Below are positions 1 to 64,000 of a stretch of DNA of 64,000 bases, piece by piece. The translations under genes were made by a program, and so were the position numbers. Below the pieces are notes generated by a model. That model searched no databases. It worked only from the letters and a program-made list of their open reading frames with translations, and was not told the origin of the DNA. The stretch lies in NCBI GenBank assembly GCA_001244265.2, contig CDLV01000006.1, forward strand, positions 2,790,001 to 2,854,000, in the 5' to 3' direction. Numbering within the stretch: the first letter of the stretch is position 1; the number at the start of each line of letters is the position of its first letter. The DNA is from Microbotryum violaceum. Its lineage: Eukaryota.

Positions 1-669
1 GATCTTTTTCGTCCATGAAGCAGCGGAGAAACCGATCAGTTTTACGCATCATCTCAAATTACACCCTTGGCCTATCGAACCCTTGTTATTAAAACAACCT
101 GCTCAAATCGCTATGGCCTCCGCACCTACCACGGGAATGGGTGGAGTGACTACACCTTCTACCACTTCAGGAACAACGGTATTATCGATCGAACAAGTTA
201 CGACGGATTTAATCGAAGCTTCGGATCAAATTAAAGTTGACCCACCGAGTTTGGTGCTTTCACCCGTTCATTCATGGCAATACGAACAAGTCGTTTTCGT
301 TGAACCGACGGAAGCTTTTTATTCACTCTTACTGGCGAACGCTCAAACTCCTTTACCGAAGAGTAATCGACATCCGAAATTGTTGGTACATCAGCTGGGG
401 GGGGGTGGACATTTTGGGGAGTTTACTTTGGATATGGAGAGGGAGGAAGGGGAGAGGTTGGACGAGGCGAGGAGAAAGACGATGGTGGAGATTGACGCGC
501 TTAGGAAGAGGCTCGTAGGCGGGGAAAAGGAGTTGTTGGGTGAGTTGGAGTTGGCCGCCGAAATACTGGACCATTTGGGATCTCGAGAGATTGACAAGGA
601 TGCGGTTTGCTCCCAACAGCGATCAAGCAACAGGTTGAACAACTCTCGGCACCGGGCCTCACCGCGTGA
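1..669 (+). CDS. YAF9: YEATS-domain protein Yaf9 (NuA4/SWR1), 3' part; intron ~540-619
   Basis: Frame from nt 2 reads IFFVHEAAEKPISFTHHLKLHPW, then PVHSWQYEQVVFVEPTEAFY and a C-terminal coiled coil. A GTGAGT...CAG intron leads to TGA at 667-669. Confidence 0.85.
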
Positions 670-1195
670 GAAACGAGTTGGATCTGTGGGGAGCGAGGTT
701 TTGGTCTACATGTTGTAATGATACGCGTGAAAACTCTTTCGATAAAATCTGAGGAGGGCCTTTATCGACCGGAAATCGTCGTGTCGCGTGAGCTCGTTAA
801 GATGACCACCACACCACGAGGGCGGCCACACGCCATCGCCAGCATCGACGAGTTCGGACCCGGTCGCCCGCGCGGCCGTCGGTTGGCCGGCCACCTTCGA
901 CTCATCTCCAATCTTCTCCAATCTCGCTGCCACGCCCCCTCCGAGAACAAGCGTGAGTCTCAAGATCCGTCTTTACTAGACGTGGGGCGCCTGACTGATC
1001 CTGTTCGTTGCCCCCATTGCTTCACAGTCAAGCCCCCACACTCCAAAAAGAGGGAACAGCGTCTCGCACTTCGCACGACCCCTCTTGACCGGCCACAACA
1101 CAACTTGCTCGTCGCACCACAACCAAGCAAACCTACCACCCACCTCGTAAACCACCACCACCTAGCCACCCCACCCTTCTCTATCTTTGAAAGGC

Positions 1196-1666
1196 ATGCT
1201 CCCCCACGAACTATGTTCGCGCCTTTCGAACGCCTCCGCCTCACGCCATCGATGGGTTCCCTTCACCCCAACCAAACAACACCTCTCCCTCCTCTCCCTC
1301 CTCCTATCCCAAGGATTCATAACCTCCCTATCCCTAGGTTCAACCTCAACTTCTTCCTCTACCCCACCCGATCCAACCACTTTCCACCAAACTAGAATTT
1401 CCCAAAAAAGGATTTGGGCCGAATTAAAATATCGTCAAGAAAGACCGGTTTTAAATAAAATGGAATTGGTTTCAAAACCTTCTAGAAAAGTCGTCTTGGA
1501 TAAGGAGGAATTGAGTAGGTTCGTTAGAGGGAGTAGGGTTAAATTTGTTAGGGGTTTGGGAATGGGTGAAGTTGCGCTTGTTAGGAGTGGGGAGGCGACT
1601 TGGGTTGAGGCTAGAGAAGCTGTGAGGAAAGGTTTGGGTGGGGAGGTTGTTGCTAGAGTTGGCTAG
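1196..1666 (+). CDS. MRPS8: Mitochondrial ribosomal protein S8 (uS8m)
   Basis: MLPHELCSRLSNA...LLSQGFI...RIWAELKYRQERPVLNKMELVSKPSRKV...EAREAVRKGLGGEVVARV fits the S8 family. Confidence 0.88.
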   Translation: MLPHELCSRLSNASASRHRWVPFTPTKQHLSLLSLLLSQGFITSLSLGSTSTSSSTPPDPTTFHQTRISQKRIWAELKYRQERPVLNKMELVSKPSRKVVLDKEELSRFVRGSRVKFVRGLGMGEVALVRSGEATWVEAREAVRKGLGGEVVARVG

Positions 1667-1847
1667 GGGTGGAATTTTATAATCTCAAGTTCCAAGGTCA
1701 GAAGACGTCAGGGAGAGAAAAAGGAGAGTCAGCCGAGTGGCGGCTCTCTTCGGAGGGATGGCTTCCCCACGGCGCGGGAAAGGAAGAAAACTTTCATCTC
1801 TATTTCAATCAACGACACTGCATCCGAACGACCAATATCTAAATCCC

Positions 1848-4800
1848 TCACTCCCCGAATACCAACTCGACCTCATCCACCGCCGGACCCTGATGCGGAG
1901 CCGCCGGTGCAGGTCCGGGACTATTCGGTCCTGCTAACCCCGCTCCACCCACTCCAGCATCCCCACCTTCATCCACCGCGCTCCCACCTGAACTTTCGAG
2001 TGCAGAATCATCATCCCTATCTATGAGCACGGGTCGTAGAGCGGGTGATATAGGACCTGTACTTGATCTACGACGTGAGGGTCGTGGAGAATGAGGTAGA
2101 GCGGCAGCGCGTTCTTCTTCGAGCGCGGTGATGGTTTCCGGACTGTGCGAAAGATAATCAAAAGCAAGCATTCAGATGAAAATGTTTCGGAAAAGGACGT
2201 AGTGCGTCTAGGAAGACTGACCTAATATGTTCCCACTCGTTCCTAACCGCGATTGCTTTCCTCTGTCTCTCATCCATACGTTCCTCCTCCAATTCGAATT
2301 CACTAACACCATCATCATCACTCCCTTCCTCCCCTTCACCTTCCCTACCCTCCCCTCTTTCAAACCTCAACAAACCCCTCAAACTACCAACACTTTCCGA
2401 ATCCGAAATATCCTCATCGTATTGACCTAGAAGTTGACCAAGTCGTTCCCAATCCGCTCGACTAGCTTCCAAAGGATCAAGTACACCCCCTTCGGAAGTG
2501 GAAAGGTAACCATCTTCATCAATATGTCTAGGGTAGAGCAAAAGATCATCAACTTCATAATCGGCGTATTCGTCCAAATTTGAAGGATAATCTGTTGGGT
2601 ATCTCGATAGAGTTGGTGAAGTAGGTGAAAGTAGAGTTTGTCCATTATGGGTTGGATTGGAAAGTTCGTCCGGATGATCGAAACCGAATGAAGTGATTGG
2701 TCTTGAGGGAGGGAAAACGTCGTCGTTTGATGAAGAACTTAGTAAGGGGCGGTTCAAGTCGTGATTCATCCCTATTCCTCCGATACTGGGTGAAGGAAGA
2801 CCTCCTCCGCTTGTACCGGGACCATAACCTCCTAGATTGTTCCCACCTTCGACAGCTCCTCTGGAAGCGGCAAAGTCGTTGCTCGGACTGGTGGCTGAGG
2901 ATCGACGATGTAATTGAGGGGCGTAAGATCCATAGTGCTTGGTGTTGAAGAAGCGAACCAAGGCGCGCAAGGCTTGTTCGTGCGGTAGGGATTCTTCGAC
3001 ATCGTGGTCGACATCGATACCGGTTAACCACTCATCGCGTAAATCAGAGCGACAGTGGAGGTAAATGGCGGTAATGACCTTCATATTGGCTGTGAGATGG
3101 GAGCAGTATTTCAGTCAGAGTGATTTAAAGGAGACCGTGCTTAGTAAGGAATGTGAACTCACATTGCCGCCACTTACGACCGCAGTACGGCACCTGCGAC
3201 TTGATCACTTTGAGCGCATACAACTGCAACGTCGGGTGCGAAACTTTCAAGATGCGCTTCAAGATAGCCTGTCCGAACAAAGTCAACACACAACCATCTC
3301 CGTGAGCAGATTCTCGGACCCCCTAACCCGAAGAACCCTATGCACTTACCGAACTCTTGTACTGCACCAATAACAACACCCGATGCGTCTTGCGCTTCGT
3401 CAATTTCTGCAAAATGTGCACGAAATTGATGACGCTGAAAAAGTTACGCCACGAGTAATCGGTGATGTATTCGACTTGGTCATCCTCCGCCGATTTGTTA
3501 TTATTCTTGACTTGAGCACCTTCAGGTTTTTGTTGAATCGTCGTGACCGGGGTCGTGGTAGAACGATCATCATTGATCAACAAAGAGGTGGTAACGTATT
3601 TCGTTCGTCGGCCAGTTCCTTTTTGAGCCCTCGTCGAAGAGTCAGAATCACTCAAACTATCCCTAGACGAAGAACGTGGTCTCCTCCCACGATACGTCAT
3701 CGGATCGTTCAAATCAGGCGGGTTGACCATATCATGACAAAACTTGAAAAAGTTTTGATCCTCGCGATCATTCTTCGTCTTGACCGAAGTTGAAACCTCT
3801 TGTAGACCAAACATCTTGAGGATCAATAAGAGGCAATTCGAATCGACCAAAAGTTGGGAGAGGTAATGAAACTTCATCACGTGCGAAGTTTTGAACCATT
3901 TCAAAGCGAGGATCAAGATCGCCGAGACGGCTTTGGAGGTAATTTCTCGGTGACGCATGATGTCCATGTCTTCGAGGCTGAGTTCGATGGGTTCGTCTGG
4001 ATGGAGGTAGATGGAGGAGGGAAAGATGTCAGAAATCTGCGCTAAGCTTTTGATTTATGGCTTGGGGCTCACCATTACCGGACTCCGCATTCCCTACACC
4101 TTGGTTCTGATTGTTGTTGTTTGCTGTAACGGTCGCCAACAAGAGTTTGAGCAACACAATGACGGCGCTTTGCATCTGAGGCAAGACAGCACGCTGGTAG
4201 ATAGCATCACCCAAACGTCAACATCTCTCCGATCCTCACCGACGTGGAAAAACCCGAAACTCACATAAAGCATCTCAACCCTCATCAACCTCTTCAAATC
4301 CTTACTCTTATCCTCCAGCTCGTTCCTCCTCTCCGGATCCCCCTCCTCCTTCGCCAACCTTATCACCTCCCTCTCCATCTTCCTCAACATCTCCAACGGA
4401 TCCGGCGCACGAGGTTCATTCTTCTGTTCCTTCTCTCTAGAACCACCAAAAGCTTGATCCTCCTCCCCTTCATCATCACCATCAATCGCCGACTCATCCA
4501 ACTCATTCCCCTCTCTCCCCATTCCCAAACCCGACAAATCCCTCAACCTCTTACTCAACCCTCCCAAACCCTTCTTCCCCAACCCATCACCTTGATCCTT
4601 CTCCTTCTCCTTCTTAACCACCAATCGTTCAGCCTGCGCAATCCCCGTTTCCTCATATAAAAATTCCTCTCTTACTTTCCAACTCTGCCATAATTCAGTA
4701 GAAAGTCTTAAATGAGTCGCGTACAATTGTCCAGCTTCTTCTATCGAACGTGGGACGATACGTGAATTGAATTTGGTCGGGGTAGAAGAGGAATAAATAG

Positions 4801-6742
4801 TTGAGGTGGAAGGAATACCGGAATTGGAAGGTGCGAAGGGTAGTACGAAAGGTTTGGATTGATCGGTTTGGTATTGTTGTTTTTTAGGTTTAGGAGGAGT
4901 TGGAGAAGGTGAAGTTGGGGGTGTAGGTGCTGGAGTTGCTGAAGCTGAATTTTGTAATCCTCCTTGACTTTGACCTTGACCTTGACCGGGTCCGGTGAAA
5001 GTTTGTTGTTGTGAAGAGGTGGATTGGTTAGATGGGATTGTTGGATCGTGGTTTGGGTTTAGGTGGTAGGAGAATGTTGGTCGAACGGGTTGAGGAGCGG
5101 CGGCTGCGGCGATACGTTCCATTTCGATTGGGATGGGAAGTTTGATTGGTAAAGGAGGGGGGATGTAAGAAGGGTATTTGGAAGTAATCTCAGAGTTGAA
5201 GGCGACGAAATCGGTAGGAGCGACTTTGGTGTGAGGTTTGACGTCGGCGATCACCGAGTCGGTTGGGGAGGATGGTACGTCGCACGTTGAAGAGGAAGAG
5301 GAGGGTGGGAACGGTCGCGTTTGAGGCGCCGGCGTGCGCGGCCGTGATGGATTAGGTTCCAGTCCTTCGATGGAGCGAACGAGGGCTCGGACTCGAGGGA
5401 TGTCGGATTGCCCACCGATGCAGGCTAGGATCGATTTCCACAGCAAGAGGAGGAGCTGTCGGTCGCATGTTACTCTGGGATGTCAGTTGCAGCGCAGTGT
5501 GACATGCATCCGTAGTAGACCGGAACCGACCTTTTTGACTGGGTAACCTTTCGCATTCCTCTCCCTCAACCCCGCCACGAGGTTGAATAAATAGATCGGC
5601 GCAGGTGGATCGAGTTGCACTGAACAAGAAGCAAATGTGCATGTCAGCTCTGAATGCATTCAGTCTGCTTATCCCGGAACGTTCAACCCACTCAGTTCCT
5701 CGGCCCAATCATCATCCCCACGATGAACTTCCATCATGAAATAAAGCACCGCCAACAACAACGCCAACTCGGAATTGATCTCGTCCAATTGTTCCTGGCG
5801 ATGTTGCGCCTCCTCAAATTCTACGATGTTTAGAGGTTGGGATTCGCCCGCACCCGCAGAGGAGGACGGGTCGTTCGATCCAGGGTTCGTGTTGGGTAGA
5901 TGGGATACACGTTCCCATCGTTCGCCTGTCTTCTTTACGGCGTCCCAGATCGCATCCAAGGCTTTGGCGTTGCGTAGGAGGGCGCAGTTGGCTTGGATCA
6001 GTTCGAGGTGGTGGTCTGGAGAAGTCGAAGATTCAAAAGTGCCTTGCGCGATGTAGAGCAGGTGTCGAGCGACGGTGAAGCGCGCATCTGGGTCGGGGGA
6101 AGCGAGTCCGTCGAGCAAGCTGTGGATGAGCTCGATCTGTTCTGTTTGCGGGACGTCGATGAAGGCTTCTGTATGGTTCGGAGACGGGGATTAAAGCTCA
6201 GTTCACATGTGCCGACACCTGAATATCGACGCTGTTGGGAAACTGACGCTGGGGCCTATCCCACCACGCGAGGAAGCTGTCCTTGTGATCAATGACCTGG
6301 GGTACCTCGACGTAGCTGTAAAACTCTTGCAGTTCGGATACGATGTCGCTCGAGTCCGGGGGTGGGGAAGGGAAGGTGTACAGCGCTTGCTGCGGAGGGT
6401 AGGGCGGTCACCAGCGCGTCAGCTCTCAAAAGAGGTGGGATGCATGATCCGAGAACTTACTTTGGGTTTAGGCAATGCAGCGGGAGTGTTTTTATTGGGT
6501 GGTCCTTCCTGAGCGTGTACGGGCGGAGTGGGTGGGATTGGATTTAGACCGGGATTTGGACCGGGAGGTAGGGCATTCGCGGCACCCGTTGTGACGACGG
6601 AGGTGATGGTGTTGATCGGACCTGGCTGGGGTTCGATCGTCACGGCGTGTCGCCGGTCGGTGTTCGTGGTGGAGGTGGAGGAAGGTTCGGTGCTGGATAG
6701 GGAAGAGTCGTCGGTTGTGGTGCGCGTCGAATCGAGATCATC

Positions 6743-6777
<35 letters not shown>

Positions 6778-7150
6778 CGTTGCTGTCGTTGGATGCGTCG
6801 GTCGGCGTGGACGACGACGCGAACGGAGAGGCAAGGGAAGCATTGGTGATGGGTGTAGGGAGGGGTACTGAATCCGGTGATGCTGAACCCGAACCTGGTG
6901 TCGAGCTCGAAGGAACTGCCATGGCAATGTGGCTGCTCGGGTCAGGAGGAGGTAGCGCACCCAAAGGCGGGGGTGGGGGCCCAGCTGGTGGTGGTGCGAT
7001 GTACGGCAACGAAGCACTGGATTCCAGAATGGGACCACTTGGAAGAGGCAACGCGGTCGAGAACAAAGGATCGTGCGCACCACTGTTGCGAGGTGGGGAC
7101 TCGGGGGAGCAGCGGTCGAACGAAGGCTGACGCGTTGAACGTGGCGCCAT
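1848..7150 (-). CDS. FAR11: STRIPAK subunit Far11/STRIP1/HAM-2/PRO22 homologue, multi-exon
   Basis: Exons encode RFTVARHLLYIAQG, LLWKSILACIGG, DIMRHREITSKAVSAILILALKWFKTSHVMKFHYLSQLLVDSN, SWRNFFSVINFVHILQKLTK and MKVITAIYLHCRSDLRDEWL. Confidence 0.9.
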
Positions 7151-7899
7151 CGAGCTTGGGCACGGCTAACAACAGGAGAGAGGAAAGAGGTGCGCAGAAC
7201 AGAGCAGGCCCGAGCGCGTGGCTTGGGCGAGGGCTCAGCAGCTCAGCCAGGACCCCAGAAAGCCCAGCCAGAGGCGCTTGTGGAAAAACGCCCTTTTTGG
7301 CCTTTTCGTCAAAGTTGTTTTTTACCCTATTTTGGCCCCAAAATGTCAAAATTTCCATGCGCCTCGGAAGTGTTATCAAAATGTGTTCTACATGCTCCAA
7401 AAATCGCTCAAAAGTCCTCGAAAACGCGTTCCGAGCGTTTGCGGGCGCGCGGCGGCCTATCGAAAGTGGCTCGCGGCGCGCGTCGCTTTGGCTGGTGTTG
7501 CGCGTGGCTCCAGGCATCAAACAAGCCTTCTTTGCTTTGCTAATGGGCTCGCTACTTCGTTGTCAGACCTCCGTTTGACTGAACTTGAGCTCCTTGTATC
7601 CGCGGAGGCATTTGTGCGGCTTGTAGAGATTCTACCGGCGGCATCTCGCAGGCCGGGCACGCTCCGAAGTGTGGCAAATCTTTGCTCGGCATGTGCGCTC
7701 GTGCTGATTAGGCGCTCGTCGGGGTAACATGAGGTGGGGTCCGTGGTTGAACGATATGTAGTCGTTGACGGGCCTAATGACTCGATGACCTGTCGACTAT
7801 CAATCATGCGGAACGGCATAGTGCCATCAATGAGGTGTGTGGAATAGCATGTTTTCTTGATGAGGCGAAGCTCCTGTACGACGACATTTGAGAGTAAAA

Positions 7900-10558
7900 C
7901 CAACGAGGCGAGCGTGTCTTGGTTGCAGTGGTTTGTTGTCACTTTTGCTGTAGATGTATCGCACTGTAGCAGACAAGACTTGTGTCAAATGAGAGCGTCA
8001 CAGCTCAACCTGCCACTCCTTAAAACAACGTACCAATTCCGATGGACAGCGTTTCTTCTCCATAAGCAGTTTGATCGCAACTGAGTGAATACATGCCACG
8101 CTTGAGGCCAAAGCAGATCAGAGATCCAATCTCCAATGGTGTGGCAGTGGTTACAGCTCCGTCAAGCGATCCAAAATGAGGATAGCGTTGTGCTAGCGCT
8201 CCGTACTGCTTGGTTCTTTCAGGGAGCATTTCCTAAAAGTGCAGGAATAACAAAACATTAGATCCACTTGCTTCATTCCCTGATTTCAGCGACAACTCAC
8301 TTGAATGCGGCGATCCTCAATACAGGCATTCTTCTGAATCTCGTTTGTTGTGAGCGCTCGGGCCACCTGGCCACCAGTCCAGCGAAAGCTCCTTGCTGTG
8401 CCCGCCATGTCTTCAAAGCGAGATGTTCCCATGGACTGGACCAACCCTTTCAAGACGCGTGAATGTACTGCACTGCGGCCTTGCTCTGTATTGCTAATCC
8501 CTACGCCTGCCTCTCCGCGACCTGTGTGGCTCGATTCCATCGGCCTCCCTTTGAGTAGTAGAACAGCTCTGAGGTGGCTACACTCATGAGCAGCTCGATG
8601 GGCAATCAAGTTGGCCCAGCTCAGCGAGAATTTGGTATCGCGAGCATCGACAAGAGGCGGAAGTTTCAAGTGTGTGGGCTGTGTAGTACCGAGCACGCAT
8701 GAGCTTAGATCTAATTTACGACAGTTGAGCTTGGTAGGCGCACGATTGGACGTAATGAGCTGTTTGCCTTCTCAATGGCCTCGAGAACGTAGCGTTCTTC
8801 AGCTTGCCTATCAGCTTCATCGTAAGCGATTTGCACGTCGAGTCTGGTCAATGAGAAAAGAGGGCAATATGAAATCCGGATTTAAAGGTCGAACGCTTCA
8901 GCGCAACTTGTGGCACAGAGAATTGTTCACTCACAAGGCTGCCTCAACGTCAAAGTCCAGAGCTGCAAGCGATCGAATTGCACGCTCGACAGCTTCCCGT
9001 TCATTTGGGTCCAGTTTCACATCACCTTGGCACATGCTACGCCGCATGCCGTCGAGAGCAGAATCCAGCATCTCGGTGTGAAGCAGATCTTGACCTTCTT
9101 TAGGCAGTACGATCATAAAAGAAAGCATTGGCACTCACTTTGGTTCCCGCAACCGGGGGGTCAGGTCCGCTGAACATATCAGGGAGATCACCCGGAGTTT
9201 CGTAGATGCGTGGCGGACCAATTGATCCGATCAACTCGTGGCGAAAAATGCCCTTCATACGAAGTTCGCGCTCTAAATTGAGGTCTTCTGAGAAGTATGG
9301 AGTGGTTCGCATCCTGGATCGACACTTCGTGTCGTCTACGTGTAAATTGAATGTTAGGCCGTTTGCTTCCAGTTTCGCGCAGACACGATCCATGTTGGAT
9401 TTGTCGAGGCCGAGGCGCATCCTGCTTGATGTTGCTCGGTCCATTCTGCAAGCACCTCGATCATTCAATATGAGGTTGCATTGGACGAAAGGATCACGGT
9501 ACTCACTGCAGTTTGCGGCTTGTCGAAGCGCCGATTGTAGGCTGCAGCACTCTCAGAGCCATCGGAGATGCCAGTGCCATGGCTTGCTCGAAGTCGCGGA
9601 GTGCTTCGGACCGCACAAAGCCTCGCATTGATTTGCCCTGGACCATCCGCTCGTGCTTGACCGTAGCCGCTTTCACCAATCCTTCCAAGATGTTCGCTCC
9701 GTCAAATTCTCCTGAGGCCACACCTTGCGCGAATCGTAGATACACGGTCCCTTGACCACTCTCATCCAGGATCTCCTCTAGTCCATGATGTCGTCGGTAG
9801 ATGGCCGAGAGAAGTGTATCGCCCACGACATGTTTCTTGTTAGTGTATTTGCGAGTTGCGCCAGTAGCATATTGACGTCGAAGAGCTTCTCGACAGGATG
9901 GGTTTTTAGGTAGCTTTGCGCATTCTTCACACTGTAAGCTTGGTCCGTCCTTGTTGGGCGACCCTCGAACGCTGTACTTGCGACAATTCACACTGATGAT
10001 GCGCGGTGCTCGATGATCGTTGCGCCACTTCCACTCATTCGCTTCCAATTTGTCCACCTCCTTCCTTTCGAGCTCCGTCATTGGTCGTTTACCAATTTTG
10101 GGATAGAGTCGCAAATAAAGCGTCCGTCGAGGAGGGGCCCCGCCACCCTGCGCCGCAGTTGATGAAAGATAATGTATCGCCGCTTCAGACGTAAGGCCGG
10201 GGCACGGTCCTAGCGAGGGACCGGGAGCCATTGGGCCAGAGGCGATAGGTCTGAAGAATTTGCTGATGGGTTGGAGGTTGACACACTTCTTATTGCCGAG
10301 ATGTAGTTCGAATCGTGCCTTGCACAGCAAGGCCGCCATTGGCACCAAGACATAACATCGTCCACCCCGCACGTATTTTGGATTGTTGATGTCGACATAC
10401 GATCCCGGGCAAAGTTCTTCGACTTTTTCGGCAAACCTCCTGAAAAGAGGCGGATGGTCGCGAGCCCACTTCGTGTGCTCCTCGGGGGTGAGCTCTCGAG
10501 CTTTTGTTGGATTCGATGCCTTGGTGACGGCCTCTTGAAGTCGAGGAGTTGGCGGCAT
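7900..10558 (-). pseudogene. Degenerate P-element-like transposase, central catalytic part apparently missing
   Basis: MALASPMALRVL...ASTSRKLQ resembles the P-transposase SPxAY...LPSxRTL motif. LHVDDTK resembles the first catalytic LxFDEM. Stops and frameshifts follow. Confidence 0.55.
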
Positions 10559-10606
10559 CTTTGAGGATGCTGCGACTCGTTGATTTGATGTTGCTGCCTT
10601 GCCGGA

Positions 10607-11919
10607 CTATGCTGACGTGCTCTTGCTGCCGAGTGTTTCGGGACCGGATACCCTGCCAGAGTTTGTCTTGGGCTTTGCTCCCGTGGCACTGGTGAATTCA
10701 ATCTCGTCCGGATCTTCGACAGCGCCAACCAGAGAGGACAAACGACAGAATTGACGGAGCCGTGACATGTGGGCGCGCGCTGCTTTGAACGACCCAATCC
10801 CGAGCACCTCCGTCTCCACTGCATTAATCGTGGCCGGCCCGCACGAGTAGCTGTCTTCCTGTTGTTCCGTCTTAGGAGTAGAAGGGATTTCATTTTTGAT
10901 GTCCAGCTTCAGAAAGTTGAACAGCGCAAGGACAGCCGTCTGAGTAGCCGCGTTGATCGGAATGGCCGAGAGTGAGTTGATCACAGACCACGTCCGCTTG
11001 TGCATGTTGATGCGGGCTAAGACCCAATGATTATCGGAGCAAAGGGGTAAGAACCAGATTGACTTCGAGGTTGGCGCGTTGCGCATGCAATCGCTTAGCT
11101 CGATGAGGTTACGATACTGGGTTGGCGGGCCGAAATAGTGGGCGTTGAAGATCGAATGAGGATCCGAACCGGAAGGGCGAGCCAGTACCAGAGAGATGAC
11201 GGTAGAGGGTATGAGTCCATACGTTGTTTCGGAATCGGAATTCTGCACTCGTCCAGCTCGAAGGACGCTTTCAATTGACAAGTTCACCGCGGCTTCACCG
11301 AGCCAATCATGACCTGGGTAGAGACGCAAATAAGCAAGTTGCCTCAGATACGAGATGAATACGAGTGGCCAGCTGAAGGATTGGTGTACTGACTTAAGAA
11401 TCTCAGGAGATAAACCAAACTCGTTCCACTTGCAAGAAGAGGCAATGGTAGAAGCCCGTCTTGCTCTTGCCATTGCAGTCCGTTCAGTATGCGACGTGCG
11501 ACAGTGATACGGTTGCGTTCAGTTTCGTTGATAACGACGATTTTGTCCATCCATTGTTGAGATCGCAGCGCCCAGCTTTGAACATCTTTCGCTCGGTCGT
11601 ATTGCGACCATAGCCGATCAGCGCCGAGCGGCAAACACGTCAACGCGACGGCCAAGGATCGATATCCATTTTTGCGTGCGTTAATCAGGGCATCGGTGGC
11701 GAGAAACGCGTCTCTGATCTGGAGAGTCGGATAGGGTAAGGTCGAATACTGGTTGGGCTCGTCTTTGGACAACTCGATGCAAAGAGACACGTCGGCAGGA
11801 GCGACATCGAAGGCGAGGAGCTCGGCGATCGTCTTGTTGGTGAGCGGCGATAATCGATCGAAGTCATCGTCGTTCAAATAGTAGTCCTGGACTTCGTCGA
11901 GAAACAAGCATGGGATCAT
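10607..11919 (-). pseudogene. Ulp1/C48 SUMO-protease-like region of the transposon ORF (frameshifted)
   Basis: WLGEAAVN...LPLCSDNHWVLARINMHKRTWSVINSL...QQEDSYSCGPATINA gives the HW, (D/N)SL and QxDxxSCG C48 motifs. The sequence is split between ORFs 11344-11919 and 10607-11473. Confidence 0.75.
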
Positions 11920-12495
11920 GTTGTCGTGCTATGCTTCAATGTCAGAACGAAGTGAAGCGGAACCTGGGCCCCTTCAATATCAGCAGTGGCAACTATTGGC
12001 ACCTAATCCCTAACAGCGACTGCACTAAAGTGATTACAAAAAATGACTAGTGACCTGTACAGGGGCGAGCATCGCGAAGCGCGTCTCGATGGCGAACGGG
12101 CCCAAAGTCATGCCGAAGGCTGCTCAGGGTAGGCCAAAGTTGCGTCGACCCACGGGAAAAATGTCAAAATTTGCAAAGGCGCCTCGGGGGCAAAACGTGT
12201 ATTTCGTCCCAAAATGTCAAGTTTTTGCAATGCGCCTCGACGATTTTCGGGATTTTGGGTCCTCAAAATGTCAGAAATAAAAATAAAAAATGCGCCTAGC
12301 TTTCTGGGGTCCTGCTCAGCCGGGCTCGGCTCGGCTCAGGAGGGCGTGCTAATTGTCGATTAGATATGCAGTTGACCCGGCAAATAGTCCGAATAGGATC
12401 CCCCACTCGCACCCACAGCCACGCGCTGGTTCCCCTCGATTGACAACTGAAACCCGCGACCTACACCTCCCACACCTCCCACACCTCCCTCCAAG

Positions 12496-13374
12496 ATGAC
12501 CTCAACCAGCACAACCCCACGCACTCTCTCGGCCGGCTCCTCGATCCCGTTCTCCGCGCTGGCGCAATACGTGAACCACCCTATCCGAGTCTTGCTCGTT
12601 CCGATCCCAGCTACATCATCAACTACACCCTCCACACCAGCAAATGGTCTCCCCTCCCGAACAGCTCAAGGAACGCTCTACACCGTAGATCACCACACTC
12701 AATGTCTGGTCCTAACAACACCTTCCACCTCGTCGACCTCGACGACGAACAAGTCCTCTTCCTCCACGACGACGACGAGGAACTATTCCTTTCATCCTTT
12801 CTCCTCAATCCAATCCACCACTCTCTTATCCACATTACCCGATCCTTCCCTACCTCCACTTTCAACTTCCACCTCCAAAAACACTCCGGACCTTCGTATG
12901 GACCAAGAAGAGATGAAACTACGAATCGAAAAGGGCGTGGCCGCACTCGTCAAGGAAAGGAGTAGGAAACCACCTCAGGGTGTGGTTGTCACACCCGAGA
13001 CGCAGGCGCTATTTGATGGATTGGCAAAGACGATGCCTGTGAGGTGGCATGGCGCGTGAGTTGGCCGGATCCGGTAGCACTGAGGTAGTCAGACGCGTCG
13101 GGACTAACTCAAGGGGTTCCTTTTTGGCGGTGATTAGGCAAATCATCGTCATGGATCAAGTCATCATCTCACCACCCTACACGGTCGATCAAGTCAAGGG
13201 AGAAAAGGGCGCACACGAAGGTGTCGAACGCGTCAAGAAAGTTGTACGTAGAACCGCGCTCCTCGATTACGCCATGCTCACAGTTTCGGCACCCGTTGAC
13301 CGTGGTCGTAGATTTTAATTTTACAGTTGCAAGGGGAACGACAGAGGAGGAACAACAAGCCTACAACATCATAG
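12496..13374 (+). CDS. LSM12: Lsm12-like protein (LSM plus anticodon-binding AD domain), 2 introns
   Basis: GTLYTVD (Sm-like), VTPETQALFDGLAKTMPVRW, IIVMDQVIISPPY, ERVKKV/LQGER, stop TAG at 13372-13374. Confidence 0.8.
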
Positions 13375-13994
13375 ACACTCAGAGAAACTCAGCAGCACGG
13401 GCGAAGGGCAATATCGGGTGGACAATTCTGCCGACTATCGCGGGGGGTTTGCGCTGAGTGCGGGACAAGAGCACACGCGATCGATGTTGTAAGGTAGAAA
13501 TAGAGTATAGCAAATGTGCGAACTATATGTAAAAGGACGCCATTCGAACCAAGTCCTAAATCCTGTCGCAGTGTGTCTCCACCCCAGCGCAGCTGCTCAA
13601 CGGTACATCCATCGCCTCCTGCCCACTTTCCTTCGTTTGGTGACAGAAATTCGAGAAGAAGTTGGCTTGGGAGCGCCCTCATCGCAGGTTCGGTCTTGAT
13701 GCTTTGGCTCCTCGTCCAAAATGACCTTGAAGAACTTTGACAATGGCTTGTTGCGACGGTCAAGGTTGGCGTTAGCACGCGCTCTTTACCTCCTCGATGA
13801 CTCATCGAAAAAGAAAAAAGAAAAAGATTCTCGAAAAAAGTGCGAAAAAGAACCATGCTATCGTGCTATTGATCTCTTTCGAACGGCTCTCCGAATCCAA
13901 AGGGTCGCCAAACCTCCTGACTCTTTGTCGGCTGACGTTCCTGAAAAAAGTCCGAGCGATCACCGCTACGAAACCCTAACCAACTATCAACGTG

Positions 13995-14727
13995 TCGGCC
14001 TCAAACTTTCTTCCGTGGCCCCTTCTCCAGATTTTTTCATTCACGGTCACTCTCCGAAGCGTGGCCTAGCCGAGCAAAGCCGTGAAAATCTTCACACTTG
14101 GTCAAGATACGCAACACTTTCTCAAGAGTCAAATCTCGGAAGGTGTTGCCGAGATCGAGATCATCCCGGTCGAGTGTTGCCCGCCCCTAGTTCGAAACGC
14201 CAGCGTGCCGTCGCGCTGTCTTCGAGATAAGCATGTTCTTGGTCGACGGCATCAACGTAATTGAGCATTTGTGTCCCCGACTACCCCTCTCCGACTTGTC
14301 GCGGTCGCGGATGCCTGGAAGTGGGAGTGTTCGCAAGGTTTTGTAGCAACCGTTGTGTGACAGCGTTAGGCTCCCGGACGTTGCCTGACTTCTTGTGTTC
14401 GACCAACTTCCATAAATCCAAAGCTAGGGGTAGTCGAGGAGACTTTAAATACTCAATAGCCTCTGATGCCGTCGGCCAAGAACATGCTTATCTCCAAAAC
14501 GGCGCGACGGCTGGCGTTTCGAACAAGTGGCGGGCAGCACGTGAACTCGACCGGGATGATCTCGATCTCAGTAACACCTTCGGGGATACGAATCTTGAAG
14601 AAAATGTTGGTGTACCTTGACTAAGTGCCAAGATTTTCACAGCTTTGCTCGGCTAGGCCACGCTTTGGAGAGTGACCGTGAACGAAAAAATCTGGAGAAG
14701 GGGCCACGGAAGAAAGTTTGAGGCCGA
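13995..14727. mobile_element. Foldback/MITE-like element with ~290-bp imperfect inverted arms
   Basis: TCGGCCTCAAACTTTCTTCCGTGGCCCCTTCTCCAGATTTTT at 13995 is mirrored at 14727. Pairing can be followed inward to ~14290/14421. No TSD is evident. Confidence 0.8.
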
Positions 14728-14900
14728 GTTAGTACGATGTTCACGAGATAAGCGAAATCATCCGGCCCGCCGCAGCTTTAGCAGTTTTTCACGTGTACGA
14801 TGTACATGAACACGTGATTCATGAACATCAGGTACGCGATTGTGTCCATGACGCCGAGGCCGAGCCTGTTTGAATCCGCCGTGGGAATTTGTCGAAAAAC

Positions 14901-15236
14901 GACGGCACACTGTCCGCTTTCATCGACTCCGCCTACCACTGCACTTCAGTTTGGTTCCTCACTGCCGATCGCCGATCCACTTGCCACCCCTTTCAAGTTG
15001 CCAACCCCTGCGTCGGTGAGACTGCCACACACAACCCCGCTAAACGCAGCGAGTTCCATTGAGCGCGTGATGATTTGATGATTGGTCATGAATCGCCGCG
15101 TATAGCGGAGTTGTGTGCGGCAGTCTCACCGACGCAGGGGCAGGGGTTGGCAAAAGGGTGGCGGCAACTTGAGGATCGGCAGTGAGGAACCAAACTGAAG
15201 TGGTAGGCGAAGTCGATAAAGCGAAGGTGCCCTGTC
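14901..15236. repeat. Second foldback element (~150-bp imperfect arms)
   Basis: CACTTCAGTTTGGTTCCTCACTGCCGATC and CCCCTGCGTCGGTGAGACTGCC recur in reverse complement at ~15119-15202. Confidence 0.8.
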
Positions 15237-15963
15237 CTGACTCCATTTGTGAAAATATGTCCTACGACACAGTAAAGAATCGTTTCAAGTTTGTCGTGTA
15301 TCAGCTAATCCGAGCGCTGATTGAATCCAAAGGCGGAGTGGATTAAGCGCGCTTTCTCACCTCCGTGCAGACGGGCCTTCAAGCTGCGATGGGACTGGTA
15401 TTCGAACGTGAAGTGGTTCGACGTGCTTCATCACAACTGTACTCATTCTGCATGTGAAAATAGTATACATAGGAATCGTTTAAGAAGTGTGTGTTAGAGA
15501 GTGTACAAGGTCCGGATCGTTATCGACAGCGCTTTGAAGCGACTCTGCTTGCCTCGGCCGCGGGAGCCGTTGTCGGTGAGGCCGGCGAGGGTCTTCGATA
15601 GGAGAGGGGTAGCGACGCCGAGAAGCCAAGACCAGCGGATCTAGCGTTTGTTAGATTTTGTCTTTGAATAAGACTAGCTGGAATTTATGGCTTTAAATTT
15701 TAAACCACAATCTAGCGCAGAGCCGGCCAGAGTGCGGGTCGAAAGGGCGGGTGCGGGTGCGTTGGCGATGCAGGCAGAGCGGTGGTGGTGGCGGGAACGA
15801 TCGAGGAAGACACTTGTAGCAACAGTAGAGTTGGCTGACCAGAGTGTTTAGTACTGTGTCCATGTCGTTACTCTCTGAGCTGGTTGTGGTGTGAACGACC
15901 ACGTGGGGGTCGGAAGAAGAAAGGACGCGACGCGCGCCATAGTAAAAAAGTCCGCTGAAAAGT

Positions 15964-16014
15964 GATGATCCTGGCAGATGATCCTGGCAGATGATCCTGG
16001 CAGATGATCCTGGC
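15964..16014. repeat. 13-bp tandem repeat (GATGATCCTGGCA) x~4
   Basis: Read directly from the sequence. Confidence 0.9.
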
Positions 16015-16739
16015 CGGTTGCCAAAGGCGACCAACGGGCGGCGCCAAGGGAGTCGAAAGGCGAGTGCGGTGTGATCACTCCGTCTAGTTAGACCCAACTA
16101 TTCTCGCTCGCAACATCGCCTGTTGCTCGCTCGAAACTTCAGGATGTTTTGCTTTCCACGCCTCTCCGCGCCAACAAACCTCTTTCTCCCAACATTTTCG
16201 TTCCAAATCGAGCCCGCAGGACCTAGTACTAGCCTCTCCTCGTCGCGAACTCTACAGGAATTCCCAGGCCGGAGCATCGGACTCCCACAAAGAGTCTTTC
16301 AGTTGCTACAACGTCACCACGTCCCACTCTCGTGCCAGTTTGGCTTCGGCCTACGCGGACTCGCCGGTCATTGTCTCGTCGGAGTTGTTTGACATCGCGT
16401 CCAACGCGGCCAGACCAGAATGTTGTGGATTTGGACTTGGAGTACCAATGAATGAAGGAAGATTCGCTGTAGCTACACGGCGTTGATAGATGACCTATTG
16501 TGAGATAGAGTATCGCCAAGGTCAATCAACTTGTAGCAGGCGAATGGGCGAGATAGATATCGAGTGTGTGTTAAAGAAGAAGGAGAGAGTGAACGAGACC
16601 AGAGCCTTAGATAGTATCCGCGTGCAAGCCACCTCTGAGTCCAATCAATACGCCACACCGCCATCTGCCTCCATCCGGCGCCGCGCCAACTTCCCAATGC
16701 CACAAGTCCCTCTGGACCGCTGACCCTTTACTAACTTCC

Positions 16740-16930
16740 CACAACACAGAAGCGATACCATTGAGTCTGTTCGCGCCTGGAGCCAGCAACAAGGTGAAGA
16801 TGGGTCAAACTATCTCTTTCGCCACGACCAAGGACCGCTCGGCTACTCTCCAACCAGTAGGTCACTGCATCAACTCGATCACTCAGCCTTGCTCACTTTC
16901 GACGGGTGGCAGCTGGCTTGGTTCCTGTAC
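16740..16930 (+). pseudogene. Possible relic of a MULE-type transposase
   Basis: DTIESVRAWSQQQGEDGSNYLFRHDQ...LLTFDGWQLAWFL loosely resembles the region just before the DDE core of MULE transposases. It lies in a TE-rich block. Confidence 0.25.
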
Positions 16931-17199
16931 GTCGCCCTGATGTCTGACATACTCAAACGACCACCTTTCGCCCTTCGATACGACAACAATTTTCGCTCGA
17001 TATCACCCTTCGACTCTCGATCGCTCGCGGCCGCCGGTTCTTCAGCACCGGTTCCAGTCTCTACTTCATGTGCGGATTGACGACGTCCTTGGACCACCCA
17101 CTCATTCGTCTCTGCCACGAATTCGACTCGGATGCCTTCACTCGTTCCTCGTCCGGAGCCTTGTATCACAAGTTCTCCAATCGCCAGTGAGTTTTCTCG

Positions 17200-17532
17200 C
17201 ACCTTTCATACGGCCATGTTCGGCTTTACTTCGTATGGCCATGTTCGGCTTTACTTCTATCATATGGAGGGGTAACAACGCGGAGCGAACGAAACAGATT
17301 AATTAGTGAACTTGTATGGGATTTCTGGGCAGGTGACACTGGAAGTGTGGAAAATGTAGAAAACGAAGAGCACGGGGTCGAAGAGCGAGGTTTGAGAAAA
17401 TGACCCCTTGCATAGGAGACAGCGACCACATTCGAGAACGGATGCGACCGTATGAAAGGTGTAAAGCCGAATATCTGAATGATAGATACAAAGTCGAACA
17501 TGGCCATATGATAGAAGTAAAGCCGAACATGG
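17200..17532. repeat. Small element with modular inverted repeats
   Basis: GGCCATGTTCGGCTTTACTTC is tandem at ~17212-17257 and inverted at ~17510-17532. CACCTTTCATACGG (17200) is inverted at 17448-17461. Confidence 0.6.
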
Positions 17533-17977
17533 AGAGAACGACCGCAAAAGTGATTACAAATGAATCAAGTATCCCTTTACGCGTAAGTAATAATTGTATT
17601 GTTTATTAATCGATCTCACGCCTATTATCCTGGCACCATTTCGGGAGATCATCGTCCCAGCACCGTGCCCAGACCGCCGCCAATTCCGGGACCATCCTTG
17701 TCACGCGTACCGGTGTCGCGCATATGGTCATCAAGCTGGATTGGCCAGGCCTTCCACGTATACACGGAGGCTGGCGCCGGTGCCGCACGAATTCGAAGCC
17801 ATGTCTCCCTTTCTGAGACTTTAATCTCGGAGGAATTGTGCAGTCCTACCCAGTGATGCGAACCTGAATCCTTCTAATTTTGCATGCACTGTATTTCAAA
17901 CGAGAAAAACGGAACTGGGCTTAAACTTGGTATTGCACTCACATCTTTGTTCAAACACCTTCCCCATCTTACCCCCC

Positions 17978-19966
17978 TCAATCGACCTGCAAATCATCGA
18001 CCTTACCAAAGTTCTCAAAGTAGGCTTCGAACAGCTGAATCAACAAAGCCATGTCCTTTGTGCCCGCCGTTTCGCGAATGGAGTGCATCGACAATTGAGG
18101 GCAACCGATCTGGGAATGATTCAAGGCGAATTAGCTTCTGCCTTGCGATGGCTTAAGTGAGAGATCAACCTCTTATGAAAGACTCACATCGACCGTCCTC
18201 AACCCAATTTTGGACACCAAAGGCCCGATCGTCGAACCACACGCCATATCGTTCCTCACTTCATATTCCTGCAACGGCACTTGCGCGATCGCGGCGACTC
18301 TACGAAGCAAGAACGTCGTCTGCGCATTCGACGCATACCGTTGTTTCGCATTCGTCTTGATCGCTGGTCCGGAGTTTATCAAAGGGCGGTTCAGGTCTTC
18401 GTATCGTTCGGGGAAGGAAGGGTGGAGCGAATGACCCATATCGGTGGAGAGGAGGAAGGATCGGGATAGGGCGCGTTGGTACGCCGAGGTGGTGGATTCG
18501 GAGGGGGATTTGAGCGCGACGGCGACCCTTTCGATCGTCGATTCGATAAAGTTGGATTCTGCACCAAAGGCCGACACGGAGCCGACTTCTTCGTGATCGA
18601 ACAGGGCAATCATCGATACGCGACCATCGGAGCTTGTTGTGGCCCATGTTGGGGACGACACGGATTGGATCAGACCTTGGACGGCGGCGAAGGAGGAGAA
18701 GAGGTTGTCGAGACGAGGGGAGAAGATGAACTCGTTCAAGGCACCGCCGATCGTCGAGGGTTGGACGTCGAAGAGGGAGAGCTCAAAGTCGTGGATCTGG
18801 GCAGGAGATACTTCCTCGCCCAAGGATTTGGAGAGAGAAGAGGCGACGGCATGCAACATGATGGCTATTGGGAGAGCCCGTGAATCAGCCTGGAACATTC
18901 AAGCGCGGTCAGGGCAGGAGCTATCGGTGACTGACGATGGTGATGGCTCGTGATGGCCAGAGGATCCTTGAACGATACCGTGGCCGCATCGTGCTCCTGA
19001 GCAAACGCCTCATTCAACGCCTTGTTGGCCATCGCCAGGATAGGGACCATCTGCGTCTCGGTGTTGTAGTCGAATCGGTCTGTTCCAGTTCGCTCGAGGT
19101 GGATGGCGAGCGTCGGCATACGCAGGATCGGTTCACGATGCAAGACGAGGTGCGACGCGTACTCGACACCTTGACTTTTGGATGAGGCTGTACCGGAGAG
19201 GGTCACGCGACCGGCGATGCCAAGATCCCGGTCGAGCCAGGTCTGCCAGATCCCCCCACCATAGGTTTCGACGCCGACCTGGGCAAAGCCAAGCTTTTCC
19301 CTCCGCGAGACGGGCTTGACGATGAAGCGCGGCGAGTCCGTGTGGCAGCTGGAGATTACAGTATAAGGCTTCAACATCAGCTGTTACATTCGGGCATCCG
19401 TGCCTCCTCTCCGGCCCCGGGGGCCGAGACTGACCCTACGATACTCATCCCCCTCGGTTTGTGCTCGTCCTCCTTCTTGTATTCGGGCACGGCGAAAGCA
19501 ATCAAGGAGCTCTGGTTGCGGGTAACGTAGTACTTTCCTCCCGGACGGATCTTGTCCCCTTGGTCCCAGGCATCCTTCTCGGACAGGCGCGTGAAGCCGA
19601 CGGCCTCGAGGCGCGAGACTGCTTCGGCAACGGCATGGAACGGGGTCGGCGAGGCGTTGACATAGTTAATGAAGGCACGGGCTGGACAGGGACAGAGAAG
19701 AATCACGGTTAGCCTGAGGTAGTCTGTACGGTTCGAAGCGGAAGTGCGGGCTGAGGAAGGTGGCGGTGAGAGGAGGTGTGGGGCGACCGCGTGGTCCGTT
19801 CCGCCGTCGACGGGTTGACCCTTTGAAGTACTCACCCGGTGCGAGGGAAGATTTGGTGGCCGACATGGTCTGTTGCAGCAGCACACGCAGCGAAGAGCGC
19901 TTGCGGAGAACACGTCAGCTTGAGCAATTCCAATCTCAACAGCTCGTTGTCTAGGGGACTTACCAT
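17978..19966 (-). CDS. APE4: Aspartyl aminopeptidase (M18 family), multi-exon
   Basis: [84 protein letters not shown]. The start could be 19966 or 19866. Confidence 0.93.
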
Positions 19967-20194
19967 GGAGAGGGTGAACGCACCAAGTGAGGAGCGGAAG
20001 GAGAGAGGCGTGTGGGTCACACACTGCCTGAAATAGAAGCGCGACCGAATTGCCGAGGGCTAAGTCCGGCAGTTCAGATTTCAAATCTCAAATTTGAGCG
20101 CCAAGTCTATGGCGCGCTCCACATGCGCCAAGCGCGCGCTCCCTCCTTGCTCAAACGAACCTCCGTCCTCGTCTGAAACGACTTCAACACCAAC

Positions 20195-21192
20195 ATGGCC
20201 GCACGGATCATCGCAGTAGGAGTCGTCCTTGCCTCGCTCTCTTCCTCTGTACTCTCCGTAAGTCGTTCGCCCTCGCGTTCGCGTTGCTCTCGTCCTCCGC
20301 GACGACGAGCTTGGCTCCGCTCACCCAATCCCACTGTGGAAACCGCACATTTTACAGGCCACCCAATCTCACCCTCTCTACCATCGCTTCCAACCCCAGC
20401 GAGGTCCATCACCCGCCGGTTTCTCCGAGGAGTGGTACCAGCGCGGCGTTGTGCACGTCGATACCGAAGCCGAAACGGCATGGTTCGACGACTCATCTCC
20501 ACTTTCGGGAGACGGATCAACGTCCAAGTGGTGGAGGATTGAACAGGTGCCTTTTCCTCAAGGCGTAGAAGAGAGGGTGGTGTATCAAGTTGCGGTGGGC
20601 GAGGATCAGGCGACGGTGATTAGTGTTGATTCGGTACGTTCAGCGCTGACGATTAGACTTTGCTCTGAACCTCACTGACACTTAGAGGTGTTTCCCTTCT
20701 TGTTTCAGTGCATCCTCAAACATGCCGTAACGAACAAGAAATTTAACGAGTCCTTGTCCTTGACATTCTTGGGGGATGAGCTGCTGTCGACGAGGTACGA
20801 GACCAACACGATCCACGAGGGCTGTGGATGGAAGGAAGGGAGGGGTGAATGGGTCAGAGGGCCTGGTCACGATGGGCCGAGTATGGAGGTCACCATACAG
20901 ACACCTGTCAGACCAGAAGGGTAAGCTCAGCGGCATCTTCCTCTCGAGAAATGCTTGATGACCTTGCGACTGACCCAATCCTTCCCCCCACACTCTCCAA
21001 AGACCCATCTTCAAGCCGATCGACCCGGAAGAACCCATCGTCGTCGGTGAAGACGGCAAAATTGTCCCCCCACCACCGGAAAAGGGCTTCTTGGCCAAGT
21101 ACTGGATGTACATCCTCCCCGTCGTCGTCTTGTTGATGATGGGTGGTCCGGACGAACAGACTGGGCCACCGGGGACCGCTGGGGGAAAGTAG
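20195..21192 (+). CDS. EMC10: ER membrane protein complex subunit 10-like, multi-exon
   Basis: Signal peptide MAARIIAVGVVLASLSSSVLS and C-terminal PPPEKGFLAKYWMYILPVVVLLMMGG TM motif. Confidence 0.72.
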
Positions 21193-22138
21193 AGGGTTCC
21201 GGCGGGTTTCGCAATGCATGCGTTGAATTCATTCGAGCAACACGAAAACGGGTGGCTGCTGTGCTCTTTCGCTTTGAGGCGGGAATTTGAGGCACCTGAG
21301 CCGCATTCGGGGAAGTGCACGGGTGAGCTTATGTGAGATCGCAAGTCAGAGGAAGAACGCAAGAGGAGACCAGCTCCTTTGAATTCCAGGGAACCAACGA
21401 ATGATAGAGTGAAAGAAAGAAAAAACGTAAATGACGTAGAACAGCCGGGTGCTCGGCAAGGATAAGGCTTTGTTGGAATATTGAGGTCCCAAAATTTGAG
21501 CCCCTGAATCGAATTCCTCACTTTGGAGCGTCTTGCTAAGCCAAGGGTTCTATGGGCACAATAGCACCAGTCCATACCCCTCTGAATAAGAGTTATTAAT
21601 ACAGTGATATGGTGCATCAATGGCTATTCTCCCTTTTGCCAGCGTGCAGACTGCAGAGTGTCATGGGAGGGGCCGTAAGTTAAGACGCTCGTGTCATTGG
21701 CAATTGGGTGAATTTTTTGTCACAGTTATTGGTTAAGCGTCTGAAGATTTTCTACTACGATTAGGTTTGATCTCATTATTATAGTTCTTATTTGCTAAAC
21801 GGAAGATATTATCACCTCACAAATCTTGCCCTGGCCTTACAATCTATTAGCTTGTTTAGATTGGTCTGCGCCTGAGTGACACTTTTCTCCTTAGTCTTAC
21901 TCCGTTCGCTCTCGCAATGGTTCTGACATCAGTGTCCTCAGGTGAGTTGTCATTACATATATTGTTCGTGCAACGGTTCTGATATAAGTGTCCTCAGTGC
22001 GAGATACATAGCGTCCCAAGTCCATCTTATTTTTGCGGTAAGTACTCACGTTCGATCTTTACTAACTAGTGACTAGATGGAATTAGTTCGCTCCAAGCTC
22101 GTTAGAGCTGAAGGTTTCGTTTCGAAATTTTGAAAAAT

Positions 22139-22184
22139 GGGGGGGGGGGGGGGGGGGGGGGGGGGGTCCGGGGGGGGGGGGGGG
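22139..22184 (+). repeat. Poly-G tract (G28-TCC-G15)
   Basis: Read directly; homopolymer length may be a sequencing artefact. Confidence 0.8.
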
Positions 22185-22333
22185 TCCCAGCCTCGAAAAT
22201 GATGCTATTCTGAGATTTTATTGGACGAAATGGCCGAAACACCCCGCACGCACGTGGCAGTTGAAGTCCCATAGGAGAGCCCAATTTCAGCGCTGATTGG
22301 TGCGGACAATGCTACCCCGGATAGGAGGACTCC

Positions 22334-22364
<31 letters not shown>
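22334..22364 (+). other. tRNA-Met(CAT) fragment (D-arm to anticodon arm, nt ~10-40) fused to a copia LTR end
   Basis: GAGC-AGCTGGTA-GCTC-G-TTGGG-CT-CAT-AA-CC gives a perfect D-stem, a D-loop with GG, and an initiator-type GGG anticodon-stem 5' strand. Acceptor stem and T-arm are absent. Confidence 0.75.
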
Positions 22365-22711
22365 TGTGAAGTTGCGACGACTGCTCAAGCGGTGGTAAGG
22401 CTCTGATCGACGGACCAAGGAGACCAGACCAAGAAGTTGCTTGATTACACACCTGCTCAAGCACTACAGTGAGTTATAATAGCTAGTAAAAGTAAAGGAA
22501 GAAGGAAGTGTAGTGCTCACCTGCTCAAGCAGTGGTAAGGCTCTGATCGACGGACCAAGGAGACCAGACCAAGAAGTTGCTTGAGCAGGAGAGAGAGGCG
22601 CGGAGCCAGTTGGCTCGGGTGAGCGCGCGGCTGGTCCAAAAGGAGGTAAGGTGAGACCAAGAAAAGGAGACATGATGCGAGAAGGAAACACAGGAGGTTG
22701 TCAATCTCACA
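22365..22711 (-). mobile_element. 3' LTR of a Ty1/copia element (347 bp)
   Basis: TGTGA...TCACA termini, preceded on the minus strand by a G7 polypurine tract (22712-22718). It has an internal 64-bp direct duplication (22381-22444 / 22521-22584). Confidence 0.85.
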
Positions 22712-24600
22712 CCCCCCCGACTTCGAGTATCAGGGAGAGCAGACGCCAAGTCGACCGCGATGCCGAGCAAACAGATCGCGAGACAAAGCCTTGGTGAAGA
22801 TATCGGCCGTCATCTCGCCGGTGGTGATGTACTGGACACTGATGTCGCCCAGGGAGACCATATCCCGGACAAAGTGTTCGCGGAGACGAATGTGCGAGTG
22901 CGAGCGTGGAAAACCGGATTCTTGGTGAGAGCGTTGGCGCCTTGGTTGTCGCCATAGATGAGTACAGGTCGGGAGGAAGGAAGCCCAAGCTCACCGAAGA
23001 GCTGACGCAGGAAGATAGCCTCCTGGCCAGCATGTGACAAGGCAAGGTACTCGGCGTCGCAAGTAGAGTCGGCAACCCGGGACTGGAGGCGAGATGACCA
23101 CGAGACGGCCGCGGCTGCGAAGACAAAGGTGTAACCCATGGTCGACTTGGAAGATAGGACGCAAGCACCCCAGTTACAGTCGGAGTAGCCAACCAAGGGC
23201 GCTGGATCCCACGAGCGTAGCGGAGGCCGTGAGACAGAGTGCCAGCGAGGTAGCGAAAAGCGTGCTTGACAGCGCCCCAGGCAGCGGCAGATGGTGACTG
23301 AGAGAACCGAGCCAAGTAACCGACGGTGTAGGCCAGGTCGGGGCGAGTACCGGTCGATGCGTACATGAGGGAGCCAATTGCCTGCAGGTACCGAGTGCGA
23401 TCCGGGAATGGGGTGGGCTGAAGCTCGACTTCGAGGCGGAGATCGGCCTGCATGGGCGTGGCAACAGGGTGGGCATCGGACATATCAAAACGAGCGAGGA
23501 TGTCCTTGAGGTACTGCTCCTGACTGAGGGAGATGGCGCCATCTGCAGAACGCCGAATCTGGATACCAAGGACGTACTCTGCCTCACCAAGGCGTTTGAC
23601 ACCATAGCGCTGCTCGAGGCCCTGGAGGGTGCGCTCGATCTCTGGGAGGGAAGGGCTGATCATGAGCAAGTCATCGACGTAGAGCGCGATATAGTGGCGC
23701 TCATCACCGGCAGTTCGGACATAAACACAGTGGTCAGACTCCGTGGCGACGTAGCCAAGAGCCGACAAGGCGGAGTCGATCTCGTCGTTCCAGATACGTC
23801 CAGCCTGGCGCAAGCCGAAGAGGGACCGGTGCAGCTGGAGGACCTTGCCGGGCATGTAGATTCCTTCGGGCACGCGAATGTACAGAGGTGTGTCCAGTTT
23901 ACCGTGCAGATAGGCCTTATCGATGTCAGCCTGGTGGACGTGGTACCCATGAGCGGCTGCAAGGGCCAGGAGTGCGCGAATGGATGTGAACTTGGCGACG
24001 GGTGTAAAGGTCTCGTCGAAATCGATGCCTGAACGCGGAGAGTCACCGCGAGCAACCAGTCGGCCTTTGTAAGACTTGATTCGGCCGTGTTGGTCGCGTT
24101 TCGTGCGGAAGACAAAGCCTGAACCGAGAACCTTAGAGTCCACGGGCACGAGGGACTCATCAATGGGTGTGAAGGCCGAGAAATCGCGGGATAGCGAGTC
24201 GAATTCGGCCTGGGCAGCGAGACGCCACTCGTCTGCTTGCGGGGTTGCCATCGCAGCGCGCCAGTGAGGAGGTCCCGGGCAGGTGCGATCAGGTCCGACG
24301 GGTCAGCGAGCGAGGTGTTGAGCAGAGCAGCGGCTCCAGAGGCGAGGTAGGCAACAGGCGGAGGCGAGTGAAGCGCAGCATCCATGTCGTCAGGGAAATT
24401 CTGCGCAAGGCAGATGGAAGCAACATCACCCGAGCGTGGCAAGAGGTTGATGGGGTCGGGCGATATGGATCGAGTGGGCGAGGGCGGCGCAGGCAATGGA
24501 TACGGTGGCTAGCCTGCCAAGTCGGCCCACACTCACCACACAGCTTGGCCGTCGTCAGCCGCCCCGAGTCCCCGCGCCAGAGCGCACTCAGCCAGGCCCA
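22712..24600 (-). mobile_element. 5'-truncated Ty1/copia pol fragment (RT plus RNase H, frameshifted)
   Basis: [79 protein letters not shown]. No gag, protease, integrase or 5' LTR is seen. Confidence 0.93.
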
Positions 24601-25034
24601 GGCCTGCCAGGACCCGGGAAAGCTCAGCCCAACGTGCGTCGTCTCGAAAAACGGCGATTTTTGGCCGATTTGTACACCGAATATCCCTATATAAAGGGTG
24701 TATGTATTCCGGTGTAAGACCAGATTATCGGGTTGTGTTGAAAAAATCACTCTACCATGAAAAATCACGTCATGTAGCATATCACAAGGCATAAATGGGC
24801 CCGAAAGGTACAAATCTCCGAGACGCACAATGTGGGACCAAAGTTGCCATCCTCGGGACCAAAGTGCCCTGCTATTCGCGCGATTAACCTAATTCCGATT
24901 GGTAAACGCACCTTTCTTCCGGAGCAAACGCACCAAGCTTGCGCGAAGAGTGCACCATTTGTAAGTGAACTTGCACCTTTCTACCAGGGTAGATGCGTCA
25001 AGCTTCGGGGGTAAACGCGCCCTAACGCGCCCAA

Positions 25035-25352
25035 CAGCAAAATGGCCACGCGCGCGAACCCGCCTAAGGATTCGCCCGAGATTACGCGCGCTTAACGGTG
25101 CATAAGAACGCGCATAAGAGCGCTTACGGACCGCTTTGCGTATGCAAACAAAGCGCGCGAGGAGTCTTAAGCGCGCCGCAAGCGCGCCGTAAGTGCGCTG
25201 TAAGAGTCCATTATCTAGGGTACACTTAAGCGACACTTAATAACGCGCGCGCGGCTTAACGAGTGGTTAAGGGCGCTTAAGAGCAGCTTTAGGCCGCTTA
25301 ACGACTGCTTTACGAGGTTTCGCGCGCTTACGCGCGTTTGGCCATTTTGCTG
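25035..25352. mobile_element. MITE-like element with 14-bp TIR CAGCAAAATGGCCA
   Basis: The TIR is inverted at 25339-25352. The interior is rich in GCGCGC/TAAG/CTTA modules. No clean TSD. Confidence 0.6.
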
Positions 25353-25414
25353 ATGCCCGCGTAATTGGTGATTGCACCATTTGCTCGCGGCATTGACCCA
25401 TCTTCCTTTTAGAA

Positions 25415-27791
25415 ATGAACGCCCCCCAACCCCTTTTTGTACTCCCCAGCCTTAACATGTCGTTCATAGAACCCAAAGTCAACTTATCCGGCCCCTTCTG
25501 CGCACTCCCCGCTGTGGACTGGGATTTGGCAGTCCATGGACGATGTGGAGCGGTGCTCCAACTGGCTCATCGCTCGACGCGCATCCCGAACCCTCTTCCT
25601 CCCGAAGCTCGTCACCCCGTCATGGCCCTGATGGACTCGTCGCTTCTGAAACGCCTCGAGCAGACCCTGGCCGCCTTCTTGGACGAGCACGAGCTCTTGA
25701 GCGCCGTCCTCTCCAAGACTGAGGAGCTGCTGAAGCAGACGCCAGCTCCGCTCCTGTGTACCCGCGGACCTACGTGCACCGCTACCGTCCACGACCTTCG
25801 GATCCGAGTGCTCGAACCACTCCTCAAATTCCTACTGGACCAATTGGAGCTAAAAAGCAACCCCGGGGCGTCCCCAAGTTCGCACTATCGTCTCCAGTTT
25901 CGCCCTCAGGACCCGTCCCAGCCCGATGGAGTCACGTTGGCCTTGATGAAGGATTGTCCTGGAACGTGCGTCGCTCTAATGGTTATCCACTTTGAGGAGG
26001 ATGACGATTTCCTCTCCTTTGGCCCTCAGTCCAACCTGTTCGCACGAAAAGGCGAGTGCCGGTATCACCTTCACCACGAGCGCCCGATTCCTCTCCAGAA
26101 CGGCGGCAGAAGTCATGGAGCGCAAGCCATCTTGAACAAGGTCTAACCGCTAAAACTGAGCTTATATTGGTGCCCACTCCACCGCTGACCTCGTACTTTG
26201 ACTTTTTTGCAGCTGGCGTTGCTGATGGAATCGGCGGTCGAACGCCACCTCGAGACCGGCGAGGTCATCGTTCCTGTACGATTCGGCATGATCCTCAGCA
26301 CTCAACTGGGCATCTTTGCCGAGGCCAGTGCGTACCCGTCTCGTGTTTTCGCTCTCGCCCGCGCACAGAACTTATGTGATTGTGCTTTCCCAGTTGCGAA
26401 ACCGCAGAACCCCAAGGACTTCGGGCTCATTTATTCGCCGCTGTTTCATACAATAGGCGCGATGCACACTCTCCATATGGAGAACTCCACGCTTACACGC
26501 GGATCTGTAGCACTGATGTTTCTTGCGTCAATGATCGTCACCTCGCTAAAGCCCCTGAGCCTCCTTTCGAGGTCGTACAAAGGCTTTTCGGTCAAACCGA
26601 CTCAACTGACCCGAAGAGACGGACGTTCCAGCGGAAGCCGAGGAGACGCATGCTCAAACAAGGATGGACCCCACCATCGAGCGTGGAAGTCTTCTCTGTA
26701 GACCCCTATCGTGTTGAAGCCAAACTGAGTCTCGCAGCCTGGCCAGTACGTCCGCGCATTACGACTTAAGATTGGAACCGCTCTTGATGGCCATGTTCTT
26801 CCCATGTCGTTCAGCCTCGAATCTCCATCAGCAATGGCAGGATGCCAGAAACGCGGAGTGGATACGAAGCTGTCACTTTCGAACTCGTCGAGACTGGCCC
26901 AGCTCAAGACAACAGTTCAAAGAAGCACACATCCGAATCGACGAAGCACAAACCGTGTCAGCACCTGTGTACCTTGCCCCAGCCTTGCTGTCTTTTCTAC
27001 TTGCTTTCAGGCCAAAAAGGCACTGTGACGACGCAAAGGAAGGGTTCCTGTCAGACTTGGTCGATGTAGAACCACAGTCACTTCTGCATTTGGTGCTCCC
27101 CGAGTTCATTGCAGAGGGTGGGTTTGCTGCTGTACGTGCGGGTTTGTTGATCGGCAGCTCGTCTGTGCCGGACTTGTCCATGGACGAATATCTCTCGTCT
27201 TCGATGGACGAACAGCAACACAGTGACTCGGATGCCGACACCGAAATGCATACTGCGGAAGCCGATCGACTTGGTTCATCGACCTGGATTCCCCGCACGT
27301 CCATTCCGAAGGATCAAGCGGTGGTGTTCAAGTCTTTCTGGGATGTTCCGAGTGGCGTGCACGAAGCCTTGTTCTATGCACACGTCTTTCCGCTACTACC
27401 CAGCGAGGCCCGCGCTTTACTCCCGACCTATCATGGTGCCTATCGAGATTCTAAAGGGACCAATCTGGGAATCATTTTGGGGTACGGAGGCCGGCCGATC
27501 GACGAGAAAGAGGTGGACGAGGTCCTCAAGACAAAAGTGGCGTGAGTCTGGTTGCGCGGATGTACTGGTCTTCTCTCGCCGTGGGCTTTGCAGCTGACGA
27601 TGTCAATGTCTCGCGCATGATACAGCGACGCGTTCAGAGTCTTCGACAAATGCGGCGTCGAGCACATGGATCGAGAACTGCGCAATGTCCTCGTACGCAA
27701 CGACGGCTCGTTGTGCATCATCGACTGGAACCTCGCGAGACTCAATTTTGATCGTCGCTTCCTCAAGTATGGGACAGAGTTCAGGTGGTGA
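25415..27791 (+). CDS. Hypothetical multi-exon protein with C-terminal atypical protein-kinase-like domain
   Basis: VVFKSF...HEALFY...LPTYHGAY...IILGYGG, then after an intron GVEHMDRELRNVLVRNDGSLCIIDWNLA (HxDxxxxN, DW). The N-terminal exon structure is uncertain. Confidence 0.55.
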
Positions 27792-29781
27792 GGTGATGCT
27801 GAGGAGGGTGGGGTCCCAGTGCGAGAGGTGTAAAATTGAAATGTGCGTCATTCGATGGTTCTGGAAGTTGGGGAAGATTTATATTTCGTGGGAACAGGCG
27901 CTCCGTTGCATTGTGGTGCAAGAGCCCCGACGCAGCCTCGTCGAGCGTAGCACAGCCGTTCCTCGGATCCTTCTTGTTCTGATCTCATGTGACAGCTCTC
28001 GAAGCTTCTTGTAAATTTTACAGCCCAGTAGCACAGGTACAAAGGTGAATTTGACGAGCGCTGTGGGACGAGATCGTTGGGACAGGGTCTGCTGAAGATC
28101 TTCCCCGACTTCGGAAAAGCCCGGCCTCGAATTTTGGTGATGTTGCTCCCTCCTGCACCCCACTCCACCATCAACCACTACTCGTGCCCGCCGTCTCTCG
28201 TTTTATTACTCAATAACAAGATTTTTTCCCCATCGAACACGCTTGTGGCCCCTCATCCTTGGTGCAGGGCGGACAATCGATCAAGTCCACGACCAATCCA
28301 GCCTCAACCACCCGGTCGTGCCATGCACCCCCCGCCGATCGCACCAACTTGAAGCCCGTTATCGTCCTTTCTAACTTATCGGCAACACATTCATGAAAGA
28401 TCTCCTCGGTCGAGAGGCACCTCTTGTTAGCGGTCAAATTCAAACAGCGGGCCACTGCGCAGGGGTTCAAAATTGATTCAGCTTCCCCCATAACGGGATC
28501 GACAGCCACCTTCCGAAGCGAACCATGGGCTGCGACGACCTCGTCGGCAGATTCAGATGAGGCATTTGCTAGCACTTGCATCAGTGACCTTGATTTGAAA
28601 TCGACGTCCATTCGGCGTACAACTACGAAAAAGAAGGTGGGCGGACCTCGCAAAACACTTTCATTGGCTTTGCTCTTGTCCCATGGCATATTGACACTGC
28701 ACACCACCCTGAGCAAGGGGTCATCGCTTTCGGAATCCGCCGTCCCCGAACTCCTTCGACGGGGTTGAGACCCTAGACGACGTTAACAGACACGGCCTCT
28801 TCACGTCGAGGCCCAAGCCGACACTCTGCAGGAGCCTACCTCCCTGCCAACTTCTGAACCCTAACCGCACCGTTCCTGTGCGGCCCTCGAACGTGTATGC
28901 TTGTACATGTACCCTATTAACCGCAGGCTTGCAGCTGTTTTACTCACATCATGATAGGAGCACAAATTCAGCGCTTGGCTATAAGTATGGCGATTTATGA
29001 TGGTGCTTCGCTCACCAAGATTCGACCCCGACGGAGGGTTCCCTTTATTCTCGAAGGCTACCCCTGGCTACCCCTGGCTCGTCCGGGCGGCTGCCGGACC
29101 GCTGTCACTGCAGACGTTCGCTTGCTACTTCGCAGGGAGACGCCAGACTGTAGAGCATGGAATAGACTACATACTTTTGTTACTTTTCGCTCGGACATAT
29201 TCTGGGGGTACATAACTACAAGCTGTTGGGTTCGCTGTTGGGTCCGAAGTGGGGGAATAAGCTTTCCGGCATGCTCTGAAAAGAAGATCTGAAAGGTCCC
29301 GGCTCTAGATCCCGACTCTAGATCCCGGTCCCAAGCGGTTTCCATCATTGAAAGGTGATGAAAGTGAAAAGGCTTGGACTGTGTTGTTTTGTCGAGAAGG
29401 GGTGTATTTGTCGACATCACTTCCTTCTAGTGCTAAAGGCTGACTGTATGCAGGTCAACGAGTCGCCTCCAAGCAGCCGAGTCTCTGTGGACTGCACGTC
29501 TTCAATAAAGGATCGCCGGCAATAGGCTGGCTGGGCTTGATTGCTTGACTGAGGGTTCGATTGTCGATTAGGAATACGCGTCCTTGGTCGAACGGCGCGC
29601 GCGCGCTTCAGTGGGCCTGCGTGAGTGACTGCAAGAGCAAGTCGCGAACCGTGCGCCACTGCGCGCTAGTAGACTCAGGCTGCCCAGGCTCAGCCTCCGC
29701 TGGCAAGTTGCCACCGCCCGCGCCTCTCCTTTCCGTCTCTCTGTACTGCTTGTTCTAAAACTTGGACCGAGTTTCTTCGCA

Positions 29782-32700
29782 TCTCTAAGACACATTATTA
29801 CACAATCCCCGTCATGTCACTGCTTTCTGATCTTGTACATCTCCGCACCATCGAGGTCACCCCAGAACACTTGAATCTCCACAGCCTGTTAAGCCTCGCG
29901 TCGACCACTAGCGACAGCCGGCGATCCTCCCGCCGCACCAATCAAGCGCAGTATGTGTATTCCGGTCCGCGCTTACGCAACAGTCCAGTGTCAGCACTCG
30001 ATGATGTGGTTGTCAAATACAGTCTTGGACAGCTTGTGCGCAGCAACCTAAATTTTAGCATGGATCTCCTCAAGGAGCTTTGTCGGGCGCGCCACGTGGA
30101 AGGATATTCGAGGAGGAATCCGCTTGCCAAAGAGCTATTCCTACAAGCGCTCCTTTGGCAGTGCGATCCGCACTGTAATGCTTGTTCAAATGGTATGTTT
30201 TCAGAAGGCAACAAGCGGCGAGTCCCGTGACTCCGCCACGTCGTCATTGCTTCCCTGACCACAGAGGATACGCATCAAAACCTGTTCACGTGCTTCGAAC
30301 TGAACTGAACGAGGAAATCCAGAAGAATCGCGAGAACGTCTCAGCGACTAACTCCAAACGAACGATGCACAGACGTTCACCGCTGCAGCCCGAACCCGAA
30401 CCCGAACAACCGCGTAGAGTGACATCGCATTATGCCCAAGAAGAACCCCGTAGAGTGACATCGCATTATGCTCAGCATCCGATCAGTTGAAGACCGAGAT
30501 TCGTTCTGAATGGAATGATTACTTCACCGAGGCTCCGTCTCTTCTGCTGCCTCGTGTGTTCCGAGAGAGTCTTCGGACACAACGTGCGATGGGTGCCTGA
30601 AGTCGACATGAAGCGTGAAGAATCAGGGATTTGGAAGGTATTAACCAACTCTACGCTACGCACGGACCTCCGACCACCGACTTACGATTTTTCAGCTTGG
30701 CGGGGCGCACTCATCGATCCCCGAGGTCTTCATCGACCGAGCGATTTAAACGATCGGATCGTGTATTCGTCCACGAAAGACGCGCTTCAGTCACTCTGTC
30801 CAGACTGTTTCAAAAGTTTGTTCCCTACCACAGGGCCACCGACTAAACCCCCTCGGTCGTTGAGCAACGGATTCTATCGCGCACTGGACCACGTCCCCGC
30901 TGATGTCCGAGAATGCTTCTCCAACGCGAGTCAGCTTGAGCACCTCGTCACCGGGCGCGCCAGAGCGTACAAGATCGTGTACAAGCGAACTCGTTTCGGA
31001 TATCCCGAAAGCTCAACAAGAACTTACGCGCGGAAACACCCTCATCTCAAGCCAAAACACCGCTTCGTTCACGGATGCACTGCCCATGTCATTCGAGGAA
31101 CTCGCTGACAGTGTGTGCATTCTGCGGAGGGAGCCCCAATCTTGCGAAGCTGGACAAGTTTCGACCCATGATCGTGAAGCAGAGTCGTATCCAAAAGATG
31201 TTCAGGTGGTTGATCAACGAAAGCAAGAATTCGGCGTAATTTGCCGTCTCCTTTGATGGCGATTGCACAGCTCGTTCGACGCAGTTCCGGTGCGCTCGAC
31301 CAGACCTCTCCAGCTTCTACGGCGGTTTCAGCTTCCAGTTCGACTTCGGCTTCCGTCCCGGTTGCTCCCCAAGTATCGGATCAACAAATCGCGGATGGAG
31401 ACGGTCTCGTGCCCGACGTATTTTTGACGAATGTGGTGACCGCAGAGACAGTGGAACCAACATCATCGCTCTTTGAAGGCTACGCAACAACGCATAACGA
31501 CTCTGATGAACCAGTCTTCGAACACGTCCATGTGCGGCCACCCCCTACCGACGAACCAATCCACTCATGGCAGTTCTTTGAGAAAGCTCTCCGTTAGTTT
31601 AACCAAGACAAGCCGACCTATGTCATTCCGACAGGCGACACCCCTTTGTGGGAATCTTCAGATAAGCTCCTGCTATCGAAGCTGTGGCCACACCTCGATC
31701 CATTTGGTCTCATCAGTTTATGTGTCGAGCGCGACGTAAAATTTCTCTGGACGAGCAAGTCAAGCATTGGCTCAATCTGTACGACAGCGATTTTCGATGC
31801 GACCCGTCTTTCCCATTTGGCATCGTCTCGAACATGCTCCGCCGACCAGACGTGTTTCGCCAACTCGCTTTTCGGGTCCCCAAAGAGAAGGTGGCGCGAA
31901 TCGCAACAGCACTGCTTGAAATCGGCATGGATGTTTTGGCGGAAATGATCAAGAAATCCAAGGACACGAAAAGGTACAAGGCAACAACAGAAGCAGAGAA
32001 GGATCTTAACCGTATTATGGCGGAATTGCCAAGTGTCGGAGACAAAATTCACGACACAACTACGCAGATGCTCGACACGAGGAATGAGATCCGCTGAAAC
32101 GTCAACGCGTTCGGTATGTACACCCTCTTCGTCGCCGTCAACCCGGCAGATTTACACTCACCATTGCGATGACGAGATATCTTAGCCTTGGGCGCATCAA
32201 GGACAAGTTTCTCGACCAAGCAGATACCGTTTAGGCCAACGACAAAAAGGCATTTAACTGTGGGTTGCAACGCTTTTCCCACTGTGAAAGATCTGTGGAG
32301 GAATACTGACACTCTCTGCCATTTGCTTCCCATGTCTCTCAGCGGTGGACATATTCACCACGCCTAGCCAGGCCATCTCGCGCCCAAGTCGCTCCCGGCA
32401 GTCCCGATCTCTCAACGTCAACTGAGAGCACTTTTTATAGCTGACTTCGGTGAACGCACGATGTGGGTCCCCAACGCTGCCGACCACATGCCAACACAAA
32501 CTCGTCCAGACGCGCGCTGTGACATGGGCGATGTCGAGTGATCTCAATTTACGCATTTGCACCCCCGCTCTGGCTCGATCTCGTTGCCTGCAATGTTCAT
32601 TAACGTTTGGCACATTTACACGCCTCATTCATGTGAACCGAACTGACTCGGGAACTCCGAGTCGGTGCCATGCTGCATACCCGATCCATGGCACGTTTGT

Positions 32701-32793
32701 AGTAATAGTAGCTGACGCTGTCAGTCGGTGTTATGTACTCCGTCAGAGGTTCAGGGACCCGTCGCCCCCTCCGGGGGCGCGTTAATTTATTAG
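29782..32793 (+). mobile_element. Internally deleted, degenerate Helitron
   Basis: Rep-helicase N-terminal remnants: CCLVCSE, LCPDCFKSL..PPRSLSNG, LWPHLDPFG, KISLDEQVKHWL...FRCDPSF, RNEIR*...TLFVAVNPADLHSP. A 3' hairpin CGCCCCC-TCC-GGGGGCG (32763-32779) is followed by TTAG|T. A putative A|TC start lies at 29782. Confidence 0.75.
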
Positions 32794-32948
32794 TTGAACC
32801 AGCTTCAAACGAGCTATGGTGCTAGGTTGTAGCGCCGGAGCGCGGGCGTGAGCCTCCTTTCGCTTCTCTCCACGGGCTTTCCCCCCACATCCCCGCACAA
32901 GCAGAAGCAAGGCTCTTCCTCGGTCGTACCTCGACGTAGAAGATAGTC

Positions 32949-34400
32949 ATGCTCGAAGCGATGGAGTCGTTCTGTCGTACCCGACTGGACGAGAACTGTC
33001 CGACCATCCGACTGAACCCGACCAAGTCGCTTGCTTCTCGTGGGCAGCTGGACTGTACGACCCCGATTCCCGGTGCTCAGCCGAGGTCGGCCGCGGCGAA
33101 GGTAATTCGTTCCCCGCTCGGCTTGCCCACCAGCTTCAAGTTCGTCGCACCGCGACCTCGGGCTCGATTGCTGAGCGTCGTGGTGAATCAGACCCCGTGC
33201 AAGCGTCAACGACCCATGTCGACTGTCGACTCACCCCTCAGCGATGCCGAAGAGCACCTTGGTTTCGAATCCGACGACGAAGCTCCTGAGGCGCCGCGCG
33301 AGATGACGAGATCAGCCACGGCCAAGCGCGCGCGAAGGGCCTCCCACAACAGCTTGGCCTCTGCAAGACCCTCAATTCCACGCATCCCAGCAAACCGAGC
33401 AGAGACTACCATCACGCAGAATACCTCGATTTACGACACGATCGCTCCGGAACGACTCGTCCAGGCGAGGTGCATGGACCTCCGTGGCGAGAAGCTGCAG
33501 TCAGTTCCTTTCTCCGCACCCGCGCAGTTTTAGTCGTCTTCTCGAGTCTTCGAAAGGAGCTAGCTATCGATCCCCCCAAGTCAGCGCGGCTTCACTCATG
33601 CAGCATTTTTATTCTTTTTCAACTCAATCAGGACCATTTCCGAACAAGTTGGGATCAAGATGTCAACTCTCGGAAGGTTTCTGGGTCGTCATGTGAGGGC
33701 TCACGTTTGGGTCGAAAGTCACCCGCGGGCAGCTCACTCAGGCTGACGTTCAATTTCTCGCCGGACTCAGTCGCAAAAACACGCTTGCGTCTCCAACCGT
33801 CAACGCGCAAGTATCAAAGCCGCACAGAACAGGATCTTCCCACTTGCTAAAGTCAAGTTGGATCAAGAGCAAGAAATGTGCGTGATTCCGCTGTGCTATG
33901 TGTAGATTCAGAGCGTCACTAAAGCCGCGGTCTTGATTGACCCAGCCAAGTCGCTGAGGTCACCTCGGTGCTCAGCGAGGTGGTGGTGGTGGTGGAGGAG
34001 GAGGAGGAGGAGGAAGAGGAGGAAAAGAATGAGACGGAGTTCAAGACGCTCGAACAAGTTCAGTCAGTGGAACAAGTTCAGTCAGACGAAGAGAGCGACA
34101 CCTCGGAGTCCGATTCCGAAGACGAGGGGATGACAGCCCCGTCCACGCCCGAGTCATCTCCTTTTGCCCCTTCATCTAGCGAAAGCTCGAGGCCACGCAA
34201 CCATCGTCACAAGGGAATGAAGCGTTACACCGACGACGTCTTGATCGCTTGCGCGAAGCTTCACTTTCAAGGTCGAGCCCCAAGGTAGGTGACCATGCCT
34301 TCTATAGCTGGGTGGACCCCATCAACCCGTAGGAGCGCTAAGAAGCGCGAGGCTGTCTGTAGTGTTATCGTGCGTGTTCAAGCCATCACCTCCGCCACGC
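32949..34400 (+). CDS. Hypothetical acidic/low-complexity protein, possible distant relative of the HTH genes at 37.7-41.1 kb
   Basis: ORF segments ERLVQARCMDLRGEKL and RYTDDVLIACAKLHFQG, each followed by an intron-like donor. The gene model is uncertain. Confidence 0.3.
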
Positions 34401-34895
34401 TCTACGATCTAATTCATTGTGAATCTCGCGCCAAGGTAGGTCATTCTCCACACCTCATCATCAAAATGGTTCACTGAGCCAACCTCTGTCGCTTAAAACA
34501 GATGTACAGCCGAACGTGGTTCGAACGCCGGGTGAGGTGCCTCGAGATTGGGAAAGCACAAGCTGCTCAGGAGAAAGCGAATGCGCAAGCCGAATCGTCG
34601 AGGAAACGTCGCGGCTACAGCGCATAGTCCGACACCAAAAGCAAAAATCGCTTAGGAAGCCTCGCAATCAGTGATTCGAAAAGGTGTCAGGGACTTTCTT
34701 TAGCCGATATCCCATGTAGCATCCCCAGAACCACTTTTCGCGCGTTCTTTAGTTCACTGTAACCCCTAAAAGGGAATTGACTCAAAGGAGACCAAGATGG
34801 TCAAGTCTTACATTTGAGTAACCGATAGCATCGAAATCGAGCGACGGAACGCACAATCAAACAACAAAAAAACTGTCTTCTAGCCGCACAGAGTA

Positions 34896-37188
34896 TCAAG
34901 GGTACACATCCCCTTTCCAGACCCGAACCAAATCCTGCGCACTCGTCCACCTCGGAACCGACTTTCCCTTCTTCCCTTTGGGCGCCTGTTCGAGAACCTG
35001 ACTCCTCAACCTCGCTTCCATTCCAACGAGCGTCTCATACCACTTTATCTCTTCCGCTGCTCGTGCGATGCTCATTGATTTGCCGGAGACGGGACGACGG
35101 AGTTTTTTGGCGTGCAGGAGCTTGAGCGACAGGTAGTGCAACCAGTAGAGGTTCGTGATTGGGTGGAAGCCTTCCCAGTCATCTTTGATGAGGTCGCGCA
35201 TCGTGCGGTAGACGTCGAATTGCGGGTCACCTGCGCAGGACGAGGAGATGTGAGGGTTAAACTCTGATTGCTGCGCATGGGGAGGGGGACAATCCGTACC
35301 TTGGCCATCAAAGACTTCTTCGTCGTCAAAGGCGTCAAAGATGACGAAGCCATCACTTGATTTGGCGCGTGAAAGTGTGAAATCGATCAACGTGACTTGC
35401 AGACCTGTATGTTGGGAATCTAATGGAGCAGCGACTGAGTCGGGAGTGAGGCCTGTAAGGGAGAGGGCAGCAGAGTCGAGAGCTAGCAAGGGCGGGGTCG
35501 ACTTTTGAATGGGCTTGACCAGCAGGTTCCCCCAGTGCAGATCGCGGTGCTGTGAGAGCTTGCGATCTATCAGCTCAGAGCATGTCAATTCAATCGTGAG
35601 AAGTCTGAATTGGCACCCACCTCAAATTCAACTTTCTCCTCCCCCCTCGCGCAAGCCTGCGCAGCCTGCCACAACACACTCGCGGCGTCCTTCCAGCTCT
35701 TGAGCTTGAAACTCTCGAGATCCGTCCCCGCATGGGCGAGGCAAATGATGGCGTAGACTTGGGTGTCGTGGAGTACGCTCGGTCGTATTTGAGCGTCGCA
35801 GTCCGCTCGACGTTCTCTTTGGAGTCGGCGTCGGTAGAGATCCCATTCGGACAAGAGGCGGGAAGGGTAGGGCCCTTGCACGATGAAGGCGCTGCGTGAC
35901 GAAGAAACCCTTTCAGGAACGAAGAAGCAAGGGTCAAATTTTGGTGGCCTTCGATCACTCACCCTTTGTACTCCACGAAACCCTCGATCCCATGAATTCC
36001 TTCTCCGAACAACGCACTCGCCCAAATCTCCCTCTGCACCGCCGTCCAATCCGAAACAAACGGCAAGTGATTGCCTATATTCGGGTCCAATACCCCAGCT
36101 GCAGCTTCGACGTTGGAGACGGGTATGATCTTGATGACCATTTGTTCGCCTTCTTCCCCTTCGCTCGCGAAGACCTCGGAATAGGACGCCTCGCCGATCT
36201 TGGTCCATTTTGTACCGGCCGAGATAGAAAAGGGCGAAGGAGGGGAACTAACGAAGGAGGTAAAGTCGTAAGGGACTGGTGTGGCGGTGATGGACATCAG
36301 CTCCTTGAGGAAGCTCGGATAGGTCGAGGTTGTTTTGTTAATCTCGGGTCGGCGAGAGATCGAGGCGGGGCTACGACTCGAAGTATCGGTTCGCGTGAGG
36401 TCTTCTTCACAATCTTCGTCCTCTAGAATTAGCGTGCGACTCTTGTTGATGCTGAGCGAGTTAAAGGAGTTGTATATCTCGACGGATCCGTCCAATTCGC
36501 TGGAGAATAGCGCTCTCGGGGATCGAGGCGACAAATCGCGCGTCGATGCACGTGGTGTAGGGGTAATCTTTGAAGACGAAGCTTTGGGTGCCCGTCGCAC
36601 TGGAACGTGGACGCCATCGAATTGAAGGCTGGATTGGGCAAGCTTGCTGCTTTTAGCCGGTACGGACGGATCGGGTCGCACGGAAAGATTCTTCTTGCGC
36701 GGCGAGCCGAGCGGAGTGGTGGGTCGCACTTGGAGGGGACGAATAGGTTTGCGAGGACCGGAAACTATGTGAAGGGCCTGCGAAGACGGCTTCCGTGCGG
36801 TAGTGTTCTTGGAGGCGGTGATGACGGTGGGCACGACGTTCTCTTTATCGGTCGCCGGTGGTGCGGTTCCAGCACGCCGGAGCGCAACCGAAGTGGCAAG
36901 ATCTCGCTTGCCTTGTGATTGGTACCGGACATTCGATTTCGACTTGAGTAAGGGCATGCCGACGGGTTTGGGCGGCTGGTCGTAGTCGGTATCAGTGTCG
37001 CTGTCGTCATCGTTGCTCTCTCCGCTCGAGCTGAGCGTGATGCTCGGCATCTTAGTTTGTGGCACCGACTCCTTATTGCTAATCGCCTCTTCGTCATCCC
37101 ATAGCGATTGACTGGTCCTGTTGATGGTGTGAGTCTTGCGTTTACCGTAGGCCTTAAAAGTGCGCGTCGAGGCTCCAGGAAGCGGCAT
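34896..37188 (-). CDS. Haspin-family kinase (Alk1/Alk2/Hrk1-like), multi-exon
   Basis: KIGEASYSEVF, VIKIIP, FE-HRDLHWGNLLV, LIDFTLSR, GDPQFDVYRTMR, WEGFHPITNLYWLHYL. Confidence 0.92.
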
Positions 37189-37714
37189 GTTGAGTGAACC
37201 GGACCAGGCGCCGCGCGAGGCGGAACGAACGGGGGGCGAGGAGCCAGAGCAGCCCCAAATTAGGAACCTAAACGAACGCCGAGTGTTGTTGGGGCGGTGT
37301 AGGTAAGGTGCGGCAAAATGGAGTGGCGGGATGACAAGCGTGTCGGCGCGCGGTCGGGCCAAGGATGATTCGGCCGCACGCGCGGGGGCAGTCTGGGGCA
37401 GTCGCAAAGGGTCCGTGCGCATGGATTTCACGAATCTTTCGGCTGTCCGCGTGACAACAATCTCCGATCACGGGCCCAAGGTGATCACTTTTTTAGACTC
37501 GACAGCAGAAGATTTTGAACAAGATACATTGCTTTTCAGCCCTATTTCTAAAAACTCTGTTACTGAGGAAATGATGCGAGCATTTTTTTAGGCGACGAGT
37601 GGCTGAGGACGACGAGTCGGAGTTACGGCGAATTTGAACTTGCTGCCACGTACAGAAGCAAACACCTATATCTCACTTGGCGCTGCTAACCTATCTCTTG
37701 AGCTTGAACAAACA

Positions 37715-39080
37715 CTAGACACATCCATAGTTTTGCCACCTTTGTCTCCCCTTGCGCTGCGCTTTTGCTGCCTCCTTCTCCGCGATGGCGACGATCCGCC
37801 TCCTTCGTTCCCTATTCCACTGGCTCAAGCGCTCGTCCCAGAAGAAGGCGGCCGCGCTTTGGGCTTTGACACCCGACCTCCTACTCGCTTCAACTTTCGA
37901 GAACCCCATAAGCCAGGTACTGTAATATGTCACGAGCTGCAAGTCCGAATATCTGTAAGCGACCAGGCGTGACGCAGCGGCTTGGCTTTGCTGGCCGGGA
38001 TGAGAAGTAAAGATGCTCCGGGACGACGAAGGCTTGCCGGGCCAAATTTCGGGGGAGGAAGGCGCTGAAGGGTGTGATGCACTCGAATCTTCAGCAGTCA
38101 AATGGGAACATCGAGAATTGTTGTATCTTTGATCCCATTCTTGATCGAATACGTCTTGCGCAGCCTCAAATATCCGGCGTCGACGTCCTCTTGCTATTGA
38201 GTCGGCCTGTGCACTCCGAAGAAAGATTTAGTATCGCATTGGAAAGAAACAGGTCTTAGTGGTTTCGTAAGGCACACCAGGGGAATTTGGAGAAGTCTCG
38301 TGATACGGGAGATGCTTAATCCCGTTCTGCGTTGCATTGACCTACTTCCCCACCTCAGCTAAGGGTTTCTAAAGATCCGGCGCACGGACTGATCACGACT
38401 CACTTTTTGCTCTTCCCCAGCAGAAACATCGCCGCCACCCTGATCAATTTCTCCTTTTTGGTCCCCTCTTCTTGAATATGCGGTCTCGTGATCACTCGTG
38501 TGGACGGGACTTGGATATCCTCCATTTCTCCGGCCGACGGAAAGCTCTTGCTCGTGACGTCTTCGTATGAGTCACTGTCGGACGAGTCGTCCATTTCCGC
38601 AAGCTGCCGCGAGCACGACGAAATAAGCTCATCGTCATCGACCACTTCATCAAAGTGTTGGTCTTCGTGTTCGATAGGGTGGATCTTATGAGTCACGGCC
38701 TCTTCTTCAGATGTCACTTCTTCGGCCGACTTGGATTGCGCTCTTCGGTCGTTCTCCTTTCGTGATGGCCTGTCTGCGACGGTCCGCGCGTGATGCAGCG
38801 GCGCGCACTGATCAACGATGTCGCTCTCGCTCGAACAGAGGTCGATCCATTCGATAGGAACGCGCGACTTCTGCCTCGAAATGGAACCTGTGTTCAATGA
38901 GCCGTTGGACATGGGGGCGTGCAGATCCGTCGAAGATCGTGGGCGTGGTCGTTGAAGATGACCAGAGTTCGATAATGGCGTGGGAGGTAAATCACTCCTT
39001 TTTCCTGGGCCAGGTGCCGCTCGTACATGTTGGTGGGGGGTCTTGGGGAAGTAGGTCCTAGCCGAGTTCGTTGTTGGCAT
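37715..39080 (-). CDS. Hypothetical protein with two HTH-like motifs (paralogue A)
   Basis: Spliced KLIRVAAMFLLGKSKKSMQRRTGLSISRITRLL and YSDLQLVTYYSTWLMGFSKVEASRRSGV, homologous to paralogue B. Confidence 0.6.
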
Positions 39081-39828
39081 CGAGATGACGGGGACAGTGA
39101 AGGCGCGAGAGATCAACACTCAACATGTCAGGCGACGGCACGTCAGAGCCCCCCTTCGATCGGTGATCAGACCGCCCTGACCCCTCTTCTGACGGACAAC
39201 CCTCCTGTCTCAGCGCTCAGCCGCCAGCTACGGCGCTAACGGGCACCGTCAGCACGTGGAAATCGTCTCGCACGCTCACATGACTAAGTTACTCGAGGGT
39301 CTTCAGTTCAGGAAGGTCTTTCTCCGTTGTAATTTCGGTTTTTTGGTGTTGAAGAACCTAAATCTCGAGTGACCTGGTACAAGGGGACGTGCAGCAGCAC
39401 GTCCGGCACGTGCTTGACCCCTCTCTTAATTCGAAAGCTTTCCTATGCTTTCCTTTCCCCTTTCATCGGAAGACCTAGCACGGGCCTCTGGCTTTGTCTC
39501 GAAGTAGCAGTTTCCTCGAAGATGAGACAAACCTATACACCCGCACAAATCCCAAGGAAGCACTACTGTGCAGGCAGCCAGAGAAAGATCTGCTTTTTCT
39601 TGCCTGCTTCTAGCCCTAACCCCTCCAAAAAAAACCTACGTGAAACGCAGGAATTCTGCCAACGCACAACAAACAAAGGTTTATGGTACATCAACAAATT
39701 TGGAGCCCGGTGGGGAACTTATTCGGCTTTGACGGGTCAACTCGATCATTTCTGCAGAAATTCTCGGGAGCGTGAAAATCGTCAGTGGCCGAGCGTTTCA
39801 TGAACAGATCGGAAATGATTGCACAGTG

Positions 39829-41131
39829 TTACGGAAAACACACCTTTGTTTTTTCCCTCTGCTTCGTGTTCGCCACCTGCTTCTCGGCGATAGAGATGAC
39901 CCTTCTCCTTCGCTCGCGGATTGCTTGGGTCTGGGGTCCTTTTTCCCAAAAAGCACGGATCGCGCTTCGCTCGTTGACACCCGAATTCCTGCTCGCTTCG
40001 GTCTTGGACGCTCCCTTAAGCCACTGGACGTAGAACGTCACGAGTTGTTGTTCCGAGTACTTGAAATTCATGGACGACACGTAATTCGAAGGACGATAAT
40101 TCGCATCGGGTGTCGAAGGAGGACTCTGAGGTGGAAATTGTTCGGCAGATGATGAGGAAGTTGGGATGGGAACCGAGACCTTCGATTTGGTTACCGTGGT
40201 TGAAGTGAACGAGAAATTGTACTTGGTTTCCCATTCTCGATCGAAGACTTCTTGCGCAGCTTCAAGGATCCGGCGTCGACCTAATTGCTTTCCGGTGCTG
40301 GACTGAGATGCATAAAAAGGGTAATCCCCAGTGAATGAGCAACAAAGTGTGTGCGGAACCCACAGAGAGGCAGTATTACCTACAGGTTTATTATTGATGA
40401 ACTTCCTGATCTGGGAGAGGCTCAATCCCGTTCTGCGATGCATTGATCTACGAGAGCCTGAGTCAGCTTCAGTCGTCAAATATTCACACCAACGCCATCT
40501 TCACTCACTTCTTGCTCTCCCCCATTAAGAACATGACTGCGACCCTGATCAGACTCTGTTCCTTTCTGTCGATAGAGTCGAAGAAGGCCGTATCCATTTC
40601 CTCGATAGAAAACTCGCTCTCGCTCGAATCGTCATCGCACAAATCGTCATCGCTGGGCTCAACATCCACTCGCACCGGAGCTCGTTGTGGCCTCTCGGAG
40701 GGATTCGAGGATGCGACTGATGGCTGGTAATCGGAATCCTGTTCCTCGAACTCTTCAGCTTCCCCATCCACTGAATCAGATTCTTTGGCTTCGTCATTGA
40801 AAACATCATCATCCTCGACCAAGGTCAACGCCTTTGCCGATTGGTTGAGCTCCTTTCGTGACGTCAAATGTGAGGCGGCAGTCGGAATGATCACCATGAA
40901 TCCGCGACGTGTTCGGCCCGCGAAAGTGACTCCGTCCTTGGTGGTGTACGGGATGGCGAGGTGTGAAGCGGATGTGTGACTCGTCATTGTTGCTGAACCA
41001 CTCTTTGGCTTTGGTGGATGCCAGGCCAGCGCTGCAGGCTGCGGTGGGAGAGCCGACGGAGATTGACATTGATCAGCTTGGACAGTCGAGGACGATTCGG
41101 CCTTTTGCGTTGTGGCAACTGTATCTTCCAT
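39829..41131 (-). CDS. Hypothetical protein with two HTH-like motifs (paralogue B)
   Basis: Spliced SLIRVAVMFLMGESKKSMHRRTGLSLSQIRKFI and YSEQQLVTFYVQWLKGASKTEASRNSGV. The intron position matches paralogue A. Confidence 0.6.
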
Positions 41132-41583
41132 CTTCGTCTCGAGAGCTTGGGTGTTCGACTCCGATCCTAGTCTGTGTCACCGCGCTCGAAGAAGGTCAAA
41201 GTCAGAGGCCACAAGTCAAGCGCTGAGGTGGGGTGCGTTAAGTCCGACAGCGCGAGGGAGTCGTTAGGCGGTGCGCGAGCATCTCCCCGATTCTAAAGCT
41301 CTCCTATCAAAACTTTCTCACTAGTGCTCTTCTCGAGACTTCTCGCGCGCCTTCGACTCTTTTTCTTCTTCGTTTCCGCAATACCGCTGTTTTGCAATAT
41401 CGCTCTCAGTCGGAGATGAAAAAGAAACCTATTCAGATACATGACACAAGGGGAGCTGCTGTGCAAACCAGACACGAACAGATCTCTCCTCTCTCTCCCC
41501 TGTTTCCCTCCTTCCCAAACATGTCTCGTTCCTAAAAAACGCGGGAACCCGGAACACACGCGGCAGACGATGTTTTCTTCTTT

Positions 41584-44500
41584 TTACTTCGAAGCCTTGG
41601 CTTCGGCCATCGCGTTGAGGGCCGAGCCCGCTCGGTGCCAGCGGATCTGGTCGGCGTTAAAGGTGTGGGTCAACTCGATCGTCTCTGGAGTAAGGAATTT
41701 CGGAGATATGTGGATGTTAGCAAAGCTTCGCTATAGATTGAACAAGTACAATGAACACCAGAGACTGACCCGTCTTGCCATCCTTGTGCTTGAGCACCAT
41801 CTCGACTTTGGAGCCTTCAGCGAGGTCCTTAATGCCAATCAGGTCGACCTTGTCGTCGGGCTGAACCTTGTCGTAGTCGGCGGGGTTCTTGAAGTTCAAG
41901 GGGAGCATGCCTTGCTTCTTCAAGTTGGTCTCGTGGATACGGGCGAACGATCGCGTGATGACGGCTGCGCCACCGAGGAAACGGGGCTCGAGAGCGGCGT
42001 GCTCACGCGACGATCCCTCACCGTAGTTCTCGTCACCGATCACGACCCACGGCACACCGGCGTCGCGGTACTCGGCAGCGACCTTGGGCACAGGTCCCCA
42101 TTCACCGGTCAACAAGTTCTGGACCTTGTTGGCCTCACCGTTCGCGGCGTTGATGGCGCCGATCAAGCAGTTCTGCGAGATGTTCTCCAAGTGACCTCGG
42201 TACTTGAGCCAAGGGCCACCGGCCGAGATGTGATCGGTCGTGCATTTGCCGACAGCCTTGATCAGAACGGGCATGTCGGTCGGGTCCTCACCGTTCCACT
42301 TCTTGAAGGGCTTGAGGACCTGGAGACGGTCCGACGAGGGGCTGACGATGACGTTGACCGAGGCGCGGTCCGAGGGAGGGGCCTGGTAGGTGTCTTGTCC
42401 CGGGTCGTAGCCGCGAGGGGGGAGCTCCTTTCCAGTCGGGTCGGAAAACTTGAACTCCTTGCCATCGGCGCCCTTGAGCGAGTCGGTAAGAGGGTTGAAG
42501 GTCATAGAGCCGGCAAAGACCATGGCGGTAACGAGATCGGGGGAGGCGACGAAGGCGTGGGTGGCGGTGTTAGCGTCGTTACGACCGGTGAAGTTGCGGT
42601 TGTATGAGGTGATGATCGAGTTCTTGGTGCCCTTGGGGACGTCCTGTCGGTCCCATTGACCGATGCAGGGACCGCATGCGTTGGCGAGCACGAGACCTCC
42701 AGCGTCCTCGAGGACCTTCATCTGTCCGTCACGCTCGATCGTAGCGCGGATCTGCTCAGATCCGGGGGTGATCGTGAAACCGGCCTTGGCCTTGAGGCCA
42801 TGGTCGGCCGCCTCCTTGGCGATCGAGGCCGAACGGGACATGTCCTCGTACGAGGAGTTGGTGCAGGAGCCGATGAGACCGACCGAGAGCTTCTCGGGCC
42901 AGTCGTTGGCCTTGACGGCGGCGGCGAACTTGGACAGAGGGGTCGCAAGATCGGGGGTGTAGGGGCCGTTGATGTGGGGCTCGAGCTCGGAAAGGTTGAT
43001 CTCGATCACGCGGTCGTAGTCGGCACCGTTATCGGCACGGAGGTTGTGCTGGAAGGCCTCGGCGTACTTGCGGATCTCGGGTCGCTTCGTCGCGTCGAGG
43101 TAGTCGCCCATGCGCGAGTTGTAAGGGAACAGGGAGGTGGTCGCACCGATCTCGGCACCCATGTTGCAGATGGTGGCCATACCAGTGCACGACAACGAGT
43201 TGACACCCTCGCCGAAGTACTCGACGATGGCACCCGTTCCACCCTTGACGGTGAGGATACCGGCAACTTTGAGGATCACATCCTTGGGGGTCGTCCATCC
43301 GCTGATCTTGCCCGTCAATTTGACACCGATCGCCTTGGGGCACTTGAGTTCCCAAGGAAGGTCGGCAATGACGTCGACGGCATCAGCTCCTCCGACACCT
43401 ACGGCGATCATACCAAGACCACCGGCGTTGGGGGTGTGCGAGTCGGTACCGATCATCAAACCACCGGGGTATGCGTAGTTTTCGAGGATGATCTGGAGGG
43501 TGAGGGGGAGCCGTTCATTTAGTCGCAGTGCCAGAGCGGGTTCGCTGTAGACTAAGAGCAAGTAATGACTGACCTGGTGGATGATACCCGAGCCGGCCTT
43601 CCAGAAACCGATGCCGTACTTGGCGGTGCAAGTGGCGAGGAAGTCGTAGACCTCCTTGTTGATGTCGTTGGCGCGGGCTAAATCCTTGGTACCACCGACC
43701 TGGGCTTCGATTAAGTGATCGCAGTGGACGGTCGTGGGGACGGCGACGGTGGGCAAGCCGGCGGACATGAATTGAAGGAGAGCCATTTGGGCGGTAGCAT
43801 CTTGGCAAGCAACTCGCTGGAAGTGTACGGAAAAACGAGGCGGAGCGGGGTCAGCGCTGGTAAATCGACCGTGTCAAGCGTACAGCCTGGGCAAGGGCCA
43901 CTGATGCGGCTATGCTCGATTTGGAAACATAGCCAGAGAAAAGAACTTACGTCGGGTCGGAGCTTGATGTATGAAGCACCCCGTCGGACGTCGGCATCAT
44001 GAGGGTTGTCGAGATGGCCGTAGAGGACCTTCTCCGAAAGCGTGAGCTTGCGGTCGAGGCTGTAGCGTGGCGAGAAGTGTAGATAATGAGGTGCAGGTCA
44101 GTTCAATAGCTCTTGGACTGAGGCATGAAGATGAGGTCCCTGACGCGTGTATGTGTGGGTCGAGTACAGCATCTGGGTGGCCGAACTCGGGTGGTAAACA
44201 TGGCGGCGCTCCTACTGCACCCGGCGCCGCTTGCATGTTCACGCGTTCACGCGCGAATGGCGGCTGCAACTGCGGCGCGAGGCGAGGCGGAGCACGCCGC
44301 GAACACACCCGAGGCAGGCAGCGGAAGCGAGCGAGCTCACGGGCTGCCCACACCGGAACCGTGCTCCGCATTGCTCTCACGAATCAAAGCAAGACAAGAG
44401 ACACTCACCGTTGACGAACGACAGCGAGGTTATCCTCGATGCGCTGATAATTGATGTACTTGTCTTTCTCAAACAGGGACATGGCCACCTTGGTCGCGCC

Positions 44501-44584
44501 AATCGACGACGCCGGCGTGGCCAGCGAGCGGCTCAAGTGCGGAGCTCGCATGCCCATTTGGCGGGCAGAGGGGATCAAGACCAT
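41584..44584 (-). CDS. ACO1: Mitochondrial aconitate hydratase, multi-exon
   Basis: [89 protein letters not shown]. Confidence 0.97.
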
Positions 44585-45692
44585 GGTGATAAAGACTGTA
44601 GGTAGATCCAAGAGCGAAATGTCAGCAGATGAGATGGGTCTTAATGTGCGCTGGTGGTCTCGCCGGTCGCGATTCGGGAAGGGTCACAAGCGGCGGTCGT
44701 CGTTCGGCTGCTCGCTGCTGAATCGTGTGCACCGTGATTGGCCCGCCAGCGGATACGCAAACAGTAGCCGCCGCGTTGGCAAGCCACCGTGACCGGGTAC
44801 AGGGGAAGGTCGATTGCATAGTGAGTCGAAAGCGCTCACCTGTGGACCTGGTTAGGTAATCGACAGTCGGGTCAAGGAGGGAGTGCTATGAAGAGCGTGT
44901 GGGGGCAGAGAAGGAGGGGAGGAGAGAAATGCAAAGAGGTGCGCGGGCAAACTCGCAGCGCTCGTTGTCGCCGGGCCCGCTTGAGATCTCTTGAGATTGT
45001 GGCCCGCCTTGCACGCCGCCCACCGCGGTTCGGCACCCATACAGATCGCGCACCTATTCGCCGCGCAGAATGTCAGGGCCTGCGACAAAATCTACCCATG
45101 AACTCCATCAATTTTAAAGTATCGTAGAGGACCTCTTCTTATTTCCCGGGGATATCTCGGTGACTTGGGGTGTCTGCGAGGTCAAGGGTTTTTTCCCGCC
45201 GACCCGCCGACGAACGTCGACGAACCCCGACCAGAGGTGCTCACGCTGGGCCGCTGGGCCTCACGCCGCGGCTCGGCGACGGCGCTCCGGTTTCGCGCGC
45301 GCGTTTTCCTCCGTCCCGCCCGTGCAGCTTTCCGGACGGCGGGCGGCGGGCAGCTTGCAGTTAGTTCGGGAGCCGGGAGAGCAAAACAGCCCCTGGCGGC
45401 GGCACCCGGCCGTTGACAAGTAGAGCAAAAGGCTTTGGGCGACGAGCTAAGGTGCCTGGACAAAAGGTTACTTAAGATGGTGTCCTATCGTTCTGGATTC
45501 GACCGCGCATGAATCTTAAAGTCGACTTGGTATCGTTTGGCGGTGCATTTCGTTCAGGCCTCGAGCTTGCTTGGTTGAGCTTGCGCGCAACAGCCCCGAC
45601 CCGACATCTTTCTCGGGAAGACATCTCAACTCTGCTCTCAGCTGGCTCAAATAATGTGTATTTGGTCGGAATTTCGTCTTCTCGTCGATATA

Positions 45693-47113
45693 TTACAACT
45701 GCATCCCCACATCAATAATCGGATCCGCGTCCACATCCGCTCCTTTCGCCAATCCTTTCTCCTCCGCGATTGCCCTCGATCGGCCCATATGATACGCATG
45801 ACTATACGGATTCAGTTCGCGATCCTCCTCTTCATCGAGTTGGCCCTGTTGAATCTTGAGCATCTCCTCTTGTGCGTCGAGAAGCGGGTCATCGTCGTCG
45901 TCTTCTTCGTCCGGTTCGTCGTCGTCGTCTGAATCGGCGTGAGACCTGTGAGGAGCTTGCCACGCTGCACATCAGTCCACGGTGTATCATGAAGTTGTAC
46001 AGCATGAATTCTTTCTCACATGAAATTCGCAAAGGCTGCGCCTTGCCCCGCACCGCCTTTCATGAAGGCGCCCTTCAAGCGGTTGCCTACTTTCTGATTC
46101 CTCATCTCGTCCTTGCGCTTCGACTCTTGCAATCGACGTTCGGTCGCCAAACGTTCTCGAGTTGCGGCTTGTTCTTGTAAACGAAGTGATTCAGAGAGCG
46201 AGATGGAGCCGCATAGTGAAGAAGGTGGGGAGGAAGAGAGCTGTGGCGAACGAAAAGCGAGTCAGCACATTAGCTTGCAAGCGGTAGGAGCTGCGATGTG
46301 CTGACGTACCTCTGCACGTAGTGCCAATCTTCGTTTGACGGTGAGCGGACTAAATCCTATTACTGTCGGATGCGCAGGGGAAGAACTGGGATCGCCTACG
46401 CCTCCCGCTCCTATTCTCGGCTTGATGTCCTCCTCGGCCTTTGCGCCCGCCGCGCCGGTGACTTGGTCGTCGTCGATGTCAAGCAGGGTATGGTCGTCAT
46501 GGTCCTCATTGCCTTCGAGTCGGGTCTTTTGTAAATCTTCTCGGATGCGGTTGATGTCTTGTATTTCCTTCAGTCGAGCTTCGAGTCGGTCTTGTTGCTG
46601 GCGAATCTTGGAGTCACTGCTTCCGGGCAAGAGCGACATCGTCGATCTGCACGCGGTGAGCTTGTGGAGTTAGCCAAAGCTTCCCCAAAGAAATGCAAGC
46701 CTAAACTCTCAGTCTCACTTTGACTCCAACAAACTCGCATTGACCCGCAGCATCTCGGCCAATTCATGCTCGAGTAGATCGGACAGGTCCTTTTCCTTGC
46801 CCTTGTGCGATACCGAAACGATCCCGCCGGCTTGCTGATGCTTCTTGGGCACGAAGGGGGACTTGTGTTCGGCTCGCTTGAGGCGCGCGTGCAGCTTGAG
46901 TTGTTGTTGGCGCGCTGAAGCAGCGAGACGTGCTTCGAGGGTCGTAGGGGAGGTTGCTGTGGCTGGGATGGTCGAGGTGGATGCTGAGAGAGAAGGGGAG
47001 GGAGAGGGGGACGGCGAGAGGGACGACATGGGCAGGTCCGAGCTCGAGTCGATTGTCGAGGGTGGTACAACTTCATGTCGGGAGTACGGGCGTGGTAGGC
47101 GTAAGGTGGACAT
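45693..47113 (-). CDS. Hypothetical 4-exon protein, candidate Gdown1/POLR2M (GRINL1A) homologue
   Basis: Three GT-AG introns give a continuous frame. Motifs are DLSDLLEHELAEMLRVNASLL..MSLLPGSSDSKIRQQQDRL, ISLSESLRLQEQ and an acidic tail. Confidence 0.55.
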
Positions 47114-47625
47114 GTTCTAGGCTGGGTACGAGTTGAGGTCGAGGGTGGGCTGGTGTGAGGAGTGGAAGAGACGATGACGAAACAAGGCGCGCCAGGCGGG
47201 CGGCGGCAGTCCCGTTTTCAGCCCCAGGCGGACAGCGCGCGCCACTCGTGACCGTCAAGTCACGTGCAGTTTGGGCTTCCGGCATTGCAGAATCGACAGG
47301 ACTCAAATGGGTGCTGGTCACAGATGAACCGCACCACTACCACTTTCTTTTTAGATCGAATGCTCCGCTTTGAAACTAAATTGGATCAAGGTGTGACCTA
47401 TAGTCGACCACCTGTTTTACTAATATCAGCCGCAGCCGCTCTCGGCTCGTATGTCACGTGACCGCCGCCGCCGTTCGAGTCACATGGCGCCGTTCCGCGC
47501 CGTTCGCGAGTGAAGACGTCCTCGCAAATCGTGACTGCCGACCGGTGCACTCCCTCTCTCTCGCCTCAGGCCACATATAGCTTGTCAGCCGCTTTTCTGC
47601 ACTTGACAGCGTCCATGCGACCAGC

Positions 47626-50519
47626 ATGACTACCTCAACCACCCCCAGGCTTCAGAATGGACCTTCAGTTACGCGAACTGTCCCGTCCCCCGCTCTCGCT
47701 GGCCAGGGCCACGTCGACTTCGCCGAGAGTGGTGGGGCAGCACAGCCACGAACAACGACGTCGAGCTCGGCTGGCGAGCGCGAACAAGAAGTTGCCCAGT
47801 CCGCAGCAACAGCAGCACAATGGCTACACGCCTCCACTTCACAGTTATCCGATCAAACACACGTCGCTTCGACTTCGAGAGTAGCTCCCCAGGACGCTCC
47901 CGATGACCTTCCTACGTACGCCCAGATCGAAAAGGCCGAACCGAGTAATCCGAGATTTGGGCGCTGGGCTGGATGGTCAGTTCCAAATATTACGGAAACA
48001 GATTTTGGGTGATTCATGCTCATTTTCGAAGTGCTCGAGCGTTGGCAGGATCGAGAAGCGAACGAGGGAGCGAAGTCAGGATCGGATGCTCAGCACCCAG
48101 AAGAGCTGGGGATCCCAGATCGGAAATGCCGACGAGTCGCACCGGCATCATACCTTCAATCCAAGCCCTGATACCACTACGAGAGCTAGCGCAGATCAAT
48201 CGACTATGCGACGCAATCCGACTCAATTACCTGTACGAGCGCACAGCAGACATTCGTGGGCACCTACCACCCCCTCCTCACCGATACGTTCGGTTTCGCT
48301 CAGCGGTGCACCGGCTCATTCCTTGACCCCATGCTCGGCCATCCAATCACTGGGATCTCGATTCACGCAACAGTTTGGAGAACCTCCCACGTGCTCGGTA
48401 TCATTGCGCAATATCATCGTCGCTGCTTCGGGAGCTCGTGCGACCGATGAGAGTGCGAGGCTCCTATTGGTCGGTGCGACGTCGGGACTTTGGCTCGTTG
48501 ATCTTGCTTCGCCGCGCAATGAAGGGCAGATGGAAGTTTTTCCTATGTGGGATGGTATGGGGATCGTCCAAATGGAGCTGTTTGATCCGAATGTTCAGCA
48601 AGAGTCGGGGGTGCTCTTGGCGCTTGTCAGGAGACCGACGGGTGGGGAGCTCGAGTTGAGGATGTGGAGTCTTACGAGTTTGATCAACCTTGTTCGATGG
48701 AGGCTCACAAATACGGTGAGCCCCAATATAAAAGGCCTGTTTGTTGGAAATGTTTGGGCTCATGCATCTTCTTGCTCCTCGTTGCATCCAGGCTTCGACC
48801 AAACTCTCTCTGGTTGCACAGACCGTCTCGTCTCCGACGCAATCAACCTACAACGAGAAGCGTCGATCACGCATAGTCTTCAAAGACCTCTTCTTGAACA
48901 AGAATGCCGGATTCGATCGCAATGGAGCGAGCGAGGTCGCGTCCACGAACGTTGCTGCGCCTATCCGAGCGCCAGATGACGATTTCTCGTCTGCTGGCTC
49001 ACGGCCGAATGCTTCTCCGTCGCTCGACACGCCTTCTTCCCAGTCACAGCTCCTCGCTTTACCACTGGAATGGGCAAATGCGTCTTTGGTATTGCCGATC
49101 CCCAAAAGTGGGGGCAGCTTATCTTTTTTTAAGCTGTGCCAGGTCCCGGTCTTGACCGCGTCGTCCTCGTCACCTCCGTGCAAACCTCGCATCTGCTTGT
49201 ACCTCATCATTGCTACTTCGAAATCCATCTTCATCCTCAATTCAGCTCCTCCTTCCTCTTCGAGCGGTTCGAGCCGCAAGTGGACCGCCTGCAGGGAGTT
49301 TTATTCTCCGGCGACGCCTCGCTTCGTCGACCTCGTCAAGACAAACTCCTTCCTCCCATCGTTCAGAGCGGGCTTCCCCACCGGGACTTTGCCACCTAGA
49401 TCTGCTCGGATGGTCGAAGATGACCTCTCTCTTCTCCTCGGAATGTCTTCCAATATCGTTCTCATTCGACTTGTCGACTCATCCGTCCACGAAATCACCA
49501 TCCCCATCATTCGAACTCGAATCCACAGCCGTCGATCCTCTTTCAGCGTCTCATACGATTCCTTGGGACAAGCTTCGTCGACGCTCAAAATGGGTAGATC
49601 GGTTTCGTTGCAGAGGAAAGCACGCGCGGGAGTTGAGAGAGCGGCTTCGATGTTGATGAATTATGGGAAACCATCGTCTTCAATGATACTGAGGAATTCG
49701 ATTCCGGCGGGGTTGTCGAGGGACGAGGCGAGGACTTTGGCCACTGGGGTGAAAGTTGATGAGGTGGGAGCAGCGCGGTTTGGGGAGGGATTGGGGAGGG
49801 GAGGTGACGACGGTTGGGTGGGGTATACTCCTGTGGAAGGGGAAGATCGAGCAGAGCAAGCACAGCTTTTCACAAGGGGTAGAGTGACGTACCTCGTTAC
49901 TGCTCGCAAAAGCCCTGGATCGGCGCTATCAAGTCCTCAACCCGATCTCGCTCCTATGCCGGCAACGGTTCAGGCCGGCGGCGAGGCGACTTGTGCGACC
50001 ATGAACGTGCTTCATACTTTCGTATGGCCCCAAATCGTTAGGCACGTCACTATTTCGTACATCCCTGCCCCGACTTCAGGGTCAACACGGGCAGCTGAGG
50101 GACGCCACCTCGTCCTGCTCGGCTTTTCAGCAACTGGCGTGCACGCACAAGAGGGGCACCTCTGCTTACCCAGAATCGCGCATTACCCTTCGGAAGATGA
50201 AATTTCCCGTCCAGTTTGGACGCCCGTCAGTAGTGCTGCGGACATCCTGGGTACGGAGGGTGAAGTCGAAGCTGAAGCGACGCTCGATTTCGGAAGGGAC
50301 GTTATCTACCTTGGATCTCGACGGAGCGCGGCTGCCCCGAGCAGTAGGGTGGATGGTCGGCCCAGTGAAGAAGGTGCTTCTTGGTGGGGTAATTCGTCGA
50401 TCCGCGCCAGCAATGTAGGTGGGACGAAGTCGAGGTTAGCCTGCTCGGAGGCAGAGAAGGCGGGGTCTTTTTTTGCTGTTCAGGGGGTCGGCGATTGGAG
50501 TTTGAAAGTCGTCGAGTGA
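47626..50519 (+). CDS. Hypothetical multi-exon protein, possibly CNH/beta-propeller-like
   Basis: Long ORFs joined by GT-AG introns, with beta-rich segments LLLVGATSGLWLVD, MWDGMGIVQME, LYLIIATSKSIFIL. Confidence 0.5.
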
Positions 50520-51124
50520 GGGCTCTCGTTTGTTGATGTTACATTTTATTTTTCTTGAATTTTGTGTTCGCATTGTATGCCGTTCTTTGCCATTCGTTTG
50601 TTTGTCACTGCACCTCTCTCCATCGCTGTAGTCAGCGATCGAAATTGCCTCCGACCTAAAATAGCCGACGGGCTAGCTCATTTGCTTCCGACTCTTGGGT
50701 GTAGAGAACAGCATAATCGTGAGATATAGCAGACTTGCGTGTGAAAAAGCTCGGGCGATGTCTTGCAACGTCCGAGCTACTGGGCTACTGGGGACCGACC
50801 CAGTGATGCCATATGCATTTTCAACGTTCCGACACCGCCGTGGTAACTCGTAATCTCTCGTGGTAACCTGTGATAACTGCCGCCGTTGGCTCCGCAACTC
50901 CGCAAGCGCCTGCTTTTGGCTTTCCGTCCAGCTCCCTACCGACGAGTTCGTGAGTCGCTACACCCCGCCTTGCACTTGGTGTCGTCACCGATTTCAAATT
51001 AGACCTTGGTCACCTGCTTCTTTGATCCCATCGCACTGACGGTCTCTTTCTCTATATCTGAACTTTTTCGGCGTGCTCCGGCTTTCGCAGACCCACGTTT
51101 CGTCATCCGCTTTCGCTTTACACC

Positions 51125-53851
51125 ATGTCTGCTGAACTTTCCCACAAGACTATTGTCGGTCAGTCGCGTATATCATGGAGTATGATGCTTTGGATCACAT
51201 AATCAATATCGTCTTGCTTATCATTAGATGGCTGGTTCCGTGAGATCTCGGACGAGCAATGGCCTGGTACGTCGTGGACACTGCTGTTCAACTATGCTCC
51301 CCGAATGCACAGCGACTAATAATGCGACTGGGTTTCTGATACCTTCTTGCAGGTCAGGTATGTTGCCATGCAGGCTCTCCGCTCATTTAACACGTTCATC
51401 ACTGTTAGTTCCTGGCAATCGATCTGCTCCCGACCGTGCTCATTTGGCTGATACTTTCTTTAATTCATGAATCTACAGAACTTGTTTCATCTTCTCCTTC
51501 AGGCGATGACACTCCGCGTCAAGAAGATCCTGCACGTCGAGCAATCGCTCTACCAGGATGTGCTAGTCTTCGAGTCGACCGACCACGGCAACGTGCTCGT
51601 CCTCGACGGCGCGATTCAATGCGTCGAGCGCGACGAGTTTTCGTACCAAGAGATGATCGCCCACTTGCCCCTCGCCTCGCACCCCAACCCGCAGAACGTC
51701 CTCGTCATCGGAGGTGGTGACGGTGGTGTCTTGCGCGAGGTGCTCAAGCACCCCAGCGTCACCTCGGCGACCCTCTGCGACATCGACGAGGCCGTCCCCC
51801 GTGTGTCGAAAAAGTACTTGCCCCACATGGCCGCCGGCTTCAATGACCCTCGCGTCACCGTCCACATTGGTGATGGCTTCAAGTGGCTCGACACCCACAA
51901 GGGCGAGTTCGACGTCATCATCACCGATTCGTCCGACCCGGTCGGCCCCGCCAACTCGCTCTTCCAGAAGCCTTACTTCCAATTGCTCAGAGAGGCACTT
52001 AAGCCAGGAGGATCGATCTCGACCCAGGGCGAATGCATCTGGCTCCACTTGCCCTTGATCGACGACCTTATGAGTATGACCCGCACCTTGTTCCCTGTCG
52101 CCGAGTTTGCTTACACGAGCATCCCGACCTACCCCTCGGGCACGATCGGCTTCGTCGTCTGCACCCTCGACGAGAACCGCGATTTGCGCACCCCGCTTCG
52201 CGATATTGAGAACACGCGCTACTGGTCCAAGGCCGTACACAAGCAGGCTTTCACCCTCCCGACTTTCGCTCAAAAGGTCGCCGACAAGTCGAAGACGAAG
52301 AAGGCCGTTACTACTGGCTCGTCATCGGCCAAGTTGTCTTCGCCCAAGAAGGTCTTGCTCCTTGGCTCTGGCTTCGTCGCCGCCCCCGCCGCCGAGTACA
52401 TCTTGCGCCGCCCCGAGAATTCGTTGACGATCGCTTGCCGCAACGTCGAGACCGCCAAGGCGCTCGCCAGTGAGCTCTCGCGCGAGGCTCAGGCCATCTC
52501 GGTGGACGTCGCGGACGAGGCTTCGCTCGACGCGGCCGTCAAGGAGCACGACCTGGTCATCTCGTTGATCCCTTACACGTACCACACGGCCGTGATCAAG
52601 TCGGCTATCAAGTTCAAAAAGAACGTCGTCACGACCTCGTACGTCTCGGACGCGATGAAGGCGCTCGAGGCCGAGGCGATCGAGGCTGGCATCGTCGTCA
52701 TGAACGAGATCGGCGTCGATCCCGGAGTCGACCACGTTTGGGCGATCGACATGTTCGACCGCGTCAAGCAAGACGGAGGCAAGATCAAGTCCTTCATCTC
52801 GTACTGCGGTGGTCTGCCCGCGCCTGAATCGGCCGACAACCCGTTGGGCTACAAGTTCTCGTGGTCCTCGCGCGGCGTCCTGCTCGCGTTGCTCAACTCG
52901 GCCCGTCTCTACTCCAAGGGCGAGCTCGTCGAAGTCGATGGCAAGGAGTTGATGAAGCACGCGCAACCTTACTTCATCTCCCCCGCGTTCGCGTTCGTCG
53001 CGTACCCGAACCGTGACTCGACTTCGTTCCGCGAGAAGTACGACATCCCCGATGCCGAGACCGTTATCCGCGGTACGCTACGTTACCAAGGGTTCCCGGC
53101 CTTCATCAAGGCGCTCGTCGACATCAAATTCCTCAACGAGAGCCCCGTGGAGTACCTCGCCAAGGGATCGACTCCCCTTGCTTGGAACGAGGTTACGGCC
53201 AAGGCGCTTGGTACGAGCGACAAGTCCGAGAAGGCCTTGGTCGAGAAGATCAAGTCGTTGACGACTTTCCCCAACCAAGCTGAGGAGGAGCGTATTGTGT
53301 CTGGCTTGAGGTGGATCGGCCTCTTTGGAGAGGAAAAGGTCACGCCCCGCGGCAACTTGTTGGACACGTTGTGCGCAACGCTCGAGGCCAAGATGCAGTA
53401 CCAGAAGGGCGAGCGTGATATGGTCATGTTGCAGCACAAGTTCGAGATTGAGAACAAGGACGGATCGAGGGTGAGTTTCCGATGGTGGGACACTGTACTG
53501 AAAGATGTGCTTGGCTGACTATTTCTCGTCGCTGCATCTAATCTTGGTAGGAAACCCGCACGTCGACTTTGCTCGATTTCGGTGCGCCCGTCGGCTCGGG
53601 CGGTTACTCGTCCATGGCCAAGTTGGTTGGTGTGCCCTGCGGTGTCGCGACGCAGCTCGTGCTCGACGGCGTCATCAACAAGCCCGGAATTCTCGCACCT
53701 TGTAAGTCACACTCGCCATGCAAAGACATGAAATGCGAAACTGATCTTTGTTGGAGTTTTCGTGTGGATTGCAGATACTCGGGATATCGTTGACCCTCTT
53801 TTGGTCGAGTTGCGCAAGGAGGGCATCGATATGGTTGAGAAGACGCTTTGA
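51125..53851 (+). CDS. SPE3-LYS9: Chimeric spermidine synthase-saccharopine dehydrogenase (saccharopine reductase)
   Basis: [41 protein letters not shown], then [47 protein letters not shown] in one frame. Confidence 0.96.
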
Positions 53852-54131
53852 ACGGAAAACCTAGTCGAATGAAGGATTTGGACCTTGATGTTCTTTAAGA
53901 TTGGTGCAATGTGATTCGTAACCTTGCGATCAAAGTCACGACGCATGATGATGGGACGTGGCTGATGTGATCTGACACGTAGCTCAGCCAATTGACTTGC
54001 CTTGCTCGAGTTCAGCGTGCCTTGCCTTGCCGCGCTTGCTGGCTGTCCTCTCCCGCCTCGGCTCGCGCGCGTTCTCGTCTCGGGCTGTCTCGGCTACAGT
54101 CAGTCGCCTGCCACTCGCCCGCCCGTCTCGC

Positions 54132-56198
54132 CAGGACCGCCGAAAGCCCAGCCGGAGGCGCATTTTTTTTTTGACATTTTGAGGACCCAAAATCCTGGAA
54201 ATCGTCGAGGCGCATTGCAAAAAATTGACATTTTGGGACGAAACACACGTTTCGCCCCCGAGGCGCATGTCCAGTTTTTGACATTTTCCCGTGAGTCGGC
54301 CCAATTTTGGCCTACCCTGAGCAACCTTCGGCATGAGTTTGGGCCCGTTCGCCTTCGCTTCGAGACGCGTTTAGCGATGCTCGCGCCTGAACAAGTCACT
54401 TAGTACTAGCCATCTTCGGTAATCACTTGAGTTAAGTGGCTGTGAGGGATTAGGCCGATTCGATATTGAAGGGGCGCAGGTTCCGTTCCGCGTCACTTCG
54501 GTCCGAGATTGGAGCATAGCACGACAACATCATCCCATGCAGGCCTTGAACGATGCCTTCGATTGATCATTGCCACTCACCAACATGAACATGACGATCG
54601 CCGAGCTCCTCACCTTTGATGTCGCTCCCGCCGACGCGTCTCTTCACATCGAGTTGTCCAAAGACGAGCTCACCCACTACTCGACCTTATCATCTACTCG
54701 AGGCCGTTGAGAAGGCAAACAGCTTCTCACGACCAATCGTGCGTCTACCAAGCTCAACTATCGAAATTTTGGTCTAAGCTCACGCGTGTTCAGTTCTACA
54801 CAGCCCACAAACTTGAAACTTCCGCCTCAAGTTGTCGATGCTCGCGATACCAATTTCTCGCTGAACTGACCAACCTGATTGCCCATCAAGCTGCTCATAA
54901 GTGTAGCCACCTCAAGCTGTTCTACTCAAGGGAGGCCGATGGAATCGAGCGACCCAACTCGCGGAGAGGCAGGCGTAGGGGTTAGCAATACAGAGGAAGG
55001 ACGCAGTGCAGCACATTCATGCGTTACAAAAGGGTTGGTACAGTCCATGGGACCATCTCGCTGCGAAGACATGGCGGGCACGACAAGGAGCTTTCGCTGG
55101 ACTAGAGGTGACCAGATGGACCGAGCGCTCACAACACACGAGGATCCAGATGAATGTCTATACTGAGGATGGCCGCATTCAAGTGAGTTGTCGCTGAATT
55201 TAGGAGCGAAGGCAACTGGATCTAATGTTTGGAGAAACAAGCAGACGGAGCACTAGCACAACGCTATTCTCATTTTGGATCGCTTGACGGCGGAGCTGTA
55301 ACCACTACCACAACATCGGAGATCGGATCTCTGGTCTGCTTTGGCCTCAAGCGTGGCATGCATTCAATCAGCTGCGATCAAACTGCCTATGGAGAAGAAG
55401 TGCTGTTCATTGGAATTGGTACGATGCCTTGAATGGCAGTTGAGCTGTGAAGTTCTCGTTTGACACAAGTCTTGTGTCCTACAGTGCAATACATCTACAG
55501 CAAAGTGACAACAAACCACTGCAACCAAGACACGCTCGCCTCGTTGGTTTTACTCTCAAATGTCGTCGTACAGGAGCTTCGCCTCATCAAGAAAACATGC
55601 TATTCCACACACCTCATTGATGGCACTATGCCGTTCCGCATGATTGATAGTCGACAGGTCATCGAGTCATTAGGCCCGTCAACGACTACATATCGTTCAA
55701 CCACGGACCCCACCTCATGTTACCCCGACGAGCGCCTAATCAGCACGAGCGCACATGCCGAGCAAAGATTTGCCACACTTCGGAGCGTGCCCGGCCTGCG
55801 AGATGCCGCCGGTAGAATCTCTACAAGCCGCACAAATGCCTCCGCGGATACAAGGAGCTCAAGTTCAGCCAAACGGAGGTCTGACAACGAAGTAGCGAGC
55901 CCATTAGCAAAGCAAGGAAGGCTTGTTTGATGCCTGGAGCCACGCGCGACACCAGCCGAAGCGACGCGCGCCGCGAGCCACTTTCGATAGGCCGCCGCGC
56001 GCCCGCAAACGCTCCGAACGCGTTTTCGAGGACTTTTGAGCGATTTTTGGAGCATGTAGAACACATTTTGATAATATTTCCGAGGCGCATGCGAAATCTT
56101 GACATCTTGGGGCCAAAATAGGGTAAAAAACTTTGACAAAAAAGCCAAAAAAGGGCGTTTTTCCGCATGCGCCTCTGGCTGGGCTTTCGGGGGTCCTG
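54132..56198 (+). mobile_element. Non-autonomous deletion derivative (~2.07 kb) of the 7248-12314 transposon; 6-bp TSD TCTCGC
   Basis: 32-bp TIR CAGGACC(G/C)CCGAAAGCCCAGCC(G/A)GAGGCGCAT with TCTCGC on both sides. It is colinear with copy 1 except for loss of ~8790-11730 (junction ~54697). Confidence 0.92.
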
Positions 56199-56383
56199 TC
56201 TCGCCTGTCTCTGCCAGTGCCTGCCTGTGCGACCGTCGAGGCGCGCTCAAGTCCCTGGCTGCTAAGCGCTAAGCGCTCTTCCACCTGCCCTCCACCTCAT
56301 TTTCCCACCTCATCACCCTCACCACCACCGCCTCTCGCTCCTCCTCCCAGCTCACCTCTCGAGGCCATCCATCCCAGAAGACG

Positions 56384-59300
56384 ATGGCTCGATACGGCGC
56401 GGTCAAGGTCGACCGAGCGCCGCCAGCTCCACCAGCTCCCGCGGCCGTCTTGGCCCTACGAAAGGACGTGCGTATGGCCGCAATCTCCCAGTTCATCAGC
56501 CTGTTCAAGAAGCACGTCAATTTGCAGTTTGAGATCGAGGTGAGTGTCTCTTCTCTCTGGTCGTTGGTCTTGTAGGGACTGGGTTGGGTGTTGGGTCGCC
56601 TGGGTTGGAGGCGGCGAGGCGGCGTCGACTAGTCTGTTTGGCTGCTGGAGGCATCGCAGGTTGTGGTCTTGATGGTCATTTCAATGAGCTCTTTTGGAAT
56701 CTTGGATAATGACTCGATGCCTGATGTACAGGACCTCGAATACGACCTCGCGGGTGAGCGGCCGAACTCGGTCGTGCCTACGCTCCTGGGCAAGTTATGC
56801 AACACCTTGGCCAACGACCGCAACACCAAGTCAGTCCTCCTCAACACTCTTTCGCGTTGCTGCTGCTCATTTTCCGCGCTGTGACGGCGCTGCTGCGCTT
56901 AGTCTGGATCGCCGTGGCTGACTTGACCCACCCTCCTCGTGCACGCTCCTTTCCCCCCCCGCCCTCCACCCAATCTCCCCCTCCCTCCTCGTACTTCTCA
57001 GCTCCACCAACTGGCTTCCTGCACTCCGACGAGCCTATTCGAGACGGGTCACCAACCGAGAGGACAACCCATTCTACCGCTACGAACAAGGCCCCGTCGA
57101 GCCCATCGCTTCAGACCCCGCCGTCGACCAGGCTACGTCTTCCGCCGACCCATCTGTCGCTGCAGCTGAGGGCACCTCTCAGACCGAATCCATGCAAGTC
57201 GATTCTCTAGAAACCATCGCGTCAGATCTTGCGCCCGACACTAGCATCGCCGATACCCCCGCTGCCACTGCCGACGCCAACTCCGATCAGGTTGCGAAGG
57301 ACCCGGTCAGCACCGAGCCTGCGACCGATGTCACCAACTCGGCAGCGTCTGCACCCCAATCCATCGTTGTCGATCAAGTCAAACGTTTAAATACCGAAAT
57401 GATCACTGCTGCTCCCGTTGCTTCGACTTCGGCCCTCCCCGCTGCGACCGATCCTGACGATGACCCGATCCCACTGGGAGCGACTGAGCGACGGGTCGAA
57501 GTCGACTGGGAAGAGGTCGATGTCGAAACTAAAATCCAAGCGATTTACAACGTCTGCGAATGGCATATGTACGAACCGGAACGCTTCCGGAGGTCGCTCA
57601 AGGCCTCCGTTGACGACGACGACACCTCGTGGCGCATTGAACCTATAGGAAAGGACGCCAAGGGGAACAAGTATTACCTTCTTGACCCGTGGAGGATATG
57701 GATTCACCGTGCGGCACCCAAGAAGCGTAAACAAAAGGGTGTGATCCTCGTCGAGGAATCCGACGACGACGAAGACCTGCCCGCTTTCAAGGGTAAGGGT
57801 AAACTCAAGGCTAAGGACGTTGGTGTCAGTAATGGAACTCCCTCGTCGTCGTTGGCGTGGGCGAGTAACGGGCGCAAACATTCGAGATCCGTGTCGGCGA
57901 CCGAACTTGCGTCGGACGAGACGCCGAGCAAGCGCTCGCGACGGAATCGGACCGAGGAAGTGTGGGAGGAAATCCCTAAGGAATTGCTGCAGGAGTGGGG
58001 AGTCGACGGCAAGGAACTGCTCAAGGACGATCGGACCAAACGCGAAGGATCGTCGGTCAGTTCGGCATTGACGAGTTTGGACGACGACGAGGATGCGACG
58101 AGCAAGGCCGTCAAGACCGAGTCGAAGCCGAATGGTGAGGCCGGGACCGAGACCAAGCCCCCGGTACCGGTTGGCGAGACGAAGTGGGAAGATGATTTTT
58201 GGGTCGAGCGGGATCAGATAGACGCGTTGGAAGGCTTTGTCGAATGGGAAGCGGTGAGTGCCGGTCCTCACGAGTCTCACCGCACCCCTCTTCGACTGGT
58301 CTCTAATCGCGATCGAAGCGACTCGGTACAGACGTGCCTCACGCTCGACGATTGGACCGCCTTTGCGGAAAAGTTCGCAAAGTCCCATAATACCCACGAG
58401 GTGGCGCTACATGAACATATCAATTCGGTCTTGCTTCCCCGAGCGAGGGCGGCGCTGATTGCGATCGAGAAGGCGAGGCAGCAAGAGTACTTTTCGATGG
58501 TGCGCAAGAGATCGACGCGAATCGCATCGAAAGAGTCCGAAGAGGAGGAACGGCAACGATTTGCGGCGATCAAAGAGGCCGACGAAGCTAAAGCTTCGCG
58601 AGCGTCGAGACACAAGGCTCCGGTCACGGAGGATCAGGATGACATCGAGTCTGCTTACGTGTCGGCTGTTCAACCGCCGCAGGAAACTCGCGAGGAACGA
58701 CTCAAGAAGCGAGAGGAGGAGAAGCAGGCCAAGGAGCTGGCGCTTGAGCAGGCGCAGATCGAAGCCGTCGCACAGGCGCAGCGAGCGGCCGAAGCCGAGC
58801 CGACTAATGGAGCGACCGCAGCCGTCGTCGAAAACTTTACGCCCGCACCCGAGGTCACGAATGACGCTGCGACTGCCGAACAGATCGAGAAGGAGCGGAA
58901 TGCAGGCGTCGAGGCCGAACGCATGGCCGCCGTGGAGTCTGCAGTTGCGGAGTCTGCAGCCGCCGAACAAGCCGCAAAGGACGCCGCCGCCAAAGCCGCC
59001 AGACAAGCTGAAGCGGCCAAGAGGAAAAGGGAGAAGAAGGCCGCCAAGGAGAAGCAGCACGCTGCTGCAGCCGCCGAACAAGCGGCGGCGGCGGCGTTGC
59101 TCTTCTCTGCTGCTCAGCCGGTCTATTCTGTCGTAGCGCCGGCGGCGGCGGCTCCCTCACTCGAGGCGCAGGACCCGTGGTACTTTGACTGCGAAATTTG
59201 TAAAGTTGCCGGATGGAACTATGTGAGTGCAAACTGAGCAGTGTATGGATACTGGTAGATGCTGACTCGCGCGTGATATGCGAACAGGACGACGGACACA

Positions 59301-60094
59301 CGGTCATGTGTTGCGAGCAATGCGACGAATGGCAACACGTCGCGTGCCACGTGCAACGCGACCTGTTGATGAGCAAACCCGCTCAACAGTACGAGGACGA
59401 GCGGTTCGCTTTCTACTGCTCAAAGTGCCGGGCCGATCCTCGACGGAAACCTCGCAAGGTTCCCGCCAAGTCGACCCTCGCGAAGGCTGCCGCTCCGGTC
59501 CAGGCGGTCGTCGCTTCTGCTTCGCCGCAGCAATCACCTCCATTGGTTCCGACACCCAAGACGACGAATGCGAAGTCGACGACGCCAAAAGTCGCAACGA
59601 CGAAGCAACAGCACAAAACGCCTGCTACTCCCGCTGCTCGTCCGAACGCAAAGAGTCCGCCGCAGGCCAAGGCGAATGGGCATGCCCCCTCTCCGGCGTC
59701 GGCCCCTCGACCCGCGCCGGCTCCGAAAGCAGCGGCGCCACCCTCGAAAGCCGCCTCGCAGACCCCGAAAGCTTCATCGCAACCTCCAAAGTCGTCGTCG
59801 CAACCTCCCAAGCCCGTCGTCGCTTCGGCTTCTCCTGCGGCAGCGGTGGCCTCACCGACGGTCGCAGCATCGCAGCCTGTCGCCGCTCAGCCCGCGGCGT
59901 CGCTTCCCGCTGCTGGCCAACCTTCGCTGTCGTACCCAGCGCTCAAGGCTCTGATTGAATCGAACCCGGTCCTGATCAACCAGCTTCCCCCCCAGTACCA
60001 GTCGCATTTCAGCCAGCTGCTCGGAATCCCTGTGCCTTACCCGGTCGCTGGCGCCGCGTCGTCGCCCAAAGCGTCGACTTCGGGTTCTGGATAA
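56384..60094 (+). CDS. Chromatin-remodelling accessory protein (DDT/WHIM-type N-terminus, C-terminal PHD finger; RSF1/Ioc3-like)
   Basis: AAISQFISLF, KIQAIYNVCEW, WRIEPIGKDAKGNKYY, WEAV/CLTLDDW, RKRSTRI, and PHD WYFDCEIC...MCCEQCDEWQHVAC...FYCSKC. Confidence 0.72.
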
Positions 60095-60432
60095 AATTAG
60101 CTCGGCTGTCGCGTCCACTGAGGAAGGTTTCCGTCCCTCGTTTTCCACTTTTGAGGGCTGTAAGGTTGTTTGGGCTTTGTGCTTTTTCTTTGTCAATGTT
60201 TCAGTTCTCCTCTTTTGATGCAATGCAATGCAATGTATGCGATGACCGACATCAGCGAGATCGCCTCGCCCCCGTCTGTGTCAGCTGAAACAGCGACCAA
60301 CGTGCTTCGAAGTGCGCGCGCTGTCTCTTCAGCTTTGTCTGTCACCTGTGCCGCTGTGCTGCCGTCCCAGCCTCATTCAGCCCTGTGTGGCTTCGTCTCG
60401 AGCTAGGATCGCTGTAGGACTGCCTATCCAGG

Positions 60433-62532
60433 ATGGCCAACATCGACGCCGGCCCCATCGTCGTAGGCTCTCCGTCGTCGATCCACTTTGGCGCGCAGTA
60501 TCCTCTCCCCTTTCGTGTGCTTTTCCTCACCTGCAGCACCGTCTTTGGCTTTGCGACCAACCTCCATCTGCTTGCCTTCCTTGGCATCGATACGGCGCTC
60601 GTTCTGGATGTCAGACTGGACGATTACACCCGCGTCAACACGTCACATCCTCCAAGAGCCGTCAACGCGCCGTTCGCGCATCCGTCCAAGCTCTACCCTC
60701 CGATATATGGACTCGCAGCTGCAGGGATGCTGTGGACGTTGCTGGGGTGGAGCGTGTTCATAAAGCTGTCGGGCGGTGTCGTAGATCAGATGGTCAAGTG
60801 GAGGGCCGTGCCGGCGATCACGGCCGTCGTCGTCGCCATCGTGACCGTTTGCCCTCGGAACGTGTTGTACAGGAAAGAGAGGTTCATGTTTCTTAGGTTA
60901 GTCGATTGCGGTTTAGTATGGCTTATGCCCTGCTTGAGTGATTTCGCGCCCCAGAGTTTTTTCGACGCTTGGACGATCCCGGAGTGAAGTCTACTTCCGA
61001 GAACTCGTTTGTTGACAGACTTTTCTTTCAAATACTGCTCAGATCCCTACGGAGAACCGTTTTATCTCCCATCCGCTCGGCCGTACCCTTTTGCGACGTC
61101 ATCTTGGCCGATATCCTCACCTCGTCGGCCAAAGTGCTCGGCGATGTCTGGGTTTCGGGGTGTCTGCTCTTCACCCCCGCGACGTCGTTCGATATGGATG
61201 GGGTCGCTGAGGATGCGTGTGCGAGGGTGTTTATGGTCCCAATAATGACAAGGTGTGCACAAGAGGCTGTGTCAGTTAATCGTGGTGGAGTATGAAGTGA
61301 AAGATCTTTCTTTCTCGCAGTCTGCCGTATCTGTTCCGCTTCCGACAGTGCATCTCCGAGATCGCATCCGGCTCGACACCGACACCTCGCAAGTCGATGC
61401 TCAACGCATTGAAATACGCGAGTGTATTCCCCGTCATCTTCCTGTCGGCGATGCAGGCTCATTATGGCGATCCGTATGAGGAGGCTGATCGGCAGAAGGA
61501 TGCGTGGATTGGGAGAACGACGCTGTTCAATCTGTGGTGAGTGGAGGAGATGGTCCGGCGGAGGAGCCGTGTGCTGATGTTTGATGGTGTTTTGCTTACC
61601 CGTACAGGATTTTGGCTGTCGCTGTCAACTCGCTTTACTCGTTTTGGTGGGACGTGACCAACGATTGGGGGCTTTCCTTGCTCACGCGACAGGGCTGGTC
61701 TGCTTCACCGACGGCATCCTACTCGTTCCTTCCATCACCAGCACTATCGAGAATGCCTCAAACGACGACCTCGAGATCCGCTGCTGCGATAGCTCATGCC
61801 GCACATGCTCGAACACAGTCGGTACATACATCTCTGCACGTACCAGGATCCGCACCTCCTGCACACTCGACGCTCGTCAAAGCGATCACGCTCGACGCAC
61901 AGTACCCCCCTCCACCTTCACGGCCCCTCTCACCGACGACCGATGCGTCGACACCATCCCGTTCCGCGCACCGCACACCTCACCACCACCATTCCAGGGC
62001 GTATTCGACCGCGGCTACACCGAATGTTACCTTCCCCTTCCTGCGACCTGTGCTACTCCTCCCCGATCCTTCAATCTACTACCTCGCGATCCTGATCGAC
62101 CTCGTTCTTCGATTCACGTGGTCGCTCAAGATGTCGTCTCATTTGCACTCGATTCACGAGATCGAATCGGGCATCTTTCTGATGGAAGCGTTGGAGGTCT
62201 TCCGAAGGTGGATGTGGGTCTATTTAAGGATGGAATGGGAGGCCGTGAGGAAGGGTGGTGGAGGGTTAGGGACGAATCCTTCTTCTGCGATGGATAAGGA
62301 AGATGGGGAATCGTCGACGTTTCGACCGAGGTTGGGCGCGAATGGGTTGAACTCGACGGGGTCGAGCGAGGAGGAGATCGAATTGGTCCGGAGGGCTCAG
62401 AGGAGGGACGAGGGCGGGTATAGAGATGAGTCCCTTCCTTTGGAGGAGGAGTTAATTGGGATGGTATCGAGCGAGGAGGTTGACGAGACTGGGTTGGGAA
62501 TTGTTGTTCCGAATCCGGGGTTGACCAAATGA
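60433..62532 (+). CDS. ERD1: EXS-domain membrane protein, Erd1-like (no SPX domain), multi-exon
   Basis: PLPFRVL, FCDVILADILTSSAKV, RFRQC, NALKYASVFPV, NSLYSFWWDVTNDWGL, DLVLRFTWSLK, LEVFRRWMWVYLRMEWE. Confidence 0.85.
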
Positions 62533-63546
62533 GCGTTTGTGCGACGATGGTTGAGGGGGCGGCGAAAGGGGAGGCTCTTCACAGATGGGGTCTGTGGGCT
62601 TTCTTCTCTTGCGAAAACCTTTTTTATTCCCTTTCGCTATAGAATGCTATGATTATGATATCACGATCGTGTTGTGGAATATCTCACGAAATGCAGCGAC
62701 TGACGCGGGTCAGTCGGCGATGGCGAGCCATGCCCATGCACGTGACTTGAGGCGATCTGGACCACTTCGTGCGTTTCCGACGAAGTAGGCTTGGTTTCTC
62801 GTTATGAAGGCGAACTCGGCAGATAGCGACACGTCGGCGATTACTCCTTGGGGATCCAGGCCGCGATAGGGTATTGTACGCTCCAAGGTGGGAACCACTC
62901 GACCTGTAACGAACCGAGGGTAGTCGATATTCTACTTCAGTCTGGTGTTATGAGGTGGCGCGCAAGCTGCAGCGCCGCGGAGGTGACGGTGAGCGAGTTG
63001 AGCGGCCTAGTCGACTGCCTGCGATACTTCGCCAATCGTTCCACCGTCGAGTAGCCGAGTCACCAAACAAGTAGGTGTCAATTTCATGTGTCAATTTTAT
63101 GTGCCCCAGCATAAAGCTATGTGCGCCGTAGCTCAGCCATCGGCACGAGACTCGAGTCTCCGAGTCGACACGCTCCAGACTCCAGCCTCCTCTGTTCATG
63201 GGCGACCGGCGCCCGGACCGAAGGCTTTCCGGTGTCTCGGAAGAAGAGACCCACGCGAAAAGTTGAGCGCTAACGGTGTGCTTCACAGTTTCAAAACCGG
63301 TTTATTTCTATCTCGAACCGAAAGAGCGTGATGCAAGCCCAAAGAACCACAAGGAGGTCCATCTCGGTGACCGTGCCGACGACTCCGCGCTGGCGCGGGC
63401 TGTCCGCGTTGCGGCGACGGAGTTCAGTCGTCGCCGCCTTCGCCGGACCACAATCGCATGCACTGCACAACCTCGAGAAACATATCGGACGTTTAAATCT
63501 GCCAAGAACGACGAAAAGATGATCACTCGAAAGGGATCGAGCGTTA

Positions 63547-64000
63547 TGTTAGAAGCGGGGTCTGAGAGCCTAACTCTTTTCTATTAGCCTTGTTAATTCT
63601 TTATTCTGCGTGCGCGCCTATCTCTGTCTTTGCGTTTTTTTTCTTTTCTGGTCTTCTTCTCCACGCTATTCTCATCATCTCACTCGTGTATCTCGGAGCT
63701 GAGTCGTGGAGTACCTCTTGGTCCTTATCTGTAAAAGGTTATGAGCTCAGCGAGCGAATCCGATTCCCACAATGGGGCGGGCAATCGCTTGTACCTCAAG
63801 GACACCAAAGGGTACAAGAGTTGGGCGTCAAAGGCGTATCTCAATTTACGAGGCGACGCACTATGGGACGTTGTTATCCGCTCGGTAGACTCCCTCGTCG
63901 CGGACTATCGGTCCACCCTCGTTTCCGCCAATGCAACTGCGTCCGTCGCGCCTGTTGAACCAACCTCCCCAGCCTTAGCGGGCTCCGGAGGGAGATCTGG
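63547..64000 (+). mobile_element. 5' end of a second Ty1/copia element (LTR, PBS, gag start at 63741), truncated by window edge
   Basis: PBS GGTTATGAGC (63737) overlaps the ATG. The ORF MSSASES...LKDTKGYKSWASKAYLNLRGDALWDVV fits the copia gag N-terminal pattern. The LTR left boundary is uncertain. Confidence 0.7.

What the first reader, a model, noticed from the sequence alone, without database searches (positions are those of the whole stretch)
7248..12314. DNA transposon family joining a Ulp1-type protease to a P-like transposase, with 6-bp TSDs
Seen: two independent insertions (7248-12314 and 54132-56198) share CAGGACC..GAAAGC TIRs, and each has an exact 6-bp TSD (CTCAGC; TCTCGC). Copy 1 encodes, in order, a C48 protease, a Cys-rich segment (PCPGL...NC...CEEC), a 'SPMAL...STSRKL' helix motif and LHVDDTK. 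Known: canonical P elements have a THAP domain and 7-8-bp TSDs, while Ulp1 domains are reported mainly from Mutator and Zisupton-type elements. Inference: this is a poorly described fungal lineage of P-related transposons whose protease might counter SUMO-dependent silencing or process the polyprotein.
Basis: partly seen in the sequence, partly recalled or inferred. Interest (0 to 1): 0.8.

Follow-up and report, generated by a model that had tools for sequence, protein, structure and literature searches.

The report
Fungal P-type transposon; duplication is 8-bp
These are two dead copies of a real, abundant jumping gene of an anther-smut fungus whose enzyme is built like the fruit-fly P element enzyme with a SUMO-type protease on its front, but its target duplication is the ordinary 8 bases, not the unusual 6 that was claimed.

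Summary
Both insertions are real, but the ends were misread by one base. The termini are AGG..CCT, and the target duplications are 8 bp (GCTCAGCC, GTCTCGCC), not 6. Of 42 family loci examined, 31 had both ends: 19 exact and 23 near-exact 8-bp duplications, none exact at any other length from 4 to 11. The rest holds. Full-length copies (~6.55 kb) encode a C48 protease, two Cys/His modules, an HTH and a DDE core; a relative's predicted core matches Drosophila P transposase (Z 27.4, next 13.4). The layout is widespread in Agaricomycetes, with the protease triad kept in 80 of 88 homologues. No THAP was detected. Window copy 1 is dead (about 1.48 kb of the catalytic core deleted, a stop, a shortened TIR); copy 2 is a 2.07-kb deletion derivative. 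Side results: three pairs of copies with exchanged duplications (likely inversions) and a 242-bp MITE family with the same ends. The scan reported this family at least seven times before, on other DNA of this genome. I found no description in print; Repbase could not be checked.

The parts
7241..7248 (.). Left 8-bp target duplication of copy 1 (GCTCAGCC)
7249..12313 (-). Copy 1: dead, internally deleted copy (5065 bp) of a ~6.55-kb P-type transposon; gene on the minus strand; 91% alike to six full-length copies, which are 97-98% alike to each other
7249..7277 (+). TIR at the gene's 3' end, starting AGG (family TIR about 29-31 bp)
7340..7348 (+). Single subterminal 9-bp repeat at the 3' end (candidate transposase site; role inferred)
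7526..9101 (-). Remnants of the C-terminal part of the gene, in several pieces (introns and/or frameshifts)
   Evidence: tblastn with P0004 and P0001
9098..9126 (-). Junction of the ~1.48-kb deletion that removes the second Asp, DxxH, insertion domain and catalytic Glu
   Evidence: contig of run X17 has 1498 other letters here
9325..9345 (-). LHVDDTK, first catalytic Asp of the RNase H fold
   Evidence: Asp in 106 of 110 aligned homologues
9506..9568 (-). HTH motif SPMAL..STSRKLQ
   Evidence: PF12017 over cut-off in homologues P0105 and P0114
9920..10207 (-). Second Cys/His module (PCPG..GGG..NDH..C..CxxC); confidently modelled, no clear fold match
10283..10372 (-). First Cys/His module (C/H-x2-C..H..C); first Cys is Gly in this copy; weak likeness to the zinc-finger region of TUT4
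10607..10609 (-). Premature stop in the linker between protease and Cys/His modules (open in L035)
10751..11311 (-). C48 / Ulp1-type protease domain; His 11029-11027, Asn (for Asp) 10978-10976, Gln 10861-10859, Cys 10843-10841
11347..11919 (-). N-terminal coding segment of no known family, conserved in homologues; probable ATG at 11919
12158..12273 (+). Three subterminal 9-bp repeats spaced 53-54 bp at the gene's 5' end
12299..12313 (+). TIR at the gene's 5' end, ending CCT; only 15 bp here because 7-8 bases are missing behind it
12314..12321 (.). Right 8-bp target duplication of copy 1
54125..54132 (.). Left 8-bp target duplication of copy 2 (GTCTCGCC)
54133..56197 (+). Copy 2: 2065-bp non-autonomous deletion derivative, member of a recurrent ~2.07-kb class; no protease, no DDE core
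   Evidence: the same joint is in contigs of 4 of 4 runs
56198..56205 (.). Right 8-bp target duplication of copy 2
24609..24832 (+). Truncated copy of a 240-245-bp MITE family with related AGG..CCT ends and 8-bp TSDs

Best explanation
A THAP-less branch of the P superfamily of cut-and-paste transposons, spread across Basidiomycota. The full 6.55-kb element makes one spliced gene of roughly 1,700-1,800 codons: unknown N-terminal part, Ulp1-type protease, linker, two Cys/His (probably zinc) modules, HTH, DDE RNase H core with a P-type helical insertion, helical C-terminus (order shown; splicing inferred). The Cys/His modules probably take THAP's place and bind the asymmetric subterminal repeats (three at one end, one at the other), the HTH binds the TIR, and the core joins the AGG..CCT ends to G+C-rich targets with an 8-base stagger (8-bp TSD shown; binding roles inferred from P). 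Gap repair leaves deleted copies and MITEs that are moved in trans (copies shown; mechanism inferred). The protease is most likely an active deSUMOylase carried with the transposase to loosen SUMO-dependent repression or to free the enzyme from SUMO (activity inferred from the conserved triad; substrate about even odds). The two window copies are dead.
For: 8-bp TSD in 19 exact / 23 near-exact of 31 paired loci, 0 exact at other lengths; 9 of 12 MITEs likewise. Model of relative P0002: Foldseek 6PE2/6P5A E 1e-11 and 4e-11 against 6e-5 for Hermes; VIA Z 27.4, 389 aligned, rmsd 4.1, P residues 139-560, next Z 13.4. Atlas neighbours are P/THAP9 clusters by features (0.92-0.94) and structure (TM 0.71-0.78). 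D, D, DxxH, E kept in 106, 108, 107/110 and 93 of 110 homologues. PF12017 over cut-off in 2 of 20 proteins scanned. Family profile matches yeast Ulp1 best (E 4e-16), then SENP1 (4e-11), with bacterial CE-clan enzymes at 1e-6 or weaker. Triad His-Asp/Asn-Cys in 80 of the 88 homologues that cover the domain. 243 homologues at E<=0.001; 1092 clusters at E<=1e-30.
Against: No sequence-level match to P transposase: phmmer and two profiles miss 6P5A/6PE2 in the PDB sequences, and Pfam's P RNase H and GTP-domain models hit none of the proteins scanned; identity in the structural match is 13-14%. The fold was predicted for a 61%-identical relative, not the window copy. Termini are AGG..CCT with a 3' T, whereas P has a terminal G that contacts GTP. 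Microbotryum copies have Asn in place of the triad Asp. No intact autonomous copy was shown: none of the 8 paired long loci scanned for ORFs was modelled to completion, and expression was not shown. No biochemical data on the protease.
Confidence: 0.85

Rival explanations
1. One reading: a P-related lineage with CAGG..CCTG ends and 6-bp TSDs.
For: In the two window copies, and 2 more of the 23 with a TSD, the flanking bases are C and G, so this reading fits them equally well.
Against: 19 of 23 copies with a duplication lack C or G at these places and the outer bases covary as part of the 8-mer (the sample was enriched for such copies by my choice of loci); 121 termini genome-wide have A, G or T before AGG; MITE matches start at the A of AGG.
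Confidence: 0.01
2. The element belongs to another superfamily that has 8-bp TSDs, such as KDZ/Zisupton (Ulp1 in Zisupton is recalled) or hAT.
For: Zisupton, Dileera and hAT make 8-bp TSDs in fungi (PMC12730594); Hermes is the third Foldseek match; no KDZ structure was among the listed matches to compare with.
Against: P stands 14 Z units above any other transposase; Atlas neighbours are P/THAP9 only; no KDZ or hAT Pfam family appeared for any of 40 proteins scanned; PF12017 does.
Confidence: 0.06
3. The protease cuts its own polyprotein after a Gly-Gly, as some viral CE-clan proteases do (recalled), releasing the transposase.
For: One long fusion protein; a GGG motif downstream of the protease is kept in 91-101 of 110 homologues.
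Against: In the model the GGG (residues 122-124) lies in a block of pLDDT 90-96 between the ligands of the second Cys/His module, so a cut there would split a folded domain; closest solved relatives are SUMO proteases.
Confidence: 0.15
4. The protease removes ubiquitin or NEDD8 rather than SUMO (for example to stabilise the transposase or steer repair), or is only a binding module.
For: CE-clan deubiquitinases also match the family profile (E 1e-6 to 1e-3); Ginger1 transposases carry either Ulp1 or OTU (PMC2836005); Asp-to-Asn in Microbotryum.
Against: Ulp1 and SENP1-3 score far higher; the catalytic His, Cys and Gln are conserved across the family, which a mere binding module would not need.
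Confidence: 0.3

Closest known systems
Drosophila P element transposase (PDB 6P5A, 6PE2) and THAP9; P superfamily
   Same: HTH, split RNase H with helical insertion (Z 27.4 over P residues 139-560); 8-bp TSD; ~30-bp TIRs; different spacing of internal repeats at the two ends; many internally deleted copies; exchanged TSDs at rearrangements as for BuT5/P (PMC3698922).
   Different: No THAP detected; Ulp1 protease plus two Cys/His modules instead; protein about twice as long; AGG..CCT ends with 3' T instead of G; 13-14% identity; by motif spacing only part of the GTP-contact set is kept (acid at D528, S409, D444 positions; Gln for N447; acidic residues where P has K400/V401) - inferred, no residue-level alignment was returned.
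Fungal P elements in Repbase (Pucciniales, Allomyces; 17 entries per PMC5751038)
   Same: Fungal, same superfamily label.
   Different: That survey found only 11 fungal P copies with Pfam P domains and calls them single occurrences; this family is abundant and escapes those Pfam models. Whether the Repbase entries belong to it could not be tested.
Ulp1-bearing transposons: Mutator/MULE, Ginger1 (PMC2836005), oomycete Crypton (PMC3212892), Zisupton (recalled)
   Same: C48 protease carried by a DNA transposon; role in transposition proposed but not shown in the passages read.
   Different: Different transposase; here the protease is N-terminal to a P-type core, in Ginger1 it is C-terminal.
Dada and IS3EU (6-7-bp and 6-bp TSDs)
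   Same: Would have been the comparison for a 6-bp TSD; Dada shares the DxxH motif.
   Different: TSD is 8 bp; targets are varied G+C-rich sites; ends differ from IS3EU's TAYGG.

Membership tests
P superfamily (broad, by catalytic core) | RNase H DDE core with P-type helical insertion domain | tested here: met
   on relative P0002; acidic residues conserved; deleted in the window copy
P superfamily (broad, by catalytic core) | HTH domain before the core (PF12017) | tested here: met
   over cut-off in 2 of 20 homologues; structural match starts at P residue 139; no Pfam hit in the window copy
P superfamily (broad, by catalytic core) | DxxH motif after the second Asp | tested here: met
   His 110 of 110, Asp 107 of 110; present in L035
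P superfamily (broad, by catalytic core) | TIRs and 7-9-bp TSD | tested here: met
   8 bp in 19 exact / 23 near-exact of 31 paired loci; range from PMC3698922
Animal P element / THAP9 family | N-terminal THAP (C2CH) domain | tested here: not met
   no THAP Pfam hit in 40 proteins scanned; a protease and Cys/His modules of other spacing stand there; fold searches list no THAP, which alone is inconclusive; THAP is animal-only per PMC7776569
Animal P element / THAP9 family | 3'-terminal G that contacts GTP | tested here: not met
   all 31 paired loci end CCT; P's G-1 contact
Animal P element / THAP9 family | GTP cofactor and 17-nt staggered donor cut | not testable with these tools
   insertion-domain fold is shared; residues only partly kept by spacing
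KDZ / Zisupton | KDZ transposase domain | tested here: inconclusive
   no KDZ-named Pfam family appeared, but I did not confirm that the model is in the copy and no KDZ structure was listed; P match is strong
hAT | hAT core and dimerisation domain | tested here: not met
   Hermes Z 10.4, rmsd 7.2, against P Z 27.4, rmsd 4.1; no hAT Pfam hit
Dada / IS3EU | 6-7-bp TSD | tested here: not met
   0 of 31 exact at 6 or 7
C48 / Ulp1 SUMO proteases | His-Asp-Cys triad with oxyanion Gln | tested here: met
   80 of 88 with His-Asp/Asn-Cys, 79 also Gln; window copy His-Asn-Gln-Cys
C48 / Ulp1 SUMO proteases | Cleavage of SUMO | not testable with these tools
   needs an assay

The most novel reading that the evidence does not exclude
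Basidiomycetes harbour a large, unnamed P-type lineage that swapped THAP for a zinc module of undescribed fold, ends in T and so may use GTP differently or not at all, and brings its own deSUMOylase to the transposon ends as a counter-silencing device; in anther smuts its copies serve as breakpoints for inversions, including on a mating-type chromosome.
Probability: 0.25. Interest if true: 0.7.

Novelty: new variant of a known kind. Interest (0 to 1): 0.4.

Why it matters
P elements are held to be rare in fungi (11 copies with a Pfam P domain in one survey, PMC5751038). This family is common in Basidiomycota and is missed by those models, so the P superfamily is probably under-counted in fungi. 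It gives a natural test of whether the GTP cofactor and THAP are needed for P-type transposition, and one more independent pairing of a SUMO-type protease with a transposase. The exchanged TSDs point to a concrete agent of rearrangement in a model for sex-chromosome evolution. The special 6-bp claim falls away, and the family has been reported by this scan before.

Tried and rejected
6-bp TSD with CAGG ends: rejected. One search used a pattern with indels that misplaced four ends (L034, L055, L061, L071); one search repeats it with the first six bases fixed and is the count quoted (it loses L050, which was exact at 8). Sequence searches against PDB found no transposase. Fold searches of the Cys/His region: no Foldseek match at E<=0.001, best VIA Z 4.3 (TUT4, residues 9-90), Atlas best 0.84; none of this shows a new fold, and residues 90-230 were barely tested. 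Empty site for copy 1: none seen; contigs of 2 of 4 runs bridge a junction by 31 or more letters (X2 left; X9 both), X15 by 26. Expression: no RNA holder listed; X17 shows no intron joints and may be DNA. Synteny check of the L045/L048 rearrangement against contig C1: only 440 bp of shared flank, uninformative. No complex prediction was sent: a protease-SUMO pass would come from likeness to solved structures. Literature searches that found no description of the family.
Full report
Observation. The window holds two related elements in opposite orientation, 90% alike over 1.54 kb and 78% over 0.55 kb. The family is abundant: a 22-base TIR pattern gives 181 forward and 179 reverse matches in the 33-Mb genome and none for the control. 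That count includes sister families with the same outer TIR.

The TSD is 8 bp. With ends set at AGG..CCT, the window copies are 7249-12313 and 54133-56197, flanked by GCTCAGCC and GTCTCGCC. Over all loci with two ends (all subfamilies), 23 of 44 have an exact and 27 a near-exact 8-bp duplication, and none is exact at any other length from 4 to 11. For this family alone, 42 loci were examined, 11 had no detectable pair of ends, and of the 31 left 19 are exact and 23 within one mismatch at 8 bp, none exact at another length. The outer bases vary and covary (22 and 23 of 23). My choice of loci favoured termini without a C, so the share of C..G targets in the sample (4 of 23) is not a genome frequency. 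Independently, 121 termini have A, G or T before AGG, and a MITE family with related ends has exact 8-bp duplications in 9 of 12 copies. Targets are G+C-rich (69%) with a lean to G first and C last, which is how both window copies came to look like 6-bp cases.

Anatomy. Full-length copies are 6.54-6.58 kb and 97-98% alike; copy 1 is 91% alike to them. L035 shows the layout: a 674-codon frame with protease, linker, Cys/His modules and HTH, then segments with LHVDDTK, the second Asp, DxxH and the catalytic Glu; introns between them are inferred from frame changes and from the named gene model P0004. Copy 1 lacks about 1.48 kb of this core; the last three motifs are not found in the window. It also has a stop at 10607-10609, Gly for the first Cys of module 1 and a TIR cut to 15 bp. 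Copy 2 keeps only the two ends and belongs to a recurrent 2.07-kb class (same joint in 4 of 4 runs). A 9-bp repeat occurs three times at 53-54-bp spacing at the 5' end and once at the 3' end. Copy 1 sits between a Far11/STRIP-like gene and an LSM12-like gene that point away from it. Its junctions are present in contigs of other runs, so it is not a fresh insertion.

Relatives. The core finds Microbotryum proteins (94% and 61-63%) and Agaricomycete proteins, several with PF02902. A search with the Athelia protein gives 243 hits; the 120 listed carry names of mushroom-forming genera (their class is from my knowledge) and none is named a transposase, though one is called THAP9-like HTH. A profile finds 4728, 3050 and 1092 clusters at E 1e-3, 1e-10 and 1e-30 (unnamed, and the weak ones may include animal P elements). 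In 110 aligned proteins the catalytic and Cys/His positions are highly conserved, and 80 of the 88 that cover the protease keep His-Asp/Asn-Cys. A second family in the same genome (L053, 40-50% protein identity) shares the outer TIR and the layout.

What the core is. A model of P0002 (51 sequences, core mostly pLDDT 80-95) matches P transposase first in Foldseek (E 1e-11; Hermes 6e-5) and in VIA-align (Z 27.4, 389 residues, rmsd 4.1; next 13.4). The Atlas agrees. Against this, no sequence method reached P transposase itself, identity is 13-14%, and only the HTH model PF12017 hits, in 2 of 20 proteins over cut-off. The Cys/His region folds confidently (pLDDT 83) but has no clear match. The protease profile is nearest to yeast Ulp1 and SENP1.

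Mechanism. Shown: TIR element, 8-bp TSD, domain order, deleted derivatives. Inferred from P (PMC7776569, passages and section 8 read): end binding by the Cys/His modules and HTH, cut-and-paste, gap repair. Open: GTP use. P's terminal G contacts GTP, whereas these ends finish in T; by motif spacing the positions of D528, S409 and D444 are kept, N447 is Gln, and K400/V401 are acidic. For the protease I put deSUMOylation at about even odds, another ubiquitin-like target or mere binding at 0.3, self-processing at 0.15. The conserved GGG is inside a folded module, which weighs against a cut there.

Rearrangements. Three pairs of loci without their own TSD have exchanged ones: L045/L048 and L053/L054 on C2, L070/L082-83 on C4. 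This is the signature used for inversions made by P-superfamily elements in Drosophila (PMC3698922, passages). C1 and C2 each carry a pheromone-receptor gene, so they are likely the mating-type chromosomes; 44 of the 121 termini lie on C2 (4.1 Mb), 14 on C1, 16 on C4 and 5 on C3 (3.1 Mb). A synteny check did not confirm the first inversion, so these remain likely, not shown.

Literature. PMC5751038 (passages): fungal P elements only in Pucciniales and Allomyces in Repbase, 11 found by Pfam domains. PMC2836005 and PMC3212892 (passages): Ulp1 in Ginger1, Mutator and Crypton. PMC3706591 (passages) and PMC12730594 (parts 1-3 of 7): Dada, KDZ, hAT7, IS3EU; this family is not in what I read. PMC10502011 and PMC4469406 (passages): Microbotryum TIR elements are not classified further in those passages. 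Nine searches found no description; Repbase, subscription journals and the supplements of these papers were not seen and may hold one. Ulp1 in Zisupton and Gly-Gly processing by viral proteases are recalled.

Verdict. A real, little-described variant of the P superfamily, not a member of the animal P/THAP9 family, and not a 6-bp-TSD novelty. The scan has reported it before on other DNA of this genome. Interest 0.4.

Noticed in passing
L045 / L048 (G000 C2 2087868-2094422 and 2141354-2147897); L053 / L054 (C2); L070 / L082-L083 (C4): Three pairs of oppositely oriented copies with exchanged 8-bp TSDs, as expected from inversions of roughly 50, 65 and 110 kb. The C4 pair are hybrids with one end of this family and one of the sister family.
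   Followed up: partly
L033 (C1) and L045/L048 (C2): Same 8-bp target and similar flanks on the two contigs that carry pheromone-receptor genes; shared flank is only 440 bp at 91%, so it may be a repeat.
   Followed up: partly
window 24609-24832: Truncated copy of a 240-245-bp MITE with AGG..CCT ends; 9 of 12 other copies have exact 8-bp TSDs; five copies on C3 lie at 5.82-kb steps.
   Followed up: yes
L053, L052, L057, L059, L074: A sister family with the same outer TIR and the same protease-transposase layout at 40-50% protein identity.
   Followed up: partly
six full-length copies (L033-L048): C-to-T changes at TCG sites are about 2.4 times as frequent as at other CG sites (24/316 against 22/698), in line with the RIP-like process described for Microbotryum; small numbers.
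   Followed up: partly
protease domain, window 10976-10978: Microbotryum members have Asn where most Agaricomycete members have the triad Asp (Asn in 7, Asp in 80 of 110 rows).
   Followed up: partly
bioRxiv 2025.01.03.631183: A Microbotryum 'Ulp1 protease' gene is reported as RNA-edited at all stages; if it is a multicopy transposon gene the edits could be differences between copies. Gene id not seen.
   Followed up: no
window 13995-14727 and 14942-15202: Two long hairpin-like inverted repeats (arms of 116 and 29+48 bases), possibly foldback elements or MITEs.
   Followed up: no
window 22710-24302 (-): Copia-type reverse transcriptase fragment (PF07727).
   Followed up: no
window 25030-25356: A second repeat of about 330 bp with its own inverted arms, many copies genome-wide.
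   Followed up: no
window 38133-41693: Diverged tandem duplication with a period near 2.1 kb; ORFs without Pfam match.
   Followed up: no
window 51464-53518 (+): Spermidine synthase-saccharopine dehydrogenase fusion gene, a known basidiomycete feature (recalled).
   Followed up: no

What the first reader, a model, noticed from the sequence alone, without database searches (positions are those of the whole stretch)
45693..47113. Candidate fungal Gdown1 (POLR2M/GRINL1A), a Pol II regulator usually regarded as metazoan
Seen: the spliced protein has DLSDLLEHELAEMLRVNASLL-x-MSLLPGSSDSKIRQQQDRLEARL, a variable linker, ISLSESLRLQEQAA...ERRL and an acidic tail. From memory, Gdown1 has the same order: a helix leading into an LPDKG-K-I motif, a C-terminal SIEESLALQ helix and an acidic end. 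The LPDKG motif is only partly matched here (LPGSSD). Inference: a divergent orthologue, which would imply Gdown1-type Pol II control or assembly predates animals.
Basis: inference. Interest (0 to 1): 0.7.

Follow-up and report, generated by a model that had tools for sequence, protein, structure and literature searches.

The report
Basidiomycete relative of Pol II regulator Gdown1
A spliced gene of an anther-smut fungus encodes a member of a conserved basidiomycete protein family whose closest match among solved structures is Gdown1, an RNA polymerase II-binding regulator that papers call animal-only, though the match is modest and binding is untested.

Summary
The gene is real: four exons, 401 aa, minus strand, all three introns spliced in contigs of a relative. 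It is from Microbotryum and belongs to a family conserved across Microbotryomycetes. Profiles of the family rank human GRINL1A/Gdown1 first among 177,635 PDB sequences; E fell from 0.44 to 0.0026 over four profiles. The ungapped match covers the RPB10-binding region, with the same three-helix layout predicted. ESM Atlas neighbours include two GCOM2-bearing clusters (leads only). Against: Pfam GCOM2 hit 0 of 56 proteins; LPDKG is LPGGD (LPGSSD here); R30/R33 equivalents are lost in Microbotryum; the C-terminal motif alone did not retrieve Gdown1; no external-binding region was matched; no bridging sequences were obtained. The Rhodotorula toruloides orthologue is expressed and non-essential. Verdict: probable divergent Gdown1 homologue (about 0.8), not a strict family member. 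The scan noted Gdown1-like genes before in four other fungal genomes; this adds Basidiomycota and a tractable yeast.

The parts
46719..47113 (-). Exon 1 (ATG at 47113): Ser/Pro-rich N-terminus, conserved KSPF block, first helix of the Gdown1-like domain
46647..46718 (-). Intron 1, 72 nt, GT-AG, phase 2 in codon K132
   Evidence: skipped in contigs of X2-X4; four unnamed exon-1 ORFs of relatives end at the matching residue
46310..46646 (-). Exon 2: short helix, LPGSSD loop, long helix, variable acidic linker, SP..KRR block
46241..46309 (-). Intron 2, 69 nt, GT-AG, phase 0
46020..46240 (-). Exon 3: SL.ES..LQ motif and long helix
45946..46019 (-). Intron 3, 74 nt, GT-AG, phase 2
45693..45945 (-). 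Exon 4: acidic tract, C-terminal conserved block, stop codon
46538..46792 (-). Residues 108-168 (across intron 1): three-helix domain that aligns without gaps, at family level, to human Gdown1 residues 14-70+, the RPB10-binding region
   Evidence: profile match; helices, pLDDT 87-97 per block in the P0003 model; definition of the region
46613..46630 (-). LPGSSD (138-143): position of the LPDKG motif; the family has LPGGD, Microbotryum a one-residue insertion
   Evidence: L 28/29, P 29/29, G 29/29, G 29/29, D 28/29 in non-Microbotryum rows with a residue
46841..46888 (-). Residues 76-91: family-conserved AR..R...KSPF.PK block; not aligned to human Gdown1
   Evidence: absent from the GRINL1A alignments
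46325..46351 (-). Residues 231-239: Ser-Pro followed by a basic patch, 19-34 residues ahead of the second motif across the family; candidate kinase site or import signal (inference)
46169..46204 (-). Residues 257-268: motif collinear with human Gdown1 304-315 (protrusion-binding region), 7 of 12 identical by my count; below significance
   Evidence: not retrieved alone
45888..45935 (-). Residues 322-337: acidic tract, at the place where the human protein ends in an acidic stretch
45771..45815 (-). Residues 362-376: LNP...AY..G..RA block, the best conserved part of the fungal family, with no counterpart aligned in human Gdown1
   Evidence: (block mean conservation 0.89)

Best explanation
The gene encodes the Microbotryum member of a Microbotryomycetes family that descends from the same ancestor as animal Gdown1 (POLR2M). 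It most likely works as a largely disordered, multi-patch binder on the outside of RNA polymerase II: the three-helix domain (108-168) docks on Rpb10/Rpb3 and the SL.ES..LQ helix (257-) on the Rpb2 protrusion, shielding newly assembled or idle Pol II from TFIIF, TFIIB and termination or elongation factors. Shown here: gene structure, family conservation, the profile match, predicted helix layout. Read from published tables: the Rhodotorula orthologue is expressed and dispensable. Inferred from the human structures: every binding and functional step. I put homology at about 0.8 and Pol II binding, given homology, at about 0.8.
For: Human GRINL1A (28jc_M) is the top hit of three of four full-length family profiles among 177,635 PDB sequences: E 0.037 (A3), 0.0041 (A4), 0.0026 (A5, next hit 0.091); A2 ranked it 11th of 12 rows at 0.44. 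The match is ungapped, starts at human residue 14 each time and spans the RPB10-binding region 19-73. By my count, 17 of 56 positions (human 15-70) are identical in the window protein. A second stretch pairs in the same order with human 297-366. AlphaFold2 gives helices 84-99, 101-106 and 111-142 of P0003 with the Leu-Pro between the second and third, as described for the human region. L44 is kept (28 of 29 rows), and R30 and R33 are Arg in 22 and 17 of 31 non-Microbotryum rows. A different method, ESM features, lists a Mucoromycota cluster with GCOM2 in 11% of members (0.80) and an arthropod GCOM2 cluster (58%; 0.79) among the best three named clusters; both are under 0.9 and so are leads. 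R. toruloides has separate genes annotated as RPAP1, RPAP2, GPN1 and TTF2.
Against: Best E is 0.0026, not below 0.001, and single-sequence phmmer of P0001 did not list Gdown1. Pfam GCOM2 matched 0 of 56 proteins and exon ORFs and 0 of 25 motif rows. A profile of the second motif alone did not list GRINL1A at E up to 10; in the full profiles that stretch scored only 2.6-5.0 bits. LPDKG, invariant in animals but for Xenopus LPDRG, keeps only Leu-Pro. In the window protein R30 and R33 pair with V124 and S127, and L303 with S256. The external-binding region (human 224-255) appears in none of the three GRINL1A alignments shown. The family's best conserved block has no human counterpart. All named homologues are Microbotryomycetes, so no chain of intermediates was built. 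The R. toruloides orthologue is listed 'Not Essential', while Gdown1 is described as essential or important for growth and development; viable HeLa knockouts exist.
Confidence: 0.72

Rival explanations
1. Only the three-helix Leu-Pro module is shared with Gdown1 (as TTF2 shares the LPDKG region). The protein is a separate fungal factor that carries an Rpb10-docking module, and the rest, including the conserved N- and C-terminal blocks, does something else.
For: Only the N-terminal domain reaches a useful score; the second motif fails alone; TTF2 shows that the motif occurs in an unrelated protein; two conserved blocks have no human counterpart.
Against: The second motif and the acidic stretch fall in the same order as in Gdown1 in three profile alignments, 7 of 12 identical in the window protein; length and disorder resemble Gdown1; there is no helicase domain, contigs span the four exons as one unit, and R. 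toruloides has a separate SNF2-family gene assigned to TTF2.
Confidence: 0.13
2. Chance likeness of amphipathic helices: an unrelated Microbotryomycetes protein with a common helical hairpin and coiled coils.
For: The domain's predicted fold is a common arrangement, matched by uL29, exonuclease VII small subunit and others at Z 7-8; unrelated helical proteins reach E 0.027-0.09 in the same profile searches; Atlas scores are under 0.9, which shuffled proteins reach (0.8 or more) a third of the time; no Pfam GCOM2 hit.
Confidence: 0.1
3. True Gdown1 descendant that has lost or changed its Pol II role in Microbotryum, or in the whole class.
For: DKG replaced by GGD in the family and GSSD here; R30/R33 equivalents lost in Microbotryum; no external-binding region matched; orthologue non-essential; strongest conservation in a block that animals lack.
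Against: The hydrophobic pattern, the Leu-Pro and the second motif are kept across the class. Residues 120-159 are identical in P0001, P0002 and P0003, and of 38 codons touched by the 40 listed differences (of 69) in a relative's contig, 23 are silent.
Confidence: 0.05

Closest known systems
Human Gdown1 / POLR2M / GRINL1A (368 aa; PDB chains 28jc_M, 9t5h; Pfam PF15328 GCOM2)
   Same: Three-helix N-terminal domain with Leu-Pro between helices 2 and 3, aligned without gaps at family level; then a long variable linker, an S[IL].ES..LQ helix and an acidic stretch in the same order; similar length; mostly disordered.
   Different: LPGGD/LPGSSD for LPDKG; no match to the external-binding region; linker between the two motifs 84-139 residues in 27 fungal rows against about 260 in human; extra conserved blocks before the domain (KSPF) and after the acidic stretch (LNP..AY..GW); about 100 residues precede the domain; no Pfam GCOM2 hit; export and anchoring signals not shown.
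TTF2 (Lodestar-type SNF2 termination factor), LPDKG region
   Same: Shares with Gdown1 the motif whose position the fungal LPGGD occupies, and competes for the same Pol II site.
   Different: No helicase domain in this family; R. toruloides has a separate gene (8679) automatically assigned to TTF2. No TTF2 sequence was compared here.
Unnamed Mucoromycota cluster in the ESM Atlas with GCOM2 on 11% of 82 members; early-fungal Gdown1-like genes noted by this scan
   Same: Fungal, similar language-model features (0.80); suggests that databases already tag some early-diverging fungal proteins as GCOM2.
   Different: No sequences were available, so relation to this family is untested; the Microbotryomycetes proteins carry no such label (some are mis-named 'DNA mismatch repair protein').

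Membership tests
Gdown1 / POLR2M / GRINL1A | Sequence-profile match to the N-terminal RPB10-binding region (human 19-73) | tested here: met
   Top hit, ungapped, E 0.0041 and 0.0026 among 177,635 sequences; passes 0.01, not 0.001; family profile, not the single protein
Gdown1 / POLR2M / GRINL1A | LPDKG pentapeptide | tested here: not met
   Family LPGGD, window LPGSSD; only Leu-Pro kept
Gdown1 / POLR2M / GRINL1A | Pfam PF15328 GCOM2 above threshold | tested here: not met
   0 of 56 proteins and exon ORFs, 0 of 25 motif rows; HMMER's filters hide most matches weaker than about 0.1
Gdown1 / POLR2M / GRINL1A | Three helices with the motif between helices 2 and 3 | tested here: met
   AlphaFold2 model of P0003 against the description in PMC13443923 section 7; the arrangement is common
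Gdown1 / POLR2M / GRINL1A | Structural superposition on a solved Gdown1 chain | tested here: inconclusive
   Fold searches returned generic helical hairpins; whether a modelled Gdown1 chain is in those libraries is not known
Gdown1 / POLR2M / GRINL1A | Interface residues R30, R33, L44 | tested here: inconclusive
   Family: R 22/31, R 17/31, L 28/29; window protein: V124, S127, L138
Gdown1 / POLR2M / GRINL1A | External-binding region (human 224-255) | tested here: not met
   No stretch over these residues in the three GRINL1A alignments shown
Gdown1 / POLR2M / GRINL1A | Protrusion-binding region (human 290-344; L303, L304) | tested here: inconclusive
   Collinear stretch of 2.6-5.0 bits; L304 pairs with M/L/I in 26 of 26 rows, L303 not kept; motif-only profile did not list GRINL1A
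Gdown1 / POLR2M / GRINL1A | Stable binding to Pol II, competition with TFIIF and TTF2 | not testable with these tools
   Needs co-purification and in vitro transcription
Gdown1 / POLR2M / GRINL1A | Cytoplasmic retention by export signals and anchoring signal; mitotic S270 phosphorylation | not testable with these tools
   A pattern scan found two loose export-like strings and nine SP sites, which is no test
TTF2 / Lodestar | SNF2 helicase domains | tested here: not met
   No such Pfam hit; contigs of 1279-1419 nt carry the four exons as a unit

The most novel reading that the evidence does not exclude
Gdown1-type shielding of Pol II is ancient eukaryotic machinery, older than the animal-fungal split and perhaps than opisthokonts (the best named Atlas cluster was a Pfam-less Euglenozoa cluster, 0.82), kept in Basidiomycota in a remodelled form (LPGGD loop, no external-binding region, new terminal blocks) and hidden by divergence; a Gdown1-versus-TTF2 contest at Rpb10 would then operate in fungi and be open to yeast genetics in R. 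toruloides.
Probability: 0.3. Interest if true: 0.78.

Novelty: new variant of a known kind. Interest (0 to 1): 0.58.

Why it matters
Papers of 2022 and 2026 call Gdown1 metazoan-restricted or metazoan-specific, and its role (assembly chaperone, mitotic or stress repressor) is still described as unclear. A basidiomycete homologue would move its origin before the animal-fungal split and show it survived into Dikarya. It would also give a haploid yeast in which the gene (RTO4 16757) is expressed and dispensable, so the assembly-versus-repression question could be tested by deletion, tagging and genetic interaction with RPAP2, GPN1 and the TTF2-like gene. Natural change of the 'invariant' LPDKG motif would show which contacts matter. 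The surprise is tempered: Pfam already tags some Mucoromycota proteins as GCOM2, and this scan has flagged similar genes in four other fungi.

Tried and rejected
No whole genome is held for the window. No holder on record as RNA was listed; splicing evidence comes from contigs whose RNA status is a guess. Word-based homologue searches from single Microbotryum queries found only three Microbotryum proteins. Single-sequence PDB search did not list Gdown1. Pfam gave only weak unrelated hits. Atlas structure searches were uninformative (TM under 0.3). Fold searches gave no match at E up to 0.001 and only common helical hairpins; no Gdown1 chain was listed. Complex prediction of P0001 104-176 with an unnamed fungal Rpb10 (L028) and zinc: no answer, alignments not used, controls not folded; it says nothing either way. 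To get that Rpb10, 118 loci were fetched, of which 3 had the first 63 residues uninterrupted and 8 were aligned. A second-motif-only profile did not retrieve Gdown1; this is also listed as evidence against. A locus search of viral contigs with A4 could not run for lack of a conserved stretch. I recall, without any call to confirm it, that the first intron of human POLR2M lies in codon 38 in phase 2, which would coincide with intron 1 here (K132, phase 2); searches did not give exon boundaries, so I give it no weight. Nine paper searches showed no title or abstract reporting a fungal Gdown1; most subscription papers are outside the library. Fitness scores for 16757 were not found: the relevant supplements are cut or too large. 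The database label 'DNA mismatch repair protein' on some R. toruloides members was rejected: no Pfam support.

Full report
THE GENE. The finding lies on the minus strand. Splice-site scanning gave four exons (47113-46719, 46646-46310, 46240-46020, 45945-45693), three GT-AG introns of 72, 69 and 74 nt and a 401-residue product. Four runs were laid on the region; contigs of three (X2-X4, one study, a related organism mostly 90-95% alike) skip exactly these introns, while X1 gave four short pieces without joints. The nearest proteins are from Microbotryum silenes-dioicae (99% over exon 2), M. saponariae and M. intermedium. P0001 and P0002 lack model residues 246-266 and P0003 retains intron 2, so the public models are mis-spliced at the second motif. 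Neighbours are aconitase, two genes without Pfam hits and a spermidine synthase-saccharopine dehydrogenase fusion; they say nothing about function.

THE FAMILY. phmmer of P0003 over 1.84 billion representatives gave 17 hits and a profile search gave 45. Every named one is a Microbotryum, Rhodotorula, Sporobolomyces, Rhodosporidiobolus, Pseudohyphozyma, Phenoliferia or 'Microbotryomycetes sp.' protein (the class of these genera is my knowledge); ten others looked up carry no name. Five blocks are conserved in fixed order: KSPF; GK.RDL...LPGGD.RLR.QQ.RI; SP..KRR; SL.ES..LQ; and LNP..AY..GW (26 of 28 rows of A4 used for the block means). A profile of the 27 non-Microbotryum rows of A4 scores the window model at 217 bits. 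AlphaFold2 on P0003 predicts isolated helices in a disordered chain (pTM 0.32), confident over residues 81-140: helices 84-99, 101-106, 111-142.

THE LINK TO GDOWN1. Single-sequence search of the PDB did not list Gdown1. Four full-length profiles did: A2 (19 rows, several mis-annotated) E 0.44, 11th of 12 rows; A3 (14) E 0.037, first; A4 (28) E 0.0041, first, next 0.027; A5 (35) E 0.0026, first, next 0.091. These four share most rows and are not independent. Each match begins at human residue 14 and, where shown, has no gaps. The cryo-EM paper defines residues 19-73 as three helices with LPDKG, bound to RPB10 and RPB3, with R30, R33 and L44 in the interface, and two further regions, 224-255 and 290-344 (PMC13443923, section 7; the same three interfaces in PMC13486763, section 7). 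By my count, 17 of 56 positions are identical between human 15-70 and the window protein. A second stretch pairs the SL.ES..LQ helix and acidic tract with human 297-366, 7 of 12 identical at its core. By a different method, the ESM Atlas ranked two Basidiomycota clusters and then a Mucoromycota cluster with GCOM2 on 11% of members; among named clusters it gave a Pfam-less Euglenozoa cluster (0.82), the same Mucoromycota cluster (0.80) and an arthropod GCOM2 cluster (0.79). All three are below the Atlas's 0.9 bar.

RESULTS AGAINST. The best E-value passes 0.01 but not 0.001. Pfam GCOM2 matched none of 56 proteins and exon ORFs. A 39-position profile of the second motif alone listed four unrelated chains and not GRINL1A at E up to 10, so that motif is suggestive only. 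LPDKG is identical in all animals compared except Xenopus, is needed for tight binding and is shared with TTF2 (PMC4007455, passages); here only Leu-Pro survives, followed by GGD in the family and GSSD in Microbotryum. R30 and R33 are Arg in 22 and 17 of 31 family rows but Val and Ser in the window protein; L303 is not kept. The external-binding region was never aligned. The family's most conserved block lies beyond the end of the human alignment. No intermediate sequence was obtained, so there is no tree and no reciprocal search beyond Pfam. The domain's predicted shape is common; uL29, which shares it, appears in none of the four profile searches.

PUBLISHED DATA ON AN ORTHOLOGUE. The cluster of P0022 holds R. 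toruloides NP11 RHTO_05619, which aligns to P0003 at E 9e-23 pairwise. A supplement of PMC7873862 gives its best match as RTO4 16757, 'Not Essential', without yeast or human orthologue or any annotation; it has transcript values of 4.3-5.8 in all 13 conditions and low non-zero protein values in 4 of 11 (units not seen). Essentiality calls in this organism derive from T-DNA insertion density and are provisional (PMC5922974, passages; PMC7873862, passages). The same table lists RPAP1 and GPN1 (essential), RPAP2 and a SNF2 gene assigned to TTF2 (not essential), and no row with the words NELF or SLC7A6OS. Fitness tables that might bear on function were cut or too large.

HOW IT PROBABLY WORKS. By analogy with the human structures (inference), residues 108-168 dock on Rpb10/Rpb3 and the helix from 257 on the Rpb2 protrusion, tethered by a shorter linker than in animals; this would block TFIIF and TFIIB and occupy the site used by TTF2, keeping new or idle Pol II inactive. 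The near-invariant Ser-Pro plus basic patch 19-34 residues ahead of the second motif may be a kinase site like human S270, which lies 35 residues before S305, or an import signal; this is speculation. The KSPF and C-terminal blocks may replace the missing external-binding and anchoring elements or bind another partner.

WHAT IS KNOWN. Gdown1 is called metazoan-specific in PMC13443923 (passages) and metazoan-restricted in PMC8887472 (passages); 'fung' does not occur in the main text of PMC13443923, PMC13486763, PMC9728996 or PMC4007455 nor in the readable supplements of the first two. PMC8656111 was seen as passages. Nine searches, seen as listings with abstract openings, showed no report of a fungal homologue; closed literature and database annotations are not covered. 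Earlier notes of this scan describe Gdown1-like genes in a chytrid, Dimargaris, Basidiobolus and one unconfirmed fungus (unchecked, not evidence); none was found for basidiomycetes or by sequence.

VERDICT. Observation confirmed. The protein is probably a divergent Gdown1 homologue (about 0.8) that probably binds Pol II. Because LPDKG, the Pfam threshold and the external-binding region were tested and not met, I do not file it as a member of the family as defined, but as a new variant. Interest 0.58.

Noticed in passing
window 51464-53518 (+): One open frame carries spermidine synthase and saccharopine dehydrogenase domains; I recall this fusion as a known basidiomycete trait.
   Followed up: partly
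window 37715-39119 and 39829-41176 (-): Two tandem look-alike genes, each with an acidic exon ending in a similar LIRVA.MFL.G.SKK string and a later basic exon; no Pfam hit.
   Followed up: partly
window 47581-50519 (+): Divergently oriented gene about 470 bases from the start codon; two long frames without Pfam hit.
   Followed up: partly
window 41717-43873 (-): Aconitase, the next gene downstream.
   Followed up: yes
window 46169-46240 (-); P0001, P0002, P0003: All three public Microbotryum models are mis-spliced at intron 2, two of them losing the second motif.
   Followed up: yes
window 46647-46718: Intron 1 position appears shared across the family (four unnamed ORFs end at the matching residue) and may coincide with the first intron of human POLR2M (recalled, unverified).
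   Followed up: partly
ESM Atlas: The best named-cluster neighbour was a 210-aa Euglenozoa cluster without Pfam family (0.82, 57 members): a lead for Gdown1-like proteins outside opisthokonts.
   Followed up: no
P0020, P0063, P0065: Some R. toruloides members are labelled 'DNA mismatch repair protein' in databases; P0020 was scanned and has no supporting Pfam domain.
   Followed up: partly
L040:6-227 (+): A fungal-type RPB10 frame without introns over its whole length, whereas most of the 118 loci show introns: transcript-derived contig or retrocopy.
   Followed up: no
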